Assembly (NCBI GenBank): GCA_965200315.1
Contig: OZ241362.1
Coordinates: 4,192,001-4,256,000, forward strand
From: Candidatus Latescibacterota bacterium
Lineage (GTDB): Bacteria; Latescibacterota; UBA2968; UBA8231
Reading direction: 5' to 3'
DNA length: 64,000 bases
How positions within the stretch are numbered: the stretch's first letter is position 1; each line of letters begins with the position of its first letter. This document shows positions 1 to 64,000 of the stretch, piece after piece. Position numbers and translations under genes: made by a program. The notes beneath the pieces are model-generated. The model was given only the letters and a program-made list of their open reading frames with translations, was not told where the DNA came from and did no database searches.

Positions 1-460
1 CGCTGTCGCGGTACGGCGAAGTACTCAGTGCATCGGAGTATTGCACTGCGGCCTTGATCGGCAAAACTTGGGTTCCCTGCATAGCAGAATCCCCGAACAC
101 CAACGTGTTGAGGTCTAGTGCTTCGCGAATCGGCATCCGGCCGCCGACTGCGGTGCGGTTCTGTGGCAACCTCCCGCCCGCGTTCCACGCCCGTAGCACC
201 AGCAGCCCACGCCCCCGCTCACCGAACTTGAACTTACTCGGTGTCGCCCGGACGCGGCGCACACCGTCGCGATCCTCGATGTCCGTGATCTCCTCTTCGG
301 CATTGCGGAATACTGTGGGGGCTACGATTTCGCGGATCACGGCGACGGCTATATGTCCCGCGTTGCGGCGCGTCGGCATCAGATAGGTGTCCTTGCCGTT
401 GGCCGCCACTACTTCCTCAACTAGGTCGCCATCGTTGAGATACTTCATGAACTTGTCCAT
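1..460 (-). CDS. cas7d: Type I-D CRISPR backbone protein Cas7d/Csc2, 3' end beyond window (not in ORF track)
   Basis: Manual translation: MDKFMKYLNDGDLVEEV...VIREIVAPTVFRNAEEEITDIE...PSKFKFGERGRGLLVLR...NTLVFGDS...KAAVQYSDALS. Open to the window edge, AAGGAGG RBS upstream, directly follows cas10d. Confidence 0.8.
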   Translation of the reverse strand, partial: MDKFMKYLNDGDLVEEVVAANGKDTYLMPTRRNAGHIAVAVIREIVAPTVFRNAEEEITDIEDRDGVRRVRATPSKFKFGERGRGLLVLRAWNAGGRLPQNRTAVGGRMPIREALDLNTLVFGDSAMQGTQVLPIKAAVQYSDALSTSPYRDS

Positions 461-494
461 CAACATTGCCTCCTTAGCATTTTGGTTGGACATG

Positions 495-956
495 TCAGAC
501 TTCTTGGGTTTCATCGTCAGTTGGTGCGCCGTTTTCCGCTTCGGGGATACCGCGCTCGCGGTAAGCCTCCAGCAAGGCAAAACGGTAGATCGCCGCTGCG
601 CGCCGCTTCTCCTGCGAGGTCGGCTCTTTCGATTTGAAGACATTCCGCCAGACTTCGCACGCGAAATGGGTTGCGAATTCGATGCAGGCTTGGTCGAGAG
701 GTTGACCGTCGCGATGCTTTTTTGCAGCAGCATTGCCCTTGCGCGTTAGCTCTTCCTCAAGCGTACCGGCAAGTCCCAGAATCAGGGCGGTCTTATCCCG
801 GGATGTCGAACCGAGCGCACTGGGGTAGAATTCCAGCGCGGTCTTCCAACAGAGAAGCTGCTTGTTGGCTGAAGCACCGATGCCGATGCGCTTCTGGATT
901 CGCGTCGCTAGCCATGCTAGTCGAATCAGGGGCTCCTGATTGTCTTTCAGATTCAC
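495..956 (-). CDS. cas11d: Cas11d small subunit from an internal in-frame start within cas10d (153 aa)
   Basis: Minus strand GGAGGT-6nt-GTG AAT CTG AAA, in frame with cas10d, ahead of a helical C-terminal domain. Matches the known hidden Cas11d of type I-D systems. Confidence 0.7.
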   Translation of the reverse strand: MNLKDNQEPLIRLAWLATRIQKRIGIGASANKQLLCWKTALEFYPSALGSTSRDKTALILGLAGTLEEELTRKGNAAAKKHRDGQPLDQACIEFATHFACEVWRNVFKSKEPTSQEKRRAAAIYRFALLEAYRERGIPEAENGAPTDDETQEV

Positions 957-3440
957 TTGTTCACCTCCAGTTTTTCTGATGTGTGCGAGCGCCTGCTCGC
1001 GTGTTTTCTCCTCAATCAGCGACCACGCTTGGTCTTTATTGCCGCCATGGCCGAGCCGATCGACGGCAAGTGCCCAAGCCACACAGAGTGCGCCGAGTTT
1101 AGTCGTTGGATCGGCAAGTTGCTTGGCCCATTCGATTCCCAAACCGGGTGCTTCAGCCATCTTCTCGAAGAGTTCTAGCTTAGACAGAGCATCGGGAAGT
1201 TGCTCAATGCGTAGGGAGTCTCCGCAGAGCAGTCGCTCCAACCACGCAGGCAGCGCATCAGAATAGAAAATTGCCGGATGCCTGCGTGGGGCACCGCGAA
1301 AGATGTGGATCGGACGCCCGAGGCGTCTGATGGCCTTGAGGACCATGTGAAGCCGGATCACTAGTTCCTTATCTGTATTGGGGAGAGTCTCCAGCCGGGC
1401 CACCCGAATACGCTGCGTCTGACAATCTAGCCCGTGGTAAACCGAGCCTTTCTTGATTTCTAGCCGATTGAGGTCGTGCAGCCCCATGGACTTGTCAGCA
1501 GCCTCGCGCTCAAAGGCCAACCCGCCGAAGAGCCCCATACTTACCGGAGAGGAGACAAGCGGCGGCAATTTGTTTTCCCGGAACTCGTCCTGCGCATTTT
1601 GGCGCAGTTGCAACTCGGCGAGGCAGACCGGACACAGATGGGTATCACCGGTATTACTGGATGGAGATGCCAAGTGGTCGTTGCGTCCGTCGCGCCCGGA
1701 AAACGCCGACGCCTTGATGCCGTGTGCCCGGGATGCGGTGTTAACTTTGCGCTCACTGCTGACCGGTTCATTGCACAGGATACAGCACTTCGGAGCGTTC
1801 TCGCCGTCGAATGGCATCGCCGGATGTCCTGATAGGTACGCCTCAAAACGTTGGCTCAGTGCTTTCACGATGGCACTTGAAACGTCCTCAATTTGGCATG
1901 AGAGCCCGGTGCGGCTGTCGTCTCCCTCCAACCAAAGCCCAACCCGACCGTCCCGGCCGAGGATGGCGTCCCGCAACTCCTGCCCGCTATCAGGATCTTC
2001 CTCGGCAAGTTGCCAGATCTCGCCGATCGCCCAAAGCGCGAGGAGAACGCAATATGCGCGTCTGTCTTTCTCTGCGGACTCAACAACCGGCGGGGGTTTC
2101 TTGCCCTTAGTTTGCATGAGACACAACAGTTCCTGCGCCCGAGCATGAGTGTCCGGCGCGGCCCCTTTGAGCTTGCTGTCGGTGTGATTGAGAGTGATCA
2201 CGAGAAACGCCAGCGCATGAGCGGGTTCCATATCCAAATCGCCGCCGTCTCCTTCTGGGTGATTGAGCGCCGGCTTTACGGTCGCTGCATCGGCACTCCC
2301 GTCGAAAGAACTCCAAGAAGTCGTCATGCCAGCCGCGTTGAACAGCATATTGATCTCTGCTAGGTGGTCGCGGGCAAATGGTTTTGGAAGCGCCAATAGA
2401 TTGATGAACTTGCTGTCCCAGTTTCCCTTGGGATCCATAACATCTCGACACGCCTTCCACGACGCTTCGCCTCCGACGAATTTGCACGCTAGGCGATTAT
2501 TGACCGCGAAGCGCAACCCATAGGGAAGATCGCCGAGAAAGCTGTCGAGGGCCTTCTTCTTGACGTCATCTGCATATTCTCGCGGGATAACGCACAGGAG
2601 TCTTCCATCGTGGACGATCTCAATCAGGGGCAGACGGCCTGTGAGCGTTTTGCAGGTTGTAGAGAGCGCACGCTGAAAGTGATCTAATAGAAAGGCATGG
2701 AGGTGGTCGTGGATTTCCACCTTCTCCCACTGCTTCAATCCGCCATCCTGAAGCACGGGCCAACGTTCGAGAAGGGAGAGTACACCATTGACACCTTCTG
2801 TGCTCGTGAACTGCCCTTCTAGCTTATCGGCCAACTCAACATAGCGGCAGGTCTTGGCGATTCCTCGGTCGTAGTCAGGGGCAAGGGGACTTTTATCCGC
2901 TTGGGTTCCTTCTACTTCCTCTATATAGTTGAGCATTGCAGCGGGTGAAATGTGGATGCGACGCTTCGCCAAGAACTGGCCAATCCCGTAGCGGCGCATT
3001 CGCTCCTCTACATCAGCAACATCAATTTCCTCTCCACGCGGCAATCCCAGGTCTTTATCGACGTCGTGCAGGAAGGCAATGCAGACGACCGCATAGGCAA
3101 GCCGTTCGATCTCTGCGAGGTTCGCTTCGCTCGACCAAGAACGCGGAGCGTCGGCAAGCCAGAACATCAGCGAGCCGCGGGCCACAGAAAGCAGATGATC
3201 CAGCAAGCTGATGTTGTCGTTTTGTTCCCAGCGTTCCGCCAATGCCGGATCCGGCGACCATCCTCCCTTGCCGCTGATGGTCACCAAACGTACGGGTCGT
3301 CCGTCAATTTTCCCGGCTGATTCTTTTCCCTTGGGACCGTCGCGATCATCGATAACTTGACGCTCGATACACTCGTCGAGGAACGCGCCGTACACCTTAA
3401 CGGCCTTTCGGTGCGCGAAGTCTTGAGATAGACCACTCAT
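495..3440 (-). CDS. cas10d: Type I-D large subunit Cas10d/Csc3 (N-terminal HD nuclease, Zn finger)
   Basis: Motifs SLLDHL, FLHDVDK, EGTQ, ELADKL, CCILC...HLCPVC. ATG at 3440 overlaps the cas6 stop (ATGA). Lies between cas6 and cas7d. Confidence 0.8.
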   Translation of the reverse strand: MSGLSQDFAHRKAVKVYGAFLDECIERQVIDDRDGPKGKESAGKIDGRPVRLVTISGKGGWSPDPALAERWEQNDNISLLDHLLSVARGSLMFWLADAPRSWSSEANLAEIERLAYAVVCIAFLHDVDKDLGLPRGEEIDVADVEERMRRYGIGQFLAKRRIHISPAAMLNYIEEVEGTQADKSPLAPDYDRGIAKTCRYVELADKLEGQFTSTEGVNGVLSLLERWPVLQDGGLKQWEKVEIHDHLHAFLLDHFQRALSTTCKTLTGRLPLIEIVHDGRLLCVIPREYADDVKKKALDSFLGDLPYGLRFAVNNRLACKFVGGEASWKACRDVMDPKGNWDSKFINLLALPKPFARDHLAEINMLFNAAGMTTSWSSFDGSADAATVKPALNHPEGDGGDLDMEPAHALAFLVITLNHTDSKLKGAAPDTHARAQELLCLMQTKGKKPPPVVESAEKDRRAYCVLLALWAIGEIWQLAEEDPDSGQELRDAILGRDGRVGLWLEGDDSRTGLSCQIEDVSSAIVKALSQRFEAYLSGHPAMPFDGENAPKCCILCNEPVSSERKVNTASRAHGIKASAFSGRDGRNDHLASPSSNTGDTHLCPVCLAELQLRQNAQDEFRENKLPPLVSSPVSMGLFGGLAFEREAADKSMGLHDLNRLEIKKGSVYHGLDCQTQRIRVARLETLPNTDKELVIRLHMVLKAIRRLGRPIHIFRGAPRRHPAIFYSDALPAWLERLLCGDSLRIEQLPDALSKLELFEKMAEAPGLGIEWAKQLADPTTKLGALCVAWALAVDRLGHGGNKDQAWSLIEEKTREQALAHIRKTGGEQVNLKDNQEPLIRLAWLATRIQKRIGIGASANKQLLCWKTALEFYPSALGSTSRDKTALILGLAGTLEEELTRKGNAAAKKHRDGQPLDQACIEFATHFACEVWRNVFKSKEPTSQEKRRAAAIYRFALLEAYRERGIPEAENGAPTDDETQEV

Positions 3441-4165
3441 ATAAGCCCCCTTGCGTATCCGATGCAGCCGAAGCCGTAGCGATTTTTCTCCCCAATCCCG
3501 AGAGTCCAAGCAGAACCTAGGTCTTCAAATGAGCCGCTGATGGCCAAAGGGCACACCATTCCGATGACAAACGCTGGCTTACTGCCGGAGATTTTGCGCG
3601 TATGAACCAACGTGGAATGCTTGGGATTAGCGCGGAGATACAACCTATCGGGCTCGACCCTCAATTTCACGTCGCGTCCGGTCAAACGGGAAAGGCGAAA
3701 GTTGACGGCTTCCTGTAAATCAGCCCCAGCCTTTGTCAGGTCATCGTGCCAACGCCCCTTTTGGCCGCGCACCGAAAGGGCAAGCGGCGAGAGCATAATC
3801 GTTGGCAGTGTCGCCGTTTCTCCTAGTCCGCAGACAACAGGAAGTTCCTCAAGTACCTTGTCCCAAGCCGACAAGTCTATTACGTCGCCGTTGGTTGCCG
3901 TCTTACGGACTGCCTCGGGAAGTAGGTGTTTAAGCACGGGCTCAAGCGGCCCCCCCTCGGCCCCGATCACTAGGGATTTCAGGAGGAACCCCTTGGAGGT
4001 GGCTGTCCCCACTGCGCCAAAGGACCAGTTGCCGGCATCGTGCCCGACCACATCCGTTCCTTGCGCTCCGCACGTAGTCCAAGCGTTGACGAGCGCACCA
4101 TGCAGGCTATCCAGAACGCGTACTCTCACATATTCTCCATGTGGAGCCAAAAGTTTTATTCTCAT
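3437..4165 (-). CDS. cas6: CRISPR-associated endoribonuclease Cas6
   Basis: C-terminal Gly-rich loop LGIGEKNRYGFGCI, GGAGGA RBS before ATG 4165, coupled to cas10d. Confidence 0.85.
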   Translation of the reverse strand: MRIKLLAPHGEYVRVRVLDSLHGALVNAWTTCGAQGTDVVGHDAGNWSFGAVGTATSKGFLLKSLVIGAEGGPLEPVLKHLLPEAVRKTATNGDVIDLSAWDKVLEELPVVCGLGETATLPTIMLSPLALSVRGQKGRWHDDLTKAGADLQEAVNFRLSRLTGRDVKLRVEPDRLYLRANPKHSTLVHTRKISGSKPAFVIGMVCPLAISGSFEDLGSAWTLGIGEKNRYGFGCIGYARGLI

Positions 4166-4179
4166 GCTTGTATCCTCCA

Positions 4180-4261
4180 ATCTTTGCGTTAATTATAATC
4201 ATATCATAATCATATCTAAAAATTCAGGTAACTTGCAAATTTTGCAGGTATTTCATACAAT
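4180..4261. promoter_or_regulatory. AT-rich divergent promoter region between cas6 and WYL with candidate operators
   Basis: Tandem ATAATCATATC x2 (4195-4216) and imperfect inverted repeat ACTTGCAAA-T-TTTGCAGGT (4231-4249). Confidence 0.55.
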
Positions 4262-5104
4262 ATGATAATGAAGAAACTGGAAGACGAGATTGCCCTGCGC
4301 TTCGCCGAAACAATGCTGTATTGGCGGGGGCACTTGCGAGCGAAAGAAGTTCAGGACTTTCTGGGCGTGTCCGAGCGTACAGCGCGCAACCTGATTTCAA
4401 AGTGGCGACGCTTTGATGGAATGTTACCGGCCTATCGGCCCAGTGCCGAGCGTTGCCTCGTCCCGATAGAGGAATTCGATCCTAACTCTGCCGTGACCAA
4501 CCCCAACATCGCGTTGTCCCTGCTACTAGTGGCAGATTGCCTTCCCGGGAATCCGTTTTCGCCGGTTGCCCCTCTCGGTGGTGGGCACGATACGGCGATC
4601 TCGGCTCCGATCAAGTCCAGAGCCTCTCGTGAATTACTTGCCGCATGTCTGGACCGCCAGCCTGTCCGGTTATTCTATGCCGCTAAAAAGGGCCGCCGAG
4701 AATTTGTCTTCCATCCATCCGCCCTCATTCGCTCTCGCGGGCGCTATCATCTGCGAGGTTACTGCACCAAAGAGCGAAATGCTGCCGGCGAATCGTTAGA
4801 TGGCCTCTACATTGACGTAGTCCCGGCCCGCGCCATTGAATCTCAGCGCTTAGATCAAAGCCCCTTCATTGGGCTAGAGGATGACGTTGACTGGAATACA
4901 TCTGAAGAACAGGAATTCCACCTGTCGTCCGATCTCACTGAAGATGAACGGCTGTGCTATGAACATGAGTACGGCATCGCCGACAGTGGCGTCCTCAAGC
5001 TCGAGAAAAGACGTGCGTTGATGCCCTATGTGCTACAGGAGTTATCGGAGCGTAGGTGTTGGCGCCGCGATGGCACCTCAGTGCCGATCTGGGAAGGATT
5101 GTAG
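4262..5104 (+). CDS. WYL-domain transcriptional regulator (wHTH + WYL + C-terminal domain)
   Basis: N-terminal HTH (EVQDFLGVSERTARNLI), WYL-like FHPSALIRSRGRYHLRGYC, divergent from the cas operon. Confidence 0.8.
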   Translation: MIMKKLEDEIALRFAETMLYWRGHLRAKEVQDFLGVSERTARNLISKWRRFDGMLPAYRPSAERCLVPIEEFDPNSAVTNPNIALSLLLVADCLPGNPFSPVAPLGGGHDTAISAPIKSRASRELLAACLDRQPVRLFYAAKKGRREFVFHPSALIRSRGRYHLRGYCTKERNAAGESLDGLYIDVVPARAIESQRLDQSPFIGLEDDVDWNTSEEQEFHLSSDLTEDERLCYEHEYGIADSGVLKLEKRRALMPYVLQELSERRCWRRDGTSVPIWEGL

Positions 5105-5311
5105 CCTCAAAGGAGGAGGAAAGATACAAACGGCGATCAGCTTGTCCACTAAGCAGGCTATCAGCCTCGCCGAATATCAGCCTCGCCGAGACGAGGCGCT
5201 CGAATGAGATCCCTCGCTGCTTGGTTAGCGAGCTGTTGGTTTTTCTCTGTGTTCCAGTCGAAGCTGCTCATGTACGCTAATTATCACACTTGTCAACAGG
5301 TCTCTAGCTGC

Positions 5312-6499
5312 TCACGGCCCGTAGTTAATCCGCCACTTGCGCAAATCCGGCCGGTGCGCTCGTTTTCGCTCCAGCTCGTAGGCATAGATAACCCGGCCTA
5401 GTTCGGCCAAAAACGGCAGCCCTACCTCGTCGTACTCGTAGGCCCCGTCGTTAAAGATGCCGTTCTCGTTTACCAACACCACGGCCGTCAGCAAAAACTC
5501 GACCCCGCGCTCAAAATCGACGATATAGGCGTTGTCCGTCACATATCCGTATGCCAACCCCACTTTGTTGAATATCCGCACTGAGTCCGGCATGGGGGCC
5601 TTGCTGTCGCCGAACAGGAAGAATTTTACATAGCTGTCGTAGTATTTTTCCGGGTCGTATTGGGGGTAAGGGCACTCGCGCGGCAACATGGACATGGCGC
5701 GGTAGAGGAAACGGTAGTCGTCGGGCCGCAGGTCGAAGCGCCGTTTGGCGGACCGTTCCTCGGGGAAAAACACCGCCCTGAGCAGGTCTTGCAACACCTC
5801 CACCGACATGTAATTCGACCCGGCGAAATCCTTGGGCGCGGCTACCAATGCCCCGTCTTGGATGTGTCCCTTGCCCTTGGGAATCGGCGCGGGTGCGCGC
5901 CACGTATGCGGATTGACCAGCATGGGCTGCCGGTGGAGGACTTGGTCTCCCCGGTAGAACGTCAGCGGATTTGTATGGCGGTTTTCCTCGGGCGAGTGTG
6001 CGATGGCGAGCCGATGCGTCAAGCGCACATCTCGGTAGCCCTTCTCCCACAGCCCTTCGTTCAGCCGCTGCTGCCCCACAAACTCGTAGAGCCGGTTGTA
6101 CGCGTCGTTGTCGCTGACGGCGAAGAGCTTGCGGATGTAGTGGGCGATGGTGGGCAGCCCATCCGGTGCAGTCGGATCTTCGCGCACTGCGGTCTGGCCG
6201 CTGTACGCGCTGTCGATGCGGACAGGCGTATGCCGGTCCACGCCCGCGATCTTCAGTTGATTGAGCTTCTCCAACGCCAGCAGGGCACCGGCTAGCTTGA
6301 TTGTGCTCGCTGGATAAAAATAATCCTGCGGATTGACTCGGTATTCGTGTTGGGTGAAATGCGGCCGGTTGTCGTCGTCGCGGTCGATTTGCGTATAGAG
6401 GATCTGCACTTCGTGCTTGGCTGCGGCCGCGAGCACGGGTGCGCAGATGGGATTGGGGCGCAACAAAGATTCGAGCAAGATTTCTCCGTCGCCGAGCAC
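5312..6499 (-). CDS. Serine hydrolase, class A beta-lactamase-like
   Basis: SxxK (YPASTIK), SDN (VSDNDA) and KxG (NKVG) motifs. Start uncertain. Confidence 0.75.
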   Translation of the reverse strand: MLGDGEILLESLLRPNPICAPVLAAAAKHEVQILYTQIDRDDDNRPHFTQHEYRVNPQDYFYPASTIKLAGALLALEKLNQLKIAGVDRHTPVRIDSAYSGQTAVREDPTAPDGLPTIAHYIRKLFAVSDNDAYNRLYEFVGQQRLNEGLWEKGYRDVRLTHRLAIAHSPEENRHTNPLTFYRGDQVLHRQPMLVNPHTWRAPAPIPKGKGHIQDGALVAAPKDFAGSNYMSVEVLQDLLRAVFFPEERSAKRRFDLRPDDYRFLYRAMSMLPRECPYPQYDPEKYYDSYVKFFLFGDSKAPMPDSVRIFNKVGLAYGYVTDNAYIVDFERGVEFLLTAVVLVNENGIFNDGAYEYDEVGLPFLAELGRVIYAYELERKRAHRPDLRKWRINYGP

Positions 6500-6613
6500 C
6501 GCAGCCGGATAGATGAAGGTAGCAAAAACCGCGACGCCCGCGTTGACTCCATGTTTAGGCAGGTGCGATCCCGTGTAAAAACGCTTAGGATCGGCGCATT
6601 TGCGTCCAGAGGT

Positions 6614-7324
6614 TTATCCAGGTGGTGGGAGTGCGCTTTGGCCGATGGTCTCGATGAAGACTCCGCCGACTATCCAGACTAGCCACAAAAGCCCAAGTGA
6701 GAGGGTTGCTTTCCGCACGGGCGCGTCGGCCAGCGCGTTTAATCCAACGCCCATGATCCCAATCTGCCACAGGTCAAAGGGGTTGAGGGCCGTAAGGATC
6801 CGGCCGCCAAACGTGGCCGCGGCCTCCTCGGACAAAAAGGGCCCCAGCCCCAGATGGGCCCCGATGTCGCCGGTTGCCAGCACCAGCACCACGCGCACCA
6901 CCCACTCGACGGCCACCACCAACAGCGCATACGCTTTGACTACCAGCATTTGCCGGTAGCTGACCTCGGCTTGGAAAACGGAGCGCGCCAGCATCAAAAG
7001 CACGCCCCCGACTACGACCAGTGAAAAAAAAAGCCCTACCGGGACCACCAGCCAGCCATGCGCTTGGAGTGCCTCTGCTTGCTGCCGCTCGGCCTCGTCC
7101 AAGCCCTCTAGCTGCTCTTGGCTGGCTGGTGGTCCTACGTCGAGGGTCAAGTTATAGCAGCTAACCCCCACCGCACAAACCAAGAGGACTGGCAGCAACC
7201 AGTCGTGGGCGCTCTCTTGGCCGCGCACCGCGGCAAAAGCCGTACTCGGTGCGTAAAATACGCGCTGTATCCGCGCGAAAAGGCTTAGGTCTTCGGTGGC
7301 AAACCCCGGTCCGGTTGCGCTCAT
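6614..7324 (-). CDS. Yip1-domain membrane protein
   Basis: RVFYAPSTAF N-terminus followed by about five TM helices. Confidence 0.65.
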   Translation of the reverse strand: MSATGPGFATEDLSLFARIQRVFYAPSTAFAAVRGQESAHDWLLPVLLVCAVGVSCYNLTLDVGPPASQEQLEGLDEAERQQAEALQAHGWLVVPVGLFFSLVVVGGVLLMLARSVFQAEVSYRQMLVVKAYALLVVAVEWVVRVVLVLATGDIGAHLGLGPFLSEEAAATFGGRILTALNPFDLWQIGIMGVGLNALADAPVRKATLSLGLLWLVWIVGGVFIETIGQSALPPPG

Positions 7325-7594
7325 GGGCCGTTTATCTCCATTAGTGCGTAGTGCGATGTGGATGGACGGGATAAACGGGATGGAGGCCGTCTATCCCTTT
7401 GAATTCCTTTAATATAGAGGCCGCAGTGCCAATGCCAAACAAAGGAGTGGAGTAGTAGGGGGGGTGGACGGCTCAGCGGCCGGCGAATTAGTTGCTTGTG
7501 CTGCGGCTGAGATTGACTATATTTAGCCAATCGCTTGTCTCTGCAATAGTTGTAGGGGCGTTTATGGACCACGTTGGCAGTCGTTCGGATCCGC

Positions 7595-7660
7595 GTAGAT
7601 TCCTACCCCCGGGCCTGATGTAGTTTTCCTACCGAAAAGCCTGACGCAGTAGATTCCTAC
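7595..7660 (+). repeat. Three short hairpin repeats GTAG(A/TT)TTCCTAC in the csp leader
   Basis: GTAGATTCCTAC 7595-7606, GTAGTTTTCCTAC 7620-7632, GTAGATTCCTAC 7649-7660. Confidence 0.7.
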
Positions 7661-7713
7661 TCAAAGCTATTCGCACGTTCTGCTATAACCGCACATTGCA
7701 AAGGATTTTACCC

Positions 7714-7923
7714 ATGGCAGATCGCGAGAAGGGAACCGTAAAGTGGTTCAACGACGCGAAAGGCTTCGGATTTATTGAGCGCGAGAACGGCGAAGATGTT
7801 TTCGTCCACCACAGCGCGATCCGGGCCGAGGGTTTCCGCACCTTGTCCGACGGGCAGCAGGTGGAATTTGAAGTCGTTCAGGGCAAGAAAGGCCCGGCGG
7901 CTGAGGGCGTCGTAGCACTTTAG
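7714..7923 (+). CDS. cspA: Cold-shock protein
   Basis: [15 protein letters not shown] and DVFVHHSAI (RNP1/RNP2). Confidence 0.95.
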
Positions 7924-7943
7924 GCTTTACCCTTATATAGTGC

Positions 7944-7980
7944 AAAAGGGGGTGATGTACACTGCATCACCCCCTTTTAT
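7944..7980 (+). terminator. Intrinsic terminator after csp
   Basis: AAAAGGGGGGTGATG...CATCACCCCCTTTT hairpin. Confidence 0.75.
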
Positions 7981-7995
7981 ATTTATGGAGTTTAG

Positions 7996-8262
7996 ATGAA
8001 GATTCGCATCGATAATCTATCTGCTGACACCACTGAAGACGACCTCCGTACGCTGTTTGAGTTGTTCGGGGCCGTCGCCGCTGCCACCATTGATCCGCGC
8101 CGCCGCTGGGGCCAAATCGACATGCCCAGCAAGGCCGCGGCCCGCGAGGCCATCGACATGCTCAACGGGCAAAATCTCAAGGGCTTGGACATGGTCGTCG
8201 AGGAAATGACCGACCGGCCTACGCGCCCGCGCAGCAGGTCCCGCAGAGGCCGACGGCGTTAG
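7996..8262 (+). CDS. RRM RNA-binding protein with Arg-rich tail
   Basis: IRIDNLSADTTEDDLRTLFELFG...AIDMLNGQNLKG pattern. Confidence 0.8.
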   Translation: MKIRIDNLSADTTEDDLRTLFELFGAVAAATIDPRRRWGQIDMPSKAAAREAIDMLNGQNLKGLDMVVEEMTDRPTRPRSRSRRGRRR

Positions 8263-8266
8263 CCCC

Positions 8267-8996
8267 TTACTCGTACCACTGAGCTTGTAGGCTGAACAAG
8301 CGGCTGTACTCGCCGCCTTGCCGCATCAATGCCTCGTGAGTCCCTTGCTCAATGATCTGTCCGTTTTTGACTCGGTCAGCAACTCGCGGAAATAGGAGGT
8401 CTCGCGGTATTGCGGCGTGCGCTCGCGATAGACGTAGTGAGTCTTCTTGCTGATCCACATCATCACCCACACCCCTGGGACAGAGCCGATCAAGGTCAGC
8501 GGACCCAAGGCCCAATATCCGGTCAGCAGCACGCCTAAAACTGCGGCCATCCCCCCAAGGTGCCGACCGTGTCTAGCGCCACGTTGAGCAGGCTGAGGAG
8601 CCGGCCGCTCAGGTCTTCGTTGGCCCGCTTGAGCGCGTCGTAGAACGCGGGATGCTCGAAGTGGACTAACTCGACCTTCTGCACCTTGTCCACTACTTGC
8701 CGCTGTAAGCGCACGCTGACTCTGTCTTGGACATCCGTCTGCAAGACCGCCCGCACCATATCGAGCAGTACATGGGTGAAGAGCGTGGCGAAAAAGCCGC
8801 CGACCCAGGGCAGGGTCTGTAGAAAAGCTGCTCGACCACCGCCCAGCGCGGCGGCGAGCTGATCGACGATCCGCCCGGTGAGCCACAGATCCGCGGCCGG
8901 CAGCAGCGAGCCGATTAGCACGATGATGGCCAGCCCACCCGTTCCCCAAGGATGGACGCGGAGCACCTCCTTGAGGAGTGTGGGCAAGAGGCGCAT
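8267..8996 (-). pseudogene. ABC exporter remnant (frameshifted, large internal deletion)
   Basis: The N-terminal TMD changes frame near a G6 run (~8550), then jumps to the NBD C-terminus (GQIIEQGTHEALM). Confidence 0.7.
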
Positions 8997-9001
8997 CGCG
9001 C

Positions 9002-10059
9002 TCAGTCGCTTCGCGGTGTCTCTTGTTGGTACCATTGTGCTTGCAGGGAAAACATGCGTGCGTATTCCCCCCGGCGCTCTATCAGCTCGGTGTGCGTCCC
9101 CTCCGCCAGTACCAGGCCCTCGCTCAGGACCAAGATTCGGTCGGCCACCCGCGCCGAGGCCATGCGGTGCGAGACAAAAACGGCGGACTTGCCCTCGCTC
9201 AGGGCCCAAAATTGGCGAAAGACCTCCAGCTCGGCGCGCGGGTCGAGGGCCGCGGTCGGCTCGTCGAATACGAGGACTTGGGAGTCGCGGAAGTACGCAC
9301 GTGACAGGGCCAGCTTTTGCCACTGGCCGCGCGATAAATCCTGCCCGCCCTCAAAGTAGCGGCCCAGCGTGGTGTCGTAGCGCTCGGCTAGGGATTCGAT
9401 CAGCAGGGCGCTGCCGCCCGCGGTTGCGGCCCGCTCTACCCGGATTTGGTTGGCGAGGGCTTCGGCCTGACCATAGCCGATGTTTTCGCGTGCGGTGCGC
9501 TGGTATTGCACGAAGTCTTGGAAAATTGCCGCGCACCGCTGTCGCAAGACTTGCGGGTCGATTTCGCGGCCATCCACTCCATTGTAGAGGACGCGCCCCG
9601 CGCTGGGCTGGTACAGCCCTAAAAGCAGCTTGATTAGGGTTGTCTTGCCGGCCCCGTTTTCGCCCACCAGCGCGAGTTTTTCCCCCGGCCTAAGCCGCAG
9701 ATTGACCCCGCTGAGCACGGGCGGCCCGTCGCCATAGGCAAACTCCGCGTCTTCAATCGCTACGTCCAGCGGTGCGCTCGGCAGGACTGTTTGGCCCTTC
9801 GGCTCGGGGGCGATTCGACGAAGTCGCGCAAGTCGCGGATGTGGAGCGTTTGCTCAAAGACATCGCCCATCTGGCGCAGCAGTTGGAAGAGCGTGTTTTG
9901 GAAGCGCGTGATGGCCTCGGCAAGGGCGAAAGAGCCCCCCAAGGTCAGGGTGCCATAGGTGGCTTGGTAGAGCAAGATGACCAGCGATAAGAGGGCCGAA
10001 ATGATACCGCTCAGCCGCCCGCCAAATATATAGCGCTGCTGGCGGAGCGTTTGCGCCAC
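9002..10059 (-). pseudogene. ABC exporter remnant (5'-truncated TMD fragment frameshifted from an intact NBD)
   Basis: GENGAGKTT, LSRGQWQK and DEPTAALD in 9002-9718. TMD fragment in a separate ORF 9760-10059. Confidence 0.7.
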
Positions 10060-10148
10060 CGCCTCACCACCCCGCGTCTGCTAAGTGCGGCAGTTTTCTT
10101 TTTTTTTTACTCTTCTAAGTTAAAGCACACCACCCCGAGGCTCCGCTC

Positions 10149-12704
10149 ATGCACAATGTAGCGCTCGATTTGCTCATCTTGCTCGCCGGGATTTGGCTAG
10201 TGGCCGTTACTTTGCGGCCGCTGGGCTTGCCGACGGTAATGGGCGAATTGATCGTCGGAGTCTTGGTGGGGCCGGCGGTTTTTGGTTGGATTGAGCCAGA
10301 CGAGGCCATTCAGTTGTTGGCCGAGATCGGCATCTTCTTTCTGATGTTCCACGCCGGGGTGGAGACCCAACCCAACGAGTTTTTCGCCGCGCTCAAGCGC
10401 TCGCTGGGGGTAGCGATTGCAGGGGCCGCAGTGCCTTTTGCCGTCAGCTTTGCGGTTGCCCAATTCTTCGGGCTGGACTTGGTGGCCTCCGTCTTTGTGG
10501 GGCTTATCATCGGAACCGCTACCGCAGTCGTAATCACCCTCAAAAGCCTCAAGGACTTGGGGCTGACCGATACCCGCATTGCGCGGATTATCGTTGCTAG
10601 CTGCGTCATCAACGACCTTTTGACCTTGATCTTTTTTAGCCTAGTAACCGGCGCGCTCTCCGGCGGCACCTTTGCCCCCTTGGACTTGGTAATTAACCTG
10701 GGCAAAGTAGTAGGTTTTTTTGCGGTCGCGCTGCTTTTGGGCACCTTTGTCTATCCCCGGCTCACCCTGCCCTTCCGCGCCGAAGGCGGCAAGGGCTTCA
10801 CCTTTGTGCTGCTGGCCGCCATTGCCGCCGGTCTTTTTGCCGAGGCCATTGGGCTGCACATGATCTTGGGTGCCTACTTGGCGGGCCTTTTCTTTGAGGA
10901 GCGCGTCGCCCACCCCAACTTGGTCAAAGTGGTAAACGACCGTGCGTACGGCATTGCCTATTCGTTCTTAGGGCCGATCTTCTTCATCTCGCTGGGCTTT
11001 TCCATTTCGTTTGACATTAGCGCGTCGGGGGTGGCGTTTATCGCGCTCTTGGCGGTGACGGTCATCTCCGGTCAGGTGCTCAGCGCCGGTAGCATGGCGC
11101 GGCGCATCGGCATGTCTTGGCGCGAGGCACTGACGGTGGGAGTGGGCATGTGCGGCCGCGCCGAGATGGCGTTTATCTTGGCCGCCCTAGCTTTGGCCCA
11201 AGGGGTCATCGATCAGGCCACCTTTAGCATTTTGATCTTTACCGCATTCCTGTTAAACCTTTTCACGCCACTGGCGCTCAAGGGCTGCGCCGTCCTCCTA
11301 GAAGGCCGGGTGGCGCATGGGGGAGACACCAACCTTGGGGTGTTTCAGATCGACAAGTTCAATACTCCACTCGTCGATAAAAACCTAGCCGACCGCGCCC
11401 TGCCTGCCGTGGAGGACGCCGTGGTCATCTATGGATACGGGCCAGAGGTCGAGACCCTAATAGAAGAGCTTTCCAGCCGACATCTGCCGCTGGTGGTGAT
11501 CGAAGAGGACGAGGCGACCGCACGGCAGCTTCAGACAAGCCCTGATGTGCGGGTCGTGCATGCACACCTAGCGGCGGAGACGCTGGACCTGCGGCCATTG
11601 ACCAAGGCCAAGGCGCTGGTGGCCAACGGCTCAGACGACGACAACGCCCTGTTTGCGCTCAGCGCCCGCGAGGCCGGTTTTGCCGGTCCAATCGTGGCGA
11701 TGATCGAACACCCCCAGCGCCGCGGCCCCATGCTGCTGGCGGGCGCAACCGCGGCCTTTACCCCCAACCACGTCCTTGCGGCGGCGATCGCCGTCCGCGC
11801 TAGCGCAAAGATCGGGCCGCGGGTGGCGGGGGTAGAGCCGCTCGACTCGCTGCTCGAAGTGGCCGAACTGCGCGTTCACGACCAAAGCTCGCTCGCCAAC
11901 CGCACCTTGGCCGAGACCGAGTTGTACACTCAGACTGGTGCCCACATCGTCGGGCAGTGGGCAGACGATGCGCTCGGCTCGCCACCGACCGCCGCGGAAA
12001 AGCTACAGCCCGGAGCCATTCTGGTGGCGGTCGGTACGCCCGAGAGCATTCACAGGTTAAACGACATGGCCCGGCCTATTACCCAGCAGGGGCCGATTGT
12101 GGTGATTGGCTTTGCCGATGTCGGGCAAAAGCTGGTCGAGATTCTCCGGGCTGCGGGCGAGGAAGTGCGGGTTATCAATGCGGTTGAAAGCACGGGAGTC
12201 GATGTGGTCGGCGACGTGCTCGACGTACGCGTCTTGGACCGCGCTGCCATTGCCGAGGCGCGGGTCGTCATCCTCGCCCTCGACAGCGACGGGGCCGCCC
12301 TGTTTGCCGCGGCGGTGGTGCGCGATCACGTTCCAGAGATCCCCTTGTTGGCCTGCGTGTCCCACGTTGAAAACGCAGACCGGGTGCAGCGCGCTGGCAC
12401 TGATTTTGCGCTCTCGGTCAGCCAGGTCGCTGGCCAGTTGTTGGTCCACCATGTCCTCGGAGAGATGGTTTCACACAAGCCTCGGATCAAGATGGTCAAG
12501 CTGCGGCCCGGCCCCCTCGCCGGACGCCATCCCCTCGCCGCGCACATCCGCGAGCGCACGGGCTGCTCGGTGGTGGCGGTTGAGCGGGCCGGCGATGTGA
12601 TCATGGAGATCCCGGCTTCGTTGGTGCTCGAGCCAGAAGACGCGCTCTATATCTGCGGCACGCCCGCAGCTTTTGATCGCTACTACGAGGAATTTCCGAC
12701 TTAG
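10149..12704 (+). CDS. CPA2 cation/H+ antiporter with tandem TrkA-N/TrkA-C (RCK) domains
   Basis: About 12 TM (GELIVGVLVGP, GPIFFISLG) followed by two Rossmann-like (GYGP, GFAD) and two TrkA-C domains. Confidence 0.85.
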   Translation: MHNVALDLLILLAGIWLVAVTLRPLGLPTVMGELIVGVLVGPAVFGWIEPDEAIQLLAEIGIFFLMFHAGVETQPNEFFAALKRSLGVAIAGAAVPFAVSFAVAQFFGLDLVASVFVGLIIGTATAVVITLKSLKDLGLTDTRIARIIVASCVINDLLTLIFFSLVTGALSGGTFAPLDLVINLGKVVGFFAVALLLGTFVYPRLTLPFRAEGGKGFTFVLLAAIAAGLFAEAIGLHMILGAYLAGLFFEERVAHPNLVKVVNDRAYGIAYSFLGPIFFISLGFSISFDISASGVAFIALLAVTVISGQVLSAGSMARRIGMSWREALTVGVGMCGRAEMAFILAALALAQGVIDQATFSILIFTAFLLNLFTPLALKGCAVLLEGRVAHGGDTNLGVFQIDKFNTPLVDKNLADRALPAVEDAVVIYGYGPEVETLIEELSSRHLPLVVIEEDEATARQLQTSPDVRVVHAHLAAETLDLRPLTKAKALVANGSDDDNALFALSAREAGFAGPIVAMIEHPQRRGPMLLAGATAAFTPNHVLAAAIAVRASAKIGPRVAGVEPLDSLLEVAELRVHDQSSLANRTLAETELYTQTGAHIVGQWADDALGSPPTAAEKLQPGAILVAVGTPESIHRLNDMARPITQQGPIVVIGFADVGQKLVEILRAAGEEVRVINAVESTGVDVVGDVLDVRVLDRAAIAEARVVILALDSDGAALFAAAVVRDHVPEIPLLACVSHVENADRVQRAGTDFALSVSQVAGQLLVHHVLGEMVSHKPRIKMVKLRPGPLAGRHPLAAHIRERTGCSVVAVERAGDVIMEIPASLVLEPEDALYICGTPAAFDRYYEEFPT

Positions 12705-13525
12705 CTATTGGGTGGATAGGCGCGGAACAAGTCTCGCTGCGCTTGTGTGAGGCGGGCGAATGTCTCTGGGGTGATGTGCTGCTTTTCATCCATGGTGGCG
12801 ATGTTTTGCGACATCATCCAATACGGCCCGTAGCCTACGTGCAGGGTCTTGCGCGTCTGCTCAGAGCGGTTGGTAAAACCGCCGTGGCGCAAGTTCTCGG
12901 TGAAGAGAATCGCGTCTCCGGCCTCGACCTCTAGGCCGATCATGTCGGGGTCTTGGTCCGGGTCGTTGCTGTGGGGCGAGGGCAGGTTGGTCTTGTGAGT
13001 GCCCGGCACCACGCAAAAGGCCCCCTGCTCGTTGGTGCAATCGTGGATGAAATAGACCATCCGCACCATCATGCAGTCGATGCCGTGGTCTGTGTAGCTG
13101 TAGCGGTACTTTTGGCTGGCTGAAGCGGTGCCGCCGTGGCAGCCGGTGGCGTTGCCACGGTAGCGGATGCGAATCTCGGAGTTGTTGATCGTCGGCCGCT
13201 GTTTGACGATGCCGTGGACGTAGCTCATCGTCGGCTGGTGATCGAGCAAAACGTCGAAGGCCGGGTTGGCGTTCCAGTAGTCTTCGATGATGAGGGTCTT
13301 GCCCTCGGCCCGCTCGCCGTTGGCGTGGTAGCCGCGCTCGGGATTGGCGTGGTAGTTAGCCCCCCAGCCGCTTTGCTTGCGCGGTGGCTGCGCGACATGC
13401 GCGAGCGCGTGTTCTTCCAGCTCATCAACGGCCGCGACCAGCGCGGCCACTTGGCTCTCGTTCAGCAGCTTGTCAATGACGATGTAGCCTTGGCGGTCGA
13501 ATTCAAAGGTTTCGATTTCGTTCAC
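12701..13525 (-). CDS. Phytanoyl-CoA dioxygenase (PhyH) family protein
   Basis: FDRQGYIV, VVPGTHK, GDAILFTENLRHGG. Confidence 0.8.
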   Translation of the reverse strand: MNEIETFEFDRQGYIVIDKLLNESQVAALVAAVDELEEHALAHVAQPPRKQSGWGANYHANPERGYHANGERAEGKTLIIEDYWNANPAFDVLLDHQPTMSYVHGIVKQRPTINNSEIRIRYRGNATGCHGGTASASQKYRYSYTDHGIDCMMVRMVYFIHDCTNEQGAFCVVPGTHKTNLPSPHSNDPDQDPDMIGLEVEAGDAILFTENLRHGGFTNRSEQTRKTLHVGYGPYWMMSQNIATMDEKQHITPETFARLTQAQRDLFRAYPPNS

Positions 13526-13566
13526 GAGGTTCTCCTAATCGTGCAGTTGAATGAAGGCGGTCGCTG

Positions 13567-14370
13567 TCAAAGCGCGAGCCGCCTGACTAGGTTGCCGCCT
13601 TTGACCAGCGCGCGCTCGGCCGCCCCGTAGCTCGCTAAATGTGCATCGACAATCGCCGGCGTACCGCTGCCCCAGACCATGCGCTGCGGCCCAAAGGCTT
13701 CGATCACGCGCCGCGTAAAGGGCTGGGCACTTTTGTACAGCGGTGCGTCGTGGGCGAAATGGCCGAGGCCAGACAGCTTCATATAGACCTCGGCGTCCGC
13801 ACGGCTCAGCTCCAGTATGTCGGCATATTCGACCGCACTGCCCAGATGCGGTTCGGCCAAGTGGTCGATCAGCGCCACCGTCTGGGGCATGTCGCGCAGC
13901 ACCTCGGCGACTTGGGCACCGTAATTAGGACCGATGTGCAATTCGACGATCAAGCCCAGCTCCACCGCCTTTTCCCACAGGGCGCGCACGCCTTTGTCGT
14001 TGAAGCTGTCGAGATACAGCTCCTTGCCGCGGTGGGCGTGAAAGCGCGTGGCGATGATCTTGGGCTCGCGAGCAACCAAATCGGCCAACTTCCGGGGCGC
14101 GTCTGGGTCTTGGGGATAAAACAGCGATGTGCCCCGCAGCCGCTCTGGCTCGCGCTTTAGACATTCGAGTATCAGCCGGTGGTCGTCTCCATACGGCTCG
14201 GGATGGACGACGACGGCCCGGTCGATCCCCGCATCGGCCATGCGCTGCAAATAGGCCGCCAATGGGTCTGGGGGATGCGCGGAAACATCCGGCCGGTAGG
14301 CCGCCTTGGGATGCAAGGGATAGCGCTGGGTATCGGGGCTAAAAATGTGGGCGTTCCACTCGACGATCAT
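13567..14370 (-). CDS. Amidohydrolase_2 family protein
   Basis: NAHIF, IDHLAEP, MKLSG, FGPQRMVWGS. Confidence 0.8.
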   Translation of the reverse strand: MIVEWNAHIFSPDTQRYPLHPKAAYRPDVSAHPPDPLAAYLQRMADAGIDRAVVVHPEPYGDDHRLILECLKREPERLRGTSLFYPQDPDAPRKLADLVAREPKIIATRFHAHRGKELYLDSFNDKGVRALWEKAVELGLIVELHIGPNYGAQVAEVLRDMPQTVALIDHLAEPHLGSAVEYADILELSRADAEVYMKLSGLGHFAHDAPLYKSAQPFTRRVIEAFGPQRMVWGSGTPAIVDAHLASYGAAERALVKGGNLVRRLAL

Positions 14371-14442
14371 CGGGCCGTCTCCTCGTGCAGAGCAACTGTA
14401 TCACGCCCATCCGCGGCTGTCAAACGGCTCTGCCGCAGCACC

Positions 14443-14471
14443 TTGACAATACAGGTTAGGGATTCTATTTT
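14443..14471 (+). promoter_or_regulatory. Sigma70-type promoter of tRNA-Glu
   Basis: TTGACA-17nt-TATTTT. Confidence 0.6.
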
Positions 14472-14495
14472 TTGAAGCCGTTAAATTAAAAAATT

Positions 14496-14571
14496 GGCCC
14501 GTTCGTCTAGAGGCCTAGGACGCCGGCCTCTCACGCCGGTAACACGGGTTCAAATCCCGTACGGGCTACCA
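14496..14571 (+). tRNA. tRNA-Glu(CTC)
   Basis: Acceptor stem GGCCCGT/ACGGGCT, anticodon arm CCGGC-CTCTCAC-GCCGG, GGTTCAAATCC T-arm, encoded CCA, 76 nt. Confidence 0.95.
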
Positions 14572-14576
14572 ATTAT

Positions 14577-14615
14577 AAACCCCAGGTTGGCTACGCTGAC
14601 TTGGGGTTTTCTTTT
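14577..14615 (+). terminator. Intrinsic terminator after tRNA
   Basis: AAACCCCAG...TTGGGGTTTTCTTTT. Confidence 0.7.
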
Positions 14616-14834
14616 GGCCAATCCGCCTTGTCTGATTCTATTCTAGCTCAGCATCCGCCTTTGATTTCGGTCCTAGGCTGCGCCCCGTCGCCGGCGGTGG
14701 CGTAGCCGTCGCGCTTCCACCTTTTGAGGCTTAACAATCGAAACGCACCGCGCCCGTTTTCCTCTGTCAAAACGCCTTGACAAGGTTGGTCGGGGGCCTG
14801 CATAGCGGCAGCCCCACTCATTGCGACCTAAAAG

Positions 14835-16226
14835 CTACGAACACCAGTAGGCGTACAGGCGGGCGTTATTCAGTGCGAAACGCAGGCGCACCGGCTGTTC
14901 TCGCAACTCGTGCAGAGCCCGGCCGTTGCGCCAGCGCACGGGCACGGCGACGCCGTCCTCGGCGATGGCGACGCCGTCTTGGGCTGTATAGCCGGGAATG
15001 GGCTGCCCTTCCGCGTCGAGCAATTCGACGGTTAGCTGCCCGTAATCCGCCTTGGCGTTGACTTGCAATTCGTCCCCAGCCAGCGCAAAGGCCCGAGTCG
15101 TTATCTGCCCGCCGTCAAAACTGGCGTTGAGCGACGCGAAACCGTCGAGGCGCAGCATGGCCAAGCCAATGCCCATCGTCCCCACATCCTGATCGGCCGC
15201 AATCGGCGGGTCGAATTCGCACGGAATCTTGGCGTGCCGCCGCGCTGTGCCGCGGTAGTAGATATAGAGCTTGTCGCCCACGGGAATCGGCGGCGCACCG
15301 CTGAGCATTAGCTGGAACCGGTCCCACTCGCCCACCGCGCCCAAACCTACCAGGGGCTCGCCCGGCACCCGCTGCCAGCGCTCCCCATCGCGGCTGCACA
15401 AAAGCCGCAGGACTTGGGTTTGTTGCCGCGGGCGTTTGTCGAAGTGGGTCAGGATGCCCAAGTAGTGAGCTCCGTAGTTGAAGCCCGTGTTGTTGTAGAG
15501 CGCCTCTTCTTCGTGGAGCGGCGCTAGGAAAGGCCGCGGCGGAGACCAGTGGACGAAGTCCGCGCTCGTGCTCATCAGCCGCTCGGGCACACCGCGCAAA
15601 AAGGCCACGTAGCGCCGGCGCTCGGTATCTGCCATGAGCGACTGGGCATCGCCGACCGGCCCCAAGTCGCCGGTGCCGGGCCGCGGATGAAAGCGAAAAA
15701 GCGGGGCCGGCGAATGCGACCAGTGGAGCCCGTCCGGCGAAGTGGCACTGTAGATGCCCGAGCGCGGGCCGTCCCAGTCGTAGCTCGACCAGCCGATAGC
15801 CTTGTAGCGGCGGGTGGGATCCGGGTCGAGTGAGTCCTTGAGCATGGTCTCCCAGTGATCCTGCCCTTCGTGGTGGGTCGCGGGGATGACGATGTTGTTG
15901 TCCTTAGAGCCGAGGGCTTCGTGGATCCCGAGCGCGGGCCGCTCCCAGTGGATCCCGTCCGGCGACAGCGCGAGGCATTGCACGTGTTCGCACCATACCG
16001 CATAGTGCCCGGCCATGTACCACGCCTTGAAAATTTGTTCCTCGGCGTCGAAAATCACCGCCGCAGTCATGCCGCTGTGCTGTTCCCACGGCGCTTCCTG
16101 CTTGAGCACGGGATGTGTGCCGTACTTCTCCGCTTGGTGGAAGACTCGCGCCACGTTTTCTTGGCGCTCAATGTCGTCCATATCCACGAAGAGGCGTTTG
16201 CGGTGGTCGAGTGGGGGGCAGTTCAC
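14835..16226 (-). CDS. Beta-propeller glycoside hydrolase-like protein (GH32/43/130-like)
   Basis: Repeated SxDGxxW boxes (SPDGIHW, SPDGLHW, SADFVHW, SRDGERW), then RLDGFAS and a C-terminal beta-sandwich. Confidence 0.6.
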   Translation of the reverse strand: MNCPPLDHRKRLFVDMDDIERQENVARVFHQAEKYGTHPVLKQEAPWEQHSGMTAAVIFDAEEQIFKAWYMAGHYAVWCEHVQCLALSPDGIHWERPALGIHEALGSKDNNIVIPATHHEGQDHWETMLKDSLDPDPTRRYKAIGWSSYDWDGPRSGIYSATSPDGLHWSHSPAPLFRFHPRPGTGDLGPVGDAQSLMADTERRRYVAFLRGVPERLMSTSADFVHWSPPRPFLAPLHEEEALYNNTGFNYGAHYLGILTHFDKRPRQQTQVLRLLCSRDGERWQRVPGEPLVGLGAVGEWDRFQLMLSGAPPIPVGDKLYIYYRGTARRHAKIPCEFDPPIAADQDVGTMGIGLAMLRLDGFASLNASFDGGQITTRAFALAGDELQVNAKADYGQLTVELLDAEGQPIPGYTAQDGVAIAEDGVAVPVRWRNGRALHELREQPVRLRFALNNARLYAYWCS

Positions 16227-16230
16227 GGGC

Positions 16231-16965
16231 CTAGGTCCGCATCCCCGACTGCGATTCAAAGCTCAGCAGTCGTTTCAAGGTCGGCGTCGCCCGCGCCACG
16301 ACCTCGGGGCGCGCCAGCTTGAACTGGTCCTGCTGAGGCTTCACAAACGAGCGGCAGAAGAATCCCAACAGAATCATCCGATCCTGCTCGGTGTGATTGG
16401 CCCCGCTGCCGTGCCAAGTCGCGCCGTGGAAGACGACGATATCGCCCTTTTGGACGTCCAGTTGGATGACGTCGTCGTACTCTTTTGCTGGATCGGGCGG
16501 GCACCCGCGTTTGTAGCTGCCCGGCACGATCTGCGTGGCCCCGTTTTCCGGCGCGAAGTCGTCGAGTACGTAGATGGTATTGGCGCAGAGGGCGATGGAT
16601 GGCGGCGGCTGGGGAAAGCTACCCAGCGGAAAGTCGATGTGCAGGCGGCCCGCCGACGCACCTGGGCCGATGTGATTGACTGTGAAGCTGCTCAAGATGC
16701 AGTTGTCGCCGAGCAGGTACTCTTGGAGTGCCAAAACCTGCGGGAGCTGGATCATCTCCTCGTAAATGCGGCCCTTGTTGACGAGGTTCCACACGCGCTG
16801 GGCGCGGCCGTCGAGATAGACATGCTCTCCGCCGGCGGCCCGCTCCTGGGCAATCAGCGCGGCCGAGCGGTCTCGCAGAGCATTGGCTTGGGCCGGGGTC
16901 AATGCCCCTTTGAGCACGGCGTACCCGTATTCGTCGATATGGGCCTTGGCGTCGTCGATGGTCAT
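16231..16965 (-). CDS. PhyH family dioxygenase
   Basis: LHIDF, NGATQIVPGS, TWHGSGAN. Confidence 0.85.
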   Translation of the reverse strand: MTIDDAKAHIDEYGYAVLKGALTPAQANALRDRSAALIAQERAAGGEHVYLDGRAQRVWNLVNKGRIYEEMIQLPQVLALQEYLLGDNCILSSFTVNHIGPGASAGRLHIDFPLGSFPQPPPSIALCANTIYVLDDFAPENGATQIVPGSYKRGCPPDPAKEYDDVIQLDVQKGDIVVFHGATWHGSGANHTEQDRMILLGFFCRSFVKPQQDQFKLARPEVVARATPTLKRLLSFESQSGMRT

Positions 16966-16976
16966 GACGGTCGCTG

Positions 16977-17732
16977 CTAACCTCGCCCGACAAACGGCAT
17001 TTTCGTCGCCATGATCGTCATAAATAGCACATTGGTGTCCAGCGGCAACTCGGCCATTTGCACTACGGCGCGAGCCACATGCTCGACGTCAAAGCGCGGC
17101 TCAACGAGCTTGGATCCATCGGCCTGCGGCACGCCGTCGTTCATGCGCTGCGTCATATTAGTCGCCGTGTTGCCAATGTCGATCTGACCGCAGGCGATGT
17201 CGTATTTGCGCCCATCGAGCGAGGTCGATTTGGTGAGTCCGGTAATGGCGTGTTTGGTGGCCGTATAAGGGGCGGAATTGGGCCGCGGGGCCGCGGCTGA
17301 GACCGAGCCGTTGTTGATGATCCGGCCCCCGTGCGGGTCTTGAGCTTTCATAATGCGGAAGGCCGCTTGGGTGCAGAGGAAAGCACCCGTCAGGTTGACG
17401 GCGACGACCTGCTGCCACTGTTCGTATTCGAGGTCTTCCAACAGCACGGCCGGCGCACCGGCCCCGGCGTTGTTGAACAGCACGTCGAGCCGGCCAAAGT
17501 GCTCGGCGATTTGGGCGAACAGCGCGTCAACGGCTTGGGGATCGCCGACGTCGGTGGGCACCGGCAACATGCGGGCATCCGCTCCAGCCAGCGCAGCCGT
17601 TTCCTCTAAGGCATCTTGACGCCGCCCGGCTAGGGCAACCGCATAGCCGGCCTCGGCCAACGCCAAGGCACTGTGGCGGCCGATGCCGCTGCCGGCACCG
17701 GTGACGAGGGCGACTTTTGCACGTAGTTCCAT
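16977..17732 (-). CDS. SDR oxidoreductase
   Basis: [17 protein letters not shown]. Confidence 0.9.
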
Positions 17733-17735
17733 CTG

Positions 17736-19961
17736 TCATCTCCTTGAATTTGAAATGCGGCGGGCGGCCTTCACCTGTCGCCGCCGCTTGTGCAACACGT
17801 TTTCCGTATATCCGTTTGGTTCGGCGCGACCGTTGAATACCAAGTCCAGCGCCGCCTGAAATTCGACGCTGGCGTCGAGGTCAGGTGCCATGGGGCAATA
17901 CGCCGGGTCGCCGCTGTTTTGCGCATCGACTACGGCCGCTAGGCGCGCAAAGGTCGCCCGCACCTGCTCCGCGCTGGCAATTCCGTGGTGCAGCCAGTTG
18001 GCGATGTGCTGGCTGGAAATTCGCAAGGTGGCGCGGTCTTCCATCAGGCCGACGTGGTTGATGTCCGGCACCTTGGAGCAGCCAATGCCCTGGCCGACCC
18101 AGCGCACCACGTAGCCCAAAATCCCCTGGGCGTTGTTGTCTAATTCCTGCTGAATTTCTTCGGGGCTGAGTTGGCGATTGAGCACTGGGGGGCTGAGAAT
18201 CGCGCCGAGCGCGGCTCGCTCCCGTCCGGCTAGCTGGCCGAGGCACTCAAAGACATCGACTTGGTGGTAGTGCAGCGCGTGCAGGGTGGCCGCCGTGGGC
18301 GAGGGCACCCAAGCGGTGGTCGCCCCAGCTTGGGGGTGGCCTATCTTGGTCTCCATCATCTCGCGCATCCGCTCGGGCATGGTCCACATGCCCTTGCCAA
18401 TCTGCGCGCGTCCCGCCAAGCCGGTGGCGATGCCGATGTCCACGTTCCAGTCTTCATACGCCCTGAGCCAAGGCTGGTCCTTGATTTCCATCTTGGGCAA
18501 CATGGGGCTTAGCTCCATGCTGGTGTGGAGCTCGTCCCCGGTGCGGTCGAGAAAGCCGGTGTTGATGAAGACGACGCGCTCGGCCGCGCAGCGGATGCAC
18601 GCGCTGAGGTTGACTGTGGTGCGGCGTTCCTCGTCCATGATGCCGATTTTTAGGGTGTTTTTACTCAGCCCCAACGCCTCCTCTACTCGCGTAAATAGCT
18701 CGACGGTCGCTGCCACTTCGTCTGGCCCGTGCAGCTTGGGCTTTACCACATAGACGCTGCCGGTCTTGCTGTTGCGGTAGCGGCCGCGGCCCTTGAGGTC
18801 GTGGATGGCCGCCAAGCTGATGACCATGGCGTCGAGAAAGCCCTCGGGAATTTCCGCGCCGTCGGCGGTGGTCACCGCATCGGTGTACATGTGGATGCCG
18901 ACATGGCGCACGAGCAACAAGCTGCGCCCGGGCAGGGTCAAGGGGTGGCCGTTGGGGGCGGTACAGGTGCGGTCGGCGCACAGGCGGCGCGTCAGGGGCT
19001 GCCCGTCCTTGACAAAGGTCGCCTCTAGTGTGCCCTGCATCAGGCCGTTCCAGTTGCCATAGACGAGAACCTTGTCCTCGGCATCGACCGCGGCCACGGA
19101 ATCCTCGCAATCTTGGATGGTGGTAAGGGCCGCTTCTAAGAGCACGTCTTTGACGCCGGCGCGGTGAGTGCGTCCAATGGGATGGGTGCGGTCGATTTGG
19201 ATTTCGATGTGCAACCCGTTGTGGCGCAATAAGACGCTGCTCAGCTGATCTCCCTCGCGCCCATAGCCGACAAATTGCCCGGCGTCTTTGAGGCCGACCT
19301 CGGCGCCGCTTGCGAGGCGGGCGCACAAGGCGGCGACCTGAGCTCCACCGAAGGTTTGCCCGCCCGCGTCCTCGCGCAGGAAAAACTCCACCACCTCTCG
19401 GTACGCCCCCTGTTGGAGGCCGGCGACCGCGTCGAGAAACGCCTCGCTGTACGCTATGACTTGGGCACCGCGCTCGGCGTCGTACGCTCCCGCCGGTACG
19501 GGCCCCTCGATTACATCTGTGCCGTACAGGGCGTCGTACAAGCTCCCCCAGCGCGCATTCGCCGCGTTGAGCGCGTAGCGCGCATTGTCAACCGGGACGA
19601 CGAGCTGGGGGCCGGCCAAGGAGGCGATTTCCGGGTCGGTGTTTTCCGTGCGAATCTGCTGAGCGTCGCCTGCGGGCAACAAGTAGCCGATCTCTTCGAG
19701 AAAAGCCCGGTAGCCTGTGGGCTCCAACGGCTCGCCGCGCCGCTGGTGGTGATAGGCGTCGATCTGGGCCTGCAAGGCGGCGCGGCACTGAAGTAGCTGT
19801 CGATTCTTTGGCCCCAAGTCTCGGACGATTTTCTCCAGCGCCGCCCAAAAATGATCGACATCCACGTCCGTCCCGGGCGCAATCTGCTCGGCGACGAGGG
19901 CGTAGAGCCGCTGGTCGATGTGCAAGCCGCCGCTAATTGTTTTTTTTGCCGATTCTGCCAT
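17736..19961 (-). CDS. glcB: Malate synthase G
   Basis: [63 protein letters not shown]. Confidence 0.95.
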
Positions 19962-19975
19962 GATGTGCTCCGTTT

Positions 19976-20060
19976 AGGACCAAGATGGACAGGATGGATC
20001 AAGATAGACAAGATGAACCAAGATGGACAGGATGGACGGGGTGGACAGGATGGACGGGGG
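19976..20060 (+). repeat. Degenerate 9-bp tandem repeat (consensus GATGGACAR)
   Basis: caagatgga caggatgga tcaagataga caagatgaac caagatgga caggatgga... upstream of glcB. Confidence 0.7.
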
Positions 20061-20230
20061 TTGGATAGCTTGTAGGCACTATGCGGATATATAGCGAGCC
20101 GCCGCGATTTGAACACTGCGAGCGCTCGTCTCGTGAATACTATTCTGCGTCCTTATGAAGATCATCTAGTGAATGATGTAGAATTGCTATACCATTAGAG
20201 ACGGGCCGCACCACTACCGAGGAGAAGACC

Positions 20231-21142
20231 ATGCACTACGACCCATGCCAACGCACCTTTGACTGCGAGCCGACGCTGACCGATTCCCAAGTCCTCGAAT
20301 TCTGCCGCGAGGGCCACCTTTTGCTCAAAGGCGTTGTATCCGACGAGATCAACCAGCGCACCTGTGCTTGGCTCGACGGCGATATTCCCGCCAACCCAAG
20401 CTACATCCCCGACGGCCTGACCGAGGCCGACCTCGACCGCATCCGCTTTACCCACGAGCCGAGTTCCATCTTCTTGGAGGACTGGTTCATCGAGCACGTC
20501 CTGCTCAATGCCCGGTTAGCCGGTGCCATGCGCTCGCTTCTAGGCCCTAACATCGGCCTGCCTATCATAGCCAGCCACCACCGGGCCGAATGCCCCATGG
20601 AAGCCCAGGGCTGGCACCAAGATGCCGATCACATCTTCGGCCCGGAGCTGCGCTTTTTGGAGGTCTTCTACTTTCCCCAAGACACGCCCGTGGAGCTGGG
20701 GCCGACCGAGTTGGTGCCTGGCTCGCACATCCAACCGGGTCGCCGCGACAGCGAAGAAGGGGGCGTGTTTTGCGACGGTCCGGCTGGCACCATTGGGATT
20801 CACCATCAGAGCATCATGCACCGCCGCGGCAAGTCCACCGCCAAGGGGCTGCGCCGGATGCTCAAGTACAATTATTGGCGCACGGCACCTCCCCAGCGCA
20901 ACTGGATCGTCGAGGAGGACTTTGATTTCCAGAGCGCGTATTACGGCGGCCACGGCACGGCGCGCTACTATGCCCACATGTTCTATTGGCTCTGCGGCGA
21001 GGGGGATCAGTTCCGCATCATCGGCGGCCAGGCTTGGCCTTGGCAGTCCCCAAACCAGATCGGGCCATCGTATGGCTTTGACGCCGAGGAAGGCTATCAG
21101 CCCAATTGGCGTCGGGACAACCCCGACGGGTATGCGCGTTGA
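20231..21142 (+). CDS. PhyH family dioxygenase
   Basis: WHQDAD, LVPGSH, IMHRRG. Confidence 0.8.
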   Translation: MHYDPCQRTFDCEPTLTDSQVLEFCREGHLLLKGVVSDEINQRTCAWLDGDIPANPSYIPDGLTEADLDRIRFTHEPSSIFLEDWFIEHVLLNARLAGAMRSLLGPNIGLPIIASHHRAECPMEAQGWHQDADHIFGPELRFLEVFYFPQDTPVELGPTELVPGSHIQPGRRDSEEGGVFCDGPAGTIGIHHQSIMHRRGKSTAKGLRRMLKYNYWRTAPPQRNWIVEEDFDFQSAYYGGHGTARYYAHMFYWLCGEGDQFRIIGGQAWPWQSPNQIGPSYGFDAEEGYQPNWRRDNPDGYAR

Positions 21143-21277
21143 TTGGGCAGTAGCCGCCTCCAGCAGGAGGGACATCGCTATGAGAGGCAGGGGCAGGGCA
21201 CCGGCCCGGCGGGTGGGGGGCGGTACTCGCGCGCCTCGGACACACTGAATCCGGGTGCTGGCCGGCGCGAGGAGTCG

Positions 21278-21391
21278 TTAGAACTGGTGCGCTTCGGGCA
21301 GGCAGTCGCGCAGCGTCTTGATGCGGGCGTCGTACTCACCGCGCAGTTCGAGAGCTTCGTAGAGTCTGATGGTCTTCCTAACTTCGGTCAT
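21278..21391 (-). pseudogene. Short truncated ORF (37 aa) resembling a DIP1984-like N-terminus
   Basis: Strong RBS AGGAGGTGAGGT, then MTEVRKTIRLYEALELRGEYDARIKTLRDCLPEAHQF*. Confidence 0.35.
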
Positions 21392-21504
21392 ACCTCACCT
21401 CCTTCGAGTTTCACCGAGAGATGATTCAAAATTCGAGGGAGTGTAGAACAGTCGCAATAGTTCAGCGACTTTTTTTGTGATCAGTTCGTATGGCACTTTT
21501 AGCA

Positions 21505-23265
21505 TCACTCCCGGAGCGCCAAATGCAGCTCCCGCAACTGCTCCGGCGACACCTCGCCCGGTGCGCCCATGAGCGGATCCTGTGCGTTTTGGTTCAGCGG
21601 GAAGGCGATGACCTCGCGTATGTTCGGTTCGTCCGCCAGCAACATGACGATGCGGTCGATGCCGGGCGCGATGCCGCCATGAGGCGGAGCGCCGTAGCGC
21701 AAGGCGCGGATCAGGCCCCCAAACTTGCGGTCCACTTCCCGCGGCGAATGCCCGGCAATCGCAAACGCCTTGTACATGATGTCTGGTCTGTGATTGCGGA
21801 TGGCACCGCTCGACAGTTCGAGGCCGTTGCAGACGATGTCGTACTGATAGGCCTTGATCTCCAGCGGCGGTTGCGTCTCCAGCGCCGCCATACCGCCCTG
21901 CGGCATGGAAAACGGATTGTGCGAAAAGGCCACGCAGTCGCGTTCCTCGTCCCATTCGTACATGGGAAAATCGACGACCCAGCAGAATTCATAACAACCC
22001 TCCCGCCGCAGGTTGAGCCGGTCTGCCAGATGCAGGCGCAACCGTCCCGCTAGAGCCGCGGCCGCGGCTGGCGGCCCGGCGACGAAGAAAATGGCGGCCC
22101 CCGGCGCGGCGGCACATTCCTCGATGATGCGGTTGCGCACACTCTGTTCTAGGGCCGCGGCGATTGAACCTGTGGCTTGGGCTCCGTTGATGAGGTACGC
22201 CAGCCCCTTGCCGCCCGCTTCTTTGACGAATGCTTCGAGGCGGTCGAAAAACGAACGCGGCTGCCCCTCCAGCTTGGGAACGCATAGGGCGCGGACGACT
22301 CCTCCTGCTGCGACGATGTCCCTGAACAGTCTAAACGAGGAGTCCGCAAAGATCGCGGAGAGGTCTTGAATTTCGAGCCCGAAGCGCAGGTCTGGTTTGT
22401 CCGTGCCGAACCTCAGCAGAGAGTCGGCGTGGGAAAGACGCGGGAACGGCGGCTCGGTCACTTTCCAATCGGTGAATTCGCGGAACAGACCCGAAAAGAG
22501 GGCCTCGACCACAGCAAAGACGTCCTCCTGCTCAACGAAGGCCATCTCGAGGTCGAGCTGGTAGAACTCGCCGGGGGAGCGGTCGGCGCGGGCATCTTCG
22601 TCGCGGAAGCAGGGCGCGATCTGGAAGTAGCGGTCGAAGCCAGACACCATCAGCAACTGCTTGAACTGCTGAGGTGCCTGCGGCAGCGCGTAGAATTGGC
22701 CGGGATAGAGCCGGCTCGGCACGAGGTAATCGCGGGCGCCCTCGGGCGAGATGCTAGTGAGAATGGGCGTCTGGAACTCGGCAAAGCCCATCTTTGTCAT
22801 GCGCCGTCTGATGCTGGCGATCACCTCCGAGCGGAGCTGAATGCGGCGGTGCAGCCCGGCCCGGCGCAGGTCTAAGAAGCGATAGCGCAACCGGGTGCTC
22901 TCTCCCACTTCGGAATCTTCCGCTATGGAAAAGGGGAGTGGCTGCGCTGACGAGAGCACTTTTAGCTCGCGGACGGCGAGTTCCACTTCTCCGGTCTCCA
23001 TCGCGCTGTTGATGGTCTCAGGCGTCCGTTCGCGCACATCGCCCACGACGCGGATTACGGATTCGCGGAGAACCTTTGACGCAGTTGCCGCAGCGTCATT
23101 TTCCGGCGAGATCACGAGTTGGGTGATGCCGTAGTGGTCGCGCAGATCTAGGAACAATACGCCTCCGTGGTCCCGGCGGCGATGAATCCAGCCACTCAGG
23201 CGAATGGTCTGGCCGGCGTGGTGCTTGCGGAGTTCGCCACAGGTGTGCGTGCGATAGCGGTGCAT
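21505..23265 (-). CDS. aspS: Aspartate--tRNA ligase, probably non-discriminating Asp/Asn type
   Basis: [13 protein letters not shown] (His at the position typical of ND AspRS), [31 protein letters not shown]. Confidence 0.95.
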
Positions 23266-23276
23266 GGTAGCCTCCT

Positions 23277-23319
23277 AAAAACAGAAAACCCGCCGCGATG
23301 CGTGTTCGCGACGGGTTTT
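23277..23319 (-). terminator. Attenuator terminator upstream of aspS
   Basis: AAAACCCGTCGCGA-ACACGCA-TCGCGGCGGGTTTT-CTGTTTTT immediately before the aspS RBS. Confidence 0.8.
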
Positions 23320-23348
23320 GAATGCTTGGGTTGGGTTGGAGTTAGTCG

Positions 23349-23414
23349 TCAGAACACGCGCAATGGAGCTAGCGGGTTATTATTCTGCGCGCGGTCGTTG
23401 TGACGGGTCATCAT
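23349..23414 (-). CDS. Asn-rich leader peptide of aspS (MMTRHNDRAQNNNPLAPLRVF)
   Basis: 21-codon ORF with AAT AAT AAC at 23384-23376. Its 3' part GCGTGTTC..CGAC is complementary to the terminator 5' arm and loop. Confidence 0.7.
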   Translation of the reverse strand: MMTRHNDRAQNNNPLAPLRVF

Positions 23415-23422
23415 AGTCGTCT

Positions 23423-23450
23423 AAGATAGCGGAAGGCCGAATTCCGTCAA
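23423..23450 (-). promoter_or_regulatory. Putative promoter of the aspS leader
   Basis: TTGACG-16nt-TATCTT, with the leader ATG about 8 nt downstream (possibly leaderless). Confidence 0.45.
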
Positions 23451-23464
23451 GCTGGGCTATGCGC

Positions 23465-23511
23465 TTGCCTCGGGCATCCAATGTGACTACAATTATCCTA
23501 ATGTAGTTACA
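23465..23511 (+). promoter_or_regulatory. vapBC promoter with palindromic operator
   Basis: TTGCCT-17nt-TACAAT overlapped by inverted repeat TGTGACTACA...TGTAGTTACA. Confidence 0.6.
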
Positions 23512-23524
23512 AGGAGATCAATGA

Positions 23525-23791
23525 ATGAACGCATCCATACGCGACCTGAAGAGCAGGTTGTCGCGCTACCTTCGGCAAGTCCAGCGGGGAGAGACCGTTG
23601 TCGTAACTTATAGAGGGAAGCCCATCGCCCGCCTCGTGCCGCTACCGCCCCTCCTGTTGGAAGAGCGGCTGTCCACCTTGCCGGGGATCAATGCCGGGAC
23701 AGGGGGAAAACCAAGAGGTGCCACGCGCCCAGTGCGCGTCAAACCCGGACAGAAAAGCGTTGCGGACATCGTGGTAGAAGAGCGGCGGTGA
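23525..23791 (+). CDS. Phd/YefM family antitoxin
   Basis: SIRDLKSRLSRYLRQVQRGETVVVTYRGKPIARLVP. Confidence 0.9.
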   Translation: MNASIRDLKSRLSRYLRQVQRGETVVVTYRGKPIARLVPLPPLLLEERLSTLPGINAGTGGKPRGATRPVRVKPGQKSVADIVVEERR

Positions 23792-24225
23792 TCCTCTTTC
23801 TCGATACATCGGCTCTCGTCAAGCTGTACGTCGAGGAGGACGACTCCGAGGCGGTACGCGGCTGGGTAGAGGGGGCCGAGGAAGTTGCCTGCCAGTGGAT
23901 CGCATACGTGGAGGCGCGATCTGCTTTGGCTGCCAAGCAGCGTTTGGGCGACTTGTCCGATGCAGAGTTGGCGGAATGCAGGGAGGAACTAGAGCGGGAT
24001 TGGGAGCGATATCACCGCGTCGCGGTTACGCAGACTCTCCTGCGACGAGCCGGTGCTCTGAGCGAACAACTCGGCGTCCGCGCCTATGACAGTGTTCACC
24101 TTGCGGGGGCTGAGTACCTGCAATCCTCGCTGGGAGTGCCGATAACCTTCGGGTCCTTCGACCGCCGACAGGTCGATGCTGCCGCACAGCTTGGAATGCT
24201 CATTGCATCGGTTGATGACAACTGA
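23788..24225 (+). CDS. vapC: VapC PIN-domain toxin
   Basis: FLDTSALVKLY, RAYDSVHLA, SFDRRQ. 4-bp overlap with the antitoxin. Confidence 0.9.
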   Translation: MILFLDTSALVKLYVEEDDSEAVRGWVEGAEEVACQWIAYVEARSALAAKQRLGDLSDAELAECREELERDWERYHRVAVTQTLLRRAGALSEQLGVRAYDSVHLAGAEYLQSSLGVPITFGSFDRRQVDAAAQLGMLIASVDDN

Positions 24226-24463
24226 GCTGTGTGCGGCTTATTATACAGTCCTACGTCATTCATGCGATGATCCGCAGATAAACGCATAAGGACGCAGAAT
24301 GGTATGGATAAAACAAGCCGCCGCTCGAATCGTTCAACTCATTATAATTCTCTCTCCGAATTTCAAACGGATACACTACCCGTGCTTGTTGCCCCCATCT
24401 GTAAAACCGTACATTAACTCGAACCCGGCCCCAACTAGTCCCTCCAACCAAAGGACAATTCCC

Positions 24464-25306
24464 ATGAGCGGCCTTACCTCCGACCAACTCGACTTCTATC
24501 GCAGCGAAGGCTATCTCCTCGTCGAGGAGGTCCTCGACCCTTGTGTCTTCGACCGCCTCATCACTGAAATTGACGCGATTGTCGATACGGCCGCCCAAGA
24601 GGCCGAACTGTCCGAGTTGCACGCAGACCTACCTTTTGCCAAGCGCCTAGTCCACATCCACGCCCAGTTGGCCGACCCTGAGCCGCTGTTGCGCCAAGTC
24701 AACGGCAAGCTCAAAACCGAGGGCATGTTCGCCATTTTGACCCAACCGGCGCTGCTCGACATAGTCGAATCCGCGATCGGCCCCGAGATATTGGCTCACC
24801 CGCAATTCAACTTGCGCGCCAAATTGCCCAACCAAAACGCCACTGTGGTCCCCTGGCACCAAGACTTGGGTTATTTGCAGCCCGACGCCGAAGAAACCTT
24901 CATGGTCAATTTTTGGATCCCCTTGGTCGATGCCACTCCTGAAAACGGCTGCATGGAAGTCATTGCCGGCAGCCACCGCGCCTCGCTCATCGGGCACGAG
25001 CACGGCTTGGGACCGGGGGCCAATTTCAAGGGCATCACCGATCAGTACTTGCCTCCCGGCGAGCAAGTTAGCTGCCCGGTCCAAGTCGGCGGCGTACTGC
25101 TCATCCAGCACAAGACCATCCACCGCTCCATCCCCAACCACTCCGACCACATCCGCTGGAGCCTCGACCTGCGCTACAGCGACCCAGCCCAGCCCAGCGG
25201 CCGCGACGGCGTCCCCGGTTTTATAGCCCGCAGCCAAGCACATCCCGAATCGGTGGCCCAGAGCCTGGACGATTGGCTGGCGTTGTTCGAGACCACTGCT
25301 CCATAA
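24464..25306 (+). CDS. PhyH family dioxygenase
   Basis: FYRSEGYL, PWHQD, ENGCMEVIAGSH, TIHRS. Confidence 0.85.
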   Translation: MSGLTSDQLDFYRSEGYLLVEEVLDPCVFDRLITEIDAIVDTAAQEAELSELHADLPFAKRLVHIHAQLADPEPLLRQVNGKLKTEGMFAILTQPALLDIVESAIGPEILAHPQFNLRAKLPNQNATVVPWHQDLGYLQPDAEETFMVNFWIPLVDATPENGCMEVIAGSHRASLIGHEHGLGPGANFKGITDQYLPPGEQVSCPVQVGGVLLIQHKTIHRSIPNHSDHIRWSLDLRYSDPAQPSGRDGVPGFIARSQAHPESVAQSLDDWLALFETTAP

Positions 25307-25422
25307 CTGAAAACAAGTTTTCCTACGCCCTCCTGAAACTGATAGGCGGCCAAGGGAAACTTTGGCTCGTCCGTTAGTGTCAGGAGACCGCATATTCCCC
25401 AAACACTTTTTTGGAGATTACC

Positions 25423-26562
25423 ATGCTCTACGACTTGCTCCTCAAAGGTGGCACCCTAGTTGATCCAGCCCAGCAACTACACGCAGTGCTGGACGTGGCT
25501 TTTGCCGACGGCAAAGTCGCTGCGGTCGGGGCCGCCCTGCCTGCGAATCAAGCGCGCCAAACGCTCGATGTCGCGGGCTACGTGGTGGCCCCCGGCCTCA
25601 TCGATTTGCACGTCCACGTGTATTGGGGAGTCAGCCACTTCGGTGTCGAGCCTGATCCCACCTGTCTAGCCCGAGGTGTCACCACCGTGGTCGATGCCGG
25701 CTCGGCTGGAGCCGATACCTTCCCCGGCTTCCGCAAATTCATCATCGACGTCAGTGACACCCGCATCTTGGCCCAGCTCAACATCTCCTCGCAGGGCATG
25801 TTGACGCAGGAAATCGGCGAGTTCGAGATCCCCGAGTACGCAGACGTGGGCAAAGCCTGCCGCATGATCGAACAACACCGCGACCTCATCTTGGGGGTCA
25901 AGGTGCGGCTCACCCGCCACAGCATCGTCAGCGAGCGCTCGGGAATGCGGCCCCTGCACCGGGCCCGCGAGGCCGCGGATGCCGCCGGTCTGCCCATTAT
26001 GGTCCACCCGCAAGACGCTTGGTGCGACAGCCTCGATGATGTGCTGGCCGTTATGCAACAAGGCGACATCCTCACCCATTGCTTCCACGGCATGAAGTGC
26101 GGCATCCTCGACGAGGCCGGCCAAGTGCGCCCTGCGGTACACGAGGCCGTGGAGCGCGGTGTGCTCTTTGACGTGGGGCACGGCGCTGGCTCCTTCTCTT
26201 GGGAGGTGGCCGAGACTGCGCTAAGCGCTGGGCTTGCGCCGCATACCATCTCCTCAGACTTGCACGTGTACAATCTCCACGGGCCGGTATATGACTTGAT
26301 CAACGTCGTATCCAAATTTCTCCACTTGGGCATGGACCTCGACGCCGCGCTGGCCAAAGTAACCGCAGTGCCGGCCCAAGTCATTGGAGTGCCGAATGAG
26401 ATCGGGACCTTGGCGGTAGGTGCTTGGGGCGACTCGGTGGTGCTCGATGTACGCCAAGGCCAGTTCCAGTTGGCCGATTCGGGCGGGGAAATACGCACGG
26501 GCCAACAGCAATTGGAGCCGCTGGTTGTGGTCAAGGGCGGCCGAGTCTATCGCCAGTATTAA
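25423..26562 (+). CDS. Dihydroorotase-like amidohydrolase/deacetylase
   Basis: PGLIDLHVH, GVTTVVDAGSAG, THCFHG, DVGHG, ISSDLH. Confidence 0.85.
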   Translation: MLYDLLLKGGTLVDPAQQLHAVLDVAFADGKVAAVGAALPANQARQTLDVAGYVVAPGLIDLHVHVYWGVSHFGVEPDPTCLARGVTTVVDAGSAGADTFPGFRKFIIDVSDTRILAQLNISSQGMLTQEIGEFEIPEYADVGKACRMIEQHRDLILGVKVRLTRHSIVSERSGMRPLHRAREAADAAGLPIMVHPQDAWCDSLDDVLAVMQQGDILTHCFHGMKCGILDEAGQVRPAVHEAVERGVLFDVGHGAGSFSWEVAETALSAGLAPHTISSDLHVYNLHGPVYDLINVVSKFLHLGMDLDAALAKVTAVPAQVIGVPNEIGTLAVGAWGDSVVLDVRQGQFQLADSGGEIRTGQQQLEPLVVVKGGRVYRQY

Positions 26563-26585
26563 GGCTAGAAACAGCATAGGTAAAG

Positions 26586-27659
26586 ATGAGAGTCTGCATC
26601 ATCGCTAGCGAAGCTTTGCTTGCTTGGCACGGGTTTGCGCTGGCCCAAGGATCAACCAACGATACAAACCGTTGGATGGCCGAGCAGCCCAAGGTAGAGG
26701 CATGGTTCGGCGGATGGGAAGTCGGAGGTCGAATCGACGCAGAAGGGATTTCCCGGCTCCCGGACTCGGGAGATAACACCGCAGGTGTTGGCGTGGCGGA
26801 AGCCGTGCTTGGGGTCGAAGCTGCGATAAACGACTGGATTGGCGGCGAGGTCGGCTTGCTATACGAGACCGTGAATATTGGGTTGGACGACAGGGAAGAC
26901 GGCACAAGCACCGCGGTTGACATCGCAACGTTGATGATCGGAGCGCCGGAAGGCTTGTGGTCTGTTACGGCAGGCCGGCAATACGCGCCGTTCGGCGTGT
27001 TTGCAACCAACTTGATCTCCGACCCGCTGACACTCGAACTCGGCGAAACAAACGAGGTTGCCGTGCAATTCGGGTTGTCGTCCGGCGGATTGCACGGGTC
27101 CATTTTCGACTTCTATGGCGATAATGAGCAAAATGGCGGTTATGGCGCTGCGATCGGCTATTCGCTGGAGCGCCGCGAGTCCGAGTTCGACCTGAACCTG
27201 TAGTACATCAGTGACATCGGTGCTTCAGGTAACCTACAAGAAGTGATCGCCGATAGTCGTGGCCGCAATAATATACCGGGTTGGTCAGTCAGTGCCGAGT
27301 TGGGTTACAAAAACGCATCGCTGATTGGCGAGTACCTCGCTTCGCTGGAGCGTTTTGCAGAAGACGAAGTAGAGTTCGCCGGACGCGGTGCCCAACAGTC
27401 GAGCTGGTCGCTCGAAGCGGCTTGCGATGTTAGCCTTGCGGGCAAGGCGGCAACGGTTGTTGCGAGCTATCAGGGTCTGGAAGAAGCGCTGGCGCTGGGG
27501 CTGCCCGCGCGGCGGGTTCTCGCTGGGGTCTCGGTGGAACTGGCGGAATGGTTCACGCCAGCCATCGAATGGGCGAGAGACGAAGATTATGCGCGCCAGG
27601 ACGGCGGCAGCGGCGAGCAAGTTAGCACGATCACGGTTCAGGTCTCCGCAAAATTCTAA
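26586..27659 (+). pseudogene. LbtU-family siderophore porin interrupted by an in-frame TAG (27201-27203)
   Basis: GRQYAPFG...ISDPLTLELGETNE. The same frame continues after the TAG (YISDIGAS...) to a C-terminal Phe (VQVSAKF). Confidence 0.7.
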
Positions 27660-27820
27660 CGGTCTGTATCTGAGGGCGAGGTATTCCAACCAAAGAGACG
27701 AGACGACCTATGTCCTTTCCGTTGGCCCCGCGGGCGATGCAGAAGCCTTTATCGTCGTATTCTTGCCGCAGTTTCGAGTTCCTATAGCAAGCATTCCATC
27801 TCGCCGGCATCTTTTCGGAC

Positions 27821-28828
27821 CTACCGCATTTCCGCCAGCGAGACCGTCCTGTGTTCCTTGGCCGAAACCGAGACGGCTTCGGCGATTTCGACATCCAGCA
27901 GGGCATCTTCTGGAGGATTGCGGGCCTCGCGGCGGCTTTCTATGGCATCGAGAAAGGCGGCGGCCTGCCGGACGAGCGGAGACGGTTCGTTCTCAAAAGC
28001 GCGAACCTCGGAACGGCCCCCACGAAAAACAGTAATGGAATCCTTGCCGGGCGGGCTGTCGGCATTGGGCAGGATTCCACCCTCGGCGCAGACAAAACGC
28101 GGCTGTGGGTCAGGCATGCCCTCCGGGCCGATATAACTGGCCGTGGCCGAAGCGAAGGCACCGTTTTCAAATCCAATCAGGGCCCCGCATGTCTCCTCCA
28201 CTACGTGCCCGGGAGCCGTATTTCGCATCCGATTGGTCATTGCGGACACGGTGGTCGGCCTGCCGAGAATCCAGCGGACGGCATTGAGATAGCAATAGCT
28301 CATATGGGTCAGCGGCATCCCGCCACTCGCCCCTTGGTCATAGTACCACCCGTCCGGGTCCGGGTTCCACAGGGCCATGGTCACGGCCATCACCGGCACC
28401 CCCAGTTCCCTTCCCGCCATTAGGTGCCGAATCTCCTCCCAGGCAGGGTCGTAACGGCGCTGGAATCCGGCCTCCACAATCCGATTGGTCCGGGCCGCCA
28501 TTTCTACGATCTGGTGCCCATTTTCCACACTTGAAGCTAGACATCCGCCCACGAGGAGGTCGTAACCAGCATCCAATGCCCAAATGGAGACCTCGTCCTG
28601 AACGCGATGCGGAACCTCGATTAGGATCGCGTCCGGTCCGGCCTCCCCCAATCGGCGAAAGTCATCGTAGAAAACGTCGCACCCCAACTCAGCCGCGCAG
28701 CTTTCAGCACGCTGTGCGCGCCGGGCGGCGACGCCGCAGATCGCCGCCCGCCCGGTGTCCAGCAACGCCCTGCCCCGGGCCCGAGCCATGTTCCCGGCTC
28801 CCACAATCGCTATTCGCTGTTTCGGCAT
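27821..28828 (-). CDS. Gfo/Idh/MocA oxidoreductase
   Basis: IAIVGAGNMA, GFQRRYDP. True start MPKQR at 28828. Confidence 0.8.
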   Translation of the reverse strand: MPKQRIAIVGAGNMARARGRALLDTGRAAICGVAARRAQRAESCAAELGCDVFYDDFRRLGEAGPDAILIEVPHRVQDEVSIWALDAGYDLLVGGCLASSVENGHQIVEMAARTNRIVEAGFQRRYDPAWEEIRHLMAGRELGVPVMAVTMALWNPDPDGWYYDQGASGGMPLTHMSYCYLNAVRWILGRPTTVSAMTNRMRNTAPGHVVEETCGALIGFENGAFASATASYIGPEGMPDPQPRFVCAEGGILPNADSPPGKDSITVFRGGRSEVRAFENEPSPLVRQAAAFLDAIESRREARNPPEDALLDVEIAEAVSVSAKEHRTVSLAEMR

Positions 28829-28945
28829 TGTGCTACCGCTCCCGTTTTTTGAGTTTAATGCCCTCAGCAGCGAATCTTGAGTACCAAGATATGTCGCGTC
28901 AAGGGCCGTTGTCGCGGCGTAATCGTGAGGTGGAAGGCGGAGAGC

Positions 28946-29926
28946 ATGGAATACGTCAAGTTCGGCCGTTCTGGCCTGAAGGTGTCGCGCTTGGCCTACG
29001 GGTTGGGCCTGCGCGGCCAGCAGGACGCCGACGAGGCCGAGTGCGCCATCGAGCGGGCCGTCGAGTTGGGGATCAACTTCATTGACTGCGCCAACATCTA
29101 CGGCTTCGGGGACGTGTACGAGACCCGCGGCACGTCGGAGCAGGTTCTGGCGCGCGTCCTCAGGCGGCACCGCGACGACCTCGTGGTCACCTCGAAGGTG
29201 GCCAGCCGCGTCGGCGACGGGCCTAACGACACCGGTCTGTCGCGCTATCACATCATGCGGGAGATCGATCGCACCTTGGCCCGCCTCGAGACGGATCACA
29301 TCGACGTTTACATTCTGCACATGTACGACGACGAGACCCCCCTCGAGGAGACGCTGCGCGCCTTGGACGATGTGGTGCGCGCTGGCAAGACGCGCTACGT
29401 GGGCGTCTCTAACTTCCAAGCCTGGCAGGTGCTCAAGTCTCTGTGGACTCAGGACCGCCTCGGGCTCGATCCCCTACTCTGCATCCAGAATCCCTACAAC
29501 CTCCTCAACCGGGAACTAGAGAGCGAGATGTGGCCGGCGCAGCGCGACCAGGGCTTCGGGGTTATGACGTACAGTCCCTTGGGTGTGGGTTTGTTCTCTG
29601 GCGTGTACACTCCCGGAGAGCCGCCGCCGGGCGGCACCCTGTACGCCACCCGGCGCGTTGGAGACTTGGAGCAGGACCTCAACGAGGCGGCGCGCCGCAC
29701 CCTAAAGATCCTGCGGCAGATCGCCGACGCCCATGGCCGCACCGTGGCGCAGACAGCCATCAACTGGGTGATCTCTCACCCTGAAGTGACGGCGGCCATC
29801 ACCGGCTGCGACACCGCGGCTCACATGGAGGAGAATGCTGGCGCGGTGGGCTGGTCAATTACGCCGGCGGACCGGGCCCGTCTCGACGAAGCCTCGGCCG
29901 GCCAAGATCGCGTCCTAGACGTCTGA
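28946..29926 (+). CDS. Aldo/keto reductase
   Basis: GLKVSRL, GINFIDCANIYG, GKTRYVGVSN, YSPLG. Confidence 0.9.
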   Translation: MEYVKFGRSGLKVSRLAYGLGLRGQQDADEAECAIERAVELGINFIDCANIYGFGDVYETRGTSEQVLARVLRRHRDDLVVTSKVASRVGDGPNDTGLSRYHIMREIDRTLARLETDHIDVYILHMYDDETPLEETLRALDDVVRAGKTRYVGVSNFQAWQVLKSLWTQDRLGLDPLLCIQNPYNLLNRELESEMWPAQRDQGFGVMTYSPLGVGLFSGVYTPGEPPPGGTLYATRRVGDLEQDLNEAARRTLKILRQIADAHGRTVAQTAINWVISHPEVTAAITGCDTAAHMEENAGAVGWSITPADRARLDEASAGQDRVLDV

Positions 29927-30027
29927 CCGCTCAGTAGGGGCTATCGACACTCAGGCGCACACGCCGCGGCGGTCTTCATTCCGCCTTTATTTTTCTTATA
30001 GGTTCCAAAAAACTTAGGGAGACCAGC

Positions 30028-30828
30028 ATGCGACTCAAAGACAGGATAGCTATCGTCACCGGTGCCGGGGGTGGCATGGGCCTCGGCATATCGAAATGCC
30101 TGACGCGCGAAGGGGCGGTCATCGTGGCGACCGACATCGACGGCGACCGGGCGCAGGCCACCGCCGACGAGCTTGAGAGCGAAGGGGCCGCCGCGGTCGC
30201 CATCGCCGCCGACATAACGGATGAATCCGCCTGCGAGGCCCTCGTCGCTCAGGCGCTCGGGTGCTTCGGTGCCGTCGATATCCTCGTCAACAACGCCGGC
30301 CACTTCGGCACCATCGTCGGTGCCCCGTTCACCAACTTCACCGGCGAGGAGTGGGACAGCAACTACGACATACACGTCAAGGGCCCCTTCTTCCTCTGCA
30401 AGGCGATCGCCCCGCACATGATCGAGCGCCGCTATGGCAAGATCATCAACATCTCTTCCGCGGCCGCTAAACGCGACCCGACCTTCCTGCCGACCTACGC
30501 GGCCGCCAAGAACGCGATGCTCAGCTTGACACGGCTGACCGCCAAGGACTTGGGGCCGCACAACATCACCGTAAACGCCGTATGCCCCGGGTTCGTGTGG
30601 ACCAACTTCTGGCACACGCTAGCACCGAAGATAGCCGCGATCGATCCGGCCTATGCCGGCAAAAGCGCCCGCGAGGTGTTCGACCTGTTCATCGCCAACT
30701 CGACGCCGATGCAGCGCGAGCAGACGCCTGAGGATATAGGCAACATGGTCGCCTTTCTCGCTTCCGAAGAGGCACGCAACGTCACTGGCCAGACGATAAA
30801 TGTCAGCGGCGGCATGGTCTTGGACTGA
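30028..30828 (+). CDS. SDR oxidoreductase
   Basis: TGAGGGMG, NNAG, YAAAK, VNAVCPG. Confidence 0.9.
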   Translation: MRLKDRIAIVTGAGGGMGLGISKCLTREGAVIVATDIDGDRAQATADELESEGAAAVAIAADITDESACEALVAQALGCFGAVDILVNNAGHFGTIVGAPFTNFTGEEWDSNYDIHVKGPFFLCKAIAPHMIERRYGKIINISSAAAKRDPTFLPTYAAAKNAMLSLTRLTAKDLGPHNITVNAVCPGFVWTNFWHTLAPKIAAIDPAYAGKSAREVFDLFIANSTPMQREQTPEDIGNMVAFLASEEARNVTGQTINVSGGMVLD

Positions 30829-30984
30829 ACAGTGGACCTGAGAATCAGTGACTATAATGGAGCTGACACTAGCTGAAGCGAAGTCATTGCGGCCAGTGAC
30901 GGACATTTTTTGATTTGGATATGATTGATTAATTGTCCGGTTTTTGTATATGTTCTTTGGTAGAAAGAAGCGAGGAGGCCTCTT

Positions 30985-31263
30985 TTGGGAAAGTTGGAAT
31001 GCTTTCAATTGGCAGGCCTAGAATTATGGTTCAATTCCTCAGACCACGAACCGCCTCATTTTCACGCTCGCAAACCGGACAAATGGGAGATACGCGTCTT
31101 TTTTGGTGCGTGTAAACGCAAAAATCTAGTTTTTAATGTGAAGTTTCCCCCTTCGGGATCAGGCCCTTCGAGCAAAGAGCGGCAGGAACTGTTGCGTCTA
31201 GTGCTTCAGCATAGAGACGCACTTTATGCTGAGTGGGAAGCCAAAGTGGATATAGGGAGCTAA
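30985..31263 (+). CDS. DUF4160 family putative toxin
   Basis: NSSDHEPPHFHA motif, C-terminal LYAEW. Confidence 0.75.
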   Translation: MGKLECFQLAGLELWFNSSDHEPPHFHARKPDKWEIRVFFGACKRKNLVFNVKFPPSGSGPSSKERQELLRLVLQHRDALYAEWEAKVDIGS

Positions 31264-31265
31264 AA

Positions 31266-32078
31266 ATGGCAAAAGCTGCTGAAATGACTGTCTGGGCTCA
31301 AGACCTATTTAGCTATGACGTTATTCCGTCCTCATTTACCATTTTTAGGAAACCGGATGTGAGCAAGGTGAATGCTCGGGATATCTTCGTATTAACTTCT
31401 GTTGCCGACCTGCCTACGGTAAGTGATTTTGTCCGTGCTGCCAATCATCGAAACCATCTTCGAACCCTTTTCGTTCGCGAAGACGACAACGCTCAGTTTT
31501 TGCCGCAGATACTTTACGAGGCAAAACTCAAAAGCAGCCGAAATATTCTTGTGCATTCGACTAAGGATGTGCCAAAGCGCGTACTAACGGCTTGGAGCCT
31601 TGGATGTCCCGATCAACTCATTGCCAATGCACAGATTGTAGGCGACGAACTCTTTGTCATGGCGTGTGATCATACCTTATTCAGAGTGGATTTTGCAGAA
31701 ATGCCCGCCTTGGGGCGGATTCCATTCCAACAGCGTTCTTCATTTACTATTTCCAGTGAAGGCAGTTATATACACTGGCCTGAGGTTGATGTACACATTG
31801 ACCTAGATGCTATTCGCTACCTAAAAGACGAAACATGGCGTGAGAAAAAGGATCGGGAAAAACTAATGTACGATCTCCGATTTGGAGAGGCCGTTGCCGC
31901 ATTGCGCAAGCAGTACGGGCTTAAGCAAACCGATATACGAGGGCTTTCTGAACGCCATGTGCGAAGGATCGAAAAGGGGGAACGGACAAAGATTGGTACG
32001 CTAGCTATTTTGGCAAAAAGCCACGGCTTACCCCTTAAAGAGTATCTCAATAAAATTGCCGAAATGCTCTCCCCTTAG
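31266..32078 (+). CDS. DUF2442-like antitoxin with C-terminal XRE HTH
   Basis: GSYIHWPEVDVHIDL followed by LRKQYGLKQTD...SERHVRRIEKGE. Confidence 0.7.
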   Translation: MAKAAEMTVWAQDLFSYDVIPSSFTIFRKPDVSKVNARDIFVLTSVADLPTVSDFVRAANHRNHLRTLFVREDDNAQFLPQILYEAKLKSSRNILVHSTKDVPKRVLTAWSLGCPDQLIANAQIVGDELFVMACDHTLFRVDFAEMPALGRIPFQQRSSFTISSEGSYIHWPEVDVHIDLDAIRYLKDETWREKKDREKLMYDLRFGEAVAALRKQYGLKQTDIRGLSERHVRRIEKGERTKIGTLAILAKSHGLPLKEYLNKIAEMLSP

Positions 32079-32099
32079 GACTTTTCTCGGAGCGTCGGT

Positions 32100-32609
32100 T
32101 TATTTGTTGCGATTCTTGTAGCGGCGGCCCCGGTCTTCGACGCGGCGCTCGCGCACTAATTCCATCACCGGGACGCCGTAGCCGCAACTAGTGCCGGTCA
32201 GTTCGACCTCAACTTCGATTACTTGGCGTTTGGTGCGCAGGTGTTCGGATTCCGTTTGCAAGAGCAAGGCGGCGTGGGGCGATTCTTCTAGCGAGGTGGC
32301 CGAGGCTTGGCCGTAGAGGCGGATGATGCCGGCGTCCGCTCCTGCAAAAGAGCAGACCATGACGGTAATCGGGCCGCCGGCCGTCGCGTGACGCGCTGTT
32401 TCGTTGCCGCTGCCCAAGTAGTCGAGAAAGGCCACTCGGTTGGGATCAAGCACGTGCAGCGGTACGCCGCCCTTGGGCGAGAGGTTGACCGGGCCAATGC
32501 CTTCGGGACCGGGCGCGAGTGCGGGATCGGCGGAGGCGATGAAAAACAACGGCGCGGCGCGGATCAACGCAGCTTGGTCGTCGGTGATGGAGGGGTAGTA
32601 GGTGGCCAT
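32100..32609 (-). CDS. Pyridoxamine 5'-phosphate oxidase-like FMN-binding protein
   Basis: VNLSPKG, DYLGSGNET, TSCGYGVP. Confidence 0.8.
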   Translation of the reverse strand: MATYYPSITDDQAALIRAAPLFFIASADPALAPGPEGIGPVNLSPKGGVPLHVLDPNRVAFLDYLGSGNETARHATAGGPITVMVCSFAGADAGIIRLYGQASATSLEESPHAALLLQTESEHLRTKRQVIEVEVELTGTSCGYGVPVMELVRERRVEDRGRRYKNRNK

Positions 32610-32630
32610 AGGTTTTTTCTTTTGTGGGCG

Positions 32631-34409
32631 CTAGGCGAGCGTCTCGTTGTATTGCAATTGATGCAGGCGGGCGTAGATGCCGTCTTGGGCTAGCAGCTCT
32701 TCGTGGCGGCCCTCTTCGCGTAGCTGGCCGCGATGCAGCACTAAAATTTTGTCGGCACTGCGAATGGTTGAGAGGCGATGGGCAATGACGATGGACGTGC
32801 GGTCGCGCATCAGTTTTTCCACCGCCTCTTGGATCCAGCCTTCGGTCTCGGTGTCGATGTGGGCAGTGGCTTCGTCCAGCACCAAAATGTCCGGGTCGGC
32901 CGCTAGGGCGCGGGCAAGGGACAAAAGCTGACGCTGACCGGCAGACAGGGCTGCGCCGCGCTCTTGTACCTCGTGCTGGTAGGTGTTGGGCAGGCGGTCG
33001 ATAAAGCGGTCGGCGTTGACATAGCGAGCTGCTTGGGCGACGGCTGAGTTTGACAGCTCGGGAGCACCGAAACGGATGTTGCTGGCAATGTCCCCGGCAA
33101 AGAGAAAGACGTCCTGCTGCACCAGACCAAAGCGCCGCCGCAATGCTTCTACATTCCATTCGCGGATGTCGATGCCATCGACCAAAATTTGCCCGCGTTG
33201 AATCTCGTAAAAGCGGCACAGCAAGCTGATGATGGTCGTCTTGCCCGAGCCGGTGGCTCCGACTAGTGCCAAGCTTTGGCCCGGGTCGGCGCAGAAGGAA
33301 ACGTCGCGCAGGACCCACTCCTCATCTTCATAAGCAAACCACACGCGGCGGAATTCAATGGCACCGGCGATGCGCTTCCGATGCACGGAACCGCCGCTTG
33401 GCTCTGGCTCGGCGTCCATTAGTTCAAAGATGCGCTCGGAGGAAGCCATAGCCACCTGCACGGTGGCGTATTCCTCGGCGAGGTTGCGGATGGGCATGAA
33501 GAAGCGGGGCACGTATTGCAGCATGGCCACCAGAACGCCCCAGGCGATTTCCTCGCGCAGCACTTGGCCGACGCCGTACCACAGCACCAGCGCCATCAGG
33601 GCCGCACCACACAACTCCATAAAGGGGAAGTAGGCTGAATGGTACAAGGTGCGCACCAAGCGGGCGTCGAGGTATTCGTCGGTGCCTTGGTTAAAGCGGC
33701 GGGCGCTGCGCGGCTCGCAGTTGAACAGTTTTACTACTTCTATACCCGACAAGGTTTCCTGCAAATCGGCGCTGAAGCGGGCAAAGCGAGTGCGGGCTTG
33801 GCGGAAGGCTTGGTAGGTGCGGTTTTGTAGCCACAGGGTGGCGGCAAAGGCCACCGGCAAAAAGGCGCAGGTGATAAGGCCCAGCTCGACATCGAGATAG
33901 TAGAAGATGTAAAACAGGATAGAGGCGATGGTGACGGCTTCAGTCACCAACGAGACAGCACCGTAGGTGAAGAACTCGTTGAGCGCATCGACATCGCTGG
34001 TATTGCGCGCCATCAGCCGGCCAATGGGCGTGCGGTCGAAAAATTTGAGCGGCAGGCGCTGTAGGCAGGTGAAGATGTTCAAGCGCACGTCGCGCATAGT
34101 CCATTGGCCGACCATGCTGGTGATCCAGCTCTGGGCGTAGCCGATGGCGAATTGAGCGACCAACAGCGCGGCGAAGAGCAGGACGAGGGTGCCCAAACCG
34201 TCCAAGTCGCCGGGCACGATGTGGTCGTCAACGGCTATTTTGGTCAGCACGGGACCGGCTTGGCGGGCCAGCGAGGCCACGAGGATGAGCAGCAACGTCG
34301 AGACCGCCCACGGCCAGTAGGGCCGCAAGAAACCCAACAGCCTCGTCACCAAGCGGAGGTCGATAGATTTTTTGTCTATTTCCTGCTCGTCGCGGCTGGT
34401 CGGCGGCAT
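32631..34409 (-). CDS. ABC exporter (MdlB-like) TMD+NBD
   Basis: GATGSGKTT, LSAGQRQ, LDEATAHID. Confidence 0.9.
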   Translation of the reverse strand: MPPTSRDEQEIDKKSIDLRLVTRLLGFLRPYWPWAVSTLLLILVASLARQAGPVLTKIAVDDHIVPGDLDGLGTLVLLFAALLVAQFAIGYAQSWITSMVGQWTMRDVRLNIFTCLQRLPLKFFDRTPIGRLMARNTSDVDALNEFFTYGAVSLVTEAVTIASILFYIFYYLDVELGLITCAFLPVAFAATLWLQNRTYQAFRQARTRFARFSADLQETLSGIEVVKLFNCEPRSARRFNQGTDEYLDARLVRTLYHSAYFPFMELCGAALMALVLWYGVGQVLREEIAWGVLVAMLQYVPRFFMPIRNLAEEYATVQVAMASSERIFELMDAEPEPSGGSVHRKRIAGAIEFRRVWFAYEDEEWVLRDVSFCADPGQSLALVGATGSGKTTIISLLCRFYEIQRGQILVDGIDIREWNVEALRRRFGLVQQDVFLFAGDIASNIRFGAPELSNSAVAQAARYVNADRFIDRLPNTYQHEVQERGAALSAGQRQLLSLARALAADPDILVLDEATAHIDTETEGWIQEAVEKLMRDRTSIVIAHRLSTIRSADKILVLHRGQLREEGRHEELLAQDGIYARLHQLQYNETLA

Positions 34410-34421
34410 TAGAGGTCGCTC
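34378..34421. repeat. Direct repeat copy 1 flanking the R-M cassette
   Basis: 44 bp with one mismatch to 38798-38841. Weaker similarity extends about 35 bp further left. Confidence 0.85.
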
Positions 34422-37003
34422 TCCTTGTCAAAATACTCCGGCAGCTTGGCTCTCCATTCGCTCATCAGAATCAGAGTGCCTTGCACTGTCTCGCCGTTGC
34501 TTTGGACAAGTTCTAGCTCACCGGCTGGGGTAAACTCGTCCCAACAGAAGTTGTCGGACAGGAAGGACAGGACTTCGCGCTTATAGGCCGTGTCGAGATT
34601 GTCGAGCTGGTCGCCTTTGGTCTCAAGGACGATGACGCCTTTGCCTCGAACGGCGAAGATGAAGTCGGGATAGATTTTGGCCTGCTTCCAAGCCTGAATG
34701 CCGTACTGCGTCCGCGCAACGTTGCGATGCCACCACGAGAGTGCGGCTTCACCGTCTAGGTAGATCGCAACATCGCGCTCGTCTTGGTTCAATTCGCTTC
34801 CGTACACCGGCGCGAACAGGCTCTTTTCTAACGGCCCTCCCGTCGTGCTCACGAGCTGACGGGCATTGTCGGGCTCCATTGTCTCCGCAATAAACGGCAT
34901 GCGCCAATTGCGACCGTCAAGACGCAGCCGAAACTGAATCCGGCCCGCCTCCATCTCCGCCTTGAACAAGGCTTCGGCCCGCACGGTGCGCTCGGTATCC
35001 AAGCCCTTGCGCAGTTCCTCGACGATCAGGCTGGCAAGCCCGCCCAGTTTGGCTTCATCGAAGCCGCGCACCTTCAGGTCAGACAAGAGCTTGCCAACGA
35101 TTTCCCGCCCGACGAATGGGTTGGGCACTATATCTGATATCATCCTAACGGCATACGCGGGATCAAAGGCGAGGGTTTCGGCATTCTTGGCGACCGTCTC
35201 ACCAACGAACAATTCGTCCCCGTCATCGCTGAGTTTGATGCGCTGAAGCTGGCTCTCGGCGGCTTGGGCATTGTCGGGAATACGGGCCGCGATGTCCTTC
35301 GGGTCGTAGCCGCGCCAGTCAATGCACGACAACACATCGGTTTCATAGTCTAGGTCGCGCCCCTCGCCTCCGTCCACAATCAGGACCTTGGGCAGATAGA
35401 TTTCCGTTGAAGCGAAATCCGCTCGCCGCTCGAGCTGCCTCTCCACCCTGCCGCCGCCTGACGTGTCGTCTTGGGAGACCTGCAAGACCATATCCCCGAG
35501 ACCATCTTTCTCAAGACCATTCTTGATAGCCTCCACGACTTTCGCGGTAGCGGTGCGATGGGTTATGACGTGACATTCGTCCAGCGCGGTCACCTCAGCC
35601 TTGGTCGCACCCGGCTGACGGAGAATTCGCCCTACGAGCTGGGTCATGGCCTTCAGGTTGGAATTGGCGGCTAAGGCACAAAGCAGATAGGCGAAGGGGC
35701 AGTCCCAGCCTTCTTGAAGTGCCTGCTTGGTGATGATGAAGCGGACGCGGTTCGTTGGCGACAGAAGGTTCTGGTTTTCTGGCTGGTTCAGGTCGTTCTG
35801 TTCAGCCGTCTTGATTGCGATTTCCGCCTCATCAAAGCCCGCCTTTAGAAGCCAGTCCTTCACGTCCTCCGCATGGATGTGCCCGCTTTCGCGCTGGTCC
35901 GCGCCGGTGCGCTCCACCTGTATCAGCATGATGGGCCGAATGTAGCGCCCCGTGTCGGCCTGCAGCTTCCGAGCCTCGTCGCCCAGATCGCCGAGCTTGG
36001 CGACAGCGGCGTTCAAGGTCGTCTTCCAGTCATTACCCTGCCGGGGATCGAGATTGAGAGGCATCTTGATCATGCCCTCGCGGTCCAGATCGCGCCCGGT
36101 CACTTCGACCAGCACATTCGCGTATCGGCCCTCGCGCGGGTTCCTGCCACCACGCGGCTGCACATCTTGGGGCGTCGCCGTGAGTTCCAGCACGAAACAC
36201 GGGTTGAAACCGTAAAGCGTACGAAACGCCAAATCGGAAATGGCCCGGTGCCCCTCGTCGAGCACCACGACGGGACGGATGATCCGCAGGGCGTTGCCGA
36301 GCGAATCCTTCACCATCGGGAATATGTCGTTATAGCCGTCTAGGTTGGGTGTCTGATCGAGTGCTGCCTTGTGGGCCTGCTGTGCGCCTTCGGGCGGGAA
36401 GAAGCCATGCACATCGCCGCGATCCTGAAACATTTTCAGCGAGTCCTTGTTCTCGCGGTTCGAGGATTGCAGCATCAAGAGCATGACGCAGAGGTTGGTT
36501 TCCACGTCGCGGGCATTGAGGCGGTCGGTCTTCTCCATGAGCTGCACCCGGCCAGCGGCGGCGCGATCAAGTGCCTGCCGGTAGGGGTGTTGGCGGTCCT
36601 TCAGATGCTTCAGCGTCTGGGTGTAGATCGCTTCGTTGGGGACGACCCATAGTACAAAGCCGGTGTTGCGATTGAGATAGCGGCCCATAATCCGCGAGAC
36701 GGCAGAGACCGCGAGATAGGTCTTGCCACCGCCGGTTGGGACCTTCAGGACGGCGTTTGGTACGGGCCGGTCGCACCCGTCTAGGCGGGGCGAAAAAGGA
36801 ATCGCCGCACGGGAGGCCGGGAGGTTTGCTCTCAGGGCCTCCCATGCCTCTTGGGCGAAATCTGGGAGCGGGAGGTTGAGATAGGGGTTTTCTACGGCCA
36901 GTGCGACGATCTGGTCGGATCGGGCCTTTTTCTCCTGCAGAAGATCGAGATGAGCGTCAATGGCCGTAAGGGCGCGGTCCTGGTAGTTGAGCTGGCGGAA
37001 CAT
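34409..37003 (-). CDS. res: Type III restriction endonuclease Res subunit
   Basis: VPTGGGKT, DEGH, LQEGWD, GRILR, C-terminal PDF...LETKG nuclease motif. Confidence 0.85.
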   Translation of the reverse strand: MFRQLNYQDRALTAIDAHLDLLQEKKARSDQIVALAVENPYLNLPLPDFAQEAWEALRANLPASRAAIPFSPRLDGCDRPVPNAVLKVPTGGGKTYLAVSAVSRIMGRYLNRNTGFVLWVVPNEAIYTQTLKHLKDRQHPYRQALDRAAAGRVQLMEKTDRLNARDVETNLCVMLLMLQSSNRENKDSLKMFQDRGDVHGFFPPEGAQQAHKAALDQTPNLDGYNDIFPMVKDSLGNALRIIRPVVVLDEGHRAISDLAFRTLYGFNPCFVLELTATPQDVQPRGGRNPREGRYANVLVEVTGRDLDREGMIKMPLNLDPRQGNDWKTTLNAAVAKLGDLGDEARKLQADTGRYIRPIMLIQVERTGADQRESGHIHAEDVKDWLLKAGFDEAEIAIKTAEQNDLNQPENQNLLSPTNRVRFIITKQALQEGWDCPFAYLLCALAANSNLKAMTQLVGRILRQPGATKAEVTALDECHVITHRTATAKVVEAIKNGLEKDGLGDMVLQVSQDDTSGGGRVERQLERRADFASTEIYLPKVLIVDGGEGRDLDYETDVLSCIDWRGYDPKDIAARIPDNAQAAESQLQRIKLSDDGDELFVGETVAKNAETLAFDPAYAVRMISDIVPNPFVGREIVGKLLSDLKVRGFDEAKLGGLASLIVEELRKGLDTERTVRAEALFKAEMEAGRIQFRLRLDGRNWRMPFIAETMEPDNARQLVSTTGGPLEKSLFAPVYGSELNQDERDVAIYLDGEAALSWWHRNVARTQYGIQAWKQAKIYPDFIFAVRGKGVIVLETKGDQLDNLDTAYKREVLSFLSDNFCWDEFTPAGELELVQSNGETVQGTLILMSEWRAKLPEYFDKESDL

Positions 37004-37007
37004 GTCA

Positions 37008-38627
37008 TCAGCTCGGGTCTATGCGATAGAGCGCGTAGGGCAGGGGCACAAACTCTACGGGGATGTTCTGCTCGGCCAGCATCTTCTGGCTCACGAAGCG
37101 GGTAGAGGCAAAGACTAGGTGGCGCTTGTCCGGGGCCGTCTCTGCAAATTTCTTGGCACGGGTGAGTGTCAGCGCGGAGTCAGGTGACTTCAGATAGTCG
37201 AGATCGGGTTTGTAGATCAGCCAGACATGCTGGCCCGCGGTCGCGCCGAGATAGAAGTCCGCCTCGCGCACGGTCGCGGGCGTGAGGGCACTATTGGTCG
37301 CCATGTGGAACAGGGATGCACCAATTCCCGAATAGGAAGGCAGCGTTTCGCCGCTCAGTATCTTATCTAGTTCGACCGGGGAGCCTAGGGTGTAATAGGT
37401 GAAGGTGCCGCCCAGCCCTTCCCGCAACGACTGGTCGTGGGCCGAAGGTACGCCCTTGATGGCGTGGCGCACCCGCTCGGCGGTAGTTGTGTCGGCGTAT
37501 TTCTCGCACTCCACCAAGATAAACTTGCGATTGCCGCCATCCTCTTTATTGAGTGCCAAGACGGCGTGGGCGGTGGTGCCGCTGCCAGCAAAAGAGTCGA
37601 GAACGATAGCGTCTTTTCTACGCAATATCGCCAGCAAAAACTTCACTAGTTTTGTCGGTTTGGGTTGCGGAAATACTCCCCCCGTGCCGAATAGCTCTTG
37701 CAGCTCTCGGGTGCCGTCCTTGTTGAACCCCACCTCTTCTGGCGAAAGAATCGCGTCAGGTGGTTGCCCCTCTTGGACTTCATTCAGATACCGTTTTGCT
37801 TTGGGTTCTCTGCCGGAGAATACAATGCGATTCTGCTGCTCCATTTCTCGCAATTTGCATTTCGAGTACCTAGGGTATTTTCCAGAGGGAGGCTGCCAAA
37901 TGGTGCCATTTGCGAAGGTGAATGTGTAAGGTTCGTAATAGTTTCTTGCATGGATAGGATCAAGCTTGTACTGGCCGCGCCCATCATTGTCATCATGTGG
38001 ATACTTGCTTGCCTTGTCGGTAATGTGTCGAATGTAACGGGCCTTTTCTGAACTAAACCATGTCTTGTCCTTTGCATAGGCGAGAACATAGTCGGCGTTG
38101 AGGTTAAAGTCCTTGCTGGAATTGCGGACGGTGTGCATTGCTCTTCTCGTGAGAACAGCAAAAAAATTGATGTCACCGAAAACTTCATCCATTAACATCC
38201 GTAGATGGTGCTGCTCGTTATCGTCAATGGACACGAAAATCACGCCGTTATCGGCCAGTAATTCCCGTAGTAATCGCAGACGGGGCCACATCATTGCACA
38301 CCACTTGTCGTGGCGTAGACCGTCCTCAATCCCTACCGGGTTTGAATTGATCCACTCCTTGATCACGGGAGAATTTACGTTGTCGTTATAGCACCAGCCT
38401 TCGTTACCGGTGTTGTAGGGCGGGTCGATGTAGACGCAGTCCACCTTGCCCGCGTAGAGCGGCAGAAGTGCCTTGAGGGCGTGTAAGTTGTCGCCGTGAA
38501 TGATCAGGTTGCCGTCGAGCGCGACCGGGCCAATGCCCTTGGTCGCGTCCGGGACGAGCGGACGGAAGGGTACGGCAAGATGATGATTATAGACAAATTC
38601 CTTGCCCTTGAAATTCAGATCGGTCAT
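37008..38627 (-). CDS. mod: Type III N6-adenine DNA methyltransferase Mod
   Basis: GDNLHAL, IDPPYNTG, central TRD, DSFAGSGTT (beta-class order). Confidence 0.9.
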   Translation of the reverse strand: MTDLNFKGKEFVYNHHLAVPFRPLVPDATKGIGPVALDGNLIIHGDNLHALKALLPLYAGKVDCVYIDPPYNTGNEGWCYNDNVNSPVIKEWINSNPVGIEDGLRHDKWCAMMWPRLRLLRELLADNGVIFVSIDDNEQHHLRMLMDEVFGDINFFAVLTRRAMHTVRNSSKDFNLNADYVLAYAKDKTWFSSEKARYIRHITDKASKYPHDDNDGRGQYKLDPIHARNYYEPYTFTFANGTIWQPPSGKYPRYSKCKLREMEQQNRIVFSGREPKAKRYLNEVQEGQPPDAILSPEEVGFNKDGTRELQELFGTGGVFPQPKPTKLVKFLLAILRRKDAIVLDSFAGSGTTAHAVLALNKEDGGNRKFILVECEKYADTTTAERVRHAIKGVPSAHDQSLREGLGGTFTYYTLGSPVELDKILSGETLPSYSGIGASLFHMATNSALTPATVREADFYLGATAGQHVWLIYKPDLDYLKSPDSALTLTRAKKFAETAPDKRHLVFASTRFVSQKMLAEQNIPVEFVPLPYALYRIDPS

Positions 38628-38797
38628 CTCGTCTCCTCGCCTTGTTCTTTGTTTGCCCGAGCGTCATTTCGCCCTTTGCTGGCGTTGATTTGAAATTGTG
38701 ATTGTCACTGCCAGGGACCAACGGCGCACTGTTGCTAGCATATACGCGAACTGCCTAAACCTCGTCAAGCAAGCCCCGGTCAATGGATTTTTGCTCG

Positions 38798-38841
38798 ATT
38801 TCCTGCTCGTCGCGGCTGATCGGCGGCATTAGAGGTCGCTC
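38798..38841. repeat. Direct repeat copy 2 (end of upstream ABC gene plus dead start of the downstream gene)
   Basis: Begins MPPISRDEQEIEQKSIDRGLLDEV*, versus MPPTSRDEQEIDKKSIDLRL... at 34409. Confidence 0.85.
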
Positions 38842-40574
38842 AATTCATCGGTGAGGTGCTGGCGGCGGTACATATCAGCATACAGGCCATCGTGCGCGAG
38901 CAATTCGCCGTGGGTGCCCTCTTCGACAATGCGCCCTTCGTCGAGCACAATGATGTGATCCGCGGCCATGACGGTAGAGATGCGATGGGCGATGAGGATG
39001 GTGGTGCGCTCGGCCATGATGTCGCGCAGGCGCGTGAGGATTTGCTCTTCGGTGCGGGTATCGACGCTGGCTAGGGCGTCGTCGAGGATGAGGATTTTCG
39101 GTTGCCGCACCACCGAACGAGCTAAGGCCGTGCGCTGCTTTTGCCCGCCCGACAAGGTGACGCCGCGCTCGCCGACGATGGTGTCCAGCCCTTGGGGAAA
39201 GGTCTTGAGATCCGCGGCTAGTTGGGCCACCTCAACAGCGCGTTCGACCGCGTCCGCAGCGGCTGAGTCGAGGGCGATGTTGTCGCGGATGCTCTCGGAG
39301 AACAGGAAGGTGTCCTGCGGCACGTAGCCGATGGCGTCGCGGAAGGTGCGCAACGGCATATGTTCAATGGGTTTGCCGTCGATGAGGATTTGGCCCTCGC
39401 CGGCTTGGATGAGGCGGGGGATGAGCCGAGCCAGCGTGCTCTTGCCCGACCCGACCCGCCCGACGATGGCTAGGGTGCTGCCGGCCGGAATGTGAACATC
39501 TATATCGCGCACCACGGTTTGGCCATTGTAAGCAAAGGAGGCGCGGCGGAATTCGATTTCGCCTTTGATCGCCAAGCCGGCGTCTTGGTACTGGTCGGGC
39601 TGGGGCTGTTGTTTGAGCACGGACTCGATGCGCAGCATGGAAGCCATGGCGCGCTGGTATTCATCGACGATGCGGCCCATCATCATCATCGGGCGGCTCA
39701 TGCGGATCAAGTAGGCGTTGAAGGCGACAAAGGCCCCCAAGGTGAGCGTCCCTTCGACGACGCGGATGCCGCCGAGCCACAGAATGAACACCATGGACAG
39801 GCCGCTGATGAGGAAGGTGAAGGGGAAAAACGCGCTGTAGAGGTAGATTAGGCTGCGGTTGCGCTCGACGTACTCGTCGTTGAGCCGGGTGAAGTGGTCG
39901 ATCTCACGGCGACAGCGGGCAAATGCCTTGACCACGCGTACGCCCGCGAGGTTTTCCTGCAAGCAGGTGCTAATGGCGGCAAATTGCTCTTGCACCATGC
40001 GATAGCGTCGGCGCACTCTGCTGCCCACCACGCGCAAAATCGCGGTCATAATGGGCATGGGCAACAGCGCGTAGAGGGTCAGTTCCCAGTCGTACAGGCA
40101 CATGGCTACCATGCTGAAGCTGAAGCCGAGCAGGGCCCCTAGGAACATGCGGAAGCCGTGGCTGAGGTAGCGCTGCACGGCTTCGACGTCGTTGGTCGCC
40201 CGCGCCATCAAATCGCCGGTGCGGGCCTGTTGGAAGTAGCCCAAGGGCAAGGTGAGCAGGTGGGCGAAGTAGCGCTGGCGGATGTCGCGCTCGATGCGGA
40301 ACGAGGTGGCGGCCAAGTGCCAGCGCATGCCAAAGGCCATGCTCCACTGCGCCAAGCCCAAGCCGACTATGAGGGCGGCGTAGTGCGCGAGGAAAGTCAG
40401 GTTGGGTGTGGCTTGGTCTAGGCTGGCTTGGGCTTGGTCAATGGCGCGTTCGAGGACGAGGGGGATAGAGACGGAAACGAGCTGTTCGCCCAGCAAAAAG
40501 GCTAGGCCGATGACTAAGGCCCAGCGATATGGGCGGAGGTACGAGGCGAACGGTTTGAAGGGATTGAGACTCAT
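38829..40574 (-). CDS. ABC exporter (MdlA-like) TMD+NBD
   Basis: GDLMARATND, GRVGSGKST, LSGGQKQR, LDDALASVD. Confidence 0.9.
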   Translation of the reverse strand: MSLNPFKPFASYLRPYRWALVIGLAFLLGEQLVSVSIPLVLERAIDQAQASLDQATPNLTFLAHYAALIVGLGLAQWSMAFGMRWHLAATSFRIERDIRQRYFAHLLTLPLGYFQQARTGDLMARATNDVEAVQRYLSHGFRMFLGALLGFSFSMVAMCLYDWELTLYALLPMPIMTAILRVVGSRVRRRYRMVQEQFAAISTCLQENLAGVRVVKAFARCRREIDHFTRLNDEYVERNRSLIYLYSAFFPFTFLISGLSMVFILWLGGIRVVEGTLTLGAFVAFNAYLIRMSRPMMMMGRIVDEYQRAMASMLRIESVLKQQPQPDQYQDAGLAIKGEIEFRRASFAYNGQTVVRDIDVHIPAGSTLAIVGRVGSGKSTLARLIPRLIQAGEGQILIDGKPIEHMPLRTFRDAIGYVPQDTFLFSESIRDNIALDSAAADAVERAVEVAQLAADLKTFPQGLDTIVGERGVTLSGGQKQRTALARSVVRQPKILILDDALASVDTRTEEQILTRLRDIMAERTTILIAHRISTVMAADHIIVLDEGRIVEEGTHGELLAHDGLYADMYRRQHLTDELSDL

Positions 40575-40678
40575 GCGCTGTTTGGTGGGCCGCTCATAAC
40601 CTATTTAGACTATACATATTTATAACCTGTGTCAAAGTAAGCGGGCGTTGCCCTAGCGACTACGAGGAGACGCACCAA

Positions 40679-41533
40679 ATGAATGCTTTCCGAATGACCG
40701 CCGACGAGCTCCAGCGTTGGGAGCGCGATGGATATTTTGTGCGCGCCAACGTCTTTTCACACGAGGAAAACGATCACTTGCGGCAGGTGGCCGAAGACGT
40801 TGTCGCCGGGAAACGCAGCATGCCTATGGCGCACATCGACCGCAATGCCTTGGTCCGCGACGGCAAAGACGCACGAGCGGGTGTCTATGGTATGCACAAG
40901 ATCCATCACCCCAGTTGCTACATCCCGGAGTTCCTCGCCCGCGTCCGCGATCCGCGCCTGACCGATCCGCTCGTGGATATTCTCGGCCCAGACATTCTGG
41001 GCATCAACAACCTCTTCATCTGGAAAGCTCCTGAAATCGGCTTGGGATTCCCGTGGCACCAAGACAAGTTTTACTTTGGCAAGCGGTTCAAAACCGCAAC
41101 GACCGTCGGCACTTGGACGGCAATCGACCCCGCCGATCGCGAAAACGGGTGCCTATACGTGATTCCTGGCAGTCACCAACAGGCCATTGCCGAACACGAC
41201 GACATTGAGGGGTCGCAGCAGACAGAATTCAAACTGGCCCGCAATGCCCGCGACGAGGACGGCCTGGCCGTGGAAGTTCCACCCGGTGCGGTCATTTGGT
41301 TTCACTCTCATCTGTTGCACAAAAGCACCAACAACCACAGCCAGCGATTTAGACGCAGCTATGTGTCTCATTACTTAAGCGCACAGGCTGAATGGTCTGA
41401 TCCAGAAAAAGCTGGCAAAGGTCAGCCGATTATGTGGGTACGAGGACGGACGTTCCCCGGCAAAGTTCGGGAGGTTACACGCGACGTTCTGCCCGTTCCC
41501 GACAAAAACTGTGAGAGAGGAGCACGTCCATGA
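40679..41533 (+). CDS. PhyH family dioxygenase
   Basis: PWHQD, ENGCLYVIPGSH, LLHKS. Confidence 0.85.
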   Translation: MNAFRMTADELQRWERDGYFVRANVFSHEENDHLRQVAEDVVAGKRSMPMAHIDRNALVRDGKDARAGVYGMHKIHHPSCYIPEFLARVRDPRLTDPLVDILGPDILGINNLFIWKAPEIGLGFPWHQDKFYFGKRFKTATTVGTWTAIDPADRENGCLYVIPGSHQQAIAEHDDIEGSQQTEFKLARNARDEDGLAVEVPPGAVIWFHSHLLHKSTNNHSQRFRRSYVSHYLSAQAEWSDPEKAGKGQPIMWVRGRTFPGKVREVTRDVLPVPDKNCERGARP

Positions 41534-42027
41534 AACTCGTCGCTTTTGTCTTATTTTTGTCCTTTTATTGGGCTCTCCATACGCAAGCTCAGACTGGAAA
41601 TATCGATCGTCATCGCGTAAGGGCTGAGCAGCTTAGCTACGAAAAATTCGCCGAGTCTGTTGAGAGTACCAGAAGCCTCCTAGCGGAGTTACAAGAAGTT
41701 ACCCGTTTGCTGGCCGAACACTGCAACCTAGAAAAGGTGCGCAATCAGGGCTCCATTCATACGAGCAACCTACCGCAGGACACAACGGTGGTTTTCGCAG
41801 TCCCTTCAGAAAAACTCGCCGAGTATCGTTGTCTGAACTGGGAAACGCAAAACATAGGGTTACCAAATCTCCTACAGAGGATCGCGGGCTACGGGTTGGT
41901 AAGTCGAGCAGAGCTCTTGAGACTGCAAGTTGAAAACATGAAGCACAAAAGACGTTGGTCCCAACTATTTCGGTTGTCAGCTCAGATTAGTGAAATGCTG
42001 TCGGAGGATGACGCAGATGAGAAGTAG
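41530..42027 (+). CDS. Hypothetical secreted protein (lower GC)
   Basis: Signal-peptide-like MKLVAFVLFLSFYWALHTQA, 4-bp overlap with the upstream gene. Confidence 0.5.
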   Translation: MKLVAFVLFLSFYWALHTQAQTGNIDRHRVRAEQLSYEKFAESVESTRSLLAELQEVTRLLAEHCNLEKVRNQGSIHTSNLPQDTTVVFAVPSEKLAEYRCLNWETQNIGLPNLLQRIAGYGLVSRAELLRLQVENMKHKRRWSQLFRLSAQISEMLSEDDADEK

Positions 42028-42134
42028 CCACGTAGATCTGTACAATCACGACGAGGATGCGGCTACGTATGATCAGGGCGTCATTGGCAGCGGCTCGTCG
42101 CCCGTGAGGCGTTGCAAAGATTCATTCATGTCTG

Positions 42135-43037
42135 TTACCCCTTCACCGCCCCTAGCTGAATCCCGCTGATAAACCAGCGCTGAAAAAAGACGAAAACCGC
42201 GATCATCGGCACGAGCATCAACACCGAGCCCGCGCAAATCAGCCCGTAGTCGTTGATGTACAGGTCCGACAGCTTGGCCAAGCCCACCGGCAGCACCATC
42301 ATGGAATCCGAATCCGTCATAATCAGCGGCCAGAGAAAGGCCCGCCAACGCCCGAGGAAGGTAAAAATCGCCAAGGCCCCCAGTGCTGGCTTAGAAAGCG
42401 GCACCACCACGTGCCAAAACACGCCCCACGCCGAGCATCCGTCGATGAGCGCCGCCTCCTCGATTTCGCGCGAAATGCCCAGCAAAAACTGCCGCAACAT
42501 GAACGTTCCGTATGCACTAAAACACCCCGGGGCGATGAGTGCAAAAAAGCTGTCTAGCCCCACGGGATGGCCGATGTAGTGGCTCTTTAAGTAGAGGAAA
42601 CCACTGAAAAAATCCGTTGCTAACACCGCGTTCAGCCATTCGGGAATTTTCTTCATCAGCACGAATTGCGGGATCATCAGCACGTCGGCCGGAATCATCA
42701 TCGTCGATAGATAGCCCAAAAAGAGCACGTCGCGGCCGCGGAACTGCAAGCGGGCAAACGCGTATGCTGCTAGTGCGCTGGTAGCAACTTGGATCACGGT
42801 AACGGCGGTGGCGATGAATAGCGAGTTGGCATAGTAGCGGAGGAAGGAGAAGGCGCTGAACACACCGGTGTAATTGTCAGTCGTCCAACGCGGCGGAATC
42901 CATCCAAGTGTCACATCGACGTTGTACTTGAAGGAGGTGAGCAGGGTCCACACCAGCGGCACCACCATGCCGCTGAGCACGAGTAGCAAGATCGCATAGA
43001 TCAGGACCGTTGATTGGTACTGACGCCAGCGCGACAT
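42135..43037 (-). CDS. Carbohydrate ABC permease (MalG-like)
   Basis: EAA motif EIEEAALIDGCS. Confidence 0.9.
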   Translation of the reverse strand: MSRWRQYQSTVLIYAILLLVLSGMVVPLVWTLLTSFKYNVDVTLGWIPPRWTTDNYTGVFSAFSFLRYYANSLFIATAVTVIQVATSALAAYAFARLQFRGRDVLFLGYLSTMMIPADVLMIPQFVLMKKIPEWLNAVLATDFFSGFLYLKSHYIGHPVGLDSFFALIAPGCFSAYGTFMLRQFLLGISREIEEAALIDGCSAWGVFWHVVVPLSKPALGALAIFTFLGRWRAFLWPLIMTDSDSMMVLPVGLAKLSDLYINDYGLICAGSVLMLVPMIAVFVFFQRWFISGIQLGAVKG

Positions 43038-43981
43038 TAGACGGCCTCCAACCGTTTGCCACCGTAGCACCAGTTGAGCAAAGTCGCTATGAAAATCAGC
43101 GCGAAGAGCACCATGGAAATCGCCGCGGCGTACCCTACCTCTAGCTGCTCGTAAGCTTGGGTGTAGATGTAGTAGCTCATGGTGGTCGTCGAGCCCTCGG
43201 GGCCGCCCCCGGTCATTACATAAGCAGCTTCAAAGCCGCCTTGCAGGCCGCCGATTATACTGGTGACGAGGATGAAAAACGTCGTGGGCGCTAGCTGGGG
43301 CACGGTGATGTGGATGAGCTGAGACCACCAGCCAGCGCCGTCCATTTCAGCGGCCTCGTAGAGTTCGGTCGGGATGTTTTGCAGGCCGGCTAAGTAGAGA
43401 ACCATGTTGTAGCCGCCGACGCTGGCCCAGATAAACATGATGATCAACGCGGGCTTGGCCCAAGATGCGTCGATTAGCCACCCCGGCAGGAGCGCGGCGG
43501 CCTGTTCGGGCGCGATCCCCAACACCCCAAAAATCTGCCACAAAAGCCCGTTGAAGATGCCGACGTTGGGCTCGTAGGTCAGGAGCATCTTCCAGACCAT
43601 GTAGATGGCGATGCCCGTACACAGGTGGGGAATAAAGAATAGGGTGCGGAAGAAGATGCGGCCGGGTAGTTCTTTGTTTAACAGCACGGCCAAGAGCAGG
43701 GAGCCGACCATGGCGAGCGGGATATTGAGCATTAAAAAGAGCGTGTTGCCGAGGTACTTCCAAAAATACGGGTCGCGTGCCACCCACTCGCCATCGACCT
43801 TTTTGAAGAGCACTAGATCCGCAAAGTTATCCAGCCCGATGAAGACGGGTGCGCCCGAGGCGAGCTGATAGCGGTAGAAGCCCATGCCCGCAGCCACGAC
43901 GACCGGTCCAAGCGCAAAGATGAGAAAGCCGACGAAATTGGGCAGCAGAAAGAAGAAGGCGGCTTTGTTTTGGTTCCTCAC
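43037..43981 (-). CDS. Carbohydrate ABC permease (MalF-like)
   Basis: ELYEAAEMDGA, MTGGGP. GTG start at 43981. Confidence 0.9.
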   Translation of the reverse strand: MRNQNKAAFFFLLPNFVGFLIFALGPVVVAAGMGFYRYQLASGAPVFIGLDNFADLVLFKKVDGEWVARDPYFWKYLGNTLFLMLNIPLAMVGSLLLAVLLNKELPGRIFFRTLFFIPHLCTGIAIYMVWKMLLTYEPNVGIFNGLLWQIFGVLGIAPEQAAALLPGWLIDASWAKPALIIMFIWASVGGYNMVLYLAGLQNIPTELYEAAEMDGAGWWSQLIHITVPQLAPTTFFILVTSIIGGLQGGFEAAYVMTGGGPEGSTTTMSYYIYTQAYEQLEVGYAAAISMVLFALIFIATLLNWCYGGKRLEAV

Positions 43982-45270
43982 AATGCGCTTTCCTCGGCGT
44001 AGATGCGCTGTAGATAGGCATTGGTCACTTGGTGGGCCTCGGCGAGGGCTTCGGCCACGCTCTCGCGGCCGGTGAGGGCGGCGTCGAGTTCGTCGAGCAT
44101 CCGGCGGTAGAGGTCCTCCCACCACAACTCTTGGGGGAAGAGCCGGACTTTGTAGTCCATTGAGCGCACGAAGACCTCTTCCTCGTAGGGAGTCGATGCC
44201 CGCGGATAGGTACTGCGGGCGACCGAGCGCTGCGGCGGTAGGTCGCTGCCCAACTTGGCCATCTTGGTCGTCGCCTCGGCCGAGACCATGTGCTTGAGCA
44301 CATCCCAAGCAACTTCTGGATCGCGGGTGCCCTTCCAGATGGTAAAACCGACGCTGGCATAGCGCGTCTGTCGGCCGGCCGGCCCTTGGGGAAAGAGTGC
44401 CGCGTCCCACTCAAAGCGGTCCAAAAGCTGAAAAGTCGGCAGCATCCACGGCCCCATGATGCCGATGGCGATCCGCCCGGCCTCAAAGGTGAAGGTGCTC
44501 ATGGCGTTGTCGCTGCGCACGCCCGGCCGGGGCGGGCTGACCTTGTGCTTAAAGTAGAGATCGACATAGAACTGCACGGCTTGGGCCACCCGCGGATCGT
44601 CGAGATTGGAGACATAGCGCCCGTTTTCCTGCCGGAGGAAGTCCCCGCCCATGCTCCATACGTAGCTGGCGATGTCGTACGGGGTGCAGCCGTAGATGTC
44701 CGGCAGGCCGTCTTGATCCTCATCGATGGTCAGGGCCTTGGCCTTGACTAGGAGGTCGTCGAGCGTCCAGTCGTCGGTGGGATAGCTGATGCCGTAGCGG
44801 TCGAAGAGGTCTTTGTTGTAAAAGCAGGTAATGGTGCTGCCTTTGACGGGGATGCCGTAGAGGGTGTCGTGGTAGGTGTACGCTTGCAGGCCCACCGGAT
44901 AGTAATCGCCGGTGGCAAGCTGGTCGCGCCGCGCCAAGCCGTCGAGCGGCAAAAGCTGCCCGGTGCTAGCTACTTGGGGCATCTGCCGCCAGTGCAGTAC
45001 GCAGATGTCCGGGGCGTGCCCAGCGTCCATGCCCGTCAGCAGCTTTTGCACGACGCTGCGGCCGGGCACCACCTCTAAACGCAGGCGAACTTCCGGGTGC
45101 TGCTGGCGGTACTCGGCGGCGACATGGCGGTACAGCTCGGCCTCCTGAGGCGAGCCATAGACCCACATGGTCAGCACCTCTTCGGCCGGGTACCAGTGAA
45201 CGGAGAGGACGCCCCAGAGTGCTCCGGCAGCTAGTGCTGCGACGATCCCCAAGCGAACAAACGGCGGCAA
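43978..45270 (-). CDS. Sugar ABC substrate-binding protein
   Basis: APDI, YGIP, FYNKDLFD, GPW. Confidence 0.85.
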   Translation of the reverse strand: MPPFVRLGIVAALAAGALWGVLSVHWYPAEEVLTMWVYGSPQEAELYRHVAAEYRQQHPEVRLRLEVVPGRSVVQKLLTGMDAGHAPDICVLHWRQMPQVASTGQLLPLDGLARRDQLATGDYYPVGLQAYTYHDTLYGIPVKGSTITCFYNKDLFDRYGISYPTDDWTLDDLLVKAKALTIDEDQDGLPDIYGCTPYDIASYVWSMGGDFLRQENGRYVSNLDDPRVAQAVQFYVDLYFKHKVSPPRPGVRSDNAMSTFTFEAGRIAIGIMGPWMLPTFQLLDRFEWDAALFPQGPAGRQTRYASVGFTIWKGTRDPEVAWDVLKHMVSAEATTKMAKLGSDLPPQRSVARSTYPRASTPYEEEVFVRSMDYKVRLFPQELWWEDLYRRMLDELDAALTGRESVAEALAEAHQVTNAYLQRIYAEESAL

Positions 45271-45279
45271 GGCGAGAAT

Positions 45280-46146
45280 CTAGCCGGCGGCGAATACTTT
45301 TTCTTGCAGCGGCTTTTGTAGCTCGTAGATGCCGCCGCCGCCGCGCGCCCCGGCGGGCATGCGCGTGCGAGCCGTCATCGACACGAGGCGAAAATCGTAG
45401 GTGGGTTCACCGCGCAGAATGTTGGCGTTGAAGGCATCCCAGTTGCTCACTCCGCCGAACGGCCAAGCATCGACGGCCGCGTACTGATAGAGCAAGAGCC
45501 GCCGAGACGCACCCGAGCGGTTGAGCGCCGAGCCGTGCAAGGTGCGGGCGTGGTGGATGGAGAGCGAACCGGCTTTCATCTCTAGGGGCACGGCTGCCGT
45601 GAGGTCGATATGGTCGCGAGCGGGACTGATGGCGCCGATGAAGTAGCCGTCTTGGTGGTGATCGAGGATCGGTCCCCGGTGCGAGCCGGGCACTACCATC
45701 ATGCAGCCGTTTTCGCGCGTGGCGTCGTCTAGGGCAATGCCCACGGCGCACAAGTCGTCGTTGGTGTGCGGATAGTGGGCAAAGTCTTGGTGCCACTCGA
45801 CCGGGCTACCGCCGTCGGGCGGCTTCATGTTGAGCTTGTCGCCTTGGGCGCGAATGGCCGCGCCGATCAGGGGCGTCAACAGGTCTAGAATGCGGCGGTC
45901 GCGCATTAAGCCATCGAAGAAGGGGTGGTAACTCGCCGGCGCACTCAGGCGACGCACCTTGGGGTTTTCCGGGGTGTGATCCGGCTCTAGGTCGAAGTGC
46001 CCGCTCTGCTCGGAGACGTGCCGCGCCTGCTCGACGAAGTCATCGACAATGGCGTGTGCCTCCTCCAGCTCGTCTGGGCGCAACACATCCGCGACGACGA
46101 GATAGCCGTGTTCGCGGTAGAAATTGACCTGTTCCTCGGTGAGCAT
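45280..46146 (-). CDS. PhyH family dioxygenase
   Basis: FYREHGYL, WHQD, ENGCMMVVPGSH, TLHGS. Confidence 0.85.
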   Translation of the reverse strand: MLTEEQVNFYREHGYLVVADVLRPDELEEAHAIVDDFVEQARHVSEQSGHFDLEPDHTPENPKVRRLSAPASYHPFFDGLMRDRRILDLLTPLIGAAIRAQGDKLNMKPPDGGSPVEWHQDFAHYPHTNDDLCAVGIALDDATRENGCMMVVPGSHRGPILDHHQDGYFIGAISPARDHIDLTAAVPLEMKAGSLSIHHARTLHGSALNRSGASRRLLLYQYAAVDAWPFGGVSNWDAFNANILRGEPTYDFRLVSMTARTRMPAGARGGGGIYELQKPLQEKVFAAG

Positions 46147-46156
46147 ATAGCCTCCT

Positions 46157-46200
46157 AAAAATTCGGGCAGGCCCCGCATCTAGGCGAGACCTGCCCGGAA
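46157..46200 (-). terminator. Putative terminator/stem-loop
   Basis: CGGGCAGG...CCTGCCCG followed by AATTTTT on the minus strand. Confidence 0.5.
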
Positions 46201-46227
46201 TGGCACTACAATTGAGATGAAAATAGC

Positions 46228-47121
46228 CTAGAACTGGGACTTGATCCGGCCCCAGCTACTCGCCTCGGTGGCTGTGGCCGTGCCCCAGTCGATGCTGGGA
46301 TCGGCCGGAGTCAGCAGCAAGTCTTGGCCAGCGTGGCAGCACTCGATCGGGTTGGTGCTCCACATGCCGATGCGGTTGTCGCCGTCGCCGTCGCCGCCAT
46401 CGACATCGTTGACCGTTGCCGTGACGTGGATAATGCTACCCTCGGTCAGGTCGTGAATTTCTACCTGATCCTCAGTGGCCTCATCCGAGCGCGGCATCCG
46501 CTCGATCGGCAAGATACGGATTTCGTAGGTGTACGTGCTCTCGCCGAACTCTTCGCCCTCGAAGCTGGAGGCGATCTCGACCCACTGCGAGCCGCTGGTC
46601 ATCCAGGGCAGGTTGACGATGGGGCGATACCATTCAAAGGTCTCCTGATAGACCGGAAAGGCGAACTTGTAGCTAAAGCTGGTCGCATCGTCGCCGGGAT
46701 TCAGATCGTCGCGGGCTTGGTGTGCAGCGTTGAGCTCGTACTCGACGCTGTCATCCCAGAAGAATTTGCCCGGGTCTTGACGCTGAGTGATGTGAATGTC
46801 GTCGAAGACGCGGCTGGTGATGTACACGTTGTTGGTCGCATCGTTCCAGCCCATGATGTGGCGGATCTGCATCGAGCTGGCGTCCAGCCCGCCGCGATCG
46901 ACGTTCTCGCCGGCAAAGCCGTGGATCGAGAACAAGGTCTCGCTGAAAATCCCGTACTGCTCAAGGGGCACGGGGGCCCATTCGCCGGCGTCGCCATCGA
47001 TGACGGGCACGTTGGCATCGGGAAAATTCACGGCGACCAACAGCTCACCAGGTGGCTCGTGGGCTTGGGCGGCAACCACAAGGCCCAGCGAGGCTAAGGC
47101 GGTGGTGAGAAACTTTTTCAT
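46228..47121 (-). CDS. Secreted CBM9/DOMON-like protein with C-terminal WGRIK motif
   Basis: Signal peptide, PVIDGDAGEW, WND...VYI...VFDD, WDDSVE. Ends ATEASSWGRIKSQF. Confidence 0.6.
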   Translation of the reverse strand: MKKFLTTALASLGLVVAAQAHEPPGELLVAVNFPDANVPVIDGDAGEWAPVPLEQYGIFSETLFSIHGFAGENVDRGGLDASSMQIRHIMGWNDATNNVYITSRVFDDIHITQRQDPGKFFWDDSVEYELNAAHQARDDLNPGDDATSFSYKFAFPVYQETFEWYRPIVNLPWMTSGSQWVEIASSFEGEEFGESTYTYEIRILPIERMPRSDEATEDQVEIHDLTEGSIIHVTATVNDVDGGDGDGDNRIGMWSTNPIECCHAGQDLLLTPADPSIDWGTATATEASSWGRIKSQF

Positions 47122-47245
47122 GGTAAAAGCTACCTCCACGAGATAGGGGTTAAAAAAGAGAGAAGATGCGGCGACTCGGCCGCCTTCTCGGTTTCGTTAC
47201 GTACAAACGTTCAATATACAAGGCTGCAAAAGAGTACGTCAAGGC

Positions 47246-49858
47246 TTAAATCCCCGCGTAAATGGCGATGAAGGATTGGGTTTCAGTGCGCGAGGAAGCG
47301 TCTTTGAAATTCTTGCGCTCTAGCACCAGTCCGATCACGGTCTGTAGCTTGTAGCCTTGGTAGGCCGATTCGTTTTTGAACTGAACGCCCCAAGTCAGCG
47401 CCGTGAAATCGTTGGCATCCACCTCAAAATCGTCGAAGATCAGGTACTCTAGGCCCGCTTGTAGCTTGGTGATTTCTAGGACATCGGTGACCGCCAACAG
47501 CGAGAAGAGTTCGGCTAGGGTCGTTCGGCGCTCGTCCGTGAACAGGTCGCGGCTCTGCTTGATAAACTCGCTCTTCCAGCGCGGCTCTAAAGAGAGAGGG
47601 CCGAGCGCATGGCGGTAGTGGGCCTTGTTGATCATCCCGAAGAAGAAATCCGTCTCGGCTAAAGCCCAGTGCTGCCGACGCTCGGCGTCCATGAGTTGGT
47701 GAAAGACCACATAGTTGACCTTGTTCTGTAGGTTCAGCGAAAAGGCGTGCACCTTGTGGCCGAGGAAGAGCTGGTTAATCCAAGTGTCGCGGGCCAGCAG
47801 CGGATCGTCGATCTCGGTCAGCGTACCGAGGCGCAGGGTGTTGTCGGGTGCCCACTGCAAGAGCGGGTCGGCGATGTCATCCTCCACGCGCTTGGTCATG
47901 CCGAAGAGGCGCAGATCGCCGCAGCGCGCCCAGCTTTGGTCGTACCTCAGGAGTGCGTACGCGCTGTGGTTTTTCTCGTTGGAAGAGATGCGGTCCTCGC
48001 GCAGGAGGCCGGCGACGACCTTTAGCTGCGGGGTCAAGTAGGTGCCGACGTACGCGTTGTAGCCTTGTCGGTCTCGCTTGTAGGGATAATCCGGCTCTTG
48101 GTCGTTTTCGTATTGGTCCGTCCAGAAGTTGTTGTTCATGTCAACGCCGAAGAGGAATTCGGGCCGATCTACTGCAAAGCGCAGGAAAGGCTCTTCGTAA
48201 TCCGGGATCGAGTTGGTGCGCACTCGGCTGTCGTTTTGGTTGATGTCGGGGACGAAGTCGTTGTTCTGGTCCCAGCCCGGAAAGACTTGGCGATCGGGGA
48301 AGGCCCAGTCGGCGCGGAAGGTGTCTGGCACCCGGTCTTGATCGTCGTTGTCTTCCACGAGGTCCATGAGGCTGCGGTCGTTTTGGTAGTCAATGCTGCC
48401 GTCGTCTTGGGTGACAAATGTTTGGGTGTTGTAGCGCGGGTGCATCTGATAGGCTTCGCCGTAGATGAAGAAGCGGGACCACTGGCGCGACAGATTGAGC
48501 ATATAGGCTGATGCACTGCGCTCGCCGACAATGCCGGCCGAAGTCTGGTGCTCTTCGACGAGGATATTGGGATATTTGCGGTAGTTCCAGTTGAGATCGT
48601 ACTCGCCGTATAGGTCGAAGCCCATTACGTCGCTAACCGTCACCGAACCGCCGAGGATGTGGGTCGCTGTGGGTAGCCCGGCCTCAAAGCTGATGACGCG
48701 CAGATTGGACAAGTCCTTGATATTGCCCGGCGCTTGGGTCATCAGCAGAAACACAGGCTCGCCAGCGCTGGTCTGCTGATCGGAGGTCATCCAGACCTGA
48801 TAGTCGTTGGCTACCACCAGCCGGAATTCCACTTTGACGATCTCGGTTTTGTCGGCCGCAGCTCGGTTGATGAAGCTGGCGCTGTCGAAGTCGTAGCGCA
48901 GGCGGATTTCGTCGTTGCCGTTGGCTTCGATATAGCCCGGCTTGGGCGCGCCGCCTTCCACCACCGGTTCAAAGCGGATATCGCGGCCCGAGTCCACGCG
49001 GCCATCCCGATAGGTGATGAAAATGTCCGATCCAGCCGGAAAATAAGCTGCGCCACCCACGCCATCGTCTGGCGAGTCGTCCCGCAGCGCGATTTCGATA
49101 CGGGAGATAGTCCGGTTCTGGCCTTGGGTCAGCGATCCGGTTATCCAATTGCTTAACAGGGCTTCTTCCGAGAGCGAATTGGCTTGGTGGGCGTTGGCCG
49201 CGTGGATGCCGAGCTCGACGAAATCGCCGATTTGCACCTCAAAGCGCCCGCCGATCAGGGTGGTGGAATTAGTGCGGAGCAATTCTTGATTGGTAATGCC
49301 GCGCGGGGCACTGGCCTGCGCGTAGAGGAATGTGCCCCGGTACTTGTCCATGGCAAAGTCGAACTGCACGCCGTCGAGGCGCGGTTTGGATAGCACCATG
49401 GGCGTCAGGGTGGTGCGCAGGTCGCTGCTAATGGTCAGCGCGTACGCGTATTGTCCTTTTTGTTCGGAGGCCACGGCGACTTCGGAAAACCAGTTGCGGA
49501 AGTGCTGAGCCTCAAACAGTACGGTGCCGAATTCCTCGGGGTTGGCTTGGGATACATTATATATAAGCCAGCCCTGATTGAGGAAGTTGCCAAAGGCGTC
49601 GTAGAAGTAATCTCCTTCGATGCTGGGACTAACATACCGCTGATAGGGAGTACGCGCATAGTTGGTGGCGCTCCACTGCCGCCAGTGGTGTTCGGCGACC
49701 AGCTCTTGAGGCACGTACCAGCGGCGCATCGCCGGGTTGAGGGCCTCCGTGCCTGGGGAAGCCAGCGATGGCAGCCCGATTTGGGCCGCGGCCGAGCTGC
49801 CGCTTACGGCCCATAAAAGCAGGGCGACCTTGCAGATGTGTTTCGCAGTTCCTGCCAT
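47246..49858 (-). CDS. Large secreted/outer-membrane protein with acidic Ca-binding-like repeats (paralog A)
   Basis: Signal peptide, DNDDQD/DQNND/DMNNN motifs, amphipathic beta-strands at the C-terminus. Confidence 0.6.
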   Translation of the reverse strand: MAGTAKHICKVALLLWAVSGSSAAAQIGLPSLASPGTEALNPAMRRWYVPQELVAEHHWRQWSATNYARTPYQRYVSPSIEGDYFYDAFGNFLNQGWLIYNVSQANPEEFGTVLFEAQHFRNWFSEVAVASEQKGQYAYALTISSDLRTTLTPMVLSKPRLDGVQFDFAMDKYRGTFLYAQASAPRGITNQELLRTNSTTLIGGRFEVQIGDFVELGIHAANAHQANSLSEEALLSNWITGSLTQGQNRTISRIEIALRDDSPDDGVGGAAYFPAGSDIFITYRDGRVDSGRDIRFEPVVEGGAPKPGYIEANGNDEIRLRYDFDSASFINRAAADKTEIVKVEFRLVVANDYQVWMTSDQQTSAGEPVFLLMTQAPGNIKDLSNLRVISFEAGLPTATHILGGSVTVSDVMGFDLYGEYDLNWNYRKYPNILVEEHQTSAGIVGERSASAYMLNLSRQWSRFFIYGEAYQMHPRYNTQTFVTQDDGSIDYQNDRSLMDLVEDNDDQDRVPDTFRADWAFPDRQVFPGWDQNNDFVPDINQNDSRVRTNSIPDYEEPFLRFAVDRPEFLFGVDMNNNFWTDQYENDQEPDYPYKRDRQGYNAYVGTYLTPQLKVVAGLLREDRISSNEKNHSAYALLRYDQSWARCGDLRLFGMTKRVEDDIADPLLQWAPDNTLRLGTLTEIDDPLLARDTWINQLFLGHKVHAFSLNLQNKVNYVVFHQLMDAERRQHWALAETDFFFGMINKAHYRHALGPLSLEPRWKSEFIKQSRDLFTDERRTTLAELFSLLAVTDVLEITKLQAGLEYLIFDDFEVDANDFTALTWGVQFKNESAYQGYKLQTVIGLVLERKNFKDASSRTETQSFIAIYAGI

Positions 49859-49865
49859 TGCTCAC

Positions 49866-51914
49866 TCAGTAGGCCACAGCTACGGTGCCCGCGGCTGCTG
49901 AAATGCCCTTGTCGGTGGTTAGATCGACTTGGTAGAGGTACACGCCTGGGGCGACTAAGTCTCCCCCGGCGCGACGGCCATCCCAAACCGCGGCAAAACT
50001 GCCGCTGACGGCTGGCGTGGAGATTACCTCGCGCACCAACCGGCCGGACAGGTCGAAAATCCGTAGCGCGATTTGGCGCGGCGCGCCGATATTGCGCAGA
50101 TCGTATGAAATCATGGTCTGATCGTTGATCCCGTCGCCATTGGGCGTCAGCGTCGTGGGGTGCGCGGTGACCTTCCGCACGAGTTCGCCGCCGACGGGCG
50201 TACGCACCGAGAGGGCGTCGCCGGCAAAGCGGAAAGTCGAGTTGCCGGGCCGGACTTGTTGTTTGAGTTCGGGCTCGGTGCTGTCGTACACCCACCCGGT
50301 GAATTCTGCGCCAAAGCGCAGCACCTTGGCGTCGAAGACGACCTCAATGCGGCGCTCGTTGTCGCGCGGCGCGACAAACGGCTCAAAGCTAATGACGATC
50401 CTATCTTCCTCTAATTGGGGCGGAAAGTCGTCGATGATTTCCCGGCCATCGATCGCGACCGAATGCACGGCTTCGGCTGGGACTTGGGTGAAAATTTCCA
50501 GCCGGTCAAAGCCGCGGTCGCCGTCTTCAAGCACGGGCCGCACCACATAGGTGAAGGTCTGCGGCTCGAAGTTTTCAGTCTCAACCGGCCAGATTTCGGC
50601 GATCACGCTTTGGGCCGCGGGGTCTTCGGCAAACAGCAGGGACATTTCGTCGATGCGCGGCGCTTGGTCCCCGTCGGAAAACATGACCACTTCTAGCTGC
50701 AAGTAGCGGCTGGGGCCGGGCGAGAGCAGGGGCGTCCCGTCCTCCCAGCCTGTTGCCTCTGGGTTGCGCCGCCCGGCCGCAAAGTCGTAGGGCGTTGACC
50801 AGAAGCTCCAATTTTCTACGTCGTAGGTCGCTTGGATTTGATTGAACCGACCCACTTGGTACGTGGTGGTGTACTCGTCTTTGGACACCCGCTCAAAGTT
50901 GCCGGTGCTGCCGATTTTCCAAAATAGATTGGGCTGGGGCGTGGTGCCGGTGCGCGAGCGCAACACGAGCCGAGTACCTTGGGGCACCTCGCCCTGCCAG
51001 CGAATTTTGCTCCAAGCCACCGGACGGCCGAAGTCTAGCACGCCCGTGCGATAGGAGGTCTTGGTGACAAAGCCCTCGCCGTACACCTCCATTTCGGCGA
51101 TCTCCCAGGTGCGTTCGGGATTGATCGGGCGAATGCCGACCCAGCGCAAGTCGCGCGTGGGAAAGCGCAAATCCACGACGTAGTCGAGGTTTTCAACGTT
51201 GCGCTCTAGGATGTCGAATTCCGGGTCATTGGTCGAGGTGAGCGAGCGGTTGATGTCATGGTACCAGCGCTTGCCCGGTGCTTTCTCTTGGGGCGAGGAT
51301 ATAAAAGGCGCGGTGTTGTCGGCTACGCCGATTTCGTACCAAGCCAAGTAGTTTTCCTCAAAGCCCGGGCGCGGATAAAAGCGGATGCGGTTGACTGGCA
51401 TCTCGGCTCCCAAATTGACGACCGTGTTTTTCACGTAGCCGATATTGAGGCCAGCTAGGCGCGGCGAGATATCGACTTGGCGCAAGGTCGCCGTTTCCGG
51501 GTCGCCATCGATCATCACTTGGACCTCTTTGGCCGCCTCGCGGGTATAGCCGGTGGAGACACTCGTGAAGAGGTTGCCGCCGCGCGGAGTCAAGTTCACG
51601 TCTAGCGCGAGATTGACGGACGGATCAACCCATATGGGCCGGATGGCGTTGTCATCGTAGGCGATCATGGTATCGACGCCCGCTTCCTCCGCACCGATGG
51701 CGATGGGAAGCGTACCCAAGACCGCGCCTTGGTCGTCGACGATGGTGTACTCGGTCTGCTCATCAGTGATCAGCCCCTGCCAAGAAGTACCCGTCGGGCC
51801 GCCGATGTGGAACTCGGCCCGGCCCCACACCGCGCTGGTACACCAAGCCGCGAGCACTACGTTTAACAACATTCGCTTTAACACGATCTTTTCTCCGTCA
51901 TTACGCCCCATCAC
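49866..51914 (-). CDS. Secreted protein with discoidin-like domain and TPNGDG/FlgD-Ig C-terminal domain
   Basis: IDGDPET, LTPNGDGIND, IFDLSGRLVR, WDGR...APGVYLY. Start may be 51872. Confidence 0.7.
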   Translation of the reverse strand: MMGRNDGEKIVLKRMLLNVVLAAWCTSAVWGRAEFHIGGPTGTSWQGLITDEQTEYTIVDDQGAVLGTLPIAIGAEEAGVDTMIAYDDNAIRPIWVDPSVNLALDVNLTPRGGNLFTSVSTGYTREAAKEVQVMIDGDPETATLRQVDISPRLAGLNIGYVKNTVVNLGAEMPVNRIRFYPRPGFEENYLAWYEIGVADNTAPFISSPQEKAPGKRWYHDINRSLTSTNDPEFDILERNVENLDYVVDLRFPTRDLRWVGIRPINPERTWEIAEMEVYGEGFVTKTSYRTGVLDFGRPVAWSKIRWQGEVPQGTRLVLRSRTGTTPQPNLFWKIGSTGNFERVSKDEYTTTYQVGRFNQIQATYDVENWSFWSTPYDFAAGRRNPEATGWEDGTPLLSPGPSRYLQLEVVMFSDGDQAPRIDEMSLLFAEDPAAQSVIAEIWPVETENFEPQTFTYVVRPVLEDGDRGFDRLEIFTQVPAEAVHSVAIDGREIIDDFPPQLEEDRIVISFEPFVAPRDNERRIEVVFDAKVLRFGAEFTGWVYDSTEPELKQQVRPGNSTFRFAGDALSVRTPVGGELVRKVTAHPTTLTPNGDGINDQTMISYDLRNIGAPRQIALRIFDLSGRLVREVISTPAVSGSFAAVWDGRRAGGDLVAPGVYLYQVDLTTDKGISAAAGTVAVAY

Positions 51915-51961
51915 ACGCGGTGAGGGGAGAAATCATGGAAATCACACAAATCCCATAAATC

Positions 51962-54028
51962 CTAGTACGCCACGCCGACGGTGCGCGTGCTGGCGCTAGC
52001 GCGCGCATCGCCTGCGATGTTGAGTTGGATTAGATAGAGGCCAGGAGTCACGTTCTCACCCTGATCATCGGTCCCGTCCCATTGCAATTGGGGCAAGTTT
52101 TCCGAGCTGTACACGCCGCTCTGTCCTTCGATGTCGAAGAGGCGGCGCACCCGGCGTCCCCCTAGGTCGTAAATATTGACCACAATTTGCCCGCCGTCGA
52201 CTGCGAGGACCTCGCATTCCATGTTTAAGATGTCGTTGATTCCGTCGCCATTGGGCGTGATAACGGACGCGGCGAGGTCAAAGCTACCCACGAGGCTGCC
52301 GCTATTGACGGCTGGACTCAAGACGGTAGTGTCCGACTTAAACGAGATGTCGCCTTCGTCTAGTGAGGTGGCATCGCCGGCTTGGACGCTCTGAAAGGCA
52401 TCTTCTTCCAGCAACAATCCCCGGCCCTCAAAGGCCGTGCTGTACGAGAGGATGCGGCTGACGAAGTGGATCTTCAACACGGTGTTGTGCGCGGCCACCC
52501 GCGGGAAGCGCACCGCAAAGCTGCGCTCCGAGATCGCGGTGATGGCCACGTCGCCCTCGTCGACGACTGCGTCTTGCACTGCCAAGTCGTGCGCTAGCAG
52601 GAACTCGCCTTGCGAGTCGATAATTTCAATGCGCTCGATGCGATCTATGCGGCTGCCGGTGACGAGCTCAAAGCTGTCGAAACCCTGCAAATCCCCGCTG
52701 CCCATCTCGGCGCGCACGGCATAGACAAAGGGAATGTCTGCGGCCGCAGGCACCTCGCGTGGAAAGATCTCGCCGACGAGAACATCGGCCAATGGCGGCG
52801 TTGTGAAGTCAAAGGAAAACTGCCGCAGGATTTTGGCCGATTCTAGGGCGTCGGACTGAAAATCAACCCGGAATTGGAAGTAGCGGCGCGGCCCGGGCGA
52901 GAGAACCAACGCGCCCTCGCTGCCAGTGCCCGCGACCGGATCGTAGGGCGAGGTCCACGGACTCCAATTGGCCAAATCGTCGCGCACGGGACCGCGTTCC
53001 CACACATCGGCGGGGCCTCCTTTAGCCGGCAGATCGAGGTACTCGTCGCGCAAGAGCGGCTGGTCGGGATTATCGACTGAGAAGGAGATTTCCTCAGCGT
53101 CTTGCCGCCCCACTCGCTTGCGAGTATAGGCAAACGGCGACGTGTCGCTGCCGCTGCGGGTGCGGATGTTCATCTGCACGGCGCTCGCCTGCCCAACGGT
53201 CTCCTCCAGCCAGCGCAAGCGTCCCCAATTGGCCGGGGTGCCCATGTCGATGAGCGGCGAAATGTACTGCACGGTGGGGAAGAAGCCCTCGCCAAATACT
53301 TGGAATTTCTCGACCTCAAAGGGGATGGATGAGGTGGCGCGCAGGCGAATGAAGCGCAAAAAGCGCGGCGGGTCGATCTCGATGGTGGCGACCGGATCGG
53401 GGTTGTTGGTCCGCACCGCAAAGCTCTCCCATATGGGATTGCCGGCCTCGGTCAACACTTGGCCGTCGTTGACCTGCAACTCGAAGTTTTTGAGAAAATC
53501 CTCTTGAAAGGGCGTCGATGGCGACGGAAAGACCGTATTGCGCGGGAAGAAGCGGATTTGGTTGACGCCAAAGCGCGCGCCCAAATCGAGCACGAGCAAG
53601 GTGCCCAACACGTCCCGTCCCTTGCGCTCGAAGGCCCCGCCAGAGGGATCGGGCGACACGATCTGCTCGAGGATGTTTTGTAGCTGGGACTCGGCGAGGT
53701 CGAAAACGGTCGGGGCGCGGATGCTGCCGCCGCGCTCGGCGATTTCAGCGGCGAGGTTTTGGCCTTCCTGCACCCGGCGGGGGAGGATGCTGCTGGGAAA
53801 ATCCGCGCTAGAAAAATCGACGAGATTGACTGGTGCGACGCCGATTTCGGTGATGTTGGGATCTAGGGTGGAGCGGTACTCCGGCTCGATGGTTTGCACC
53901 GCAGCCCCGGCCTCCACTTCCCCCCTCCAGCTAATCTGGCCGTCTTGGCCGATGAGCAATACTTGACGCCCTTGCGAATCGCTGCTGTGCAAAAGCATCA
54001 TTGCACCTATGAGAAGCAAGTGCTTCAT
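51962..54028 (-). CDS. Secreted protein with TPNGDG/FlgD-Ig C-terminal domain
   Basis: ITPNGDGIND, IYDLGGRRVR, WDGTD...TPGLYL. Paralogous to its neighbour (RTRSG..SPGP.RYFQ). Confidence 0.7.
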   Translation of the reverse strand: MKHLLLIGAMMLLHSSDSQGRQVLLIGQDGQISWRGEVEAGAAVQTIEPEYRSTLDPNITEIGVAPVNLVDFSSADFPSSILPRRVQEGQNLAAEIAERGGSIRAPTVFDLAESQLQNILEQIVSPDPSGGAFERKGRDVLGTLLVLDLGARFGVNQIRFFPRNTVFPSPSTPFQEDFLKNFELQVNDGQVLTEAGNPIWESFAVRTNNPDPVATIEIDPPRFLRFIRLRATSSIPFEVEKFQVFGEGFFPTVQYISPLIDMGTPANWGRLRWLEETVGQASAVQMNIRTRSGSDTSPFAYTRKRVGRQDAEEISFSVDNPDQPLLRDEYLDLPAKGGPADVWERGPVRDDLANWSPWTSPYDPVAGTGSEGALVLSPGPRRYFQFRVDFQSDALESAKILRQFSFDFTTPPLADVLVGEIFPREVPAAADIPFVYAVRAEMGSGDLQGFDSFELVTGSRIDRIERIEIIDSQGEFLLAHDLAVQDAVVDEGDVAITAISERSFAVRFPRVAAHNTVLKIHFVSRILSYSTAFEGRGLLLEEDAFQSVQAGDATSLDEGDISFKSDTTVLSPAVNSGSLVGSFDLAASVITPNGDGINDILNMECEVLAVDGGQIVVNIYDLGGRRVRRLFDIEGQSGVYSSENLPQLQWDGTDDQGENVTPGLYLIQLNIAGDARASASTRTVGVAY

Positions 54029-55968
54029 AAATTTTCCCCGAGAACTTTTTTCGCCAATGCCTTCTGCTCAGCCTCAACTCGCTGCTGGAGCTGGGCGCGC
54101 TGCCTCGCCCGCTGATAGCGCGTCTGTGCGTCCCGCGCCTCGGCGTCCCGCCCCAACTGACTGTATGCCCTGCTCAAGTGGCCTTGGATCCGCCAATTGT
54201 GAGGCTCTAGTTCGGCAAGGCGCAGCCAATGGGGCAGTGCCTCGCCGGGCCGTTCCTGCTCTAAAAGCACCTTGCCGAGCAGAAGCAGTCCCTCGCGGTG
54301 ATCTGGCGCTAGCGCTAGGACTTGCGAAAGCAGCGGCTCGGCGGCGGCTGGTTCGCCATTGTGTCGCAAGAGTGCGGCGGTTTCCACCCGTGCCTGTACT
54401 CCATAGGTCGGGCTGTCTAGGAGCTGGCTATAGGCTTGCTCGGCGCCTGCGATCCGCCCGCTCGCAGCGTAGGCGCGCGCCAGTTGGTAGCGCACTCGGC
54501 TGCTATCTGGGCTCAACGTTAGCAGCCGCTCGTAGGATTGTATGGCCTCGTCGAGCGCACCGCTCGTTAGCTGTGCATCCCCCAAGCTCCCCAGTAGGTT
54601 CTCCCGTTCGCCGCCTGCGACGAGCTGTTGGTAGATTGTGCGCGCTTGTTGGGGACGCCCCACCGCCATGTAGCGATCGCCGAGTGCTTGCTGCCCGCGC
54701 TCGTCGGCGGGCCAGCGCGCGACGAATGCCCGGCTAATGCCGAGTGCTCGCTCTGGTTTGCCGCTGGCGTCGTAGAGCGCCGCCAAAGCCCGGTACACGT
54801 CCTTGGCGGTGCTGCCCGCGGCCAAGGACTGCTCGTACGCGGCGATTGCCGTAGCCGTCATGCCCAACTCCGCATAGGCGCGGCCTAAATAGCGCTGCTG
54901 CGAGGCTTGCGCTGCGCGGTCCATGGCGGGCGTGCTGGCGTTGACCAATCCCGCGATTAGAACCAATCCCACCACGGCGATCCCCCGCCACGCCCAAGAC
55001 AACTGCGCCAGTTGTCCGACCCCGCTCACCGCAAAGAGCAAGAGCACAGGGACCAGCACCATGCGCGTCTCGGCATGAGCACCGTAGAGCGCGGTTCCGA
55101 CCGCGCCGGTTGCGACAAACAGCAGGGCGAGCAAGGCACCCCGCTCCCGAGTCGCCAAGGCAAAACCCACGCCTAGCAGCGCGAGCGGTAGGACCAAACC
55201 AAAGGGAAACGCGAGCCCCCATTTCCACAACAGGGCCGCTAAGACAGCGGAATCGCCGCGCCCGTGGTACATATCCAGCGCGGGCAAGTGCTCCCCGCCG
55301 CGCACGAGGAAGTCGGGCGAGCCGCCCGCACTCGTGGCCACCCCCAAAAAGTACCACAGCGCGAGCGCACCAGCCGTCCCCAATGCACAGGCCCAACACG
55401 CCCGTTGTCTTTCTCCTATCCACAGCCACCACAGTATGGCTGGCGCGAAGAGCGCGACTTGCGGGGCGGCCAACAAGCAAAGTCCCAGCAAAACTCCGAC
55501 TCCTAGGAAAGCCCTCCCATCGCTCTGCTCGTCAGCCCACAAGAGCGCCGCCAACAGCGAAAGCACCAGAAATACCGCGAGGGCCGGGGGCAGCAAGGAG
55601 CCAGTGAAATAGACGGCTGGCCCGTACAGAGCGGCGCACAAAGCGGCGATGAGTCCCGTGCCCGGCCCCCAGAGGGCGCGGCCGATTAGGGCCAATAGCG
55701 CACAACTGGCCACGCCTAGCAGGACTTGGACGTAGCGAGGTGCCAGCCCGATGGCCACGATGCCGCGCAAAAAGAACGGGTACAAGGGGCTGGCAACCGC
55801 GGCCTTCCCCTCCCCTCTAGCGGCTTCGACATAAGGCATGCTCGCCGCGGTCGGCACCTCCAAGAAGGGGCTTTGCTTGACTTCATCTAGGTAGGTCAGG
55901 CGCGGCCAAAGGGCCACCAGCGCGATGCCGATGACGGCTGCGCCGAAATTGTCGTTGCGCCAGATCAC
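54025..55968 (-). CDS. GT-C (ArnT/PMT-like) membrane glycosyltransferase fused to TPR repeats
   Basis: N-terminal multi-TM region with SPLYPFFL, C-terminal TPR array. Confidence 0.6.
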   Translation of the reverse strand: MIWRNDNFGAAVIGIALVALWPRLTYLDEVKQSPFLEVPTAASMPYVEAARGEGKAAVASPLYPFFLRGIVAIGLAPRYVQVLLGVASCALLALIGRALWGPGTGLIAALCAALYGPAVYFTGSLLPPALAVFLVLSLLAALLWADEQSDGRAFLGVGVLLGLCLLAAPQVALFAPAILWWLWIGERQRACWACALGTAGALALWYFLGVATSAGGSPDFLVRGGEHLPALDMYHGRGDSAVLAALLWKWGLAFPFGLVLPLALLGVGFALATRERGALLALLFVATGAVGTALYGAHAETRMVLVPVLLLFAVSGVGQLAQLSWAWRGIAVVGLVLIAGLVNASTPAMDRAAQASQQRYLGRAYAELGMTATAIAAYEQSLAAGSTAKDVYRALAALYDASGKPERALGISRAFVARWPADERGQQALGDRYMAVGRPQQARTIYQQLVAGGERENLLGSLGDAQLTSGALDEAIQSYERLLTLSPDSSRVRYQLARAYAASGRIAGAEQAYSQLLDSPTYGVQARVETAALLRHNGEPAAAEPLLSQVLALAPDHREGLLLLGKVLLEQERPGEALPHWLRLAELEPHNWRIQGHLSRAYSQLGRDAEARDAQTRYQRARQRAQLQQRVEAEQKALAKKVLGENL

Positions 55969-55971
55969 TCG

Positions 55972-58641
55972 CTATTCCAATCCTGCGTAGATCGTTATAA
56001 AGGTCTGACTCGTGTACCGCGCCTTGACTTCTTTGAAATCTTCGCGCTCGATGCGCAGCCCGGCTAAGGCGTGGAGGCTGTAACCCAAGTACTGAGACTG
56101 ATTGGTAAACTGAAACGCGCCAGTAATGGAGTTGAAGTCGTTGGCATCGACGTCGAAGTCGTTAAAAATCAGGTACTCGACGCCCGCTTGGAGCCGAGTG
56201 GCTCGCAGGACGCGAGTTTCGACGACAGCCGAAAATAGTTCGTAGAGGCTGGTGGAATGCTCTAGGGTGAAGAGGCTGCGCGACTGCTTGCGGAACTCGC
56301 TCTTCCAGCGCGGCTCCAAGCTCAGCCGGCCCAAGGAATAGCGGTAGCTGGCCTTGTTAATTACCCCAAAGAAGAAGTCCTGTTCGTCTAGTTCTAGGGC
56401 CTGCCGGCGGGTTTCGCTCATTAGCTGGCGGAAGCGCACGTAGTTGACCTTGGTCTGTACGCGATAGGAGGCCGACTGCAAGTTGTGGCCCACAAAGAAC
56501 TGGTTGATCCAAGTGTCGCGGGCCAACAAGGGATCTTCGACCTTGGTCAACTCGCCGCCGCGCAGGGTGTTGTCCGGTGCCCACTGCAAGAGGGGGTTGG
56601 GGATGTCGTCCTCTACCAATTTGCTCATTTCAAAGAAGCGCAAGCGCCCAAAGCGCGGGGAGTTGTTGTCGTACGTCACGAGGGCGTAGGTGCTCTTGTT
56701 TTGCTGGTTTGAGGAGATGAGTTCCTCGCGCAGCGCACCGACCATCACCTTGAGTTGCGGCGTCAGGTCGGCACCGCCGTACACATTGTAACCACGATGG
56801 TCGCGGCGGTAGGGGTAGTCTGGCTCTTCGTCGTTTTCGTACTGGTCGATCCAGAAGTTGTTGTTCATGTCCATTCCGAAGAGGAATTCCGGGCGGTCGG
56901 AATGGAAGCGGAGAAAAGGCTCTTCGTAGTCGGGCACGGCATTGGAGCGCACGAAGTTGTCGTTTTGGTTGATGTCAGGTACGAAGTCGTTGTTTTGGTC
57001 CCAGCCTGGGAAGACTTGGGAATCGCCCTGGAGCCAGTCGAAGCGCACGGTGTCGGGAAATCGGTCTTGGTCGTCGTTGTCTTCGACGAGCTCGACGATA
57101 CCTTCGCGCTCGCTGTCGTAGCGGATCTCGCCCGTGCCCGTGGTGACAAAGGTCCGCGTGTTGTAGAGCGGATCCATGCTGTACGCCTCGCCGAAGACAA
57201 AGAAAGGAGCGGCCTTTTTGGATGCGTTCACCATCCAAGCCGGTGCCCGGCGGCGACCGCCGATGCCGGATGCCGTGTGGTGCTCGTCGCGCAGGACGTT
57301 GGGGTACTTGCGGTAGCTTAGGCTCAGGTCGTATTCGGCGTATAGGTCGAAGCCCTTGTAGTCGCGCAGTTCGATGTTGCCGCCGAAGATGTGGGTCGCC
57401 GTCGGCAGGCCGTACTCGAAGCGGACGGTCTGCAAATTGGTGATGTCTTGCACGTTGCCGTCGGCTTGGGCCACGAGCAGTAGCACGGCTTCTCCGTCGC
57501 GGTTGACTTGGCGGTCGGACGTCATCCAGACCTGATAGTCGTTGCCCAGCACCAGCCGGAACTCGACTTTGACGATGTCCTCTTTGGGAAACGAGGCCCG
57601 ATCGACAAAGGCCGGGCTGTCGAAGTCGTAGCTAAGGCGTATTTCCTCCGGGCCATTGGCGGCGATGTAGCCCTGCTGGATAAAGCCGCCCTCGATGACC
57701 GGCTCGAATTGGATGTCTTTGCCGGCATCGACAGTCCCGTCCTCGTAGGTAATTAGCACGTCCGAGCCGGCCTGAAAGAAGGCTGCCCCACCCGTTCCGT
57801 CGCCTGGAGAATCGTCGCGCAGGACGATCTGAATCAGCGACACGGTCTTGTTTTGGGCCACGGTCAAAGCGCCGGAAAACGGGTTGCCCACTAGACGGTC
57901 TGAAAGCGTGTTCGACTGGTGGGCGTTGACCGCGTGCAGGCCCAATTGCAAGGCGTCGCTGAGCTGGTAGGCGAAGCGCCCGCCAAAGAGCGTGGTGTTG
58001 TTGGTGCGGAGTACTTCTTGGTCTTCAGTTGTTGAGCCGCCTGGATTGCTCAAGCGCGAATAGATGAGCGTCCCTTCGTAGCGGTCGGTGGCGAGGTCGA
58101 ACTGTACGCCGTCCATGCGCGGCTTGGAAAAGACCATCGGCGAGATCACCGAGCGCATCTGTGCGCTCGTCGTCAGGGTGTAGAAGTATTGGCCCTTGGC
58201 GTCTGAGGCGATGACCACGTCGGAAAACCACTGTTGGAAGCGATTGGACTTGAGCAGCGAGTTGCCGAACTGCTGGGGCTTGCTCTGCGAGTTGTTGAAG
58301 ATCAGCCAGCCACGGGTGAGGAAATTGCCGTACAGATCGTAAAAGTAGTCGCCTTCGAGGCTAATATCGACGTAGCGCTGATAGGGGTTGCGGGCGTAGT
58401 TGGTGTACTGCCACTGACGCCACTGGTACTCTTTGTAGAGCTCCTGCGGCACGTACCAGCGGCGCACCGCGGGGTCGAGGACGCCGAGCATGACGTCCGG
58501 CCCTTGGGGCGCAAAAGAGGTTTCGTCGCCTTGTTGCAGCCCGAGGCGCGAGCTGTAATCGACTTGGCCGGCCGCCTCTTGGGCTGCTCCGGCAGCGACG
58601 AGTAGCAAAACGAGGCTTATTCTACTAGTAACAGTGTGCAT
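55972..58641 (-). CDS. Large secreted/outer-membrane protein with acidic repeats (paralog B)
   Basis: Colinear with 47246-49858 (RRWYVPQEL, EGDYFYD, PDYEEPFLRF, EPRWKSEF, IYAG). Start MHTVTS at 58641. Confidence 0.6.
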   Translation of the reverse strand: MHTVTSRISLVLLLVAAGAAQEAAGQVDYSSRLGLQQGDETSFAPQGPDVMLGVLDPAVRRWYVPQELYKEYQWRQWQYTNYARNPYQRYVDISLEGDYFYDLYGNFLTRGWLIFNNSQSKPQQFGNSLLKSNRFQQWFSDVVIASDAKGQYFYTLTTSAQMRSVISPMVFSKPRMDGVQFDLATDRYEGTLIYSRLSNPGGSTTEDQEVLRTNNTTLFGGRFAYQLSDALQLGLHAVNAHQSNTLSDRLVGNPFSGALTVAQNKTVSLIQIVLRDDSPGDGTGGAAFFQAGSDVLITYEDGTVDAGKDIQFEPVIEGGFIQQGYIAANGPEEIRLSYDFDSPAFVDRASFPKEDIVKVEFRLVLGNDYQVWMTSDRQVNRDGEAVLLLVAQADGNVQDITNLQTVRFEYGLPTATHIFGGNIELRDYKGFDLYAEYDLSLSYRKYPNVLRDEHHTASGIGGRRRAPAWMVNASKKAAPFFVFGEAYSMDPLYNTRTFVTTGTGEIRYDSEREGIVELVEDNDDQDRFPDTVRFDWLQGDSQVFPGWDQNNDFVPDINQNDNFVRSNAVPDYEEPFLRFHSDRPEFLFGMDMNNNFWIDQYENDEEPDYPYRRDHRGYNVYGGADLTPQLKVMVGALREELISSNQQNKSTYALVTYDNNSPRFGRLRFFEMSKLVEDDIPNPLLQWAPDNTLRGGELTKVEDPLLARDTWINQFFVGHNLQSASYRVQTKVNYVRFRQLMSETRRQALELDEQDFFFGVINKASYRYSLGRLSLEPRWKSEFRKQSRSLFTLEHSTSLYELFSAVVETRVLRATRLQAGVEYLIFNDFDVDANDFNSITGAFQFTNQSQYLGYSLHALAGLRIEREDFKEVKARYTSQTFITIYAGLE

Positions 58642-58649
58642 GGTGCTCC

Positions 58650-61600
58650 CTAATAGGCTACCGCGATAAGGTGGGATTGCCGTTGTCCGGCGCTGTCTTC
58701 GGCGTCGGTGTCCACGTCGATCTGGCAGATGTAGAGCCCGGGTGGCACGACGCGGCCGTGGTCGTCCTTGCCGTCCCAAGTAAAGCGCTGGTGCCCGCCT
58801 TGGGCCGTGCCTTCTAGCAGGCGCATGGGCCGGCCGTCGAGTGCCCAAATGCGGACGGCAGCCGGTCGCTCGGCATAGACCTTGAACAGCGAGAACTCGA
58901 TTTGGGCCACGTCGTTTACGAGGTCGCCGTTGGGCGTGAAGGGATTGGGCGCGACCGAGATGTCGGCGACGATCTGCACGGCACCGAGCGCGGCGATCGA
59001 CAGGGTTTGCGAGGGGCGCAGCGCGGTGGCGTCAGCGGCGTCGGCGGGCTGATAGGGCGTGTCGGCCGCTTGGTTGCGCACCGCCACCTTTAGCTTGGTG
59101 CCGTGGAGAAATACCTTGGCCGCAAAGCGCAGGCGCACGAGTTGGCCGTGGCCGACGACCCATCCTCTGGCACGGCCTAGCCGGCCGTACTGGGCCGCGC
59201 TGAGCGTGTCGCCGGCCTCGTCGAAAAGCGTCTGGGTCCCCAAACCTACGACCTTGCGGAAGTAGCGCACGGGCCCTTGGGATTCGGGCGGCAGCTCGTC
59301 GTAGGCCGCTTGATCCACTTCCACTAGCTCCTCTCCGGCAATGCGGAAGTAGCGCACCGCGCCGCGTACCGCGTCTGAGAGCAGGGCATGCGAAGTCGCC
59401 GTCAGGAGCTGGCCGTCGATGCTGGTGGGCACTTCCTCGCCATCGGCTGCCGTGCGGAAGTATAGCTGCGGTAGTTCGTCGGTGTCGCTGAGGGCAACTT
59501 CCGGGAGGCGCACTAGGAGCGAGTCGCCTTGCAGCATCTGGCCGTCGGTGCTTGCCAAGTCCAAGAGCGATTGCGGTGCTCCAGATGCAAACTGTTCCTC
59601 GGTGCCTATTGCCACATCGATAAGCTGCATGTCGAGGCCCGGATCGGCGCTGATGAGCATCTCGTCGAACCCGAGGCTGCGGACCGAAGTGGGCCGCTCT
59701 AAGAACTGAGGTTGGACGAAGACCTCGAAGGTGTCCAGAACCCCCACTTGGGCCTCGGGCGGCCAGACTTCGGCTCGCAGTCCGAGAGCGACGGGAGTGT
59801 GTAGCTCTACGGAGATGCGCTCTAGCGCTGGTGCAATATGGCGGTCTTCGCTGAGCAGGCGGGCCTGGATTTGCATGAACTTGCGCAGGCTGGGCGACGT
59901 TACTTGGTCGCCGGGTTGCTGGTACTGCTGGCTCCAAGCACTCCAGCCTGGGCCTATTGCGAAGGACGTGTCGATTGGCCCTTTGAGGAAGGCGAGGAGT
60001 TTCTTGTGCTCGGCCGCGGTCTTTTCGATGCCATTGCTGTCGTAGAAGCGTATCTGCTGGATGAGTTGGTCGCCGGTGCGGGTGCGAATCTCGACCTTGG
60101 TGCCCGGAGGCGTGTCGGCCTTCCAGTCGATACTGCCCAAGGTCAACAGCCGAGGCAACTCAATCAGATCGGATTGCAGTTCGATTTCCGCGGGTACACC
60201 TTCGGCAAACAGCATGAGTTCGTTGAACTGAGGCCAGAAGCGGTCGGTGCGGTTTTGGGTGTCGCCGATGAAATTGGCCAAGGTCAACAGGTCGAGGAAG
60301 CGCACCTTGCGCACGGGGTTTTGCACATCGTTGAGGTAGCCAAAGAATCCGTGATCGACGTTGGTTACTCGCTCCGGCGGGGTGATGGTGCGCCAGCGCA
60401 GCTTGCCTTGGGCGTCGCGTTCCCCGGTGGACGACCGCATCTGATAGCCGCGGATATTACTACCAGTGACGCGGATTTGGTCCAGCCACACCGTACCGCC
60501 GATGTCGATGGTCAGCACGTTGGCACCTGGGTCGAGGGGGTCTCGGGTGGGTTGCTGATAACGGCTGCTGATATCCCCGTCGAAAGCCGGGGACGGCGTC
60601 TTGCCGGCCGAGGTCAGATTCAAAGTGCCGCCCCCTCCGACTAGGCCGAGGCTGATGTTGTCTCCCCACCCCCACACTTCGACCTCGGCTAGGCGCGGCA
60701 ATTCTCGGCGATAGAATTCTCGCCGTCCGCGGCGCTCCTCCTCCAAGGACTCGTAGGTCTCGGCGTCCACCGGCTCTTCGCGGCCGGCGAAGTCGCGCAC
60801 GAAGTGGACGATGTCGCCGCGTTCATGCGCGGGCAACGCCTCCCATGCGGCTTGGTCGATCTGCTCGGCCCGCCCGCCGCGTGTGTCGGTAATTACGATG
60901 CGGATGGTTTCGATGACCTTGCCGGTCCAAGCCGGGTCGGCACTGCTTTGGTGCAGTTTCTTGACACTGCTGATCCCGCCGGCGGAAACTACGAGGCCGG
61001 GGTTGACCGGGGGCGCAAGGGTTGCTCCCCCAGTTGCGGCGGCACTTTCAAAGAAGAAGGCGCGCTGCTCGGTATTGGGGCCTTCGTGGGGGACGAACAG
61101 CTCAAAGCTAACCTTGCGATCATCGGTAAGCGATAGTGTCTGGTTCCGGGCCAAGAGGAGGAGGTACTTGAAGAACGGATCGCCCAGCCCTTCTTCGACG
61201 AAGCGCACGGAAATGCCCTCCACGGGCACGGCGCGGCCCAGATCGACCTCGACCCACCACTGCTCGATGGGGTCGGCTGGGTCGGGCTCCCAGAAGGTAG
61301 TGGGATCGCCATCTACGATGCGGGCCGCCATCTCGATGTTGGAGCCTGCGCGGCTGACCCCGGGGCGCACGATATAGTCGTACACGAATTTTTTCTGGGC
61401 GTCTTGGATGGGTTGGCCGAGCACATCTACTTTCAGGGTGCTATCCACATTGAGGATGCGCGGGGCTTTGTTGGTGATTACGACCGGACGGGCGATGCTG
61501 GGATCGGCGAGGACGTTGTAAATCGAGCGCAGGTGGCGCGGACGCACCGCGCCCGAGGGGTCGATAGTGGTCAGGTGTTCGGGTTTTTTCCAGTGCTCCC

Positions 61601-61721
61601 AGTGGCTGCGCCCGGTGACGACGATGCGGTCGTCCACGATGTCGTACCCTTGCTGTGCGCTGGCTGGCAGCCACGCCCCCAACAGGCAGTACGCGATGGC
61701 ACCCCATTTTATTTTTGCCAC
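58650..61721 (-). CDS. Large secreted protein with discoidin-like domains, internal repeats and TPNGD/FlgD-Ig CTD
   Basis: DGDPTTFW..WWVEVDLG, PNPFTPNGDLVND, WDGKD...PPGLYI. Confidence 0.7.
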   Translation of the reverse strand: MAKIKWGAIAYCLLGAWLPASAQQGYDIVDDRIVVTGRSHWEHWKKPEHLTTIDPSGAVRPRHLRSIYNVLADPSIARPVVITNKAPRILNVDSTLKVDVLGQPIQDAQKKFVYDYIVRPGVSRAGSNIEMAARIVDGDPTTFWEPDPADPIEQWWVEVDLGRAVPVEGISVRFVEEGLGDPFFKYLLLLARNQTLSLTDDRKVSFELFVPHEGPNTEQRAFFFESAAATGGATLAPPVNPGLVVSAGGISSVKKLHQSSADPAWTGKVIETIRIVITDTRGGRAEQIDQAAWEALPAHERGDIVHFVRDFAGREEPVDAETYESLEEERRGRREFYRRELPRLAEVEVWGWGDNISLGLVGGGGTLNLTSAGKTPSPAFDGDISSRYQQPTRDPLDPGANVLTIDIGGTVWLDQIRVTGSNIRGYQMRSSTGERDAQGKLRWRTITPPERVTNVDHGFFGYLNDVQNPVRKVRFLDLLTLANFIGDTQNRTDRFWPQFNELMLFAEGVPAEIELQSDLIELPRLLTLGSIDWKADTPPGTKVEIRTRTGDQLIQQIRFYDSNGIEKTAAEHKKLLAFLKGPIDTSFAIGPGWSAWSQQYQQPGDQVTSPSLRKFMQIQARLLSEDRHIAPALERISVELHTPVALGLRAEVWPPEAQVGVLDTFEVFVQPQFLERPTSVRSLGFDEMLISADPGLDMQLIDVAIGTEEQFASGAPQSLLDLASTDGQMLQGDSLLVRLPEVALSDTDELPQLYFRTAADGEEVPTSIDGQLLTATSHALLSDAVRGAVRYFRIAGEELVEVDQAAYDELPPESQGPVRYFRKVVGLGTQTLFDEAGDTLSAAQYGRLGRARGWVVGHGQLVRLRFAAKVFLHGTKLKVAVRNQAADTPYQPADAADATALRPSQTLSIAALGAVQIVADISVAPNPFTPNGDLVNDVAQIEFSLFKVYAERPAAVRIWALDGRPMRLLEGTAQGGHQRFTWDGKDDHGRVVPPGLYICQIDVDTDAEDSAGQRQSHLIAVAY

Positions 61722-61733
61722 GATGGCACCTCC

Positions 61734-63338
61734 TTACAGGCGCTCGGCGAACAAGGCGACTTGGCTTTCGCGCTCGGCGCGCAGGCGTTGGATGAGCGCG
61801 TCCATGAGCGCGTCCCGACGCCTTGCTTCCAAGATGCCCCGCGCTCGCGCTCGCGCTTGGGCAAAAGGTTGGATGTCGCCGCCTTCTTTCTGGCGTACCC
61901 GGAATACGGCAAATTGGTCTAGCACCGCCACTGGCCCACCCCATTCGCCGATCTCTGCGGCAAAGGCCGCATCTACAAGCTGAGGATAGCGCGCCCGCAC
62001 CACCTTGCGCAGGCGCAGTGCTCCGTCGTCGTGCGGGTCGCCGTGGGTTTCGACGCTTGGCCGGGCCAACAGCTCGGCGACGCTGCTGCCGTTTGCGAGG
62101 GCGTCGCGCAACGCTTGGGCCTGCTCGCGGGTGGGCGCGAGGAGCTGGTTGATGTGGACGGATTCAGCCGTGCGGAAGCGCGTCTTGTTGGCCTCGTAGT
62201 ACGCGGCGACTTCCTCTTCGCTGGGGATGGCCTTTGTCGCTGTTTCTGCCTTGGTGAGCTGCTGCAAAACGAGAGCTTTGCGCTTGCGCTCGCGCCACTC
62301 GGCGAATTCGGCCTCTCGATCCCATCCGCGCTGCTGGGCGCCCGCGGTCATCAGATAGGCTGGCAAGAGCGCGGCATGGGCTAGCGAGACGACTTGGGCG
62401 CTGTCTTGCAACGCGCCCCGGAAGCCGACGGCGCGCAGGTCGTGGAGGCATTCGCCCAAGGAAATCGCTCCGCCGTCAAAGCGGTAGAGCGGAAGCGCGG
62501 CGAGCGAATCGGAGAGATTCGGCGCGGCGAGCAAGGCTTGTAGGCCCTCGTGATTCAACTGGAGATTCAAGGAGCGGCTCAAGGTTTCCACTTCGATTTG
62601 CCGGCGGCTCTGCCACTTTTCGCGGTGCGCCGCGCTGGCGGCTTCTTCGGCGTAGTCGGCCTTGTCGGCTGTTCGGTCTTCGACAAAGCGGTAAATCTGC
62701 CAGCCGCCCGCCAGTGCCAGCGGCTCGGCGATTTGGCCGACCGGGAGGGAGAGGAATATCTGCGGCGGAATGGCGAGGCGCTGCGCTTGGGTGCGCCCGA
62801 TCCAACCGACGACTCCGTCGCCCTGTGGGGCGAAAAGGTCGTTGGCCGCAAAGCGCTGCGCTAGTTCGGCAAAAGGCTGGCCCTCGTGCAGTGCCCGCAA
62901 CACGCGGTCCACGTCTTGTTGCTGCCGCACCAGAATTCGCGCCAAGAGCCGCTCGCGGTCAAAGCCCATATCGACGAAGGTGCGCTCGATTTCCTCGGGT
63001 GTTACCGCGACTTGGGGAGCGAGCACTTCGGCTTGGTAGCGCTGGGAGAGCTGCTTGCGGACGAGGGCGTTTAGCTGGTAGCGGACCTCGTTGCTTTGCT
63101 CGATTCCCCTAGCGCGGGCCTCTTGTAGCAGCAGTTCCTGATCGACGAAGGACTGTAGGTAGTCGCGTGCGTCCTCGCTTTGCAAGCCGGGCGGCAAGCG
63201 CTCGACAAAGCGCAGGTACTCGGCTTTGGTGAGAGCCACGTCGCCGACTTGGGCCACGACTGGGTCGTCTGGTGTGCAGCCAAACAGGGCCAAGAGGGCG
63301 ACAGCGCACCCGAGGGAGCGGAAAGTAGCGAAAAACAT
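61734..63338 (-). CDS. PpiC/SurA-type peptidyl-prolyl isomerase lipoprotein (two rotamase-like domains)
   Basis: Lipobox LFGC, VAQVGD, ELLLQEARARGI, PFAELAQRF, EVAAYYEANK. Confidence 0.75.
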   Translation of the reverse strand: MFFATFRSLGCAVALLALFGCTPDDPVVAQVGDVALTKAEYLRFVERLPPGLQSEDARDYLQSFVDQELLLQEARARGIEQSNEVRYQLNALVRKQLSQRYQAEVLAPQVAVTPEEIERTFVDMGFDRERLLARILVRQQQDVDRVLRALHEGQPFAELAQRFAANDLFAPQGDGVVGWIGRTQAQRLAIPPQIFLSLPVGQIAEPLALAGGWQIYRFVEDRTADKADYAEEAASAAHREKWQSRRQIEVETLSRSLNLQLNHEGLQALLAAPNLSDSLAALPLYRFDGGAISLGECLHDLRAVGFRGALQDSAQVVSLAHAALLPAYLMTAGAQQRGWDREAEFAEWRERKRKALVLQQLTKAETATKAIPSEEEVAAYYEANKTRFRTAESVHINQLLAPTREQAQALRDALANGSSVAELLARPSVETHGDPHDDGALRLRKVVRARYPQLVDAAFAAEIGEWGGPVAVLDQFAVFRVRQKEGGDIQPFAQARARARGILEARRRDALMDALIQRLRAERESQVALFAERL

Positions 63339-63557
63339 GCTGCTTGATTTAAGCAACGGCTCGGCGAGTGTCAAGTTTTTGCCCCTGCAACTAACTATAT
63401 GTAATTTTGCTTTTTAGATACTATTTCTCGTCCTTCCGCTCAGTACATGACCCCACGATCTTAGCTGGGAGCGTGGACGTTTCGCCTGCCTCAAGACGGC
63501 GGAGAAAACGCGTCTTCAGTAAGGCGAACCCACTCTCATTAATAGGGAATTGACCTA

Positions 63558-63982
63558 ATGAAATTTTTGCTTGGCAGCCTCATCGGCTTCGTGTTGAGCA
63601 TGAGTGTCGGCGCGGAGCCACTGCTTGAGGGCTGGGCGCGGCTGTCGTCTGGGGCTATGGGCTGACCGCTTCGGGTCAAGGTTTGGTCGCGTATGTGGAC
63701 CCGGCCTTTCGGGTGGGGATGAGTACGGCTTCTATCGTGGTTGAACCCGCTGCCGGTGCGCCGCGGATGAAGCTTGCGGCGGGCGGCGTCTTGGGTGATG
63801 TGAACAACGATGGCCGGGTCAATAGTGCCGACGCGGTGCTCCTCATCCTATACCTCAGTGATCCATTCGATCCCACGTTGCCGTTGCAGCTCGGACGGAC
63901 CGAGGTGTCGTTAGGGAGTTCGATAGCGGCTTCATTACCGGTAGGGGCCGTGGAACTGTATGTAATTCTTGGCTTTATTTGA
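63558..63982 (+). pseudogene. Remnant of a secreted dockerin-containing protein
   Basis: Signal-peptide ORF 63558-63665 stops early. A downstream fragment carries GDVNNDGRVNSADAVLL. Confidence 0.45.
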
Positions 63983-64000
63983 TTAGACGCCATCCCATAA

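Follow-up and report, generated by a model that had tools for sequence, protein, structure and literature searches.

Results

The aspS Locus and Its Relatives

The window, that is, the whole stretch of 64,000 nucleotides that was analyzed, belongs to a Candidatus Latescibacterota bacterium (contig OZ241362.1, positions 4,192,001 to 4,256,000) and carries aspS on the minus strand (21505..23265). The product of aspS (586 aa) was a bacterial-type aspartate--tRNA ligase (AspRS) of full-length architecture, insertion domain included. It matched NF001750 over its full length (801.6 bits), and also matched TIGR00459 and bacterial AspRS structures in the PDB from end to end. The aspS ATG lies at 23265 and is preceded by a Shine-Dalgarno sequence, AGGAGG (23271..23276, minus strand). 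The gene looks monocistronic, because the next downstream ORFs sit on the opposite strand. An intergenic region of 259 nt has aspS on one side and a divergently transcribed Phd/PIN toxin-antitoxin pair on the other, and all of the putative attenuator parts lie on the minus strand, from 23450 to 23266, before aspS.

A connection with peptide-nucleotide antibiotics directed against AspRS (microcin C) was considered and rejected. No maturation genes of such antibiotics were found near aspS, either among the window ORFs or in the flanks of four relatives, and the leader ORF was embedded in the attenuator structures.

Relatives were gathered by an AspRS protein search with one genome per species, and 80 aspS loci were kept. 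Four of them were Candidatus Latescibacterota MAGs (L001, L002, L003 and L005) with AspRS 82-92% identical; the AspRS of the others was at most 64% identical. In the AspRS tree the window and these four relatives formed a clade (100/100), and the window, L001 and L002 formed a subclade (90/96). Promoter hexamers at the same spacing, an Asn-rich ORF and the RNA segments 2, 3 and 4 described below were present upstream of aspS in 4/4 relatives. This element is called type A; a second element found in two of the relatives is called type B, and the comparative sample comprised 5 type A and 2 type B elements from one clade. The genes upstream of the promoter-leader unit differed between genomes, which indicates that promoter, leader, attenuator and aspS were kept together as a block.

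Candidate Promoter and Predicted Start of the Leader Transcript

The first-pass annotation had suggested a candidate promoter that would make the leader transcript nearly leaderless, and the sequence TTGACG-16-TATCTT at 23450..23423 agreed with this. The -35-like hexamer TTGACG (23445..23450, minus strand) occurred as TTGAC[G/A] at the same place in 5/5 clade members, and the -10-like hexamer TATCTT (23423..23428, minus strand), after a 16-nt spacer, was TATCTT in 4/5 clade members and TACACT in L003. Promoter-like sites were more frequent than expected in 2 kb (4 found vs. 0.6 expected). The leader ATG of the window started 8 nt past the -10 hexamer, and this gap was kept at 8-9 nt in 5/5 clade members. 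No Shine-Dalgarno-like motif was present between the -10 hexamer and the type A leader ATG in the 5 clade members. With a gap of 8 nt between the -10 hexamer and the ATG, the leader mRNA would be leaderless or nearly so; from promoter spacing alone we infer both the start of transcription and a leaderless initiation of the leader ORF.

Leader ORF and Asparagine Codons

The unannotated leader ORF of 21 codons that had been noticed in the first pass, MMTRHNDRAQNNNPLAPLRVF, was present at 23414..23349 (minus strand), with an ATG start and a TGA stop at 23351..23349. It contained a run of three consecutive Asn codons, AAT AAT AAC, at codons 11-13 (23376..23384, minus strand), and a further Asn codon, AAC, at codon 6 (23397..23399, minus strand). 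The 4 Asn in 21 codons exceeded the background (binomial P = 3.4e-3), which was taken as 3.05% of the 15059 codons in 28 window genes. Across the 7 leaders of both types, P ranged from 1.3e-2 to 1.7e-4 per leader, the leaders being related and the values not independent. The number of Asn was 4, 4, 5, 6 and 6 in the type A leaders, and 6 and 4 in the type B leaders.

Three consecutive Asn (NNN) were rare in short ORFs. Among the 376 short ATG ORFs (10-45 aa) of the window, the aspS leader was alone in encoding NNN (1/376). Across the 80 aspS loci, NNN occurred in 12/9330 short ORFs, and 4 of the 12 were aspS leaders, a count that leaves out a fifth NNN leader, the type A leader of L005 (L005a). 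The background of short ORFs other than aspS leaders was 8/~9326. The lone NNN ORF upstream of aspS in the 76 more distant loci lay inside a T-box leader (L055).

The type A leaders upstream of aspS in the Latescibacterota relatives were MITRQNDRTQNNNPLAPLRVF, MMTRQNDRTQNNNNPLASLRVF, MMTRQNACTHNNPANPGDNNPPAPLRVF and MLTRQKDRTCNNQANSGNNNPLAPLRVF. Alignment of the aspS upstream regions of relatives had been set beforehand as a test, and both the leader ORF and the Asn codons in it were kept in 4/4. Asn positions of type A persisted with exchange between AAT and AAC, and most other residues were free to change. The last Asn and the stop were always 8 codons apart in type A (5/5) and 10 codons apart in type B (2/2). 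Type A ORFs measured 66, 66, 69, 87 and 87 nt (21-28 codons), with no indels other than those of 3 and 21 nt; in the untranslated spacer (33, 28, 32, 34 and 33 nt) indels were not multiples of 3. The C-terminal PLAPLRVF was kept in type A and coincided with segment 2. Its codons were invariant also at third positions, which points to the RNA as the constrained molecule, and not to the peptide.

Asparagine was encoded by AAT in 19/35 leader codons vs. 145/459 in window genes (binomial P = 0.004, a value that overstates the evidence because the leaders are related to each other). A leader sensing Asp was rejected as a candidate, since each of the 7 leaders had exactly one Asp, against a background of 6.3%. 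The Asn-Asp pair to which the first-pass annotation had drawn attention consequently carried no weight, as Asp codons were not enriched in any of the 7 leaders. A leader sensing Gln was likewise rejected (0-2 Gln per leader, counted by eye).

RNA Segments

Four segments that could pair alternatively were found in the RNA of the window. Segment 1, CGTCA..GA.CGCGCGCAG (23385..23405, minus strand), formed the 5' half of a 1:2 hairpin in the minimum free energy (MFE) fold, in which 23405..23385 paired with 23363..23347 and the Asn run was in the loop. Segment 1 was upstream of the Asn run and not over it. The RNAalifold consensus kept 15 pairs of the 1:2 helix in 5/5 type A sequences with few breaks, and the conserved part of type A segment 1 was CGUCAGAAC (codons 4-6), pairing with GUUCUGACG. 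The pairing of CGCGCA with TGCGCG that was originally proposed for segment 1 does exist in the window, where it is an extra feature; the conserved part of the helix is the CGUCAGAAC:GUUCUGACG pairing instead.

Segment 2 (23347..23363, minus strand), in which the leader stop TGA lies, has two alternative partners: segment 1 and, for its part GCGTGTTCTGACG (23359..23347), segment 3. Counted from the first base of the last Asn codon, segment 2 starts 19 nt downstream. Its sequence was invariant in 5/5 type A elements, third codon positions included, and occurred a single time in the window. Segment 3, CGTCG-C-GAACACGC (23300..23313, minus strand), comprised the inner part of the 5' arm of the terminator plus the loop. 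The predicted 2:3 antiterminator, which had been claimed beforehand and was recovered here, paired GCGUGUUCUGACG (23359..23347) with CGUCG-C-GAACACGC (23313..23300) through 13 pairs with one bulge (-17.5 kcal/mol).

The claimed 3:4 stem of 14 bp and its U tract were located at 23319..23277, immediately ahead of the aspS ribosome binding site (RBS). The terminator hairpin (23285..23319, minus strand) had 14 pairs (8 of them G-C) and a loop of 7 (-22.6 kcal/mol), and was followed by the U tract TTTTCTGTTTTT, reaching 23277. The terminator-like site ended 8 nt ahead of the aspS AGGAGG, and the Shine-Dalgarno sequence was outside the hairpin. The MFE structure of the free RNA consisted of the 1:2 hairpin and the 3:4 terminator (-46.9 kcal/mol, z = -2.35; equaled by 3/200 shuffles).

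Segments 2, 3 and 4 were invariant in 5/5 genomes (AspRS 81-93% identical), and the spacer between them varied. Since these segments never vary in type A, no covariation was present within type A. The terminator core was identical in L001, L002, L003 and L005 (4/80 loci). No other copy of the element was found elsewhere in the window or elsewhere in the 80 aspS loci.

In the 76 more distant loci, no Asn-rich ORF was found in the 500 nt upstream of aspS (0/76; 4 of these loci offered at most 101 nt). A crude terminator finder flagged 39/76 distant loci and was too permissive for use; on inspection, the 10 strongest terminator candidates among the distant loci had no upstream ORF rich in Asn or Asp.

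Putative Tandem Attenuator (Type B)

L001 and L005 had a second unit between the first terminator and aspS. The type B leaders, MTFRYNHTAYAFANNNDNNPAIRARWRWP and MTSRHKHAAHAFSNSDSNNNPAIRARWRWP (L001 and L005), were Asn-rich and had their own Shine-Dalgarno sequence. The type B terminator had a folding energy of -24.5 kcal/mol, and the antiterminator, which used the 5' arm of the terminator, comprised 17 pairs (-30 to -31 kcal/mol). Shuffled sequences as stable and with the arm sequestered numbered 2/1000 and 0/1000. Segments 2 and 3 of type B were unrelated in sequence to those of type A; the architecture and the richness in Asn were alike.

Between L001b and L005b, the terminator arm differed by two substitutions, neither of which broke the terminator or the antiterminator pairing, as read from the sequence. 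In an alignment of type A with type B terminators, 70/70 cells paired and 3/10 pairs had compensatory changes, a covariation that came from the A vs. B comparison alone and was located in the terminator alone.

Type B was found both inside and outside the subclade of the window, and the flanks of the single-copy genomes matched different edges of the tandem (by eye). This distribution and the flank edges suggest that the tandem probably existed in the ancestor, with two or more later losses. The ancestral state of the clade was thus probably two tandem attenuators, of which the window would have kept the first one alone.

Energetics and Shuffle Controls

In nascent-RNA folds with the ribosome on the last Asn run, in which the RNA 3' of the ribosome alone was considered, up to segment 3, the 2:3 helix formed in 7/7 elements (-17.5 to -24.6 kcal/mol in type A, -30.1 to -31.0 kcal/mol in type B). 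With the ribosome on the stop codon, the remaining nascent RNA folded with -2.1 to -2.8 kcal/mol (6 elements; L003 left out). The stretch upstream of the terminator was shuffled with dinucleotides preserved (1000 shuffles per element), and 1, 2, 1, 3, 13, 2 and 0 of 1000 shuffles in the 7 elements were as stable with the arm equally sequestered. For the window element, 3/1000 shuffles were as stable, and 1/1000 was as stable with the terminator arm sequestered.

In type A, the equilibrium comparison favored the terminator (-21 to -24.6 kcal/mol) over the antiterminator (-17.5 to -20 kcal/mol). Masking the ribosome footprint only, with pairs across the ribosome allowed, gave mixed results: segment 1 paired again with segment 2 across the footprint, and the MFE kept the terminator at most stall positions (e.g., codons 12 and 13 of the window leader and all L005a stalls). 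As the terminator won both at equilibrium and under footprint masking, antitermination would have to be kinetic, and the same folds imply that the switch would work only if the ribosome held segments 1 and 2 apart. The trp paradigm is a kinetic switch too.

AspRS Specificity and the Indirect Asparagine Pathway

The His of RDHGG, proposed in the first pass as a mark of the non-discriminating type, was present in the motif RRRDHGG of the window AspRS, identical to that of the Pseudomonas aeruginosa Asp/Asn ligase (4wj3), and was found in all 5 AspRS proteins of the clade. Escherichia coli (1c0a) and Thermus thermophilus (1efw) have Leu at this position. We take this His, in the anticodon-binding loop, to be His31 of P. 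aeruginosa, a determinant of non-discrimination; the Gly of P. aeruginosa PEGARN is presumably the second determinant of tRNA(Asn) acceptance. That a second determinant Gly is not evident held as well, the window AspRS having Glu (TPETIN) aligned to the P. aeruginosa Gly, and E. coli having Lys. With the His matching and the Gly position being Glu, the residue signature was split.

No gatCAB, asnS, asnA or asnB was found among the 53 scanned ORFs of the 64-kb window, and none was found in the four relatives at up to 4 kb from aspS. According to PMC4206432, bacteria without AsnRS make Asn-tRNA(Asn) via a non-discriminating AspRS plus GatCAB, and GatCAB is retained despite the presence of AsnRS in a bacterium for which Asn auxotrophy is predicted. 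Either situation would make a control of aspS by Asn codons sensible. That the leaders contain Asn codons without enrichment in Asp is indirect evidence for a role of AspRS in the formation of Asn-tRNA(Asn), and an AspRS that is non-discriminating and feeds GatCAB is plausible.

Databases and Literature

The search of the whole window against Rfam 15 at gathering score returned a tRNA alone, and the search of 13 aspS loci, including L001, L002, L003 and L005, returned tRNAs alone. Over 23100..23700, with E up to 10, matches were at chance level: CrfA (E of 0.22 and 4.4) and a CRISPR repeat (E of 2.4). The T-box family (RF00230) had no match in the window or the four relatives at gathering score, and none in 23100..23700 with E up to 10. 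As a positive control, a T-box was recovered upstream of aspS in L055, a Clostridiales MAG (61.4 bits).

It had been stated at the outset that no characterized leader-peptide attenuator was known for the Asn pathway, and the literature searches were in line with this: neither an Asn-codon attenuator nor an aspS leader peptide was found in the full-text literature, outside the survey by Lopatovskaya et al. 2010. In a Shewanella screen, aspS is listed as a "tRNA synthetase leader" with no mechanism given there (PMC2659441). An actinobacterial survey reports, upstream of synthetase genes, nothing except Ile T-boxes (PMC1262725).

Discussion

Proposed Mechanism

The results support the proposal of a classical ribosome-mediated transcription attenuator with Asn regulatory codons controlling aspS, to which we give a probability of about 0.8. 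The dependence on Asn codons had been put forward from the window alone; the element was conserved in 4/4 relatives, and its logic was repeated in the tandem copies.

In this mechanism, transcription would begin at, or a few bases from, the leader AUG, driven by the conserved sigma-70-like promoter. The 1:2 hairpin would be the first to form and may provide a pause site, and segment 1 would be melted by the leading ribosome. With Asn-tRNA(Asn) plentiful, the ribosome would reach the UGA inside segment 2 and cover segment 2, the 3:4 hairpin would form, and RNA polymerase would terminate at the U tract (approximately 23277-23285). With Asn-tRNA(Asn) scarce, the ribosome would stall at the Asn codons with its 3' edge short of segment 2, and 2:3 would pair once segment 3 was transcribed, so that no terminator would form and aspS would be transcribed. 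We infer that AspRS supplies Asp-tRNA(Asn) for amidation by GatCAB, and aspS would then be induced by a shortage of Asn-tRNA(Asn).

Alternative Explanations

The alternative structures could instead be set by a trans-acting factor, such as uncharged tRNA, AspRS or an RNA-binding protein, the ORF being incidental. Synthetase genes are often under such control in general, the Clostridiales loci L055 and L058 have a T-box-like leader before aspS, and a binding site would also explain the conservation of segments 2-4 to the base. However, neither the window region nor the four relatives had a match to the T-box or another Rfam family, and a trans-acting factor leaves unexplained the indels that preserve the frame, the Asn positions that change codon but remain Asn, the constant distance from Asn to the stop, and a second leader of unrelated sequence that is again rich in Asn. 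We regard this explanation as highly improbable. Asn codons could also be sensed with another output, such as Rho-dependent polarity or control of aspS translation, e.g., through pairing of CUCC with GGAG of the RBS. The CUCC of the spacer (23339..23336) was present in 4/5 type A elements and paired with the Shine-Dalgarno region in the MFE, and the leaderless Cys sORFs of mycobacteria act on RBS access (bioRxiv 10.1101/834739). Yet CUCC:GGAG amounts to just 4 pairs that RNAalifold did not pick, the Shine-Dalgarno sequence is outside the hairpin, a canonical terminator (14 pairs and a U tract) was conserved in 7/7 elements, and the antiterminator specifically consumes the 5' arm of that terminator, which makes an output other than transcription termination very unlikely.

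The ORF might alternatively encode a functional small peptide, or the ORF with its Asn run might be there by chance in a 5' UTR with a constitutive hairpin. Short ORFs were common (376 in the window) and the C-terminal PLAPLRVF was conserved in type A, but this C-terminus is segment 2 with invariant third positions, and outside it the peptide varies except at the Asn. Chance also fits poorly with the frequency of NNN (1/376 short ORFs of the window, and 8/~9326 others) and with the Asn content of the leaders (binomial P from 1.3e-2 to 1.7e-4), and a peptide or chance origin appears the least probable of the explanations considered, hardly credible on these counts.

Comparison With Known Systems

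Leader-peptide attenuation is textbook knowledge for the trp, his, leu, thr, ilv and pheA operons (Trp, His, Phe, Leu, Thr and Ile/Val). The Asn-codon attenuator proposed for aspS resembles these classical attenuators in having a short ORF with clustered codons of one amino acid, 1:2, 2:3 and 3:4 helices, an intrinsic terminator, and a stop codon at which a ribosome ending translation would mask segment 2. Unlike them, the aspS leader would sense Asn, has its Asn run in the loop of 1:2 and not inside segment 1, is apparently leaderless, and has a synthetase as its target and not a biosynthetic operon. Classical leader-peptide attenuators were reportedly surveyed comparatively by Vitreschak et al. 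2004. Because all structural features tested agreed with that class, the element was filed as a classical leader-peptide attenuator. What is new in the aspS element is its amino-acid specificity (Asn), its target (aspS) and the unusual placement of its codons. The fuller claim, of a first Asn-specific leader-peptide attenuator that would also be the first to read the indirect, tRNA-dependent Asn route, with a leaderless sensor, a non-discriminating AspRS and an ancestral tandem, stands in our judgment at even odds.

The E. coli pheST attenuator has a leader peptide with codons for Phe, the cognate amino acid of the enzyme. Both pheST and, as proposed, aspS would be synthetase genes under leader-peptide attenuation that senses tRNA charging, but in the aspS leader the codons are Asn and the enzyme is annotated as AspRS. 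Asn codons before an AspRS gene have a rationale only if tRNA(Asn) is among the substrates of the enzyme. Residue signatures leave the role of AspRS ambiguous, and the identity of the leader codons adds separate evidence. The disagreement between the sensed codons (Asn) and the annotated specificity (Asp) would be regulatory evidence, independent of protein sequence, for a role in forming Asn-tRNA(Asn). If true, the codon identity of the leader would be an indicator, obtainable from sequence only, that an AspRS serves tRNA(Asn), and these uncultured bacteria may have an Asn "ribulon" delimited by further Asn leaders, e.g., before gatCAB.

For Clostridium acetobutylicum, Saad et al. 2012 and 2013 reportedly described a tRNA-dependent Asn pathway under T-box control. 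Like the T-boxes of C. acetobutylicum and L055, the aspS element would couple the aspS/gatCAB route to tRNA charging with a terminator/antiterminator output; a T-box, which needs no translation, senses uncharged tRNA directly, whereas the aspS element would read charging via a translating ribosome. The polycysteine sORFs of mycobacteria (bioRxiv 10.1101/834739) are similarly leaderless sensory ORFs in which codons for a single amino acid form a run, at which stalling remodels the downstream RNA. Unlike those sORFs, which act on translation, the aspS element has a canonical terminator and would sense Asn; the trait in common would be the apparently leaderless start. The element would extend classical attenuation to an uncultured phylum without studied regulation, with an apparently leaderless sensor and a probably ancestral tandem, and the attenuator constitutes a clean prediction, testable in vitro.

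The mgtCBR leader of Salmonella contains tandem attenuators, with two short ORFs responding to different signals. Similarly to mgtCBR, L001 and L005 have two short ORFs in series, each with its own alternative structures. Unlike in mgtCBR, both ORFs of L001 and L005 were Asn-rich, so that the tandem would sharpen one response; the window has a single copy.

Tandem attenuators and the spacer motif

Two Candidatus Latescibacterota relatives (L001:3806-4000 and L005:3803-4000) carried, downstream of the first terminator and ahead of aspS, a second Asn-leader attenuator (type B) in tandem with the first (type A) and divergent from it in sequence. Type B was absent from the aspS upstream regions of the window and of the relatives L002 and L003. 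The junction was at GGAG in the window and in L002, and at GGCGGGTTTT, common to both terminators, in L003; these junction sequences suggest that type B was lost by independent deletions.

The spacer separating segments 2 and 3 of the window leader contained CUCC (23336-23339, minus strand), which is complementary to GGAG in the ribosome-binding site of aspS; the two were paired in the predicted minimum-free-energy fold of the free leader RNA. CUCC was present in four of the five type A elements and deleted in that of L001. The CUCC:GGAG pairing could add a translational layer.

T-box-like leaders in Clostridiales

T-box-like leaders preceded aspS in two Clostridiales MAG loci, at L055:3747-3938 (RF00230, 61.4 bits, below the gathering score of 93; E 3.8e-13) and about 260 nt upstream of the gene in L058. 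By eye, the specifier region held AAU AAC AAC, with no Asp codon in that region of L058, and the specifier of these leaders may therefore be Asn.

Neighboring genes in the window

Transcribed divergently from the aspS leader, a Phd-family antitoxin gene (23525..23791, plus strand) and a PIN-domain toxin gene (23788..24225, plus strand) formed, with an imperfect palindrome, a region spanning 23486-24225. The palindrome (ACTACA-N10-TGTAGT, 23486..23507), probably the antitoxin operator, overlapped promoter-like hexamers and was also kept in L002.

The sole tRNA gene of the window was tRNA-Glu(CTC) (14496-14571, plus strand), with no tRNA-Asn or tRNA-Asp gene within the 64 kb. An LbtU-family siderophore porin (26586-27659, plus strand) was interrupted by one TAG codon (27201..27203), leaving two ORFs in the same frame that matched profile positions 4-162 and 195-327. 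Possible explanations for this split are a nonsense mutation, a pseudogene and a sequencing error. Two adjoining minus-strand genes, one (34409..37003) weakly similar to a type III restriction endonuclease and the other (37008..38627) to adenine-specific DNA methyltransferases, were flanked by two MsbA-like ABC transporter genes.
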